Assembly: GCA_037137655.1 (NCBI GenBank)
Contig: JBAXJX010000002.1
Location: forward strand, 1-35,729
Length of the DNA: 35,729 nt
Source of the DNA: Candidatus Falkowbacteria bacterium
Lineage (GTDB): Bacteria > Patescibacteriota > Patescibacteriia > Patescibacteriales > UBA12465
Direction of reading: 5' to 3'
Both the position numbers and the translations under genes were made by a program. Position 1 is the first letter of the stretch. Each line of letters opens with the position of its first letter. This document shows positions 1 through 35,729 of the stretch, piece by piece. The notes beneath the pieces are model-generated. The model saw only the letters and a program-made list of their open reading frames with translations. It ran no database searches and was not told the origin of the DNA.

Positions 1-52
1 AAGTCGTAACAAGGCATCCGTAGCGGAAGCTGTGGATGGATCACCTCCTTTC
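1..52 (+). rRNA. rrs: 16S rRNA, 3' end (partial)
   Basis: AAGTCGTAACAAGG, helix 45 (CATCCGTAGC-GGAA-GCTGTGGATG) and anti-SD GATCACCTCCTTT. Confidence 0.97.
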
Positions 53-246
53 TAGGGAGATAAAACACTTCGATCATTGATCAAAGTGTCCGTCGATTTG
101 ATGGAAAAGCTTCAATAAAATGAAGCATCCGCAAGGATAACATCAGATTTTCTCGGTTCGCCGAGAGAAAATAGTTTCTAAAATGCATTAATTTTAGAGC
201 TATAAGAATTGATGCCTACTAGACTCAAAACACCATTAAACTTTTT

Positions 247-278
247 AAAAAGAACTCCCTCTCGGGAGTTCTTTTTTT
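247..278 (+). terminator. Intrinsic terminator after the 16S trailer
   Basis: AAAAAGAACTCCC-TCTC-GGGAGTTCTTTTTTT. Confidence 0.85.
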
Positions 279-364
279 GTGCAAAATATATTTAGGTAAA
301 TAAAAAATCTCGTATTACTACGAGATTTGTTTTTTTCAATTACCTTTGCAAGGCATAAATTTAA

Positions 365-628
365 TTACTCTCCTTCAATCTTAACATGGGAGGAGACCGT
401 AACTATAACATCAAAAATTGTTCGCCAACCGCTAATCTCCATATAGCCGAAACTAATGCCAAAGTCCACATTGATATCCCGAGCGATATCAACTAAACTT
501 ATTTGACTTAAATTAAGATCACCGACGAGATTAAGATTCTCTTTAAATGTTTTGGGGTTATGTTTACAATCGATTGCATTGGCAAAAATTATGCCATAAA
601 CCCTTTCGATCATTTCACTCTTTGTCAT
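365..628 (-). CDS. Acyl-carrier-protein-like protein, degenerate (no Ser at the canonical position)
   Basis: Start reassigned to ATG 628 (GGAGGT RBS). DLNLSQISLVDI...DFGI...W.TI.DV aligns by eye to ACP DLGADSLDTVEL...EF..EI...TV. Confidence 0.6.
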   Translation of the reverse strand: MTKSEMIERVYGIIFANAIDCKHNPKTFKENLNLVGDLNLSQISLVDIARDINVDFGISFGYMEISGWRTIFDVIVTVSSHVKIEGE

Positions 629-713
629 AAAAACCTCCCTTTTTAAAAGTACAACACTAAAACTCACTTTCAAATCTATTATTATCCTATAATTAAAATT
701 TGTAAATAGGCAC

Positions 714-741
714 AAAAAAGAGCGCCAAATTAGCGCTCTTT
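714..741 (-). terminator. Intrinsic terminator of pilin gene 756-1796
   Basis: AAAGAGCGC/GCGCTCTTT inverted repeat with T-tract on the minus strand. Confidence 0.75.
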
Positions 742-755
742 ATGTTTATGTATAA

Positions 756-1796
756 TTAGTTATGAATACAGCGAACCGGTAGAGGTGTAGATCGTGGTGT
801 TGCCGTATTATTAATACTTCCATTGTTTTGATATGTCCAAAAATAGTCACTGCCTTGTGGTGTTGATGCCATAAAAGCAAAACGACACCAATAGTTACAA
901 AGCTCGGCTCCAAAAGAGGCAATGTCCATGCCAGTACTTCCACCAGTCATTAAATTATTACCAGGATCAGGCACGGCAGCCATTAAAGTTGCCCAGTCAG
1001 CATCACTTGGAATATGCCAATCATTAGGACAAATTCCTTGATGCACTGGATTAACAACACATGGAGCGATTCCAGTAGCATGACTATCACAAATTGCCGG
1101 TAAAGCCATGGCTGTGTGCCATTGATAAATCGCTGTAAAGCTACCGTAAACAGTTTTATAGATGGTACCAGAATCAGCATTTGGCTGTGACCAGCTAGAA
1201 GTTGCTATACCGTAATTAAGATTTTTACCAAACCAACATTGAGTTGTACTAGCAATGGCGACGGTTGGATAAAGTTGTCCACCGTAATCAACGCTATCAC
1301 CACAATGAAAATTACTACCACTACCAATACCACTAATACTACCACTACCAGAACAATCTACATTATTAACACCTTCTGGGCTAGCACATTTTGGACCAGC
1401 TGCGAGCGTTCCAACTGGACCACCAAGACAATAAGAAATAGTATAACTGCTATCACTAATTTTATTATAAGCAAAGCGATTTTGGGGAGTTGTACAGGCG
1501 CCATCAGCTTGAGGTGGAGCAGTTGGGATTATTGCCATATAAGTTGTTGTCCCCTGTGTTGTGGTAGCGAACAAAGAACCAGCCGCAAATTCCGCTGAAC
1601 TCGGATAATAACCTTTGTCATTATAGTAAAGGTCTAAAGCTGTTTGCATTTGTTTCACGTCGGCGACACGTTTAGCATCACGCGCTTTCGAACGAGCGTT
1701 ATTTAGTGCAACCACAGCAATCGTCGCTAAGAGGCCGATGATGGCGATAACCACGAGAAGCTCAATTAATGTAAAAGCTGATTTTTTGTTTTTCAT
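756..1796 (-). CDS. Type IV pilin-like protein with C-terminal Fibrobacter succinogenes major (FISUMP)-like domain
   Basis: KKSA|[17 protein letters not shown]-methylation motif; YPTV.I..QCW..KNL, YQW, GICP.DWHIPS, terminal VRCI. Confidence 0.88.
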   Translation of the reverse strand: MKNKKSAFTLIELLVVIAIIGLLATIAVVALNNARSKARDAKRVADVKQMQTALDLYYNDKGYYPSSAEFAAGSLFATTTQGTTTYMAIIPTAPPQADGACTTPQNRFAYNKISDSSYTISYCLGGPVGTLAAGPKCASPEGVNNVDCSGSGSISGIGSGSNFHCGDSVDYGGQLYPTVAIASTTQCWFGKNLNYGIATSSWSQPNADSGTIYKTVYGSFTAIYQWHTAMALPAICDSHATGIAPCVVNPVHQGICPNDWHIPSDADWATLMAAVPDPGNNLMTGGSTGMDIASFGAELCNYWCRFAFMASTPQGSDYFWTYQNNGSINNTATPRSTPLPVRCIHN

Positions 1797-1872
1797 AATT
1801 GTTTAAAAGATTACTTCATAATTTTGTTGATAACAAAATCAACATTCGTAATGACAATATTATAACAAAATT

Positions 1873-2787
1873 TTATTTTTTCTGATACCCCACCAACTCC
1901 ATGAAAGCATCGCCACGCACTGGTTGACCGGAAAAATTTCCGGTCACCGCCAAAGCGCCTTCCCAATAATTAATATATGCAAACAAAACTTCCTGTTGCT
2001 TAATCTTAGCTGTTAACTTTAATTCAATATTTCTGGCTGGAATTTTCATAGTCCAGGCTGTCGGATAACTAGCGCCAGTTTTAGGACTAGTCCAAGTTTC
2101 TGTACTTGGAATAATTTCTGCTTCATTAAAATATTCTCGCCCACCATCCGCATAGACAATGTCAGCTAAATAAGTTTTAACACCATTATCATTATGAGCA
2201 AAACAAATTATTTCTGTGTTATCATCCAACTGAATCGAGAACCAATCCCATTTATCACCGGAATAATTGGCGTTCGCCCATTGATGATCCATCCACGATT
2301 TGCCAGAAACAGCTATCCATTTATTATTAATCTTAATATGACCACTTGTTTGTAAATTGGTCAGCGAATAATAATAAGTCGCTTTTGAACCAAGCCGTAA
2401 ATAACCATGACCACCTTCTAACAACGGCGCCTTAGTGGAGATCATTTGCAAGTCAACATACTTATTTTTTAAATGATAAATATTATCACCAGTTTTTTTA
2501 AAATTAATTTTCTTAAACCACAGAAAAGGATTTAAAGTGGATTTAAAAATATTGTGAGAAATATCCGATAATAGCGAATGGGAAAAGTATAAAAATTTAA
2601 GTGGCGTTTTATTTAAAAGTGGCACGGCACATCGATGAACATCCACTTGAAATAAACAATCCATAAAAGAATATTCCTGACCGCCATCATCTTTTAGGTG
2701 ACCATTAAAATACCACCACTCCACCATATCTCGATGGGAGGCTTCGTCGCGTGGAAATTCGATTGGCGTAAATTCTTCTAACATCAT
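1873..2787 (-). CDS. AttH/CrtC lipocalin-like (hydroxyneurosporene synthase family) protein
   Basis: EWWYFNGHL, YYYS, G.SWMDHQW, WDWFSIQL, YWEG, F MEL.GY motifs. Confidence 0.85.
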   Translation of the reverse strand: MMLEEFTPIEFPRDEASHRDMVEWWYFNGHLKDDGGQEYSFMDCLFQVDVHRCAVPLLNKTPLKFLYFSHSLLSDISHNIFKSTLNPFLWFKKINFKKTGDNIYHLKNKYVDLQMISTKAPLLEGGHGYLRLGSKATYYYSLTNLQTSGHIKINNKWIAVSGKSWMDHQWANANYSGDKWDWFSIQLDDNTEIICFAHNDNGVKTYLADIVYADGGREYFNEAEIIPSTETWTSPKTGASYPTAWTMKIPARNIELKLTAKIKQQEVLFAYINYWEGALAVTGNFSGQPVRGDAFMELVGYQKK

Positions 2788-2852
2788 ATTTTAATTATAG
2801 CACAAAAAAATAAAAATCCTCGCTTTTTGAGCGAGGCTTTCTTGTTTGTTTT

Positions 2853-3260
2853 TTAGGTTTTTTGAATACCTACGTAAGCTGGTGATGGCCAAGAACCTAT
2901 CGGAGTAATTTCAAAATCTGTTGAATTTTCAGAACCACGAACTTCAAAATCTCCATTAGCAGCATTATCTTTCAGACCCGGTATTAACTCAAGTTCTTTT
3001 TGTACTTTGGTCGGGTATTTCATGATGGTATTAACAATGTCACCAACAGTCAACCACGACGCAACTTCTTGTTTACTAATGTCCACATTCAAGGCGAAGG
3101 CAATATCCTGCGCTTTAAATACAAGCTCCTGCTTACCAATCATCAAATCTTCCCAAAGTTTTAACTCGAGGCCAGCATTTGCGGCATTATAAGCACCAAT
3201 AGTACCTTCGTCTTGGAAAAGTTTTCCTAAGACAATTGTTTTTACATCTCCTTCTTTCAT
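2853..3260 (-). CDS. Acyl-carrier-protein-like protein, degenerate, with C-terminal extension
   Basis: DLMIGKQELV...LNVDIS..EV..W.TVGDIV resembles ACP helices II-IV; no Ser in the DSL motif. Confidence 0.55.
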   Translation of the reverse strand: MKEGDVKTIVLGKLFQDEGTIGAYNAANAGLELKLWEDLMIGKQELVFKAQDIAFALNVDISKQEVASWLTVGDIVNTIMKYPTKVQKELELIPGLKDNAANGDFEVRGSENSTDFEITPIGSWPSPAYVGIQKT

Positions 3261-3307
3261 GACTACAAATTTAAAATGAACAATAAACTTAATCTAATAT
3301 GCTATTA

Positions 3308-4369
3308 TTATCTATTTACTAAAAAATTACAAGTATCACCGTCAACCACTACGTAATCCTTACCTTCGGTTCGTAAATACCCCATTTCTCTGGCTTTAGC
3401 CTCACCGCCAGCTTCCACGAATTTATCCACCGAAATCACTTCAGCCCGAATAAAGCCTTTTTCAAAGTCAGTGTGAATCACGGCTGCCGCTTGTGGAGCC
3501 TTAGAACCACGTTTAATGGTCCAGGCACGCGTTTCCACAACACCAGTGGTAAAATATGTATCCAATCCTAATAATTTGTAGGCAGCGCGAATAAGCTTGT
3601 CTAAACCACTTTCATCAAGTCCTAATTCCTTAATATACTCCGCTTGTTCCTCTTCCGGTAAATTCGCGATTTCTTCTTCTAATTTTATATTTAATTTAAT
3701 CACTTCACCGTTCCAACCAAAATTTTCGGTATTTTTTGTATCATCCGTATTCACCACATACAACATTGGTTTAGCAGTTAATAAATTTAGAGTTTTTAAA
3801 AGCACCAATTCTTCTTCATTGTATTCCAAGCTACGCGCTGGTGTGCCAGCATCTAGAGCGATTTTAACTCTGTCGAATAAAGTTTTTTGTTTGATAGCAT
3901 CCTTATCACCACTTCTTGCTTCGCGGTTTAATTTTTCTAAGCGTTTATCAATGGTCGCAATATCGGAAAAAATTAATTCCATGCCAATGGTTTCTTCATC
4001 GCCCTTTGGATCAATACGACCATCCACGTGAATAATATCTTTGTTTTCAAAATCACGCACCACCTCACAAATCGCATCGCATTCGCGGATGTGAGTTAAA
4101 AATTTATTACCCAAACCTTCACCGGTACTAGCGCCACGCACCAAACCGGCGATATCAATAAACTCCACCGTGGCATTAATAATTTTGGCCGCCTTAGAGA
4201 TTTCAGCTAATTGTTGCAAACGATGATCTGGTACTTTCACAATGCCAACGTTTGGTTCAATCGTGCAAAAAGGATAGTTCGCAGCATCAACACCCTTTTT
4301 AGTGAGGGCGTTAAATAAAGTTGATTTTCCGACGTTCGGTAAGCCGACGATTCCAATTGATAGGGCCAT
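3308..4369 (-). CDS. ychF: Ribosome-binding ATPase YchF
   Basis: GIVGLPNVGKST, ANYPFCTIEPN, DIAGLV.GAS.GEGLGNKFL, IHTDFEKGFIRAEV. Confidence 0.97.
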   Translation of the reverse strand: MALSIGIVGLPNVGKSTLFNALTKKGVDAANYPFCTIEPNVGIVKVPDHRLQQLAEISKAAKIINATVEFIDIAGLVRGASTGEGLGNKFLTHIRECDAICEVVRDFENKDIIHVDGRIDPKGDEETIGMELIFSDIATIDKRLEKLNREARSGDKDAIKQKTLFDRVKIALDAGTPARSLEYNEEELVLLKTLNLLTAKPMLYVVNTDDTKNTENFGWNGEVIKLNIKLEEEIANLPEEEQAEYIKELGLDESGLDKLIRAAYKLLGLDTYFTTGVVETRAWTIKRGSKAPQAAAVIHTDFEKGFIRAEVISVDKFVEAGGEAKAREMGYLRTEGKDYVVVDGDTCNFLVNR

Positions 4370-4547
4370 ATAATAAAAAATAAATGATAATTAAGCTTAT
4401 ACAACAAAAGGGGGTTTTCCCCTTCCGTTGCCCGGGATCTTTGACCCAGAAATTTTCTGATCGAACTTCCGACCGCCTTGCCCAAATAATTCTATTCAAA
4501 CATTTTTTTGTTATATCAGTTTTAACAAAAAGCGACCAAAAGCCTTG

Positions 4548-4621
4548 AGGTTCGAGTGGGAGTCGAACCCACGAATGGCAGTTTTGCAAACTGCAGCGTT
4601 AGACCACTTCGCCATCGAACC
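4548..4621 (-). tRNA. tRNA-Cys(GCA)
   Basis: GGTTCGA/TCGAACC acceptor, GCAGT-TTGCAAA-ACTGC anticodon arm, GTGGG-TTCGACT-CCCAC T-arm, U73; CCA not encoded. Confidence 0.96.
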
Positions 4622-4718
4622 AATCGCTAACACAATATCTCCATATTACTATATTTTAAACATAAATCAAGAGGGGAAATAAAAAAGGAAGTCCAATATT
4701 TGAACTTCCATTTAATTT

Positions 4719-5111
4719 TTATAATCTAATTATTATTTCATTATTCGCAGAAAGAATAATTGTCGTATCTTTACCATTAACCATAATTGGGAACTTTTCC
4801 CCAATTTTATAGCCATAAAATCCAGAACTAGTATAAATTGAATATTGTTCATCGGACTTTTTATATTCTTTATAAAAGTCACCGTATTTCCCTACTTCAA
4901 AAAGTGAATAATATTGATTGTCGGATTTGGCTTTAAAAAAAATTACATATCCATCACTTGATGTGTTATTAATTTTTCCATAAAAAATAATTTTATTACT
5001 TTTATCAGAATTACTTGTGGTAGGTGTAATAGAATCATCTTTTTTACAAGAACTAAGTGATATTAATGTTATTGTTAACATTAAGCTTATTGATGTTGCT
5101 AACTTTTTCAT
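4719..5111 (-). CDS. Hypothetical lipoprotein
   Basis: Start reassigned to ATG 5111: MKK + hydrophobic stretch + lipobox LSS|C followed by KKDD. Confidence 0.7.
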   Translation of the reverse strand: MKKLATSISLMLTITLISLSSCKKDDSITPTTSNSDKSNKIIFYGKINNTSSDGYVIFFKAKSDNQYYSLFEVGKYGDFYKEYKKSDEQYSIYTSSGFYGYKIGEKFPIMVNGKDTTIILSANNEIIIRL

Positions 5112-5160
5112 GATATATAGATTTAAGTTTGAGTTGTTTAAGAGCTGATTTGATAATGAC

Positions 5161-5192
5161 AATTGTATCACGTTTTTAGCAAAAAGTCAACA
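5161..5192 (-). promoter_or_regulatory. Sigma70 promoter of the lipoprotein gene
   Basis: TTGACT-17 nt-TACAAT with extended -10 TG on the minus strand; near-identical copy at 31744-31775. Confidence 0.75.
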
Positions 5193-5356
5193 CATGGCGA
5201 AATAAGCTATTAAAGTCACAAAAGAAAGCGGAGTCTCAAGACGAAGCGAAATTATAAGAGAATAGATAATTAAAATTGACGTGACCAAAGCCTAAGAAGA
5301 CGGTTATTTTAATTTTTAGAAAAAATTTATTATCAAATGTACATAATATCAACAGT

Positions 5357-5424
5357 GGGGCTAGCGATGGCCGCGGGACGAACTTGACATTTGTCCTTTC
5401 GGGGTTCGATTCCCCGTAGCTCCA
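5357..5424 (+). ncRNA. Non-canonical tRNA-like RNA (Ala-type acceptor, UGA loop)
   Basis: GGGGCTA/TAGCTCC-A acceptor with G3.U70; GCG-ATGGC-CGC mini D-arm; 8-bp arm GGGACGAA-CTTGACA-TTTGTCCT; CGGGG-TTCGATT-CCCCG T-arm. Confidence 0.8.
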
Positions 5425-5441
5425 CAACGGCCAAAAACCCA

Positions 5442-5470
5442 TTGACTTTTTAAAAAATATGGCCTATACT
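5442..5470 (+). promoter_or_regulatory. Sigma70 promoter of a small RNA
   Basis: TTGACT (5442-5447)-17 nt-TATACT (5465-5470). Confidence 0.75.
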
Positions 5471-5476
5471 ATTATT

Positions 5477-5543
5477 GTCAAGTTCGTCTCTCAAACCAGA
5501 ATATCGCAAAGGAGAAAAAACCACCCGTCAAAGGTGGTTTTTT
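5477..5543 (+). ncRNA. Putative ~67-nt small RNA, 5' end antisense to the tRNA-like RNA
   Basis: Bounded by the promoter above and a terminator; 5476-5490 is complementary to 5375-5389. Confidence 0.6.
5515..5543. terminator. Bidirectional intrinsic terminator (sRNA / tsaD)
   Basis: AAAAAACCACC-CGTCAAA-GGTGGTTTTTT. Confidence 0.85.
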
Positions 5544-5557
5544 GTTTGTATATTATT

Positions 5558-6604
5558 TTAATCAAAAGAGATATTGCAATCCACCTTAAATTCATCCCAG
5601 GGCGTGAATTGTTTTTTAGCGTATTTGAAATAGCCGGCCGCGGCAATCATCGCCGCATTATCGGTTGTATAGGCCATGGCCGGAACACTAAAGGCCACTT
5701 CCGGTACTCTATCTATAATCGCGTCATTCATTTGGCGACGTAATTCGGAGTTAGCCGAAACACCGCCAGAGAGCATAATAGTTTTAACTTTATATTTTTT
5801 CGCCGCCTTAATCGTTTTACCAATTAAAGTTTCTAAAATTGCTTGTTGGTATTCATAACAATATTCCGGAATTCGTTTTTTCCAATTTTTATCTTTTTTC
5901 AATTGATAAAGCAAGGCGGTTTTTAAACCCGAAAAAGAAAAATTTAAATTTGGCGATGTTAACATCGGACGCGGTAAAACAATATCGGATTTTGGTGCTG
6001 TGCCATTGTTAGCTTTTAAATAATCATTAGCATAGCCCGCCACAATTGGTCCGCCTGGATAGCCAAGATCCATCATCTTCGCACCCTTATCATAAGCTTC
6101 GCCGGCCGCATCATCTAGAGTCTCGGCGATAATTTCATATTTTAAATAATCAGTCATTAATACCAAATTAGTGTGACCACCGGAAACGGTTAGAACTAAA
6201 GCTGGAAAATGAATTTTCTCTTTTGGTAAAATGAAGTTGGCACAAATATGGCCTTCGATATGATTAACAGTAATGAGTGGTTTTTTCCAGGCGCACGCCA
6301 AAACACGAGCGGTTTCTCCCCCGATGATAAGCGACGTTACTAGTCCAGGACCGGCCGTAACTGCTAGTGCGCTTAAATCCGCCGGCTTGATACCCGCTTT
6401 TTCAAGCGCCTCATTGACCACCGGGATCACATTTAAAACATGTTCCCTTGCAGCAACCTCTGGCACTACGCCGTAATATTTTTTATGGATTTCAATTTGA
6501 GACGAAATGACATTTGATAAGACGTTTAATTTCTTATCTTTAGCCACTAAAATTACACTGGCCGCCGTTTCATCACAACTGCTTTCAATTCCTAATATAT
6601 ACAT
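5558..6604 (-). CDS. tsaD: tRNA N6-adenosine threonylcarbamoyltransferase TsaD
   Basis: LGIESSCDET, GVVPEVAAREH, NHIEGH, VSGGHT, DDAAGEAYDK, FSFSGLKT, TDNAAMIA. Confidence 0.97.
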   Translation of the reverse strand: MYILGIESSCDETAASVILVAKDKKLNVLSNVISSQIEIHKKYYGVVPEVAAREHVLNVIPVVNEALEKAGIKPADLSALAVTAGPGLVTSLIIGGETARVLACAWKKPLITVNHIEGHICANFILPKEKIHFPALVLTVSGGHTNLVLMTDYLKYEIIAETLDDAAGEAYDKGAKMMDLGYPGGPIVAGYANDYLKANNGTAPKSDIVLPRPMLTSPNLNFSFSGLKTALLYQLKKDKNWKKRIPEYCYEYQQAILETLIGKTIKAAKKYKVKTIMLSGGVSANSELRRQMNDAIIDRVPEVAFSVPAMAYTTDNAAMIAAAGYFKYAKKQFTPWDEFKVDCNISFD

Positions 6605-6644
6605 ATGCCAACATTATAAAGGATTTTTTAGAAAAAGCGAAATA

Positions 6645-6673
6645 TTGACAAGATATAAAAAAATATATAGAAT
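6645..6673 (+). promoter_or_regulatory. Sigma70 promoter of the tRNA-Glu/ncRNA unit
   Basis: TTGACA (6645-6650)-17 nt-TAGAAT (6668-6673). Confidence 0.8.
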
Positions 6674-6685
6674 AAGTCCTGTTAT

Positions 6686-6757
6686 GGTCTCTTCGTCTAA
6701 TGGTTAGGACACCAGGTTTTCATCCTGGTAACAGGGGTTCAATTCCCCTAGAGACTA
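6686..6757 (+). tRNA. tRNA-Glu(TTC)
   Basis: GGTCTCT/AGAGACT acceptor, CCAGG-TTTTCAT-CCTGG anticodon arm, AGGGG-TTCAATT-CCCCT T-arm; CCA not encoded. Confidence 0.96.
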
Positions 6758-6788
6758 CGAAATTATTATTTGTTCTTCTAAAAGAAAT

Positions 6789-7022
6789 AAATTCTGAAAC
6801 AACTTGGGAATTCTCGAGTTCGACTCTCGAGGGTTGGTTCAATGATAGATTGCTAAAGTGTAGGATAGGACCAGAGACTGTGAAATTTAGGCGTCAGCTT
6901 AAGTGGAGTCACCCTTGAAATATGGCCCTTGGCGATTGAAAGTTAATTAAGTTTGGTGAAAGTAGTTAGGCAAAAAAACTATGATTAGGGAATTTAATTG
7001 GTTTCGGCGAACATCAGAATTT
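6789..7022 (+). ncRNA. Putative structured RNA with a T-loop minihelix and a 23S L1-stalk-like domain
   Basis: Closing helix AAATTCTGA/TCAGAATTT; T-loop hairpin 6809-6835; GTGTAGGATAGG...GGAGTC.CCCTTGAAATA at 6858-6922; terminator follows. Confidence 0.8.
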
Positions 7023-7023
7023 T

Positions 7024-7050
7024 AGAGCGTTGAGAAATCAACGCTTTTTT
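7024..7050 (+). terminator. Intrinsic terminator
   Basis: AGAGCGTTGA-GAAA-TCAACGCTTTTTT. Confidence 0.85.
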
Positions 7051-7067
7051 TATTAGCTAAACTCAAA

Positions 7068-9635
7068 TTAATTTGGGCAAGTTCCCCATACTGGGTAATA
7101 AGAGGAGTTGCTTTCAAAGCCAGCACCACTAGAAAATAAAAAGGGTTGGCTAGTAATAAGAGAAACGCACCATGATGAAAGATTCTGATTAAAACTAGAA
7201 GCACCGCCAAACATAATATACATATTATTTACCTTAGACACATTCCACGAACCGATTGGCTGATTAAAATTAGTTGAACCTCTGAACATTTCTGCCATAT
7301 TAGTAACATTGGCAGTGTTCCATGAACCAATATTTTGATTAAAACCTGTGTAATAAAACATACTCCCCATATCAGTCACATTCGACACATTCCACGAACC
7401 AATATTTTGATTGAAGTTGCTTGTCCCGTAGAACATGGCTGACATATTGGTCACACCAACTGTATTCCACGAACCAATATTGCCGTTAAAACTGGTTGCT
7501 CCCATAAACACACCATACATATTTACAACCTTAGAAACGTCCCATGATCCGATGTTTTGATTAAAATTGGGAGCGCTACCAAACATAATATACATACTGG
7601 TAACCTTGCTAGTATTCCAAGAACTAATATTACCATTAAAATTAGAGGTGCTACGGAACATTTCTGACATATTAGCAACATTGGCCGTATTCCAAGAATT
7701 TAAATTTTGATTAAACGATATAGCCCCCTGAAACATATACCCCATATCAGTAACTTTAGAAACATCCCATGATCCGATATTTTGATTAAAATTAGAAGCG
7801 CCTTGGAACATAGCCGACATATTAGTTACGTTACCAGTATTCCAGGATCCAATATTCTGATTAAAATTAGAAGCACTTTGAAACATGGCGAACATGTTGG
7901 TAACCTTCGACACATCCCATGATCCGATATTTTGATTAAAATTATAAGCATTGCTAAACATAATATACATACTAACAACTTTGTTAGTATTCCACGCACT
8001 AATATCACCATTAAACAGATAGGCGTTACGGAATGTTTCTGACATATTATTCACATTGCCAGTGTTCCAAGAATTTAAATTTTGATTAAATTTGGTAGCG
8101 CTATTAAACGTACTATACATACTGGTAACCTTCGACACGTCCCACGAACCGATGTTTTGATTAAAGTTAACAGCTCCATTAAACATAGCATCCATACTAG
8201 TTACACTACCGGTATTCCAAGCGCCGATATCACCATTGAAGTTGGTGGCGCTTTGAAACATTTGATTCATATTAGTAACTTTAGACACATCCCACGATCC
8301 AATGTTTTGATTAAAGTTGTAAGCGCTACCAAACATAATATACATATTGGTAACTTTACTAGTATCCCAAGAACTAATATCTCCATTAAAATTGGTAGCG
8401 TATCGGAACATTTCCGACATATCGGTTATACCGGTAATGCCGTTTTGAATTGGAGTTAGAGCATCAACCAACATCGGTGCGTTGGCGCTATAATACCACA
8501 GTCTTAGAGCTGTACCTTTTGTCCCAATAACATATTCTCCGCCACTGCCATAGGTATGAGATGGGCAAACATAACCATTATAAGTATTAGAATTTCCATC
8601 ACCCCAAACAACCTCTAAATTTGAAGCACCACCAACACAAAACCCAAATGTTGTGCCACTACCTAAAGCAGTGTTAATTTTAACTTTGAAATAAGGGTCA
8701 TTCACACATTGATTATTTTGACAAAGTTGACCTGAGCCGCAAGTTAAAGCACCGCTAACCGTTTGCACATCACCACAATTACTAGTCTGACTAAAGGTGC
8801 CACACATTGAAGCTGAATTCGGAGACCAAGTTGACACCGTGCAGCCACACTGAGTTTCATTGCCGCCACCGCCACAAGTTTGGGGTGAGGTGCACTGTGT
8901 ATGATTAGTATTAGCAATTTGACCACCACAGCCGTCACTATAAGAATCACGACAATCACCAGAATTAGCTTCAAGTGGAGAGCAGCAAGAATTGCTATAA
9001 CAGACCTGATTAGCACCACAGTCATTGCCGCTACAATTTGTGCATTGCCCAGAATTACTACTACATGAAAGTGACCCACTGCAAGTTAACGGGCTTGGAT
9101 TATTAAGAGTTAGACCACAACCATTACTATAGGTAGCGCGACAATCGCCAGCCGGAGCTGACACCGGAACGCATAAACAACCAACACCATCACTAATTCC
9201 AGCTGGTGTCGCACAATGACCGCCGGCAGAAATAGAATTAACATTGCCACCGATACAATAAGAAATGGAATAAGAGGTTCCATCGGAGCTCGGGGAATAA
9301 ACATAATTTAAATTATCAGAGATTGAACAATTGCCATCGGCCGGACTTGGTGGAGTTGGAATTACGGCCATGTAAGTATTAGTGGAATAACCATCAGAAT
9401 AAACTAATGATCCGGCTGCAAATTCTTCTGAGGTCGGATAACGCTGAGCATCGTTGAAAAATAATTCTAGTGCAGTTTGCACTTGTTTCACATCAGCCAC
9501 GCGGCGGGCATCACGCGCTTTGGCTCGGGCATTTTGCAAGGCGACCACGGCGATAGTTGCGAGTATACCAATAATGGCAATAACGACTAGGAGCTCGATG
9601 AGGGTGAAAGCTGATTTTTTATATTTATTTATCAT
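7068..9635 (-). CDS. Type IV pilin-like adhesin: pilin head, Cys-rich linker, PKD-like domain, DUF285/BspA-type repeats
   Basis: KKSA|FTLIELLVV; Cys-rich stretch; V.WGDG...HTY...G.Y PKD-like motif; 17 repeats of [18 protein letters not shown]. Confidence 0.9.
7160..8430 (-). repeat. 17 tandem 25-aa (75-nt) DUF285-type repeats
   Basis: Counted in the translation; the DNA motif CCCA.GA.CC.AT.TTTTGATTAAA recurs on the + strand. Confidence 0.92.
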
Positions 9636-9662
9636 AAAAATTTTGTAGAATACTATAAAATT

Positions 9663-10808
9663 TTATTGAGAACCAACTCCCGGCGTCCAAGTAAAGTTAC
9701 CGACTAAATTTCCAGAATTTCCATGACCAGAATAATCATTAGCCACAACTCCACTATTTTCATCGAAGTGATAAGCGGCAATTAAACCATTATTAAATAA
9801 AGATGAGCTCATATTTCCATAAAGGCCTTTGCCATTATTATAGAGTTGGGAAATTTCAGAGCTCGACAAAGTGCGATCCCAGATACCAACCTCGTCAATC
9901 GCTCCAGAAAAAAATCTATCACCGGTTGCCTCATATGTGCCACCGATCCAAATTGGATAATCGTTTAAACCTAAATCCTCTACTGCGGTTGTACCAGAAT
10001 TAACTAAGCTTCCATCAATATACAATTTAGCATTATCAGTGCCACCAAATTCATCCCAAGTTCCGACCAAATAATGCCAGTTGCCATCATTCACATTAAA
10101 ATTAGTTGCCACATAAAAATCATTTATAGCACCACCGCTATCCAAAAACCACCATAATTCACCATTGGACCGAGGGGTTAAGGTATAAGATTGATGTGCT
10201 GGGTTAATCTCTGAAACTCCAGATATAATATATTCATCTTTTGCACTACCATTTCCCTTCACCCAAGCCGCCACACTAATATGTGACCGCGGTTTTAGAG
10301 AACTGCCAGAACCCAAATCGACGTAATTTGAACTACCATCAAAATTTAAAGCACTGCCACGTTTCAAGGTCATTGCGCCGCAACCATTTCCGTCATTAAT
10401 TCCGGCTGGAGTAGCACAATAAGAGCCGGAAGCTAAGGCTCCGGTTGGACCGCCAACACAATAAGCTATGGTATAAGAACTGCCGTCAGGAGATGGGGAG
10501 TAATCATAGCTAGTAATTGAACAGTTACCATCAGCCGTACTTGGCGGAGTTGGAATTTTAGATATATATGAACCAAAAGAAGAATTACTAACAAATTCAG
10601 CCGCGCTTGGATAATGCATTTTGCTAGCATAAAAAGCTTGCAAAGCAGTTTGGATTTCTTTGACATCAGCTACTCGCTTCGCGTCGCGAGATTTGGCTCG
10701 CGCATTTTGCAAAGCCACAATCGCAACCGTCGCCAACAAGCCGATGATAGCGATAACCACAAGAAGCTCAATAAGCGTAAAACCTGTTTTTTTATTCTTA
10801 TATTTCAT
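9663..10808 (-). CDS. Type IV pilin-like protein with C-terminal LamG/concanavalin A-like domain
   Basis: KTG|FTLIELLVV; ALNFDG...[41 protein letters not shown]. Confidence 0.9.
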
Positions 10809-10921
10809 GATAAAACATTATATATATTATGCGTTAAGTATAACACACGACAAAAACACCGACAAATAAAAAATGGTGGCTAAATTAATAGTCCACCATT
10901 TTGATTTTTGATTTAAAATTT

Positions 10922-12019
10922 TTACCACGGTTTTACATCGTCCATGATTGTTTTAGCAAGAACCGTCTCTGTTACTCGCCAAGCATTAGTGCCAACCGTG
11001 TAGAGATTTTGACTTGGGTCTTTTTGATAACCAGCTGAATTAAACAAACCATTGCAAATACAAAAGTATTTATCAGGGCAATCTTTAGCTAAACATTTAG
11101 CAAGTTGTCCATTAGCATCTTTTTGCATAACATGACCTTTATTACATGGGGACAGATTACCAATTTGATACATAGGTGATTGCTTAATAATTCGGAAAGG
11201 CATGAAGCAGGGTGACTGCAAATTAGTAGCTACAATAATATCTTCTTGACTAGCAGCGATCACAGCTTGTTTGTAAGCCTCGCTCGCGCCAGATTCAAAT
11301 GTAGCTAAAAATCTCGTTCCCATTTGGACACCAGAAGCACCCATAGATAAAGCATTAACAACATCATTTTTGTCCCAAATTCCGCCAGCCACAATTATTG
11401 GAAAATCACCATATTTCATAGCAACTTCCTTAACGGCTGGAAAAAGATTTTCCAAACTAAAGTTCGGATTATCAATTTCTTCGAATTTAAAACCTAGATG
11501 TCCTCCAGCTTTTGGTCCTTCCAAAACAACTGCATCTGGTCGATAGCCTAATTTCTCCCACTTCTCACAAATTATTTTCAAAGCGCGAGCCGAAGAAACA
11601 ATCGGAACCAAAGCTGTTCTTTTCGGATTTTGAATTCCAGGCAAACCAGCTGGTAATCCAGCGCCAGAAATAATCATGTCTGCACCAGCATCAATCGCTC
11701 CGCGAACTGAATCGACGTAGCTTTTTTGCAAGGCCCACATAATGTTGACGGCAATAACACCCTTAGAAGATAAACTTCGGGCCATTTCAACTTCCAAACG
11801 CATCGCCTCATAATGATTAACTCGACGTCCAACTCGTTTAGAAACTATTAGATCTAGCCCAGCGCTAGAAATTGTTCCATAGCCGCCTTCATTGGCGACA
11901 GCGGCGGCAAGCGGCGCTAGCGATACGCCAACACCCATACCTCCATTGCCAACTGGAACTGCCAACGTGCAGTCCTTGATTGTCAAATCTTTGTGAATTT
12001 TTGGCGTATTTTCTGCCAT
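10922..12019 (-). CDS. Nitronate monooxygenase / FabK-like flavoenzyme
   Basis: GGMGVGVS..LAAAVANEGG.G, SGAGLP, VVLEGPKAGGHLG, AGGI, GVQMGTRFLAT.ES. Confidence 0.9.
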   Translation of the reverse strand: MAENTPKIHKDLTIKDCTLAVPVGNGGMGVGVSLAPLAAAVANEGGYGTISSAGLDLIVSKRVGRRVNHYEAMRLEVEMARSLSSKGVIAVNIMWALQKSYVDSVRGAIDAGADMIISGAGLPAGLPGIQNPKRTALVPIVSSARALKIICEKWEKLGYRPDAVVLEGPKAGGHLGFKFEEIDNPNFSLENLFPAVKEVAMKYGDFPIIVAGGIWDKNDVVNALSMGASGVQMGTRFLATFESGASEAYKQAVIAASQEDIIVATNLQSPCFMPFRIIKQSPMYQIGNLSPCNKGHVMQKDANGQLAKCLAKDCPDKYFCICNGLFNSAGYQKDPSQNLYTVGTNAWRVTETVLAKTIMDDVKPW

Positions 12020-12156
12020 TTTGACCTCCGTTTTTTAAAATATTTATAATAATGAAATGAACTATAGTTATTCGAGTATCTTAATTCAGCGACTAAAAAC
12101 TGTCAATAAAAAAGACCTCCGAAACGGAGGTCTTTTAAGATATCCAATTATTAAAT

Positions 12157-13821
12157 TTAATTCTTAATACAGCGAACCGAAAAGCCGCCGATTTGTCTAG
12201 AAAATGTTTCGCGAAGAACATCGGGGTCATTATTACCTAAATCCCTAATCCAAGCATCTGACCCAGAAACAGTAGATGACCAAAAATAAGTAAGCGCCCC
12301 ACGAGCAAGGGTATATCCCGTTGATCCTATAAGATAACGATATCCGGCTGATATTTTTTCAAAATGGGATGTGCCACCGACTTGCAACTTAGAACCAGCA
12401 TTAGCACATTCCCAAGTAAGTACTCTATTAGCGTTACAAGTGTTTGGAGAATCTGTTAAATATTGATCTAAGCTATTTTGTTCGGCATCTGACGGTATAT
12501 GCCAACCAGTTGGACAAATACCTTGAGCACCTTCAGTCACGGAATATTTCATTACTTCGTCCCATTGATACAAACCACCATCCGCATCACAGTTAGAGGA
12601 AGTGTTACTGTAGCAATATTTTTCAACAGTAGAATTATTAATTTGATTATCATTAGAAGAGATCATGGTTCCGGCGTTTAAATTATCTCTTAACCAACAC
12701 TGATTGCCAATTTTAACAGTACGATAATAGCCACCCTGATTTCTTGTTAAGCCTGTAGAATCATATGGACCACCATCGTATTGCACAACCTTACTATCAG
12801 GACAAGAATATTGATCACCAGCTAAAGTTACACAAGATCCAGATGAACATGTTTGTCCGCCACCACAAACCGCACCGCCACACTTACAAACACCATCGTT
12901 TTGATCACAACTTAAGGACGAATCGCAAACTAGACGATTATTATTAGTATAAGTGCCGCCGCAATTATCATTTAAGCTAGCACGACAATCTGTTCCAGCA
13001 CTTGGCTGGGTTTGAACAGCCGTACAACCACAAACATTTTGAGTGCCACCACCGCCGCAAGTCTCATGTCCAGAGCAATTATTGGTACAGGTTCCGCTGC
13101 AACCATCAGTGCCGCCGCATTTACCACTACAATTCGGCACACAATTATTAACGCAAGTGCCGTTAGTACAAGTTTGGTTACCCGCACAAGAACCACAAGT
13201 TATATTTCTCGCCTGACTACAATTATCAGTAATATCATAGCTGCCACAAGTCCAATAATTATTAGCACATGTATTTGAGTCACCAATATAAGTACAAACA
13301 TTAGCGCCGCCATTATTAGCTCCGGCACAACTAGCCGTATCATCCAGGCCATTTGGTGTTGCACAATGCACACCAGCCGCAATTGATCCGGTCGGAGCAG
13401 CCACGCAATAAGAGATTGTATAAGAGCTACCGTTTGAAGCAACATCATAAGAATAAGAACCGGAAGTACTAGAACAATTACCATCAACCACTGTTGGCGG
13501 AGTTGGAATTTTTGCCATATAAGTTGTGGTTACCATTTGACCATTAACCACTGAGGCTGTAACTAAAGAATTTTGGGCAAACTCCTGCGCACTTGGATAA
13601 CGTTGGTTATTAGCAAAAAATAATTGAAGTGCAGTTTGAATTTGTTTGACATCCGCCACCCGTTTCGCATCGCGAGATTTAACACGAGAATTATTTAAAG
13701 CCACGACGGCTACCGACGCCAAAATACCAATAATCGCAACAACAACAATGATTTCAATTAAAGACAAACCCTTCTTCGGTTTGGCACTTTTTATTTTTTT
13801 GATTTTTTTGTAATTAAACAT
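12157..13821 (-). CDS. Type IV pilin-like protein with Cys-rich stalk and FISUMP-like domain
   Basis: KKG|LSLIEIIVVVAIIG; Cys-rich repeats (C.GKCGG.DGC.G.C); YRTVKIGNQCW..NLN, GGLYQW, GICPTGWHIPS, FWSS, FSVRCIKN. Confidence 0.9.
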   Translation of the reverse strand: MFNYKKIKKIKSAKPKKGLSLIEIIVVVAIIGILASVAVVALNNSRVKSRDAKRVADVKQIQTALQLFFANNQRYPSAQEFAQNSLVTASVVNGQMVTTTYMAKIPTPPTVVDGNCSSTSGSYSYDVASNGSSYTISYCVAAPTGSIAAGVHCATPNGLDDTASCAGANNGGANVCTYIGDSNTCANNYWTCGSYDITDNCSQARNITCGSCAGNQTCTNGTCVNNCVPNCSGKCGGTDGCSGTCTNNCSGHETCGGGGTQNVCGCTAVQTQPSAGTDCRASLNDNCGGTYTNNNRLVCDSSLSCDQNDGVCKCGGAVCGGGQTCSSGSCVTLAGDQYSCPDSKVVQYDGGPYDSTGLTRNQGGYYRTVKIGNQCWLRDNLNAGTMISSNDNQINNSTVEKYCYSNTSSNCDADGGLYQWDEVMKYSVTEGAQGICPTGWHIPSDAEQNSLDQYLTDSPNTCNANRVLTWECANAGSKLQVGGTSHFEKISAGYRYLIGSTGYTLARGALTYFWSSTVSGSDAWIRDLGNNDPDVLRETFSRQIGGFSVRCIKN

Positions 13822-13921
13822 GAAAATATTTTAAAATTTATAACTCATTGCTATTATACCAATTTTTTCAATGAAATGAAACAAATAAAAAAGCCCTTTC
13901 GATTTCTCGTAAGGGCCTTAT

Positions 13922-14242
13922 TCAGTCTGGAATATAATTTTCTAATAGGAAGCGCAATCTTTTTTTTATTGGGCGCCACTTATTTTTTTTATTTTTAATC
14001 AGACTGATTTCTTTGGGTGAAAAAACTATTTCATTAACAACACCTGGAATTAAGGCGATGTCGCGTATAATTTTTTCCACATTCCGCGGTGGTTCACCGT
14101 TGTGAATTGGGACGTGTTGGATTCTTTGTGTGGGCAAGATCTTATTAGAACTTGCACTAATTGAAATAATAATGTTGTTTGGATTTTCTGTTTTTTTAAA
14201 AAACAAAAGTTCTGAGGACTGAGGTTCAACAAAGTGGCACAT
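13922..14242 (-). CDS. Nfu/NifU N-terminal-like small protein
   Basis: T.NPN ... IPGV...VF....I...K....W..IK pattern typical of Nfu_N; has its own promoter and terminator. Confidence 0.5.
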   Translation of the reverse strand: MCHFVEPQSSELLFFKKTENPNNIIISISASSNKILPTQRIQHVPIHNGEPPRNVEKIIRDIALIPGVVNEIVFSPKEISLIKNKKNKWRPIKKRLRFLLENYIPD

Positions 14243-14365
14243 CTTTTAAATTATTTTAAATTTTTACACAAATTTATTTTTAAGAACAGGATAATATTGT
14301 AAAAAAAAACTGCACTTTTGTCAATAAAAAAATCCCTACGTTTTCATAGGGATTTTCGCATGTTT

Positions 14366-15076
14366 TTAGGAATGAGTGTAAAGATATTTTATCTTCTGAA
14401 CATATTCCTCATCAGTTGGATTAAAACCGCCAGCGATTTTATTGGCTGCACCTTGTGGTCCATAATAATAAGCCAGTATTGCCTTATCAATATTGCCATT
14501 AAAGGTGTCTAGCATAAGCTTTAAATACTTAGCTGTGCCATTAAGATTTTGCTGTGGATCATAAACGTCATCAACACCCATGTTACGCGAAGTAGAATTT
14601 ATGAGCTGCCCCAAACCTTTGGCGCTGCTATTAGGATTAGCCGCATAACGATCACCACCACTTTCAATTGCCACTAATGCGCATAATAATTTAGTATCAC
14701 CCAAACCACTAGAGTTTGACGCAATATGAATCTCATCATTATACTGTTCGCAAAATTTAGCTAACTGATTTAATTTTCCAGTTCGATTACACCATCTCTC
14801 AGCATCAAACACTCCATTATCATTATAATCTGATGATGAATAGCGTGGATGATCGGCAAAAATAGAATCAATAAAATCTTGACCGATTTGCCAGCAAGAC
14901 ATAGTGGTTGGATGTGAAATTATTTGTGGGGCTACTGCTTTTTTAGGCGCTAACTTGATTACCTCTTTTTTAACTGGTACTGGTGTTTTATCCTTTTTAG
15001 AGAATAAGGCGCGAATACCAAAAAATAACAAAGATAAAACAATTAACCATATAACAACTTTTCGTATTTTCTTCAT
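14366..15076 (-). CDS. Membrane-anchored SLT-family lytic transglycosylase
   Basis: Start reassigned to ATG 15076 (GGAGGT RBS); N-terminal TM helix; IESGG, AKGLGQL, DP.QN..G.A.YL, AY..GP. Confidence 0.88.
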   Translation of the reverse strand: MKKIRKVVIWLIVLSLLFFGIRALFSKKDKTPVPVKKEVIKLAPKKAVAPQIISHPTTMSCWQIGQDFIDSIFADHPRYSSSDYNDNGVFDAERWCNRTGKLNQLAKFCEQYNDEIHIASNSSGLGDTKLLCALVAIESGGDRYAANPNSSAKGLGQLINSTSRNMGVDDVYDPQQNLNGTAKYLKLMLDTFNGNIDKAILAYYYGPQGAANKIAGGFNPTDEEYVQKIKYLYTHS

Positions 15077-15245
15077 TTTAACCTCCAATTTCAAACGATT
15101 TAGTTTTTAATTTACTGCCCAGATTTTATCATATTTTAAAGCTTTTGTCAATTAATCCTCGAAATACGGCCAATAGCTTGACTTTTAACCGTTATTGTTT
15201 TAGTATAACCCATTAAGTTCCTTAACCATTTAAAACTAAATAAAT

Positions 15246-15899
15246 ATGAAAGATTTAATTTTTTACAGCGCGATTGTCGTTGCCAGCTTCTATTTAATTC
15301 ACTATTTTTTAAGAACATTGGAATATAAACAATTAAAAGAAGAAAGAAAAGTTCTTAATATTCTCTGCGGCGTCGTCGAATTAAACAAGGACCAGGTTTG
15401 GGGTTTAGAAACAATTCCAAGTTATAATGAACTATTATTAAAAGACGTTAACGCCTTAAGCTCTAAACAAGTTCGAGGATTATCTGAACACCTCAGAAAC
15501 TACTACCAAAAACAACTATCTACACTGGAGAGCGCTAGCAAAATTTTACTTGAAATCAAAGAGATGATTAGTAATGTCGAGTCGCAAAAAGAACTAATTA
15601 TTATCATTGAACTATGTTTAGCCGAAATACCAAGAGAGCAATTATTGACTATGTATGAAAAATATTTAAGTTCATATTTATTTGAAACTAAAAATATTCC
15701 ATACAAAGAAGATATTGTTAATAATATGTCCGAAGTGTTTAAATTACTAAATAACACTATGGATCGTAAAAATAAATTAAGCTTCAGGAATGAATCGGTA
15801 ACCATGATTTATAGATTATTAGAACCCATAAATGATGGAGCAATTATAATTGCCATGGAAGCAGAAAAAAGAAAAATGCTATCATGGCTGCCATGTTAG
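15246..15899 (+). CDS. Hypothetical protein with N-terminal TM helix
   Basis: 217-aa ORF preceded by a TTGACT-17-TAGTAT promoter; no recognised motif. Confidence 0.7.
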   Translation: MKDLIFYSAIVVASFYLIHYFLRTLEYKQLKEERKVLNILCGVVELNKDQVWGLETIPSYNELLLKDVNALSSKQVRGLSEHLRNYYQKQLSTLESASKILLEIKEMISNVESQKELIIIIELCLAEIPREQLLTMYEKYLSSYLFETKNIPYKEDIVNNMSEVFKLLNNTMDRKNKLSFRNESVTMIYRLLEPINDGAIIIAMEAEKRKMLSWLPC

Positions 15900-16007
15900 T
15901 TTTTTCAAAAAAATACAGAGGAGGCCAAAAGCTTCCTTTTTTATTTATTCAAGCTATATCAAGTTATAGTATTAAAAACATTTTAATTTCGTGTTATAAT
16001 AAGCGCA

Positions 16008-17045
16008 ATGAAATACCAACTCTACACAAGTTCAAAAAAGGCCTGGACGGCCATGATCACCGCTTTAAAAAAAGCGGAAAAAACCATCTACATTGAGATG
16101 TATATTTTTTTAGATGACACTCGCGCCAGTCATGATTTTTTTAGTCTTCTAAAAGATAAGGCGCGCGCCGGTTTAAAGGTGGTGGTGGTAGCCGATGCTT
16201 TTGGCAGCATGGAATTAAGCAAGCAAGCCATCAGTGAACTGCGCCGTGCCGGCATAGAAATGATTTTCTTTTCTAATTTTTTAAGAAGAACCCATCGCAA
16301 AATAACTATTATTGATAAAAAGGTGGCTTTCCTTGGCGGAGTTAATATTGAGAATAAAACCATTAACTGGCGTGACTTACAAATTCGCATTGAAGGTCGT
16401 AAAACCGTACGCGCCGTTTTACGCTCCTTTGCTCGCACCTATAAAAATTGCGGCGGCAAAGACTATGAAATTTTACACTATGATAAAAAAACTTTACTCC
16501 TTAAAGCTAAGTCTTTGATTTTGGAAAGCTTGCCGGGTCATGAAAATTATTCCATGATTGAATATTATAAGAAAAAAATAATTGGTGCTCAAAAATCTAT
16601 CAAAATTGTAACACCTTATTTTATCCCACCGCGCTGGATGAGTGCCCTCTTCGATGATGCTCGTCGTCGAGGTGTCGAAATTGAAATTATTATTCCAGGT
16701 GACACCGACATCGCCGTTTTAAATAAAGTAAATTATTCATATATTTCCGAGCTAGTGTCATTAGGTATAAAGTTTTACACTGGCCGAAAAATGAATCACG
16801 CCAAAATCTTGATCGTTGATGATCACGAAGCCGTTGTTGGTTCTCAAAATATTGACATGCTGTCATTCGGGCGTAACTTTGAAGTGGGTGTTTTTTCGCG
16901 CCAAAAAGAAATTGTGCAAGATTTGGTTAAAATCTTCGAATTATGGAAAAAACAGGCTACCCATTGGCAAAAGTCAAAAAAACCTTTAAACTTACTTGAC
17001 CATTTAATGGTTACAATTTTAAGATTATTTTTTTCTATTATCTAA
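16008..17045 (+). CDS. Phospholipase D family / cardiolipin synthase-like protein
   Basis: Two HKD motifs ([16 protein letters not shown]), GG.NI, WRD, TPYF.P, GSQN.D..SF..N.E. Confidence 0.92.
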
Positions 17046-17048
17046 TTT

Positions 17049-19484
17049 ATGAAAGACGAAGTAATAAAAATTCGCGGTGCTCGGGTCAACAACCTAAAAA
17101 ATATCGACATTGATATTCCACGGCACAAATTCGTGGTTATCACTGGCTTGTCCGGGTCCGGTAAGTCATCCTTAGCTTTTGACACTCTCTACGCCGAGGG
17201 TCAACGTCGTTATGTCGAATCACTTTCAGCTTACGCTCGCCAATTTGTCGGTCTCATGGATAAACCGGATGTGGATATGATTGAAGGTTTGCCACCAGCA
17301 ATTTCTATTGACCAGAGATCAAACATGCATAACCCCCGCTCCACCGTTGGTACCATTACCGAAACTTATGATTATTTCCGCTTAATCTTTGCCAAGCTTG
17401 GCACAGCACATTGTCCGACCTGTAATAAAAAATTAAAGAAGGATAAAAAGAAATTAATTTGCGTTGATTGTAATTTTTCCATGCCCGAAATTCGTCCGAA
17501 TGATTTTTCCTTCAACTCGGCTGGTGGTGCTTGCCCTGCCTGTAGCGGTCTTGGTACTAAATTAGAAATTGATCCTGAACTAATTATCAATAAAAACCTA
17601 ACAGTTGCCCAAGGCGCCATTAAACCTTGGACTCATTATAATTCTCACAACCAAAAATTATTATTTGATGATGTTAACAAGATGAGTTTACGTCATAATT
17701 TTAATATTGATTTACCGATTAAAGAATTACCAGAAAAAATTGTAAAATTAATTTTAAATGGTGATGGTGAATTTGCTGGTGTGATTGATAATTTAGAAAA
17801 ACGCTACGCTGAATCTGATACTGGTTATATTCATCAAAAAATCGCCCAATACATGTTAAGCGTAGAATGTAGTACTTGTCATGGCTACCGTTTAAAACCG
17901 GAAATCTTGGCCGTAAAATTACACAACCGCTCCATCAACGAATTATCTGAAATGCACATTGTGGCGGCCCGTGATTTTTTTATTGATTTTGAAAAAAATA
18001 AAAAATTAACCGAAAAAGAAAAAAATGTTTCTGAACCGATTATTAAAGAAATTAAAAATCGTCTTGGTTGCATTAAAGATGTCGGCTTAGATTATCTTTC
18101 GCTTAATCGTGGTGCTAATACGCTATCTGGTGGTGAAGCCCAACGCCTAAAACTAGCCACTCAAATTAATTCCGCCCTTGTCGGTATTCTTTATGTACTT
18201 GATGAACCGTCAATCGGCCTACACCAAAAAGATAATGATAAATTAATTATTGCTTTAAAAGATTTACAAGCTAAAGGTAATACTGTAGTTGTAGTTGAGC
18301 ACGACGAGGCGACTATTTTAGCCGCTGATTATGTGATTGATATCGGACCAGGCGCCGGAGAGTATGGCGGTAACGTTGTTTTTGCTGGCACACCAGATGA
18401 AATTAAAAATGATCCTAAATCATTAACCGGAGCCTATCTTTCTGGCCGCCAAACTATCAGCGCACCATTTGAATATCGCAAAGGCAATGGTAAATCTATA
18501 AAAATTATTGGAGCGACCGAACATAATCTAAAAAATATTGATGTCGAAATTCCGCTTGGTAAGTTAGTGGCAATCACCGGTGTTTCTGGTTCTGGTAAAT
18601 CAACTTTAATGACTGATATTTTAGCCAACGCTTTAAATCGTAAATTTTATCGTGCCAAAACTCATCCCGGCAAACACAAAGATATTACTGGCTTAGAAAA
18701 TATTGATAAGGTTATTGATATTGATCAATCTCCAATTGGCCGTACTCCGCGCTCCAACCCAGCTACTTACACTGAAGTCTTTACGCCAATTAGAGATTTG
18801 TATGCTAGCCAATCCGGTTCCAAGGTGAAGGGTTTTAAAGCTAATCATTTTTCTTTTAACACGGCCGGTGGACGTTGTGACACTTGTGCTGGTGATGGTT
18901 TATTAAAAATTGAAATGCAATTTTTATCCGACATCTACGTTAAATGCGAAACTTGTCATGGTAAGCGTTACAAAAAAGAAGTTTTAGAAATAAATTATAA
19001 AGATAAAAATATTCATGATGTTTTGGAAATGACCGTATTAGAGGCGATTACTTTTTTCAAAGAAGAAAAAAATATTTTACCAAAACTAAAAATCTTAAAT
19101 GACGTTGGACTTGGCTATATTAAACTTGGGCAAAGCTCTACCACATTATCTGGTGGTGAAGCTCAGAGAATAAAATTAGCCACCGAATTATCACGTCAAT
19201 CAACTGGTCAGACTTTGTACATTCTCGACGAACCAACCACCGGTTTGCACTTTGATGATATTAAAAAATTATTAAAAGTTTTAAATCAGCTAACTGATAA
19301 AGGAAATACTGTTTTAGTTATTGAACATAATTTAGATATTATTAAATCGGTTGATTGGATTATTGATCTTGGTCCTGATGGTGGTGATAAAGGCGGCACA
19401 ATTGTTGGCGCTGATACCCCAAAAAATATTGCCAAGATAAAAAACTCTTGGACCGGTAAATATTTAAAGGATTATTTAAATTAA
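17049..19484 (+). CDS. uvrA: Excinuclease ABC subunit A family, short form lacking the UvrB-binding domain
   Basis: [28 protein letters not shown], two [35 protein letters not shown]; 811 aa. Confidence 0.93.
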
Positions 19485-19488
19485 AAAT

Positions 19489-20295
19489 ATGGCCGAAGAA
19501 TTAAAACGTAAAACAGTTGGTTTGGCTCTTGGTAGCGGTGGCTTTCGTGGCCCAGCCCATGTTGGTGTTATTAAAGCTCTAATAGCTAATGGCATTCCAA
19601 TTGACTACATTGCTGGCGCCAGTATCGGTGCCTGGGTTGGAGCGCATTATGCTCTTTACCAAGACGTTGAGAAATTGGAAAATGATTTTCTAAAAAAACA
19701 ACGTGAAAAAATTGCCATGTTCTCCGACATTAGTCGTAAAGGCGGATTGATTCGCGGTGAAGTAATTGAAAAATTTTTGCGCAAACTTTTTAATGGCGCC
19801 GAATTTAAAAATACTGAAATTCCAATAAAAATTGTAGCCACCGATTTGATTTCCGGTGATCAAGTTATTTTTCAAAAAGGTGATTTAGCTCAAGCAGTTC
19901 GCGCCAGCATTTCCATTCCCATGACTTTCAAACCTTTTGTTTTCAAAGATAAACTTTTAGTTGACGGTGGACTTAGCAACCCGGTTCCTGATAGTATTGT
20001 AAAGGATATGGGCGCCGATATCGTTATTGGGGTAAATCTTTACAATAAATATAAATACGAAAATAAAGCATCCATGGTAAACGTGGTAATGCGGGGCGTG
20101 GAAATAATTTTATATAATTTAACCAAAAGTAATACTCATCGCTGTGATATATTAATTGAACCGGATACTTCTGAATTCTACAAAACTTCAAAGCTAAAAA
20201 AATATTTTGACGACAGCTATGTTGAACAAATATTACATCAAGGTGAATTGGCCACTGAAGCGTTAATTCCAAAAATAAAAGACCTGTTAAAATAA
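19489..20295 (+). CDS. Patatin-like phospholipase (RssA-like)
   Basis: LALGSGGFRG.AH.GV, GASIG, DGG. Confidence 0.93.
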   Translation: MAEELKRKTVGLALGSGGFRGPAHVGVIKALIANGIPIDYIAGASIGAWVGAHYALYQDVEKLENDFLKKQREKIAMFSDISRKGGLIRGEVIEKFLRKLFNGAEFKNTEIPIKIVATDLISGDQVIFQKGDLAQAVRASISIPMTFKPFVFKDKLLVDGGLSNPVPDSIVKDMGADIVIGVNLYNKYKYENKASMVNVVMRGVEIILYNLTKSNTHRCDILIEPDTSEFYKTSKLKKYFDDSYVEQILHQGELATEALIPKIKDLLK

Positions 20296-20319
20296 CAGGT
20301 CTTTTTTTTATTTAGAATA

Positions 20320-21111
20320 TTATTTTAATTTACTAATCACCTTCAAAATCGCTTCATGCGTTACACCATTGCTGGCCAACATGTCTTTCGATTTTATAGT
20401 CCATTCTTTATTTTTAAAATCAGTAACCACACCGCCAGCCTCGCGCACCAACAAAACGCCAGCGGCCACATCCCAAGAATGTGCTCCAGGAATCATAATC
20501 GATTCTACTCGACCAGTGGCGACATAAGCTAGCTCTAATGAAGCGCTACCAAGTTGGCGCACATCAAAATTATTTAATTTTTGGTAATTATAATATTTTA
20601 TCGCTTTTTTAATATCAGCAATTTTAGAACTATGACAAAAAGTATTAATAGCATTACCGTGGTCAATGTTGGATACTTCAATTTTTTTACCATTAAGATA
20701 GGCTCCACCAATTTCCGCTAAGAAAAATTCTTTTAACACGGGTGCAAAAATAAATCCTAATACCGGTTCGCCGTCATAAAATAAAGCGACCGACACAGCC
20801 CATAGTGGATTGTGCATCGAAAAATTATGTGTTCCATCCAGAGGATCAACTACCCATAAAAAATCAGAGTCTTTTTTATTGGCACCCGCCTCTTCTGATA
20901 AAATTTTATGTGTTGGGAAATTTTTCTTAATCGCTCCCAAAATTATTTTTTCACTGGCCAAATCAGCCGCGGTCACAATTTCATGAAAAGATTTTAATTT
21001 AAAATCAGAGCGACTATATTTTTCGTAGCGTTTTAATAATTCTGTGCCCGCCGCAAAGACCATATCAATCCCCACTTTTTTAATTGTTTCAATGTTGTTG
21101 TTGTTTTTCAT
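20320..21111 (-). CDS. Inositol monophosphatase family (SuhB-like)
   Basis: VTAAD..SE, SEE, WVVDPLDGTHNF, GSASLEL..VA.G, WDVAAG.LLV.EAGG. Confidence 0.93.
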   Translation of the reverse strand: MKNNNNIETIKKVGIDMVFAAGTELLKRYEKYSRSDFKLKSFHEIVTAADLASEKIILGAIKKNFPTHKILSEEAGANKKDSDFLWVVDPLDGTHNFSMHNPLWAVSVALFYDGEPVLGFIFAPVLKEFFLAEIGGAYLNGKKIEVSNIDHGNAINTFCHSSKIADIKKAIKYYNYQKLNNFDVRQLGSASLELAYVATGRVESIMIPGAHSWDVAAGVLLVREAGGVVTDFKNKEWTIKSKDMLASNGVTHEAILKVISKLK

Positions 21112-21129
21112 ATCTATTTATTTTATTTA

Positions 21130-22251
21130 TTAATCTTTAATACAGCGAACGGAAACGGCTGATGACTTATAGTAACTAGAATGGGCTATGTCAGTGCCGC
21201 CATAAGTTAAATACCAATCTGGTGGGTAGAAATTATTAGTTGACGTCCAGAATATCGTCTGGCTATAAATCTGACCGAAACCATGATTATACACATAGCC
21301 TGCTGGTAGCACTGAAAAACCAGAGGAGTTGTCTCCTGGATCAGCCGCATAAGTATTCCAATCAGCTGTCATAGCTTTCATTTTTCCACCAGCCACAGAG
21401 GCGCCACCTAAAAAATTTACCAGAGTAGAAAAATCATTATCACTTGGAATATGCCAACCTATTGGACAGATACCCTTGGCATTGGCGCCATTATATTGCA
21501 TGGCCTCATCCCATTGGTACAGACCACCATAAACATCACAGCTGCTCGTAGCATTATTATAACAATATTTTTCTATAACAGGCACTGGAATATTATTACT
21601 CTGATCCGTATTACAAGTCGTCCCGCCACCAGCACCACACAGCATAGTCCCCACATTTAAATTTTTACTCATCCAACACTGAGTACCTATTTGGACAGTA
21701 GGGTAAGAATAACCACCATAAATACCAATTGATCCACATTCAGTAAATCCACAAAAACCAACTTTATTGTCACATGGAACACAATTGCTACCATCACTAA
21801 TTCCAGCTGGCGTGGCACAGTGTACACCAGTTGTCATTGCTCCAACCGGGCCACCAGTACAATAAGAAATAGCATATGAAGCATTATCGGAACTTGGAAT
21901 ATAAACATAAGCACTGGCCGATGAAGTCGAACACCCTCCGTCAGCCGGAGTCGGCGGGGTTGGGATTATCGCCATGTAAGTTGTGGTGCCTTGAGTTGAG
22001 GTAGAAAAAATTGCGCCAGTCGTAAATTCAGCTGCTGTAGGATAACGTTGTTTATCATTAAAATATAATTCCAGCGCTGTTTGCATTTGTTTCACGTCAG
22101 CCACACGCCGCGCATCACGCGCTTTGGCTCGAGCATTTTGTAAAGCCACGACAGCAATTGTCGCCAAGATGCCGATAATAGCAATAACCACGAGTAATTC
22201 TATTAAAGTGAAGCCGCGTGAATGCGCAGCGTTTTTACGTGCGTTTTTCAT
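21130..22251 (-). CDS. Type IV pilin-like protein with FISUMP-like domain
   Basis: SRG|FTLIELLVV; YPTVQIGTQCWMSKNLN, YGGLYQW, CPIGWHIPS, SGFSVLPAG, FWTS, SVRCIKD. Confidence 0.9.
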   Translation of the reverse strand: MKNARKNAAHSRGFTLIELLVVIAIIGILATIAVVALQNARAKARDARRVADVKQMQTALELYFNDKQRYPTAAEFTTGAIFSTSTQGTTTYMAIIPTPPTPADGGCSTSSASAYVYIPSSDNASYAISYCTGGPVGAMTTGVHCATPAGISDGSNCVPCDNKVGFCGFTECGSIGIYGGYSYPTVQIGTQCWMSKNLNVGTMLCGAGGGTTCNTDQSNNIPVPVIEKYCYNNATSSCDVYGGLYQWDEAMQYNGANAKGICPIGWHIPSDNDFSTLVNFLGGASVAGGKMKAMTADWNTYAADPGDNSSGFSVLPAGYVYNHGFGQIYSQTIFWTSTNNFYPPDWYLTYGGTDIAHSSYYKSSAVSVRCIKD

Positions 22252-22258
22252 ATTTTTT

Positions 22259-22762
22259 TTAAAACACGACTAGCTCGTCTAATATTTTTAATTCAATTTT
22301 ATTTTTTTCCAAATTCCAAACCGCAAAACTGGCGCGCTGAAAAACGCCGCCCAGCGTTCCCGGATTAATAAACTCTATGCCTTGTTTGGTTTCCATCCAT
22401 GGCTTATGAGTATGACCATAAAAAACATAAAGCGGGTGAGCTTCAACTTTTAAAACATCCGTAAAAAAATCTGGCTCATGACAAATGCCGATTTTTTTAT
22501 CACCAATTGTGCAGGCACCGTAGCGCCCAATATAATTTATATTTTTAAAAGCACTTAAATATTCATCCTCATAAAGTTCCATATTACCCCGCACTAAAAA
22601 AATCTCCCCGGAAAAATTCTGACTCAAATAAGCAATAGTCTCTTCATTGGTCACATCACCGCAACAAATAATCTTGGTCGCTAAATTAATTTTCGCCCAA
22701 GTTAAACATTTTTTTAGATTCACTAAATTATCGTGAATATCGGAAATAATAATTGCTTTCAT
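22259..22762 (-). CDS. YfcE/MJ0936-type metallophosphoesterase
   Basis: ISDIHDN, CGD, VRGN, H, GHTH, INPG. Confidence 0.9.
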   Translation of the reverse strand: MKAIIISDIHDNLVNLKKCLTWAKINLATKIICCGDVTNEETIAYLSQNFSGEIFLVRGNMELYEDEYLSAFKNINYIGRYGACTIGDKKIGICHEPDFFTDVLKVEAHPLYVFYGHTHKPWMETKQGIEFINPGTLGGVFQRASFAVWNLEKNKIELKILDELVVF

Positions 22763-22783
22763 AAAATAAAAATTAAGCTAAGA

Positions 22784-23353
22784 TTATTTTCTTAGCTTTA
22801 TTTCGTAGTCCATTTGTTCAATGCGACGAAGGTTGCCACGAGCCTGATCATACTTCGTGCGCAAATATCCAGTCATATCAAAATCAGTTAATTCTGACAT
22901 GATATCATTAATAATTTCTTTAACTTCTTTTACTTTTTCAAATTTACCGGCAGCTGCTTGATTAGTCGCAAAGCGGATTAATTCACCAGTCATATCACAA
23001 ATCCCACCCAAATAAGCCACGTTATCTAATTTCAAACCTTTAATCTTATCTAATTTTTGACCGCTTAAAACAAAATACAAAAACTTTGATTCCACATATT
23101 CTTCGGTGGCGGCCCGGTACGGACCTTGCTCATCGAGTGAAGCGATGCCAAATTTTTTCTCCAATTTTTTCAAATCATCTTCAATCGCTAACAATCTAGC
23201 ACCAGCCGCTTCAATGTCTCCACGGTGCAAAGAAAAACCAATTTTCTTAGCTTCGAATAAAATATTATTGGCTTGAGAATTTATTTGACGACGTTCACTT
23301 TCGCCTTTGGTATATTCCGACTTTAAAGTCGTCATGAACTTTTTATTAATCAT
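22784..23353 (-). CDS. Translin/TRAX family protein
   Basis: Start probably ATG 23353 (avoids overlap with the upstream gene); F.LHR, EEYVES, YLGG.CD.TGEL.R, LR.K.D motifs. Confidence 0.8.
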   Translation of the reverse strand: MINKKFMTTLKSEYTKGESERRQINSQANNILFEAKKIGFSLHRGDIEAAGARLLAIEDDLKKLEKKFGIASLDEQGPYRAATEEYVESKFLYFVLSGQKLDKIKGLKLDNVAYLGGICDMTGELIRFATNQAAAGKFEKVKEVKEIINDIMSELTDFDMTGYLRTKYDQARGNLRRIEQMDYEIKLRK

Positions 23354-23369
23354 ACTGTTTTTGAATAAA

Positions 23370-26300
23370 TTATTTAGAAACACGGAATACTTCTTCCACG
23401 CTTGTATCTCCTCGTAGCGCTTTCAAAATTCCGTCTTGCATCATCGTCACCATGCCGGTTCTTTCCACGGCCAATCTTTCAACGTCGTAATCACTAGAAT
23501 TTGGATCTTGAATCGCTTTTTGGATTTCTGGGTCAACTACCATAACTTCATACAAACCGAGGCGACCCTTATAACCAATCTTATTACATTTTTCGCAACC
23601 AACTGCTTTGTAGAATTTTAAAGTCTCAGGCACCACGGCGTCAGGATTTTTTATTTCTGCTAAAATAGTTTTAACTTCTGCCATGGTCGCATCATCTAGA
23701 GTTGTTTCTGCTTTACAGTATGGGCAAAGTTTACGGACTAAACGTTGACCGATGGCGCACTCAATCGCATTAGCAAATTGCGCCCGCTCCACACCTAAAC
23801 CGATAAAGCGAGAAATAGCCCCCGAAGCACTGTTAGCATGAATAGTTGATAATACTAAGTGACCAGTTAACGCTGCCTCAATCGCAATACTCGCGGTTTC
23901 ATTATCACGAATTTCACCGATCATCATGATGTTTGGATTTTGGCGAAGAAGTGAACGCATCGCCACTGCAAAAGTATAGCCCTTTTCCGTATCAATTTGA
24001 GTTTGAATCAAACCTTCCATTTGATATTCAATCGGATCTTCCACGGTAATAATTTTTACATTGCTCGTATTTAAGTGTTTTAACAAACTATACAAAGTTG
24101 TCGTTTTACCAGAACCAGTTGGACCAGTCGTAATAATAATACCTTTAGTCTTTTGCGCCGCACCAAGAATCGCTTTCAAAGAATAATTATCAATACCCAT
24201 CTTAGTCATATCTAAAGCTTCACCCTTGCTTGATAACAAACGAATTACCACGGTCTCGCCGTAACCACCAGAAATCACAGACACACGACAATCAATTTTA
24301 TCTTTACCCATGAAAATTGCGAACCGACCATCCATCGTGGCGCGACGAACATTGGTCGCAAAACCACACATAATTTTTATCTCTCCCAAAAATCCAGTGT
24401 AATGTTCTTTTGATAAACTTAAAATATCATGCATCACACCATCAATACGGAAACGGAATTTAACATCATGTTCAGTTGGCTCAATATGCATATCGCCGGC
24501 CTCACTCTTCACACCCAAGGCCATAATGACTTTAATAATATCACTAGTCGGCACTGACATAATTGTCGGCACAATTGTTTCTGGCGCCGCCAAAAGAGCA
24601 ACTGCTTGCGCCAAGTCTTCTTCACTTAATTTAATACCACGGCCCATAGTTTGAGAAACGATCACATTGTACAATTCATCAATATATGAGAAGTCACCAA
24701 TCACGCGATACACTTCTTCTAAACTAGTTTCGCCATTTAAAACTTTTAAAACACCATCTTGCAACATCGTTAACATGCCATTTTCAATCGCTTGTTGTAA
24801 AATTTTAAAGGCCGGTGCACCGTCCATAGTTAATTGTTTAATCTTATCGTCCGGCACAAACAATTCATATAAACCAACCCGTCCCTTATAACCAATACTA
24901 TTACATTTAACACAACCAACACCAGCTTTATAAAAAGTTGGCAAAGTTGAAGGAATATTAATTTTGGCGCGTGGTGAAATTGTCGCTAAAATACGACTAA
25001 GACGATCAGCCTCTTCTTCATTTAAAGTATGTTCCACGCGACAAAAAGGACAAAGCTTACGAATCAAACGTTGACCAATCACACAATTAATTGAGGGCAC
25101 CAAAAACATTGGTTTCACACCCATATCAATCATACGTGGAATAACACCAGCGGCATCATTGGTATGTAAAGTTGATAATACTAAATGACCAGTCAGTGAC
25201 GCTTGCACGGCAATCTCCGCTGTTTCCAAATCACGAATTTCTCCCACCATCACAATGTCTGGATCTTGGCGTAAAATCGAACGTAAACCACCGGCAAAAG
25301 TAAAACCTTTAGCCGGATCAACTTGACTTTGAGAGATACCTTTTAATTGATATTCAATCGGATCTTCGAGCGTAATAATTTTTTCACCCGGTTCATTTAA
25401 TTTATTTAAAATCGAATACAATGTTGTTGTTTTACCGGAACCAGTCGGACCAGTCGTTAAAATTAAACCATTTGGACGATCAATTTGTTCTTGTAAAATC
25501 TTAAAATTCTCCGGACGTAAACCAAGAGATTCAAACGGCACACCAACTGAAGAAGAAAAGAGCAGTCGCATTACCACGCTCTCACCAAAAGCAGTTGGTA
25601 AGAAAGAAGAACGGACATCAATTTTATCATCAGTTAAATGAATGGTATAACGACCATCTTGCGGTCGATCCTCTACGTTAATTTTTACGCCAGCTAAAAT
25701 TTTCATGCGCGAAATAATCCGTTTCCATTTATCACGATCAAGTACAGCCGCTTCTTGCAAGACACCGTCAACACGCAAACGAACCACCACACCATTTTCC
25801 TCAGCCTCAATATGAATATCGGAGGAGCCAACTTTCATGGCTGTAGCCAAAATTAAAGTAACGATATCAGAAATATTAACTTTATTTATTTGCTCATCTA
25901 AAGAACGATAACTAGAAATTACGGCTTTAAATTTTTCTAAATCTTCCGCCTTAATCTCCACACCAGAATCATATTTCTTCACTTTAGGAATTGTTTTATA
26001 AATTTCTAGTGCGGCATCTAAACTAGTTTGAGAAATAAAATAAGTTCGACTCTTCGAAAAATATTTAGCATCAATCGTCGCAGCTAATTCCTGAACATCT
26101 TCTATCTGTGGATTGATAGCACCAATGCGCACATTGTCACCATCGTAAAAGAAGCAAACTGCATTAAGGGCGCGAGCTTGATCTTCCGGAATAAGGCCAA
26201 TTGCCTCCGGACTTATTGGGAAGCCAACTAACTTAATATAATCACCTCCCAAAGCCGCGGCCCGAGATTCAACTTCTTGTTCAATTTTTTTTAGTTGTAT

Positions 26301-26396
26301 TTCTTTTTGCTTAGCGACTAATTTACCTTGCGGTGTGTCATCATCATTAACGGGTTTTTTACTAAGCAACGAAGAAATGGAATCAAATCCAGCCAT
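23370..26396 (-). CDS. Tandem double-domain PilB/GspE assembly ATPase
   Basis: Two full sets of D.HIE, TGPTGSGKTTTLY, EDPIEY, RQ.P...M.GEIRD, TGHLVLST.H.N, CxxC...CxxC, GYKGR.GLYE. Confidence 0.95.
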   Translation of the reverse strand: MAGFDSISSLLSKKPVNDDDTPQGKLVAKQKEIQLKKIEQEVESRAAALGGDYIKLVGFPISPEAIGLIPEDQARALNAVCFFYDGDNVRIGAINPQIEDVQELAATIDAKYFSKSRTYFISQTSLDAALEIYKTIPKVKKYDSGVEIKAEDLEKFKAVISSYRSLDEQINKVNISDIVTLILATAMKVGSSDIHIEAEENGVVVRLRVDGVLQEAAVLDRDKWKRIISRMKILAGVKINVEDRPQDGRYTIHLTDDKIDVRSSFLPTAFGESVVMRLLFSSSVGVPFESLGLRPENFKILQEQIDRPNGLILTTGPTGSGKTTTLYSILNKLNEPGEKIITLEDPIEYQLKGISQSQVDPAKGFTFAGGLRSILRQDPDIVMVGEIRDLETAEIAVQASLTGHLVLSTLHTNDAAGVIPRMIDMGVKPMFLVPSINCVIGQRLIRKLCPFCRVEHTLNEEEADRLSRILATISPRAKINIPSTLPTFYKAGVGCVKCNSIGYKGRVGLYELFVPDDKIKQLTMDGAPAFKILQQAIENGMLTMLQDGVLKVLNGETSLEEVYRVIGDFSYIDELYNVIVSQTMGRGIKLSEEDLAQAVALLAAPETIVPTIMSVPTSDIIKVIMALGVKSEAGDMHIEPTEHDVKFRFRIDGVMHDILSLSKEHYTGFLGEIKIMCGFATNVRRATMDGRFAIFMGKDKIDCRVSVISGGYGETVVIRLLSSKGEALDMTKMGIDNYSLKAILGAAQKTKGIIITTGPTGSGKTTTLYSLLKHLNTSNVKIITVEDPIEYQMEGLIQTQIDTEKGYTFAVAMRSLLRQNPNIMMIGEIRDNETASIAIEAALTGHLVLSTIHANSASGAISRFIGLGVERAQFANAIECAIGQRLVRKLCPYCKAETTLDDATMAEVKTILAEIKNPDAVVPETLKFYKAVGCEKCNKIGYKGRLGLYEVMVVDPEIQKAIQDPNSSDYDVERLAVERTGMVTMMQDGILKALRGDTSVEEVFRVSK

Positions 26397-26406
26397 AGTC
26401 TAAAAT

Positions 26407-27423
26407 TTATTTTTTTAACAATTTAATATTTTTTATGTTTTCCGGAATTAATCTTTCTAATTTACTTTCACCACCATGACTATTTAAACTAACAAACAAA
26501 TGAGTCCAAACAATAATTTGCCAAGTAGCCAAAAATGATCCAGCCACAATAATAAAAATTGCTGCCACCGAGATTCCTAGCAAAACCGTGAACGCTGAAA
26601 CTGCAGCCGAAAATATCTGCACAAAACTTATTGAGAATAAAAAGAAAGGAATAAAAATTATAATAGCTGCAATCAGAATAGCAATTGTTGAAAGAAAACT
26701 AATCAAAAACAAAAGCAAAGAAACTTCAGTGCTGATAATCCAATTTTCTTTAAACAATATCCAAGCATGATTAAAGGCTTTTTGAGTATCGTATTTTTGC
26801 AAAATCACATAAGCAATCGCATATTTAAAAACAAAGGCCGCTAGAATTGCCACTGGAATTAAAATTATAAAAAGAGTGCTGTACAAAACATTAACAAAAA
26901 CAGTGGTATAACCCACAAAAAGTAGAGGAAATACAACTAAAAACACGAGAGCCGTAACAACAATTTTTACTAAAATATTTAAACAAAGCACTGGCCAAAA
27001 ATTAACTTGGCTGATTCTCATTTCATCGTGGAGAGAAATTTTTACAGAATCTTTTGCACCTTTAATTATTTTTTTAGCATTATCCACTAATACAATTTGA
27101 GAAGAAACTACCATCCAAACCACAAAAATAAAAGCCGCTAAAATAAGCAAACACATCGAGATAAATAAAAAGCCGACAAAAGGGCTCTCTCGAAAAATAG
27201 TAAGTAACCAGGAAAAAATTTGCCCATGAAAAATACCATCAACCACAAATGTTTGCCAACCGCTAAACCAATTTAAAATTGAATTGCGATCCATGGAACG
27301 CATTAATATTTTATATTCTGCTCCAATACTTAAAAAGGAAGCAAACATACCAAAAAACCACAAATATTTATTTTTCCAAGCGATAGAGAAAGACCGTCGC
27401 AAAATTTGGCGATAAGAGATCAT
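26407..27423 (-). CDS. Polytopic membrane protein, unknown function
   Basis: About 6-7 hydrophobic segments, AWKNKYLWFFG N-terminus; first gene of the unit containing the PilB-like ATPase. Confidence 0.8.
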   Translation of the reverse strand: MISYRQILRRSFSIAWKNKYLWFFGMFASFLSIGAEYKILMRSMDRNSILNWFSGWQTFVVDGIFHGQIFSWLLTIFRESPFVGFLFISMCLLILAAFIFVVWMVVSSQIVLVDNAKKIIKGAKDSVKISLHDEMRISQVNFWPVLCLNILVKIVVTALVFLVVFPLLFVGYTTVFVNVLYSTLFIILIPVAILAAFVFKYAIAYVILQKYDTQKAFNHAWILFKENWIISTEVSLLLFLISFLSTIAILIAAIIIFIPFFLFSISFVQIFSAAVSAFTVLLGISVAAIFIIVAGSFLATWQIIVWTHLFVSLNSHGGESKLERLIPENIKNIKLLKK

Positions 27424-27538
27424 AATTTTAAAAAATTAATAATTTAATTCTTGCTTTTATTATAACATAATTTCTAATTTTGACCAAGAAAAAAGCCTAA
27501 CATTATTTTATGTTAGGCTTCTAAAATTTATTAGTCTG

Positions 27539-28141
27539 TTACAACAAAACTTCGACACGTTCTGATACTTTTTCAGTGACAAATTCAAAATTATGATCGA
27601 CTTTAGCAACGCCAGGCATTAATTGAATTTTTAAATCACTATTGTACACAACGAAAGTTTCCCAAGAAAGACAGTCTTCGGTAGTCTCTTCATAAAACCA
27701 ATCGATTTTACGATCTTGATTTTTGTAAATAGTGGCGTTCACGATTAATTGCATAATGCCTTTTTCTGAAGTTCTTTTCACAATTCTGACACTAGCAATA
27801 ACTAGCGGTAGAGCAGCCAGTTCTTCAATTGAGGCGAATGGTTTTCCATTAGCATTTTTTTCGATGAAGAAGTTTAAAGGAATTATACATTTTCCCTTAG
27901 CTTGTTTGCGGCCATATCTCTCTCCAATTACTGCCACTGATTCGGTTTTAACAATGTATTCGTAATAAGAATCACGATGGCCCAAATTACCAACAGACGG
28001 AATAGCGATACAAACATTTTCGAAAGTCTCTAACTCTTCGTAAGTGTTAGTATTTTTTACAATCCACATCTCTTTACCGTTAACACTGATTTGCGCTTTA
28101 TGTTCTTCATTTTGAAGAACTACTATACTTTCTACATTCAT
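27539..28141 (-). CDS. Hypothetical protein
   Basis: 200-aa ORF flanked by a promoter-like element and a terminator hairpin. Confidence 0.7.
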   Translation of the reverse strand: MNVESIVVLQNEEHKAQISVNGKEMWIVKNTNTYEELETFENVCIAIPSVGNLGHRDSYYEYIVKTESVAVIGERYGRKQAKGKCIIPLNFFIEKNANGKPFASIEELAALPLVIASVRIVKRTSEKGIMQLIVNATIYKNQDRKIDWFYEETTEDCLSWETFVVYNSDLKIQLMPGVAKVDHNFEFVTEKVSERVEVLL

Positions 28142-28276
28142 GGCTATTTAGTTTTTAATTTACGTTTTAATTTCTTAATTAGAATAATAGCATAATTACA
28201 AGAAATTGTCAATGATGTGCTAAAAAGGCCAATAAAAAAGGAGCTTTTTATTAAAAACTCCTTATAACTTAACTAA

Positions 28277-28903
28277 TTAAAAACAAAGCTTGGGTACGAT
28301 AAATTTAACAAACTTTAAGGTTGCAGTAGTTATTAAAATAATAACCATGGGCCAAAAATGGATATAAGCCACAAAAAACATTCCAACAACTGATCCAATT
28401 AAAATACCTAATGCTAAAAACAAACCTTCAACAAAAAAACCGATTAAAGTAGCTAACCCGAAAAATATTATCATAATCAAGCAACAAGCCATAATCGAAA
28501 CGGAAATGCTTATTAGAGCGCAAAATAAACCAATTCCAACAGCACCAATTATATACGCCAAAAAAAACATTGATGATTTTTTAAGCTTATCTTTTTCATG
28601 ATCATCTGGTACTGCATTTTCCACCTTTGGCTCTAAATGCTCCACCATCACTGCAATGGTGGCTGTAAAAATGAAAATAATTGGAATATTCCAAATCATC
28701 GAAATGCCACGAAAACTAACATTCATCGGCAAATTAAAAATAATAAAATTAGGATTTTCAAAAAATACCATTCTAGTGACTAGCGGTATTCCCCCTAAAA
28801 GCCAGAAGATAAATAAATAGAACAAACTAGCTATAACTGTAATTTGGAGTGGAAGTTTTAAGTAATTAAACTTATAAACTAAATTTTTTGCCTTTTTTCT
28901 CAT
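28277..28903 (-). CDS. Hypothetical membrane protein (paralogue A)
   Basis: Multiple TM segments; PL.ITV.ASL.Y and WN.P.IF shared with the next gene. Confidence 0.75.
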   Translation of the reverse strand: MRKKAKNLVYKFNYLKLPLQITVIASLFYLFIFWLLGGIPLVTRMVFFENPNFIIFNLPMNVSFRGISMIWNIPIIFIFTATIAVMVEHLEPKVENAVPDDHEKDKLKKSSMFFLAYIIGAVGIGLFCALISISVSIMACCLIMIIFFGLATLIGFFVEGLFLALGILIGSVVGMFFVAYIHFWPMVIILITTATLKFVKFIVPKLCF

Positions 28904-29026
28904 TTTTATATTTTTTTAAGGTACAACACTAATTAAACTGATTTTTTATAGTACAATACAAACTTATTAATGTCAAATAAAAAAGCCGATAATATATATT
29001 ATCGGCTTGAATTTTTTTTAGAAAGA

Positions 29027-29689
29027 TTAGATTACGATATCACCTTTTATCGGTTTTTTTCGACCAGCTAGCCAATAAAATATTTTTGCTTCACCCTTAT
29101 TAGGAGATAATAAAAATATCACAGTTATAATTATCATTGGCGCTAAAAAAGCAGCCACCCCAACAATAATCATAATTAAAGCAGCCATGGTCATTCCGAA
29201 GACGCCTGAATAGAAGAAAATTGTCGCGCCAGATAATCCAGTAACGAACATAACAATAAAGGCTATAACCAAAATGATAACAACACTTATCTTAATGGCA
29301 AGCGTTGGATTATCCGCCAAAGAAAAACAACTAATTCCCCCAGCAAGCAAACCGACAACTATAGCAATTACGGTAATGGTCGATTTTGGCAATTCCATAT
29401 TAGAACTAACCGCCGAGCCATCTTCGCCGCAACGCCATTCATACTTAATCATCATGGCGAGTGTTGAAAATGCCGCCAAAAAAATTAACGGAACATTCCA
29501 AAACCAATTAAACGACAACTGGAGACTATAATCACTTATAATAACGTCATGAACCATGTCACTATACGGCTTTGGTAGATACAGATAGGCCACAAAATAA
29601 GGTAGGCTAGCGCACACGGTAATAAATAAGGGGATACGCCACAATTGCTTTCTCAAGCTGTCTCTTACTTCTTTTTCTTTCTTTTTCAT
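29027..29689 (-). CDS. Hypothetical membrane protein (paralogue B)
   Basis: Multiple TM segments; PLFITVCASLPY, WNVPLIF. Confidence 0.75.
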   Translation of the reverse strand: MKKKEKEVRDSLRKQLWRIPLFITVCASLPYFVAYLYLPKPYSDMVHDVIISDYSLQLSFNWFWNVPLIFLAAFSTLAMMIKYEWRCGEDGSAVSSNMELPKSTITVIAIVVGLLAGGISCFSLADNPTLAIKISVVIILVIAFIVMFVTGLSGATIFFYSGVFGMTMAALIMIIVGVAAFLAPMIIITVIFLLSPNKGEAKIFYWLAGRKKPIKGDIVI

Positions 29690-29829
29690 CTTTATTTAGT
29701 TTTTAATTTACATTTATACTACATTTACTGATTTGGTATCATAATACAATATACGAATTAAGTCAAATTAAACAAAAACTCCAGACATTTTTAAGGTCTG
29801 GAGCTTTAAGAAATAAGTATTTTAGATAT

Positions 29830-30753
29830 TTAAGCTTTAATTTTTTTCAAATACTTAAAGATGCTGCTCGCGGCGATCGCCCCCTCAGAGGCTGCGGTCA
29901 CAATTTGATGGATTCGATTTGAGCCACCAGTAATATCACCAGCCGCATAAACGCCAGGAATATTCGTTGCCTGATCGGGATTAACTGTAATATATTTCTC
30001 TGGATCAATATCAATTTGTAAAGCATCAAAAAACTCGGTTTGTGGACTAGAACCAATTTCCACAAATAAACCATCAACAGCCACTTGCTCGCTGCCGTTG
30101 TACTCCTTATCTAATTTAATAGCTTCTAATTTAGCTTCGCCCATCATTTCTACAACATTAGCATTAAAAATTATTTCAATTTTAGGATTTTTTTCAGCCT
30201 GCTCGATCCAAGTTGGTTCACCTCTAAAGTTATCTTTACGCACAATCAAATATACTTTGCTAGCAATTTCGCCTAAATGGATTGCGGCTGTTAGGGCACT
30301 ATTGCCACCACCAATCACTGCCACCACCTTATTGCGAAAGAACATAGCATCACAGGTAGCACAATATGATAAGCCATGACCCAAGTACTTACCCTCGTTG
30401 GTAATACCTAGATTGTGATGAATAGTGCCTGTAGCCAATAAAATACTCAGAGCATTATATTCAACATCACCAACAGTTACTACAAAACCAGTCTCTGTTT
30501 TTTTAATTTGTGAAACCTTAGACTCAATAATATTAACATCATACGAAAGGGCATGTTCTTTCATTTTAACAGTTAAATCAAAACCGCTAATTTCTTTTTC
30601 ACCCGGCCAATTGCAAATCTTATGTGCCTGCATCATCATCCCGCCCGGAGCCTGACCAATGACCAAGTGATTTATTTTATAGCGCGAAGCATAAACCGAC
30701 GCAGTTAACGCGGCTGGACCAGCACCAATAATAATTAAATCGTAATTGTTCAT
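29830..30753 (-). CDS. trxB: Thioredoxin reductase
   Basis: IIGAGPA, SYCATCD, VIGGGNSA, GVYAAGD. Confidence 0.93.
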   Translation of the reverse strand: MNNYDLIIIGAGPAALTASVYASRYKINHLVIGQAPGGMMMQAHKICNWPGEKEISGFDLTVKMKEHALSYDVNIIESKVSQIKKTETGFVVTVGDVEYNALSILLATGTIHHNLGITNEGKYLGHGLSYCATCDAMFFRNKVVAVIGGGNSALTAAIHLGEIASKVYLIVRKDNFRGEPTWIEQAEKNPKIEIIFNANVVEMMGEAKLEAIKLDKEYNGSEQVAVDGLFVEIGSSPQTEFFDALQIDIDPEKYITVNPDQATNIPGVYAAGDITGGSNRIHQIVTAASEGAIAASSIFKYLKKIKA

Positions 30754-30754
30754 A

Positions 30755-31090
30755 TTAAGCTTTTAAAGCGGCTTCAATTTCTTTTTTCAAAGAATCTTTG
30801 TCGCGTAGACCAATAAATTCGCCAATAACCTCACCATTTTTGAATAATTTCATATTTGGGATGCTTTGGATTTGATATTCAACCGCTAAATCTTGATTAG
30901 CTTCTTCTTCAGTGTTAACTTTAGTAATTTTCAAAGTTCCGACAGTTTCTGCCGCTAATTCATCCAAAATTGGGGCCATCATTTTACATGGACCACACCA
31001 AGGCGCCCAAAAGTCCACCAAAACAGGGACTTCCGACTTTAAAACTTCAAGTTCGAAACTATCTTTATTTACTTCTAAAGCATTGGACAT
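30755..31090 (-). CDS. trxA: Thioredoxin
   Basis: VLVDFWAPWCGPCK, IQSIP. Confidence 0.96.
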   Translation of the reverse strand: MSNALEVNKDSFELEVLKSEVPVLVDFWAPWCGPCKMMAPILDELAAETVGTLKITKVNTEEEANQDLAVEYQIQSIPNMKLFKNGEVIGEFIGLRDKDSLKKEIEAALKA

Positions 31091-31207
31091 AAATTTGTAT
31101 TATTAATTATAAGTGTATATCAATTTTATCGTAGTGCCGCGGGAGTGTCAATTGAAGAAATAAAAAAGGCTTCATTCGTTTTAACGAACAAAGCCTTCTA
31201 ACAAGTC

Positions 31208-31669
31208 TTATTTTTTGGAAATGCTTTTTGAGTAGACCATTTTTGTAAAAATACCATTAGAACATTTAACAGTCACAGGGTCATTAGTTTTTGCAGTTTG
31301 GTGAAATTTTTTATCAACATCAACTTTTATTACACCATCTTCAGTTGTAACATTAACAGAATAGGTTTCTTCACTAAATAACGACATCGGCATTATAATA
31401 ATCATCGTCGGAGTTATTAATGGCGAAAACATCGTATTAGAACTACTTGATTCATGAGCACGATCAATAATTACACCATCAATATAATAAGTTTTACCTA
31501 GCCCATCTAAAAATATAAAAATCAAAGAACTTAAAAAAATAATACTAATTGCCACAAGAGCAATAACCATGACACTAATCACCTTTATAAATAAGTCGAC
31601 ATCACCCCTAAAAAGATTATCCCAAAACTCACCTATAAAACAGTAGTATATATTACTTATAGTTTCCAT
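31208..31669 (-). CDS. Hypothetical membrane-anchored protein
   Basis: N-terminal TM segment and beta-rich C-terminus; has its own promoter and terminator. Confidence 0.7.
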   Translation of the reverse strand: METISNIYYCFIGEFWDNLFRGDVDLFIKVISVMVIALVAISIIFLSSLIFIFLDGLGKTYYIDGVIIDRAHESSSSNTMFSPLITPTMIIIMPMSLFSEETYSVNVTTEDGVIKVDVDKKFHQTAKTNDPVTVKCSNGIFTKMVYSKSISKK

Positions 31670-31786
31670 TATATAAATTTTTAAATAACATTTTTTGCAA
31701 ACCGAACAAAAACGGACAACAATCCCAGGATTATTATAAGTGTAATTATATCACGTTTTTAGTAAAAAGTCAACATATAAAAAATA

Positions 31787-31815
31787 TTGACTTATATTTC
31801 AATACTTTGTATAAT
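31787..31815 (+). promoter_or_regulatory. Sigma70 promoter of an orphan ncRNA
   Basis: TTGACT (31787-31792)-17 nt-TATAAT (31810-31815). Confidence 0.8.
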
Positions 31816-31821
31816 TAAATC

Positions 31822-32096
31822 AGAGTTAAGGATCTTTAAAAATAAAGCAATAGCGATTTTATAGTTAAACAGGACAAACCAAGCCGGGCTTCCGATAAAA
31901 TTAACAAGTAATATGCTCTAGTCGCATATTAACTCCCGTTAATAAAGAACAAAAACTTGGGGTTGTAGGACTCCTTCGGAAAGAGTATCCTGAGTAAGAT
32001 GAGTTCAAAAACGACTTGTCTGAAACAACGTGGTGGCCACACGTAATCCTAAATAATTGATCTTTTCTCATGCTCACTCTTGTAGTGAGCTTTTTT
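31822..32096 (+). ncRNA. Putative ~275-nt multi-helix structured RNA
   Basis: Bounded by promoter and terminator, no listed ORF; helices AAGGATC/GATCTTT, CCAAG/CTTGG, TTAAC/GTTAA, AATATGC/GCATATT, AGATGAGT/ACTTGTCT, ACGTG/CACGT. Confidence 0.7.
32072..32096 (+). terminator. Intrinsic terminator
   Basis: GCTCACT-CTTGT-AGTGAGC-TTTTTT. Confidence 0.85.
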
Positions 32097-32149
32097 CTTG
32101 TTCAAAAAATTATGCTATAATTAGCTTATAACAATTAACCCCCAAAACC

Positions 32150-32446
32150 ATGGACATGCGCGACTTATTAAAAAATATTAAAACCATGACCAGCGAAGAA
32201 ATTGAACGCAAGTTCTACGAAATGGTTCATGATAATTATCATTATAAAAATTTAAGCCAAGAGAATCGTGATTTGGTCATGGAATTTATCATGCAATATA
32301 AAGACATTCTAAAAAATGGACGCGAAATAACATCCATTAGAATCCGTGAAGATATGGACCGTTTACATGAAAGAAGATTGGCGCTGCATTTAACTGAGGA
32401 GGATTTTAAAGACATCAAAGAAGTGCTCGAAGCTTTCCGCTCTTAG
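32150..32446 (+). CDS. Hypothetical helical protein
   Basis: 98-aa ORF behind an extended -10 TGcTATAAT. Confidence 0.7.
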   Translation: MDMRDLLKNIKTMTSEEIERKFYEMVHDNYHYKNLSQENRDLVMEFIMQYKDILKNGREITSIRIREDMDRLHERRLALHLTEEDFKDIKEVLEAFRS

Positions 32447-33129
32447 TCTTTGCGCAAAATTAAATAGTAGTTAAATTTATCTTTATACAATTTAACAATT
32501 CTTAAATTAGCTTTCCGGCTAATTTTTTTTAGGCCACGCATGGTAAAGGCATGATAATAACGTTTGCTATTGCTATGAAATCCAGTAAAAACCATATCGC
32601 CAAAATCATCATGATTCAAACCAATTAATTTTCTAAACGTCGCTTTAAGTAAAGCCGCGCGATACTTTGGTTTGGCCCAAAAATTTTGCACACTAACAAT
32701 CATTGTGCCGCCCAGATTTAATTTATCCGCTAAAATATTTAGAGTTTCAATCTGCAAATCTTTACCTGGTAAATGATGCAACATAGCAATCGCAAAAACA
32801 TAATCAAATTGACCAATTTCTATTTTATCCAAACCTAAAACATCGGCGACTAAAAAATTATGATTAGGATAATTCTTTTTCGCTAGCGCAATTAAATTCA
32901 CACTTAAATCCACACCCAAATAATTTTCCGCTCTTACTGGCAAAGAGTTAAGTAAGCGACCATTACCGCAACCAATATCCAAAACACTCATGTATGGCGC
33001 CACTACACCAGCCAAGCGATCCAACTCTGGCCACACCAAGCCTTGGCGACTACGGTCAAATTCATCAGCTGCTTCCTCGTAATTAGTTTTAACAATGTTT
33101 AGTAATTTTTCTTGATTGTCTTTTTGCAT
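32443..33129 (-). CDS. Class I SAM-dependent methyltransferase (Trm9/ALKBH8-like motifs)
   Basis: VLDIGCGNGR, GVDLS, IAMLHHL, L..GG, RYYH.F. Confidence 0.88.
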   Translation of the reverse strand: MQKDNQEKLLNIVKTNYEEAADEFDRSRQGLVWPELDRLAGVVAPYMSVLDIGCGNGRLLNSLPVRAENYLGVDLSVNLIALAKKNYPNHNFLVADVLGLDKIEIGQFDYVFAIAMLHHLPGKDLQIETLNILADKLNLGGTMIVSVQNFWAKPKYRAALLKATFRKLIGLNHDDFGDMVFTGFHSNSKRYYHAFTMRGLKKISRKANLRIVKLYKDKFNYYLILRKD

Positions 33130-33223
33130 ATAATATAGTTACAAAATAATAAATCTAACTAATTTAATTATATCACAGAAAAAATTTAAAAAAAATTTAA
33201 GCGCCGTATTATATGCTCGGAGT

Positions 33224-34090
33224 ATGAAATTGCAGCGCCGCCATAAAATCATAATTATAATTGGCACCTTATTATTTTTGAGTGCCACGGCGGCGCTAAT
33301 TTCTTACTATCATTACGAAGAACCAAATTTAAAAATGTTTTTTCTCAACGTTGGCCAAGGCGATGCTATTTTAATTGAAACGCCAAACGGCAAAACTATT
33401 TTAATTGATGGCGGCCCAGATAATTCAGTCTTACCAAAACTCGCTCATTACCTCCCCTGGTTTAGTCATCAAATTGATTTTGTAATCTTAACCCATCCGC
33501 ACGCTGACCACCTCACAGGACTAGTGGAAGTTTTAAAGCGCTATGATGTCGGCCAAGTTATCGGCACTAATTTAGAATATCGCGATGGCGCTTACACCAC
33601 ATTTTTAAATATTATTACCGCTAAAAAGATTCCGATTAATATGGTTCATTACGGCCAGAGTTTAAATTTTTCCCCGGATTGTTTTTTTAAAATTTTACAT
33701 CCGCTTAACTCCGATCAATTCAATAAGTACACAAATTTAAATAACACATCGGTTGTTGGGCAACTTAACTGTGAACAAAGAAAAATTTTATTCACGGGCG
33801 ATATCGAAAATAACGAGGCCAAAAAAATTTATGATGCCGGAATTGATTTAAAATCTGATATTTTAAAAGTTAGCCACCACGGATCACAGCAAAGTAACGA
33901 CTTAAACTTTTTAAGCCAAATAAAATCTAAAATTGCCATAATTTCAGTGGGAGCGAAGAATAAATACGGTCACCCCAATAACGCCACTTTAAATAATCTT
34001 CAAAAATTAGCCATGAAAATTTTACGCACAGATCAATGTGGCGACATTACAATAATTATCAAAAATGGCTTAATTTTGACAAAAAATTGA
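33224..34090 (+). CDS. ComEC/Rec2-type metallo-beta-lactamase-fold protein
   Basis: N-terminal TM, FLNVGQGDAILI, LIDGG, THPHADH, N..S.V, FTGD, KVSHHGS, N.YGHP, RTD..G. Confidence 0.92.
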   Translation: MKLQRRHKIIIIIGTLLFLSATAALISYYHYEEPNLKMFFLNVGQGDAILIETPNGKTILIDGGPDNSVLPKLAHYLPWFSHQIDFVILTHPHADHLTGLVEVLKRYDVGQVIGTNLEYRDGAYTTFLNIITAKKIPINMVHYGQSLNFSPDCFFKILHPLNSDQFNKYTNLNNTSVVGQLNCEQRKILFTGDIENNEAKKIYDAGIDLKSDILKVSHHGSQQSNDLNFLSQIKSKIAIISVGAKNKYGHPNNATLNNLQKLAMKILRTDQCGDITIIIKNGLILTKN

Positions 34091-34118
34091 AATAATAGCC
34101 CTGTGGACAAACTGGGGA

Positions 34119-34147
34119 TTGACAATTCTTTTATTACGTGATATACT
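34119..34147 (+). promoter_or_regulatory. Sigma70 promoter of a rod-shaped ncRNA
   Basis: TTGACA (34119-34124)-17 nt-TATACT (34142-34147) with extended -10 TG. Confidence 0.8.
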
Positions 34148-34153
34148 TCTTTT

Positions 34154-34290
34154 ACAATTAGTTAAGCAAGGTCAGTTGAAACGGGCCAGGCACGACAAGC
34201 ATGGGGATCCTTCTAACGTTTTTTTCGGCTACGGCTCAAAAATCCGTTGAAAGGACTTTCTTGCCTATCCCGTTTTAGTTGATCTTTTTT
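34154..34290 (+). ncRNA. Putative rod-shaped RNA with a central asymmetric bubble
   Basis: 18-bp basal stem 34168-34185/34269-34286 including G.U pairs; AGGCA/TGCCT; TCCTT..AACG/CGTT..AAGGA; apical cTACGg tetraloop. Confidence 0.7.
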
Positions 34291-34295
34291 ATTAC

Positions 34296-34334
34296 AAAAA
34301 AAAATCCCGCATCTTAAATGATGTGGGATTTTTT
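34296..34334. terminator. Bidirectional intrinsic terminator
   Basis: A-tract-AAATCCCGCATC/GATGTGGGATTT-T-tract. Confidence 0.8.
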
Positions 34335-34358
34335 GTTTTTATCGTGATATTGTTTTTT

Positions 34359-35729
34359 TTATCTTGTTGCTGTAGTACTAGTTGAAACAACAATTACAGC
34401 TTCTGCGGTTGGCACAATACTAGAAACAGCTGTCGAAGAAACATTGGCTGATAAAGTTTTTACGCCAACAAGACAAACCTCTTGCCATGGCACGTAATGT
34501 GAAGAAAATCTTTTTTGCTTAACAGCTTGAGTGTCGCTACCAGGATTGTAAGTTACCTTATAATCAAACCAGGCATCGGCACCATTGTGAGCATGCTCAG
34601 TACACTTCTTAGTGCCCACAGGAATATCAGTTGATTCTAAAAGTTTAGTTGGTGCTGGTTTTACAATATTATAAATTGTTGGGGCGCCAACTTCAATCTT
34701 ACGACCATCTTTTACTCCCCAAAAATCAAAATACAAATCATTACCAAGTGTGCGAGTTTGAATCAAGATATAATTTCCCGTATCATTAATAAATTTAACA
34801 TCTGGATTTGGCAAATAAACCGCTGCATCAGTTCCGGCTGGTTCATAATAAGAAACACGATAAGAGTGATTGCTGCGCGCTGTGATCGGTAGGCCAGATT
34901 GTAAAGCTGCGCGAAACAAAGTAGTTGCTACCTGACACAAGCCGCCACCAAACTCTGGAATAGTTTTATTTTCCTTAATAACTAGTTCTGGCAAATAACC
35001 ATCTTCTTTTTCCACACTACCCAAAGCACTAACCAAAGAAAATTCGCTACCAGGTGCAATCATTAAACCATTAATTTTTGCTGATCCAACTGCAATATTG
35101 CGACGACGATTTACTGGTGAGCCTTTAAAATTAGAATGCCCCGTGCCAACAATTTCCTTAATCATTAAAGTGTTATCCGCCACCTTCACACCCTTATTAG
35201 GCACAACATCAACAACTAAATTTATATTTTTATTACTAGGATTATTAAAATAATTTTTAATACTTTCGGAGGTGTTTGTGGAATTTAAAGCTAGGCCATC
35301 AGTGCCAACTTGAAAAGTTGATACTCTATTATTAGCAATAGCAAAGCGAGCTTCTTTAATATCCTGATTAACTAATGGCGCAATTTTTTTATTTAAATAT
35401 TTTCCAATACTTTCCGAACTCAAGGCAACATGACCATTGTCATCAAGTTGAAGCCAGGAAACTAAATCATTTTTAGCCACAGCAACATTAACTTTTGCTG
35501 CCGATGAAGTATTATTATAAGCCAAATTAAACGGTGCTTGATCGGTAAAATTTTTAATTTCCGCATCAACATTTGTTATTTGATTTTTACTAACACTCGG
35601 CTTAGTGCTAACGGCTGATAAAATAATCTCCGGAGAATTAATCTTTTTCAAGTTATTTTCCAGCTCATTAGTGGCCGCCACATAATTCAAGCTTAATCCA
35701 GGAGTCTCATTACTAATTTCATATTTTGG
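34359..35729 (-). CDS. VanW family protein (5'-partial, frame open to the window edge)
   Basis: NR..NI, I.PG.EFS, GGGLCQVATTLFRAAL..GLPI..R.NHSY.V.YY.P.G.DA. Confidence 0.92.
   Translation of the reverse strand, partial: PKYEISNETPGLSLNYVAATNELENNLKKINSPEIILSAVSTKPSVSKNQITNVDAEIKNFTDQAPFNLAYNNTSSAAKVNVAVAKNDLVSWLQLDDNGHVALSSESIGKYLNKKIAPLVNQDIKEARFAIANNRVSTFQVGTDGLALNSTNTSESIKNYFNNPSNKNINLVVDVVPNKGVKVADNTLMIKEIVGTGHSNFKGSPVNRRRNIAVGSAKINGLMIAPGSEFSLVSALGSVEKEDGYLPELVIKENKTIPEFGGGLCQVATTLFRAALQSGLPITARSNHSYRVSYYEPAGTDAAVYLPNPDVKFINDTGNYILIQTRTLGNDLYFDFWGVKDGRKIEVGAPTIYNIVKPAPTKLLESTDIPVGTKKCTEHAHNGADAWFDYKVTYNPGSDTQAVKQKRFSSHYVPWQEVCLVGVKTLSANVSSTAVSSIVPTAEAVIVVSTSTTATR

What the first reader, a model, noticed from the sequence alone, without database searches (positions are those of the whole stretch)
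5357..5424. Non-canonical tRNA-like RNA: alanine acceptor with an over-long UGA arm
Seen: a 68-nt cloverleaf with a tRNA-Ala-type acceptor (GGGGCUA/UAGCUCC, G3.U70, A73) and a canonical T-arm. It has no U8/A9 connector, a 3-bp D-stem, an 8-bp anticodon-like stem, a loop CUUGACA (UGA, with C37) and a 2-nt variable region. All helices are intact, unlike a decaying pseudogene. Established: G3.U70 suffices for AlaRS charging, and tmRNA uses the same acceptor. Inference: an alanylated RNA that either misreads Ser UCA codons, acts as a minimal tmRNA-like domain, or donates Ala outside the ribosome.
Basis: partly seen in the sequence, partly recalled or inferred. Interest (0 to 1): 0.8.

Follow-up and report, generated by a model that had tools for sequence, protein, structure and literature searches.

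The report
Alanine tRNA mimic with antisense partner
A small tRNA-shaped RNA carrying the alanine charging signal is encoded next to a second small RNA that can pair with it and unfold it; this two-RNA module recurs in many tiny-genome bacteria and I found no description of it.

Summary
The cloverleaf at 5357-5424 (+) is real. It belongs to a conserved, often multi-copy RNA family that ARAGORN and Rfam 15 do not call. In 58 of 58 homologues G3.U70 and A73 are kept while neighbouring stem pairs covary. This points to selection for AlaRS recognition, not to a decaying tRNA or an att remnant.

51 nt downstream, a near-consensus promoter (5442-5470) drives a ~73-nt sRNA (about 5476-5549) ending in a bidirectional terminator. 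Its 5' end is perfectly complementary to the loop plus the 5' strand of the long arm (5377-5389 with 5476-5488).

The pairing holds in 57 of 58 loci, although the arm sequence differs in each. Cognate duplexes average -33 kcal/mol against -16 for non-cognate ones. G.U outnumbers A.C 42 to 16, so the pairing is between RNAs. In other families the gene order is swapped.

The module is patchy: 58 of 148 genomes of the family, up to 6 copies each. At this locus it is a lineage-specific insertion.

Best reading: an antisense-controlled alanyl-tRNA mimic, probably an RNA-only addiction (toxin-antitoxin-like) pair. Function is inferred. No RNA data were available.

The parts
5343..5348 (+). Putative -10 element (CATAAT) of the tRNA-like gene. 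There is no -35 match. The predicted start lies 1-2 nt before G1.
   Evidence: sequence; promoters of the tRNA-like genes average 7.3 of 12 consensus matches in 47 loci, close to what a best-of-many scan gives. This part is weakly supported.
5357..5424 (+). 68-nt alanine-identity tRNA mimic. Acceptor 5' strand 5357-5363, D arm 5364-5374, long arm 5375-5397 (loop 5383-5389, CUUGACA), linker 5398-5399, T arm 5400-5416, acceptor 3' strand 5417-5423, A73 at 5424.
   Evidence: fold. (76.9 bits with model R1). (covariation).
5377..5389 (+). Target site on the mimic: the 5' strand of the arm plus the whole loop. It is perfectly complementary to 5476-5488.
   Evidence: inverted repeat I1: 13 nt, 100%; no other copy in the 1.04-Mb genome at 1 mismatch or fewer.
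5442..5470 (+). Near-consensus sigma-70 promoter of the partner sRNA (TTGACT, 17 nt, TATACT).
   Evidence: 10 of 12 matches; sRNA promoters average 9.9 of 12 in 47 loci.
5476..5549 (+). Partner sRNA of about 73 nt. The seed 5476-5490 is antisense to the loop and arm. A weaker second contact with the D arm lies at about 5496-5507. The RNA ends in a terminator. The start is predicted from the -10 element and is not mapped.
   Evidence: dimer MFE -43.9 kcal/mol against -29.4 and -3.0 for the two RNAs alone.
5515..5549 (+). Bidirectional intrinsic terminator (A tract, stem-loop, T tract). It ends the sRNA and can also stop the convergent tsaD transcript.
   Evidence: relatives have no terminator between tsaD and tRNA-Cys, so this one came in with the insertion.

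Best explanation
This is a two-gene RNA module. Gene 1 makes a 68-nt tRNA mimic. Its acceptor/T-arm half looks like tRNA-Ala and keeps the AlaRS identity set (G3.U70, A73). Its lower half is a compact four-way junction: a 3-bp D stem and an 8-9-bp arm ending in an anticodon-like U-turn loop (C/U-U-U-R-A-C-A). Gene 2 has its own strong promoter and makes a ~73-nt sRNA. The first 13-19 nt of that sRNA are antisense to the loop and the 5' strand of the arm, and further in it is antisense to the D arm.

Proposed mechanism: the free 5' end of the sRNA nucleates on the U-turn loop, invades the arm and unzips the D/anticodon half of the L-shape. This switches the mimic off or exposes a long duplex to RNase III. 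The acceptor/T minihelix is left intact.

Most likely role: an RNA-only addiction (toxin-antitoxin-like) pair. The stable, Ala-chargeable mimic would be the harmful partner, either by decoding Leu UUA or Ser UCA codons as Ala or by jamming AlaRS, EF-Tu or the ribosomal A site. The abundantly transcribed but unstructured sRNA would be the antidote.

Shown here: both genes, both structures, the three-way covariation, and the orthogonality of the pairs. Inferred: transcription, alanylation, the off-switch and the toxicity.
For: Identity set: G3.U70 in 58 of 58 and A73 in 58 of 58, while pairs 4:69, 6:67 and 7:66 covary.

Partner presence: 57 of 58 loci have a partner. The exception has only 45 nt of flank before its contig ends.

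Energies: the partner flank averages -33.6 kcal/mol (47 loci, partner downstream) or -32.7 (10 loci, partner upstream). The opposite flank averages -19.0 or -17.8.

Specificity: cognate duplexes average -33.3 against -16.1 for non-cognate ones, and the cognate is the best of 57 for 47 of 57 mimics. Paralogues within one genome are orthogonal; own genome: -31.8 and -43.1 cognate against -21.4 and -15.5 crossed.

Pairing is between RNAs on this strand: G.U 42 against A.C 16 under symmetric scoring, p about 9e-4, with the caveat that the loci are related.

Coverage: the sRNA covers mimic positions 8-34 in 72% or more of pairs and positions 24-32 in 95-100% of pairs.

Independent units: gene order is swapped in other families, and each RNA there has its own promoter and terminator.

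Loop: U33 in 55 of 58, C37 in 57 of 58, A38 in 56 of 58.

Promoters: the sRNA promoter averages 9.9 of 12 consensus matches against 7.3 of 12 for the mimic.

Accessory behaviour: 58 of 148 family genomes have a hit at E of 5e-9 or better, with up to 6 copies per genome. At this locus the module lies in a ~930-nt insertion absent from 29 of 29 relatives' tsaD loci. Orphan sRNA-like units exist, but no clear orphan mimic was seen at order level.

Codon context: UUA is 45% of Leu codons in this genome.
Against: There is no transcript evidence. No RNA run holds the locus, and the one metatranscriptome from the same sample laid 0 contigs.

Toxicity, alanylation and sRNA instability are untested.

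C at position 37 and an 8-9-bp arm are unlike decoding tRNAs, so miscoding may be inefficient or absent.

Many family loci are syntenic orthologues (ligA-gatC 7 times, GT2-GT2 5 times, FemAB-ybeY 4 times, PPDK 4 times). The modules can therefore persist vertically for long periods, and the locus counts overstate independence.

Orthogonality of paralogues could arise by neutral compensatory drift.

In more distant genomes 3 of 8 phylum-level hits and 2 of 19 class-level hits have no partner within 200-300 nt.
Confidence: 0.4

Rival explanations
1. A regulated, beneficial alanine carrier. The mimic delivers Ala to a non-ribosomal acceptor (cell wall, lipid, or tailing of stalled chains), and the sRNA simply tunes its availability. 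No toxicity is involved.
For: The Ala identity is conserved. The acceptor/T minihelix stays intact in the duplex. A FemAB-family gene exists in the genome and flanks the module in 4 of 30 loci.
Against: FemAB is found in 135 of 148 family genomes but the mimic in only 58 of 148. One genus has FemAB in 21 of 21 genomes and no strong mimic hit in any of the 21. Six genomes with the mimic gave no FemAB hit. RqcH scores 17.4 bits, below its cut-off, and no aminoacyl-PG synthase domain was found in this genome. This reading does not explain why up to 6 mutually orthogonal pairs are kept.
Confidence: 0.2
2. The sRNA is the effector: a trans-acting regulator of mRNAs. The tRNA mimic is its dedicated sponge, decoy or stabilising partner.
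For: The sRNA has the classic build of a free 5' seed, a linker and an intrinsic terminator, and it has the stronger promoter. Part of the seed (UGUYAAG) is conserved across paralogues.
Against: The arm 13-mer and 15-mer of the two own-genome copies have no other genomic match at 1 mismatch or fewer. A sponge has no need for an invariant G3.U70/A73 and a canonical T arm. In this family nothing but the mimic covaries with the seed.
Confidence: 0.12
3. A minimal tmRNA-like rescue factor. It would be a tRNA-like domain only, as in jakobid mitochondria, working with SmpB, with the sRNA possibly supplying a message in trans.
For: It scores higher on the tmRNA model than the genome's ordinary tRNAs (27.2 bits against 18 or less, spanning both ends of the model). 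A closed helix replaces the anticodon arm.
Against: The score is below the tmRNA cut-off of 47 bits. A normal 383-nt tmRNA with a tag frame is present. The mimic has a D stem, which (recalled) tmRNA lacks. Only 19 of 49 partner sRNAs contain any GCN-started frame ending in a stop before the terminator; their positions are inconsistent and the window's sRNA has none. The distribution is patchy and multi-copy.
Confidence: 0.08
4. A DNA-level feature: inverted repeats flanking a promoter (an invertible switch) or the ends of a small mobile element, with the cloverleaf incidental.
For: A perfect 13-bp inverted repeat brackets an 86-bp segment that holds a strong promoter. The module is an insertion at this locus.
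Against: Four helices of the cloverleaf covary. G.U exceeds A.C by 42 to 16 in the repeat arms, which is strand-specific and therefore an RNA signature. No recombinase lies within 1.5 kb in 30 loci. 86 bp is very short for site-specific inversion (established knowledge).
Confidence: 0.03
5. A decaying tRNA-Ala pseudogene, or an att-site remnant of tRNA-Ala or tmRNA.
For: The T arm plus the 3' acceptor strand matches ordinary tRNA-Ala genes of other phyla. 24 of 30 such loci scanned are tRNA-Ala, so descent from tRNA-Ala is likely.
Against: All helices are intact and covary over 58 homologues in many families. The element is unlike this genome's own tRNA-Ala and tmRNA. It has a conserved partner gene.
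Confidence: 0.01

Closest known systems
tmRNA tRNA-like domain, and the reduced mitochondrial tmRNA of jakobids. Jacob et al. 2004 was seen only as a reference in PMC11915505; its content is recalled.
   Same: An alanine acceptor with G3.U70, a canonical T arm and no decoding anticodon arm. A closed helix stands where the anticodon stem would be.
   Different: It scores below the Rfam tmRNA cut-off (27.2 against 47 bits). It has a paired D stem. It coexists with a normal tmRNA, is multi-copy and patchy, and has a dedicated antisense partner with no conserved tag frame.
Non-canonical tRNAs: allo-tRNAs carrying G3:U70, and compact tRNA-Pyl. PMC7609411 was read as passages. PMC5389517 was seen only as a search listing with the start of its abstract.
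   Same: Unusual cloverleaves in which G3:U70 leads to Ala insertion whatever the anticodon. The M. alvus tRNA-Pyl also lacks a nucleotide between the acceptor and D stems, has a small D loop, and has an elongated anticodon stem broken on its 3' side, yet it is translationally active.
   Different: The acceptor/T branch here is 7/5, not 8/4 or 9/3. The arm has 8-9 bp, not 6. Position 37 is C. No antisense partner is mentioned for those tRNAs in the passages I read.
Antisense-RNA control with U-turn (YUNR) recognition loops, as in hok/sok, CopA/CopT and RNA I/RNA II (recalled, not from a call).
   Same: A structured RNA presents a U-turn loop. A partner with a free end nucleates there and then extends into the stem. 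The genes are adjacent, and the antisense gene has the stronger promoter.
   Different: The target here is not an mRNA or a replication primer but an aminoacylatable tRNA mimic. The two genes lie in tandem on one strand, so the complementarity is maintained by co-evolution and not by overlapping transcription.
RNA-toxin/RNA-antitoxin (type VIII) pairs such as CreT-CreA, in which CreT sequesters a rare tRNA (recalled, not from a call).
   Same: If my reading holds, both partners are RNAs, the toxin acts on translation through tRNA biology, and pairing neutralises it.
   Different: There is no CRISPR-Cas link. The toxin would be a tRNA mimic itself, not a tRNA sink. Toxicity has not been shown here.
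mascRNA/menRNA, the best Rfam match.
   Same: A short tRNA-like cloverleaf with a reduced D arm.
   Different: It is a eukaryotic family. The score is 32 bits, below the 42.5 cut-off. The resemblance is of shape only.

Membership tests
Canonical tRNA (Rfam RF00005 / ARAGORN) | Detected at the family's gathering score or called by ARAGORN | tested here: not met
   Not listed at gathering threshold. Not called by ARAGORN.
Canonical tRNA (Rfam RF00005 / ARAGORN) | 7-bp acceptor stem, 5-bp T stem with UUCRAnY loop, and GG in the D loop | tested here: met
   (T stem 99% paired, acceptor 99.3% paired).
Canonical tRNA (Rfam RF00005 / ARAGORN) | Two-nucleotide 8-9 connector, 5-bp anticodon stem, purine at position 37 | tested here: not met
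   No connector and an 8-bp arm. C at position 37 in 57 of 58.
Alanine-accepting RNAs (AlaRS substrates) | G3.U70 wobble pair in the acceptor stem | tested here: met
   58 of 58 tRNA-likes. The single non-G.U row of the 59 is the ordinary tRNA-Glu that was also aligned.
Alanine-accepting RNAs (AlaRS substrates) | A73 discriminator, with G1-C72 and G2-C71 | tested here: met
   A73 in 58 of 58. Pairs 1:72 and 2:71 are G-C in 58 of 59 rows.
Alanine-accepting RNAs (AlaRS substrates) | Actual aminoacylation with alanine, and CCA addition | not testable with these tools
   CCA is not encoded (A73-C74, then variable). The same is true of this genome's ordinary tRNA-Ala genes.
tmRNA (RF00023 / RF04321) | Score at or above the 47-bit gathering score | tested here: not met
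   27.2 bits across the model ends. Only the T arm matches in the local scan, at 10.8 and 12.8 bits.
tmRNA (RF00023 / RF04321) | An mRNA-like tag frame ending in a stop, in cis or on a second piece | tested here: not met
   None fits within 68 nt. The partner sRNA of the window has none, and only 19 of 49 partners have any candidate, at inconsistent positions.
tmRNA (RF00023 / RF04321) | SmpB binding | not testable with these tools
RNA-RNA toxin-antitoxin / addiction module | Adjacent genes for two RNAs with specific complementarity | tested here: met
RNA-RNA toxin-antitoxin / addiction module | Accessory, patchy, multi-copy distribution with insulated paralogues | tested here: met
   58 of 148 genomes, with up to 6 copies. 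Crossed energies of paralogues are weak. The module is an insertion at this locus.
RNA-RNA toxin-antitoxin / addiction module | One partner is toxic when alone, and the other is labile and neutralising | not testable with these tools
   Only indirect hints: relative promoter strength, and orphan sRNA-like units without orphan mimics at order level.
Invertible promoter switch | Inverted repeats around a promoter, plus a recombinase and both orientations present in DNA | tested here: inconclusive
   The repeats and the promoter are present. No recombinase lies within 1.5 kb in 30 loci. The excess of G.U over A.C argues for RNA-level pairing. Orientation could not be tested because only contigs were laid.

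The most novel reading that the evidence does not exclude
This is an RNA-only toxin-antitoxin system whose toxin is a mistranslating alanyl-tRNA mimic. AlaRS ignores the anticodon, so the arm and loop are free to co-evolve with a private antisense antidote. When the labile sRNA runs out (transcription shut-off, phage attack, or loss of the locus), the stable mimic refolds, is charged with Ala, and reads abundant Leu UUA/UUG or Ser UCA codons as Ala. The proteome is then poisoned.
Probability: 0.2. Interest if true: 0.9.

Novelty: categorically new. Interest (0 to 1): 0.82.

Why it matters
If the pairing works as the sequences imply, this is a natural switch that turns a chargeable tRNA mimic on and off by strand invasion from a dedicated sRNA. 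I found no description of this control principle for tRNA-like RNAs. Neither RNA is in Rfam 15. Four full-text searches for tRNA-like RNAs in these bacteria or as RNA toxins found nothing relevant.

It would add a new class of RNA-RNA module to the very small genomes of this uncultivated phylum, where up to six copies are kept in about 1 Mb. It would also give a direct handle on a long-standing question: whether cells ever deploy deliberate mistranslation, or tRNA mimicry, as a weapon or a brake.

The pairs are also ready-made orthogonal RNA switches built on the AlaRS minihelix, which may interest synthetic biology.

Even if the toxin idea fails, the family is a well-supported new structured RNA with three-way covariation. 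Its function can be tested with two short transcripts.

Tried and rejected
1. Expression data. No RNA holder is listed for the locus. Laying the one metatranscriptome from the same sample gave 0 contigs, and only contigs were available, not reads. This says nothing either way.

tRNA-Ala lay at the match in 24 of 30 loci scanned by ARAGORN. None of the 80 loci searched with R1 scored above 42.2 bits.

4. Model R2, built from 58 sequences, lost specificity: ordinary tRNAs score 42-53 bits. I therefore counted only hits of 54.8 bits or more and 68-71 nt.

5. Two-piece tmRNA idea: no conserved tag frame in the partner sRNAs.

6. Other genomic targets of the arm sequences: none at 1 mismatch or fewer.

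7. A conserved protein neighbour: none. The flanking genes are varied housekeeping genes.

8. Coupling to FemAB, RqcH or aminoacyl-PG synthase: none.

9. Single-sequence MFE folding was unreliable for reading loop sizes. I used the model-based alignment instead.

10. The 150-aa ORF in the same insertion has no Pfam family and only a weak PHROG hit.

Full report
THE OBSERVATION

RNAfold returns the same cloverleaf as both MFE and centroid: -29.4 kcal/mol, z = -2.2, with 5 of 200 shuffles folding as well. Standard detectors miss it. ARAGORN finds only tRNA-Cys (4547-4621, -) and tRNA-Glu (6686-6758, +) in the window. Rfam at gathering thresholds finds the same two. A permissive Rfam scan of 5200-5650 gives a below-threshold mascRNA-menRNA match as its best hit (32 bits against a 42.5 cut-off), and otherwise only T-arm fragments of tmRNA models. 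Against the whole tmRNA model the element scores 27.2 bits across both model ends. That is more than the genome's ordinary tRNAs (18 bits or less) and well under the 47-bit cut-off.

NOT A REMNANT

The window lies in a 1.04-Mb, 36% G+C genome of 13 contigs. The genome has a normal 383-nt tmRNA with a tag frame, two tRNA-Ala genes (UGC, GGC) and a tRNA-Ser (UGA). The acceptor stems and bodies of these genes differ from the element.

THE MISSED PARTNER

A 13-nt perfect inverted repeat links 5377-5389 to 5476-5488. The first arm is the 5' strand of the long arm plus the whole loop. The second arm begins about 7 nt after the -10 box of a near-consensus promoter (TTGACT, 17 nt, TATACT; 5442-5470). 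An intrinsic, A/T-flanked terminator follows at 5515-5543. This predicts a separate ~73-nt sRNA whose extreme 5' end is antisense to the loop and arm. Neither the 13-mer nor the corresponding 15-mer of the second genomic copy occurs anywhere else in the genome at 1 mismatch or fewer.

HOMOLOGUES AND COVARIATION

A BLAST of the locus against relatives picked up seven similar elements. Their alignment supports all four helices: 97.3% of cells are paired and 10 of 23 pairs carry compensatory changes, with 0 of 500 shuffles as high. Register-shift controls drop to 37-59% paired.

A covariance model (R1) then found 126 listed matches of 43.4 bits or more in the window's family, followed by a gap down to 38.2 bits, where ordinary 72-75-nt tRNAs begin. 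58 of 148 genomes have a hit at E of 5e-9 or better, with up to 6 copies per genome. One is a second copy in the window's own genome (C1:480577-480646, 72.4 bits), which has its own promoter, sRNA and a 15-17-nt perfect complement.

On 59 distinct aligned rows, 94.9% of cells pair and 19 of 23 pairs show compensatory change. G3.U70 is present in 58 of 58 tRNA-likes. The only other row is the ordinary tRNA-Glu that entered the alignment. The discriminator is A in 58 of 58. The adjacent pairs 4:69, 6:67 and 7:66 covary freely. An invariant wobble pair among covarying neighbours is what selection for AlaRS recognition predicts (established knowledge: G3.U70 is the major alanine identity element).

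THE PARTNER IS CONSERVED, COGNATE AND AN RNA

In 57 of 58 loci a flank holds a strong complement to positions 8-40 of the mimic. The exception has only 45 nt before its contig ends. The partner flank averages -33.6 kcal/mol (47 loci, partner downstream) or -32.7 (10 loci, partner upstream). The opposite flank of the same loci averages -19.0 or -17.8.

Across all 57 x 57 combinations, cognate pairs average -33.3 +/- 5.2 kcal/mol and non-cognate pairs -16.1 +/- 4.9. The cognate is the best partner for 47 of 57 mimics. One caveat applies: each partner segment was chosen as the best duplex in its own flank. Paralogues within one genome are mutually weak. For the two copies of this genome the figures are -31.8 and -43.1 cognate against -21.4 and -15.5 crossed.

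I extended the exact seeds with a scoring that treats G.U and A.C alike. Non-Watson-Crick positions then split into 42 G.U, 16 A.C and 13 transversions among 922 positions in 53 pairs. The binomial p is about 9e-4, but the loci are related. This strand-specific excess is expected for RNA-RNA pairing on the + strand. It is not expected for DNA inverted repeats or for transcripts of the other strand.

The predicted duplex covers mimic positions 8-34 in 72% or more of pairs and positions 24-32 in 95-100% of pairs. That is the D arm, the 5' strand of the arm and the loop. For the window pair the dimer MFE is -43.9 kcal/mol, against -29.4 and -3.0 for the separate RNAs. For the second copy it is -56.2 against -27.9 and -7.1.

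SWAPPED ORDER AND DISTRIBUTION

Outside the window's family but within its order, R1 found the mimic in 9 of 132 genomes. In all 10 such loci examined the complementary unit lies about 100 nt upstream, with its own consensus promoter and its own terminator. The mimic follows, with a -10-type promoter and a second terminator. Two independently transcribed units in either order argue against a single folded transcript. They also argue against an artefact of overlapping transcription.

At class level I used model R2, which also scores ordinary tRNAs at 42-53 bits. I therefore counted only hits of 54.8 bits or more and 68-71 nt. Seventeen further genomes of 149 have such hits. Of the 19 hits examined, 14 have a clear partner, 3 are truncated or ambiguous and 2 have none; one of those two is a 73-nt ordinary-looking tRNA.

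In other classes of the phylum, 6 of 150 genomes hit with R1. Of the 8 hits, 4 have a partner of -32 kcal/mol or better, 3 have none nearby and 1 is an ordinary tRNA-Ala.

The tools gave no organism names for these genomes.

THE LOOP

In the 58 order-level members the loop heptamer is CUUAACA (24), CUUGACA (10), UUUGACA (6) or a close variant. U33 occurs in 55 of 58, C37 in 57 of 58 and A38 in 56 of 58. The central triplet is UAA (26), UGA (22), UAG (5), CGA (3) or another (2). More distant members carry UAU, CAU, UGU, UAC or UGG.

The loop therefore has the build of an anticodon loop (U-turn) but with a pyrimidine at position 37. The triplet is not fixed across the wider family.

If the triplets were read as anticodons, the common ones would match Leu UUA/UUG and Ser UCA. 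UUA is 45% of Leu codons and the fifth most used codon in this genome.

PROMOTERS AND THE sRNA BODY

In 47 loci with a downstream partner, the sRNA promoter averages 9.9 of 12 consensus matches (-35: 4.6 of 6; -10: 5.3 of 6). The best candidate upstream of the mimic averages 7.3 of 12 and has no real -35. The -10 box ends 7-8 nt before the seed, so the seed sits at the 5' end of the sRNA.

The sRNA body from the seed to the terminator stem has a median length of 49 nt. Only 19 of 49 bodies hold any GCN-started frame closed by a stop. These frames are at inconsistent positions, and the window's sRNA has none.

GENOMIC CONTEXT

The flanking genes are varied housekeeping genes: FemAB/YbeY, GT2 glycosyltransferases, LigA/GatC/GatA, RecJ/RNase H, RmlB/RmlD, a split PPDK, KsgA and TsaD. 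No conserved protein partner lies within 1.5 kb.

In 28 of 37 loci with ORFs on both sides, both neighbours lie on the strand opposite to the module (26 of 29 in the window's family). Many of these loci are syntenic orthologues, and outside the family the bias fades.

At the window's own locus the module is part of a lineage-specific insertion. In 29 of 29 relatives' tsaD loci no mimic is present. In the eight relatives inspected, tRNA-Cys follows tsaD within a few tens of nt and with no terminator between them. In this genome about 930 nt intervene. They hold the terminator, the sRNA, the mimic, copies of a dispersed repeat, and a 150-aa lipoprotein-like ORF.

MECHANISM

Shown: two adjacent genes; a covarying cloverleaf with a conserved alanine identity set; and a partner whose complementarity tracks every change in the arm. 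The 5' strand of the arm is therefore held to two alternative partners.

Inferred: the unstructured 5' end of the sRNA nucleates on the U-turn loop and invades the arm and D stem. This destroys the lower half of the L-shape and leaves the acceptor/T minihelix intact.

Role, my best guess at 0.4: an addiction or toxin-antitoxin-like pair. The features that fit are the patchy, multi-copy distribution, the mutually insulated paralogues, insertion into new sites, orphan sRNA-like units in tandem arrays, a consensus promoter on the presumed antidote, and a compact stable fold on the presumed toxin. Alanine identity is the natural choice for such a toxin, because AlaRS does not read the anticodon, so the arm can co-evolve with its antidote.

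The way the mimic would do harm is open. It could miscode Leu or Ser codons, or it could block AlaRS, EF-Tu or the A site. C37 and the long arm speak against efficient decoding. Against that, passages of a review note that the compact M. alvus tRNA-Pyl is active. That tRNA has no acceptor-D connector and has an extended, interrupted anticodon stem (PMC7609411).

RIVALS

A regulated alanine donor is weakened by the lack of coupling to FemAB. FemAB is found in 135 of 148 genomes, including 21 of 21 in a genus with no strong mimic hit. In this genome RqcH and an aminoacyl-PG synthase domain were also not found.

A tmRNA-like rescuer is weakened by the resident tmRNA and by the lack of a tag frame in the partner.

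The sponge reading does not explain G3.U70.

A DNA inversion switch is contradicted by the G.U bias and by the covariation of the cloverleaf.

COMPARISON WITH WHAT IS KNOWN

The nearest relatives in form are:
- the tmRNA tRNA-like domain and its mRNA-less jakobid version (seen as a reference only);
- G3:U70-bearing allo-tRNAs (listing, passages);
- U-turn-loop antisense systems and RNA/RNA toxin-antitoxin pairs (recalled).

None of these combines an alanine-identity tRNA mimic with a private antisense sRNA.

Full-text searches found nothing relevant: 'tRNA-like' with 'Candidate Phyla Radiation' and 'small RNA' gave 0 papers; with 'Patescibacteria', 0; with 'RNA toxin' and 'RNA antitoxin', 0; with 'Parcubacteria', 1 unrelated paper. 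The library lacks most subscription journals, so a description in print cannot be excluded.

LIMITS

- No transcript, charging or phenotype data exist.
- The loci are phylogenetically related, so the counts overstate independence.
- Transcript ends are predicted, not mapped.
- The search outside the phylum failed.

Noticed in passing
window 5100-5324: Two adjoining dispersed repeat units (about 5100-5218 and 5204-5324) lie just upstream of the mimic. They have 22 further BLAST hits of 75-93% identity across contigs C1, C2 and C3. One hit lies about 250 nt downstream of the genome's second mimic copy. The DNA run shows 8-9-fold higher contig depth here. This looks like a MITE- or REP-like intergenic repeat family. 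Any link to the module is unclear.
   Followed up: partly
window 4547-5557: The whole stretch between tRNA-Cys and tsaD (about 930 nt: a lipoprotein-like 150-aa ORF at 4719-5171 (-), the repeats and the RNA module) is absent in relatives. In relatives tRNA-Cys follows tsaD within tens of nt. The ORF has a lipobox-like N-terminus, no Pfam family, and only a weak PHROG hit (E 1.7e-4).
   Followed up: partly
G000 contig C1:480577-480646 (locus L008/L105), outside the window: A second, diverged copy of the module in the same genome. The loop triplet is UAA, the D loop lacks GG and the T loop is UGCGAUU. Its sRNA carries both a 17-nt seed and an 11-of-11 complement of the D arm.
   Followed up: yes
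loci L072-L081 (other families of the order): In these loci a conserved GUGGAG lies 3-6 nt upstream of G1 in the predicted 5' leader of the mimic. It is complementary to the 3' end CUCCAC (positions 69-74). It could form an alternative pairing that masks the acceptor end before 5' processing.
   Followed up: no
L254 (G019:C2:126400-128400): A tandem array: mimic, sRNA, orphan sRNA-like unit, mimic, sRNA, and a further promoter-plus-terminator unit. The orphan units pair only weakly (-17 to -24 kcal/mol) with the three mimics of that genome.
   Followed up: partly
L082:954-1042: One family member is 89 nt long. It carries an extra G+C-rich hairpin inserted between the T arm and the 3' acceptor strand, and it still has a cognate sRNA (-32.0 kcal/mol).
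   Followed up: no
G000 contig C1:380890-380976, outside the window: ARAGORN calls an 87-nt tRNA-Trp (CCA) with the anticodon at position 39, in addition to a normal 72-nt tRNA-Trp on C2. It may hold an insertion or intron.
   Followed up: no
30 family loci L039-L068, plus L008 and L069: In the window's family the module almost always sits between two co-directional genes on the opposite strand (26 of 29 loci with ORFs on both sides). Its A/T-flanked terminator then faces the upstream gene. The bias is not seen in more distant families, and many of the loci are syntenic.
   Followed up: partly

Follow-up and report, generated by a model that had tools for sequence, protein, structure and literature searches.

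Within a 35,729-nt stretch of DNA from Candidatus Falkowbacteria bacterium (GenBank assembly GCA_037137655.1, contig JBAXJX010000002.1, positions 1 to 35,729; hereafter the window), we identified a structured RNA of ~235 nt (6789-7022, plus strand) that joins a tRNA-like domain to a free-standing copy of the L1 stalk of 23S rRNA. Comparison of homologous sequences indicates that a hairpin at 6809-6835, which a sequence-only reading of the window had proposed as a mimic of the tRNA elbow, is the T arm of this tRNA-like domain in a stand-alone small RNA. We favor a reading in which the tRNA-like elbow would dock on the double-T-loop platform of the stalk while the stalk would carry uL1. From the sequences we put the probability of this reading at roughly 0.4.

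A T arm conserved among homologues

Read directly from the window, the hairpin comprises the strands aattctcgag (6809-6818) and ctcgagggtt (6826-6835) on either side of the loop ttcgact (6819-6825). It has 10 pairs, two of them U.G (6811-6833 and 6812-6832), around a 7-nt loop of T-loop form, just as the sequence-only reading had described it, and TGGG at 6805-6808 lies just 5' of it. Neither ARAGORN nor Rfam called a tRNA or other Rfam family on the hairpin. A scan of the whole genome (1.04 Mb) with the T-arm pattern G-T[TC]CRANN-C and a 5-bp stem returned 49 T-arm-like hairpins, 39 inside the 40 tRNAs and 10 outside, the latter including the hairpin at 6809-6835 and the tmRNA. Five block-shuffled genomes contained 2-6 such hairpins. 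When a 46-nt piece with the hairpin was folded alone, it gave a z score of -1.19 and 25 of 200 shuffles folded as well; the minimum free energy fold of the whole RNA did not include the hairpin. Since a lone hairpin could be due to chance, the case for a T arm rests on the comparison of homologues.

Homologues were sought with BLAST in 41 relatives, which yielded two, and with a covariance model built from three sequences. Full-length matches to the model (95-156 bits) were found in 7 of 148 genomes of the family, the source genome included. The other five family genomes with matches at E <= 0.01 contained genuine 23S-type stalks or tRNA 3' halves, and weak matches (22-33 bits) were rejected as homologues on the same grounds, since they fell either on genuine 23S stalks or on tRNA 3' halves with a terminator behind them. 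A sample of the order contained the RNA in 5 of 151 genomes, spread over three families, so that the RNA is both rare and patchy in its distribution. A strict pattern applied to 185,579 species genomes recovered 7 stretches, all of them copies of known homologues, and a second pattern applied to a metagenome collection recovered 8, which comprised 5 new sequences, 2 duplicates and 1 chance match. The chance match (L079) had no T-loop and was excluded from the alignment. Altogether 14 distinct homologous sequences were available, 13 in the alignment (A4) and one more. They are labelled Candidatus Falkowbacteria or Patescibacteria, except for two labelled Gammaproteobacteria, which are probably mislabelled bins. 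With blastn the RNA had no match in E. coli genomes, being too divergent for that program. The second pattern had no matches in viral contigs, and a phage origin of the RNA was rejected accordingly. A tRNA 3' fragment left by an integrating element was also considered and rejected: there was no genomic repeat, the neighbors were housekeeping genes and the segment was conserved as part of the RNA.

In the source genome the T arm, which is the core of the finding, occupies 6814-6830 on the plus strand, with a stem of 6814-6818 paired to 6826-6830 and the T-loop TTCGACT at 6819-6825. The T-loop is kept in all 13 aligned homologues and in the 14th sequence (TTCGATT). G53, T54, C56, A58 and C61 are invariant in the alignment, R57 is G in 12 of 13, and position 55 is T in 9 and C in 4. 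Of the positions outside the stalk head, these five rank with the best conserved, and they point to a sequence-specific tertiary role and not to a plain hairpin. Four of the five stem pairs change on both sides across the 13 sequences, and RNAalifold predicts the T arm independently; one homologue (G007) has a weak stem with two of the five pairs broken. All 14 sequences therefore share the features of a tRNA-type T arm, namely a 5-bp stem, a 7-nt loop with T54, C56, R57 and A58, and closure by G53-C61. We looked for homologues that keep the stalk without the T-loop, which would speak against a T arm in the tRNA sense, and found that all 14 keep both. The expectation that the hairpin would be conserved was thus borne out, both by the loops and by the covarying stem.

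The length of the stem required revision. All 10 pairs can be formed in the source genome, but the outer five use bases that pair in an acceptor-like helix, P2, in all homologues, and the 10-bp stem is therefore probably non-native. The conserved T stem has 5 bp. What was described as a 10-bp stem is probably this T stem stacked on the 6-bp P2, giving an 11-bp minihelix that, as judged from the alignment, would be like the acceptor-T limb of a tRNA. The 5' strand of P2 (CAACTT, 6800-6805, plus strand) pairs with its 3' strand (GGGTTG, 6831-6836, plus strand), which directly follows the T stem as in a tRNA and whose terminal TGG is invariant. Two of the six P2 pairs show double changes and three more change on one side: column pair 15/86 is AU in 9 sequences, GC in 3 and GU in 1; 16/85 is UG in 5, UA in 4 and CG in 2; and 17/84 is GU in 4, AU in 3, UA in 3 and UG in 1. 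P2 is absent from the RNAalifold prediction.

Between the P2 5' strand and the T arm, the source genome has a G-rich connector (GGGAATTC, 6806-6813, plus strand) in the place occupied in other homologues by a D-arm-like hairpin and a variable hairpin. The D-arm-like hairpin, P3 (GYGC-AAUGG-GCRC), is present in about 6 of 13 homologues and is followed by the variable hairpin with its 3-4-nt loop. Most homologues without P3 have GG just after the P2 strand, and in the source genome a bare TGGG stands in its place. The suggestion that TGGG could supply D-loop-like Gs is in line with this pattern, as a GG-containing segment is found just 5' of the T arm in most homologues, and the GG segment near P2 fits a D-loop-like partner for the T-loop. 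The accompanying statement that the hairpin has no D or anticodon arm is correct for the source genome, but most homologues have one or two extra hairpins at that position. An anticodon arm with a 7-nt loop is seen nowhere: the source genome has only the 8-nt connector, and the loop of the hairpin in homologues is 3-4 nt long.

The 5' domain thus shares with tRNA and with the tRNA-like domain of tmRNA a 5-bp T stem, a consensus 7-nt T-loop, an abutting acceptor-like helix and a G-rich substitute for the D-loop. It differs from them in that a free 3' end, CCA and an anticodon loop are all lacking, and its 3' strand runs into a linker and the stalk. ARAGORN and the Rfam tRNA model (RF00005) made no call at 6800-6840, the latter also left the 5' domain of homologue L084 without a match at E values up to 10, and ARAGORN called no tRNA at the RNA in 7 homologous loci. 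The tmRNA models (RF00023 and the permuted RF04321) found nothing on 6800-7022; an 11.3-bit permuted-tmRNA match lies in the neighboring tRNA-Glu.

An L1 stalk outside the 23S gene

The whole RNA, as delimited by the 13-homologue alignment and its covariation, extends from the 5' to the 3' strand of a terminal helix, P1. The P1 5' strand (6789-6797, plus strand) pairs with the 3' strand (7014-7022, plus strand), and 6 of 10 pairs change on both sides; the source genome has the compensatory CUGA/UCAG where the others have CAGA/UCUG. The minihelix is followed by a single-stranded linker at 6837-6847 (plus strand; GTTCAATGATA in the source genome, GCTTAAAGATA in most homologues) in which ATAG is invariant and whose length is constant except for one additional nucleotide in one homologue. 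The L1-stalk domain then occupies 6848-6937 (plus strand), with the lower and upper parts of H76, H77 and H78 and the conserved segments UGAA and GGAG, both invariant in 13 of 13 sequences. A variable region with one or more hairpins (6938-7013, plus strand) leads back to P1, with a conserved UUYAAWGR segment just 5' of the P1 3' strand.

Covariation was counted on the 13-sequence alignment, with coordinates given in the source genome. Over 46 pairs, 91.8% of cells were paired, compared with 80.2% in shuffles, and 29 of the 46 pairs changed on both sides, compared with 14.0 in shuffles; none of 500 shuffles reached 29. Slid-control structures had 32-46% of their cells paired. Every helix contributes to the covariation, including helices 5-8, which form the stalk, and RNAalifold independently predicts P1 and the stalk together with the T arm. 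The lengths of the minihelix, linker and stalk are near constant across the aligned homologues, as required for a fixed architecture.

Two further T-loop-like pentamers, UUCAA (6838-6842) and UUUAA (~6994-7003 in the source genome), flank the central junction, with UUYAA in most homologues; they could form another T-loop module. An H75-like pairing of the linker with the segment preceding the P1 3' strand was rejected: judged by eye, it fits the source genome, G001 and G029, and it fails in G007, M082 and M083.

The L1-stalk domain that the sequence-only reading placed next to the hairpin is real. Window positions 6848-6937 match positions 2126-2215 of the Rfam LSU_rRNA_bacteria model, corresponding to 23S helices 76-78 with H78 intact, at 38.7 bits (E 5.6e-11 in a small search). 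This is below the 50-bit gathering score of the family since only 90 of its 2925 model positions are present, and the stalk half is a copy of a 23S domain and not an rRNA gene. Sequence and secondary structure both align with the 23S L1 stalk, H78 and the conserved loop segments included, and every conserved segment of the stalk head is kept. The difference is that this stalk belongs to a gene of ~235 nt that stands apart, has ends of its own and is not embedded in a 23S gene. The RNA stretch has no second copy in the genome, and the 23S gene lies on another contig (C1:34783-37791; the RNA is on C2).

The 23S rRNA of the source genome has itself been shortened at this point. In the LSU alignment, 25 consensus positions of H77/78 are missing and H76 is capped by a UUCG tetraloop, such that the core of H76/H77 is retained and H78 is not. 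The short form was found in all 71 family genomes with a 23S match, among 148 searched (236-241 nt of a 241-nt query), and genomes that have the free RNA share an identical tip sequence with those that lack it; in one species of another family the tip is a GCAA tetraloop. The available part of Tsurumaki et al. (2022; PMC9297842) describes Falkowbacteria, along with other CPR groups, as having lost helix 78 ('23Gap3'), suggests an absent or incomplete L1 stalk for these groups, and in that part does not mention a separate stalk RNA. In two relatives we observed a second 23S-like locus with a full-length L1 stalk on another contig (L023/L097, G121:C4; L087, G255:C35), which could be a contaminant contig or reflect rRNA heterogeneity.

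The gene for uL1 is present in the source genome (198 bits), on a different contig from the RNA, and in 142 of 148 family genomes. From the conserved stalk segments and the presence of this gene, we infer that the stalk domain would bind uL1.

Proposed docking of the elbow, or possible binding of uL1 alone

In the L1 stalk head, in RNase P and in T-box stem I, interdigitated T-loops stack on the tRNA elbow. The RNA described here unites a complete receptor of this kind with a conserved elbow-like mimic, and for this reason we favor the idea that the mimic occupies the receptor. The stalk domain would bind uL1 as the 23S stalk does in other bacteria, and the corner formed by the T-loop and GG would adopt a tRNA-like elbow. 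This elbow would stack on the double-T-loop platform of the stalk, either in cis or between two molecules, and so reproduce the contact of an E-site tRNA with the L1 stalk. The outcome would be a closed, uL1-holding particle, its tRNA-docking face filled by a mimic of its own, with a possible physiological role in titrating uL1 or in competing with real tRNA. The notion of an elbow mimic beside an elbow receptor, put forward in the sequence-only reading, fits this anatomy of T arm, GG segment and abutting acceptor-like helix. Several observations weigh against docking. The 5' domain is tRNA-like only in parts, and the Rfam tRNA model is blank on it; position 55 is C in 4 of 13 sequences, the T stem of G007 is weak, the D-arm-like hairpin is confined to about 6 of 13, and P2 is not recovered by RNAalifold. 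The geometry is also demanding, as the stalk measures ~19 bp to its head and the minihelix ~11 bp, so that docking in cis needs the 11-nt linker to offset the difference. The rarity of the RNA (7/148 and 5/151 genomes) counts against docking as well: whatever its role, relatives with the same 23S rRNA and uL1 can dispense with it.

T-loops are general tertiary modules, and the T arm might be only a scaffold. If so, the tRNA-like domain would organize the multi-helix junction through an internal T-loop contact unrelated to the stalk head, and the RNA would act as a sponge or regulator of uL1, the full stalk being a site of higher affinity than the truncated 23S rRNA that titrates or stores the protein. 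The available part of PMC2175363 reports that domain I of uL1 binds a motif common to mRNA and rRNA, and that domain II adds a >10-fold gain in affinity for the full rRNA site. As the truncated 23S rRNA retains the H76/H77 core and has lost H78, the free RNA should prevail over it in competition for uL1. On the other hand, a near-invariant T-loop beside its natural receptor would then be a coincidence, the uL1 gene is unlinked and the RNA has no conserved neighbor, and for a ribosomal protein's core regulator so patchy a distribution would be strange. We consider a scaffold-only T arm on a uL1 sponge unlikely, and clearly less probable than docking.

A free-standing, expressed gene

On the plus strand a sigma-70-like promoter (TTGACA-17-TAGAAT, 11 of 12 matches) lies at 6645-6673, upstream of a tRNA-Glu(UUC) gene (6686-6758, 65.8 bits) situated 30 nt upstream of the RNA. 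In the scanned region (6300-7400) there was no other plus-strand promoter-like site upstream of the RNA, and none between 6674 and 6955. The tRNA-Glu and the RNA are probably co-transcribed, in the source genome only. In the 7 homologous loci that were scanned, no tRNA immediately precedes the RNA, and a tRNA-His is found ~700-850 nt upstream in two. For most homologues a separate TTGACA-17-TATAAT promoter lies just a few bases 5' of the RNA. An intrinsic terminator with a 10-bp stem and a T run follows at 7024-7047 (plus strand), and equivalent terminators follow the RNA in other homologues.

Two metatranscriptome runs each gave one RNA-library contig identical to the window, at 6803-7008 (depth 9.4) and at 6843-7021 (depth 3), respectively. 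There was no coverage of 6300-6800 or 7040-7400 in either library, and as these are contigs only, the uncovered parts are no sign of silence. The DNA run was flat at 42-45x over the region, and the RNA libraries came from samples that also hold the DNA. Both RNA contigs include parts that are not rRNA-like and thus do not represent stray rRNA of other organisms. The RNA is expressed; the evidence is contig-based and shows neither ends nor strand, and DNA carry-over is formally possible.

The neighbors in the source genome are YchF, tRNA-Cys, TsaD and pilin-like DUF285 proteins. Here and in G043 the gene downstream of the RNA is convergent, and no protein neighbor is conserved among the homologous loci: one pair of flanking ORFs is homologous (G007/G043, 28% identity), and the Pfam families are unrelated. 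Convergent and unrelated neighbors indicate that the RNA is a free-standing gene and not a leader. The proposal that the hairpin serves a T-box-like switch is not supported by this arrangement of a stand-alone gene with a terminator, varying neighbors and in most homologues its own promoter, nor by the T-box model, which gave no match.

Two of the minus-strand neighbors drew our attention as proteins. The product of 7068-9635 (855 aa) has an N-terminal prepilin methylation motif and seven DUF285 repeats, and that of 9663-10808 is a large protein with an N-terminal prepilin methylation motif and a laminin-G/concanavalin-like domain. Both are probably pilus-associated surface proteins.

A further possibility is that the T arm and acceptor-like helix are a handle recruiting tRNA enzymes (RNase P, RNase Z, TruB/TrmA-type) for maturation, modification or stability. 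tRNA-like ends serve as such handles in tmRNA and other RNAs, and an acceptor-T stack with a canonical T-loop, such as the 11-bp stack here, resembles the minimal substrates of tRNA enzymes. In the source genome the RNA follows a tRNA in one transcription unit, and the first base of the longer RNA contig, 6803, is 3 nt into the acceptor-like strand, which is a weak hint because contigs show no ends. However, the acceptor-like helix is internal, with neither a free 3' end nor CCA, and U55, the pseudouridine site, is C in 4 of 13 sequences. Cleavage on the 5' side of the helix would cut off the P1 strand, but the covariation of P1 is strong, and in homologues P1 begins within a few nucleotides of the predicted transcription start. 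For the same reasons, namely enclosure of the acceptor-like helix within the covarying P1 and the missing free 3' end, the RNase P signal suggested in the sequence-only reading is unlikely. An enzyme handle would moreover leave the L1-stalk partner domain unexplained, and we hold it to be as doubtful as the uL1 sponge.

Rarity of the RNA and the truncated ribosome

Loss of the stalk head from the 23S rRNA raises the question of whether the free RNA, together with uL1, supplies the lost tRNA-elbow platform in trans, with the tRNA-like domain anchoring or gating it at the E site. The 23S rRNA without H77/78 alongside a retained uL1, the presence of every conserved head segment in the free stalk and the expression of the RNA would all be consistent with such a detachable L1 stalk. 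Against it, 141 of 148 family genomes have no such RNA and share the same truncated 23S rRNA (where seen) and uL1. The 23S tip is a closed tetraloop, identical whether or not a genome has the RNA, and thus offers no evident place to dock, and a tRNA mimic in the E site would block the E site. We regard a detachable stalk as improbable, more so than either of the two preceding alternatives. A one-to-one replacement of the lost head was rejected: the truncation is family-wide (71/71 genomes with a match), the RNA is found in 7 of 148, and the tips are identical.

A more far-reaching version would have the stalk head leave the ribosome and live on as a horizontally spreading RNP composed of full stalk RNA, uL1 and tRNA mimic, which in trans would engage either ribosomes or deacylated tRNAs, its T arm serving as a gate that would yield to real tRNA by displacement. 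To this we give an equally low likelihood. The only hint of mobility that we observed is at one homologue (L085/L013, G029:C7), where a gene for a Mutator-family transposase (407 aa) lies directly upstream on the same strand. A functionless relic, produced by chance fusion of a tRNA fragment with a duplicated rRNA piece, would suit the rare and patchy occurrence and the copy beside a transposase gene, but is contradicted by compensatory changes in every helix, by promoters and terminators kept across differing contexts in three families and by RNA-library coverage confined to the RNA, and we consider it highly implausible.

Other RNA elements in the genome

A second tRNA-like element, which drew no call from either ARAGORN or the Rfam tRNA model, was observed at 5357-5425 (plus strand). 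Its acceptor stem is of the alanine type with G3.U70, its D stem has 3 bp and a loop of 5 nt, its T arm is perfect, and its anticodon-like stem of 7-8 bp has the loop CTTGACA. The tmRNA model scores it at 27.2 bits and the mascRNA-menRNA model at 32 bits, which is below the threshold of that family. Normal tRNA-Ala and tRNA-Ser(UGA) genes exist in the genome beside this element. Three relatives have full-length matches with 74-77% identity, and the remaining matches are partial, mostly to the 3' half with the T arm.

ARAGORN also reported an 87-nt tRNA-Trp(CCA) with its anticodon at position 39, ~900 nt upstream of the uL1 gene (G000:C1:380890-380976), which may hold an insertion or intron; a normal 72-nt tRNA-Trp is on C2. 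The small and large bacterial SRP RNA models match nothing in the genome, which is 95.6% complete, and its SRP RNA is either very divergent or unassembled.

Discussion

The modules from which this RNA is built are known. The distal module of T-box stem I and the S-domain of RNase P are elbow receptors of the same kind as the stalk head. What distinguishes the present RNA is that receptor and mimic reside in one molecule, with no specifier, antiterminator or regulated downstream gene. No T-box (RF00230) or RNase P match was obtained on it. A divergent tmRNA or RNase P RNA was rejected as an identity, both being found elsewhere in the genome (the tmRNA at C2:64995-65379, 126 bits), and SRP RNA was rejected because no SRP-like match falls on the RNA. 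The autoregulatory uL1 site in the leader of the L11/L1 operon mRNA is likewise a uL1 site in a non-ribosomal RNA (PMC2175363), the site in the present RNA being a predicted one. Such mRNA sites mimic the core motif only and act in cis, whereas the RNA described here has the full stalk with H78 and is unlinked to the uL1 gene.

The RNA matches no Rfam family, and in the full-text searches, which covered the main articles of openly accessible journals, we found no description of a free-standing L1-stalk RNA or of a fusion between a stalk and a tRNA mimic. For the combination of these modules, and for the separate encoding of an rRNA domain, we found no precedent, nor did we find a described counterpart of a functional rRNA domain that is encoded apart, in a small RNA of its own, and joined there to a mimic of its ligand. 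At ~235 nt in one molecule, it would offer a compact natural system for studying the interaction between the elbow and the double T-loop. Should it prove to be only a uL1 sponge, it would even then be the first rRNA mimic encoded in trans to act as a sponge for a ribosomal protein, and were the spreading RNP to be true, it would represent a detachable functional domain of the ribosome. The RNA occurs where, according to the available part of Tsurumaki et al. (PMC9297842) and the 23S alignment presented here, the ribosome has lost its stalk head, and it therefore bears on how E-site tRNA is handled and uL1 is bound in the reduced ribosomes of Patescibacteria.
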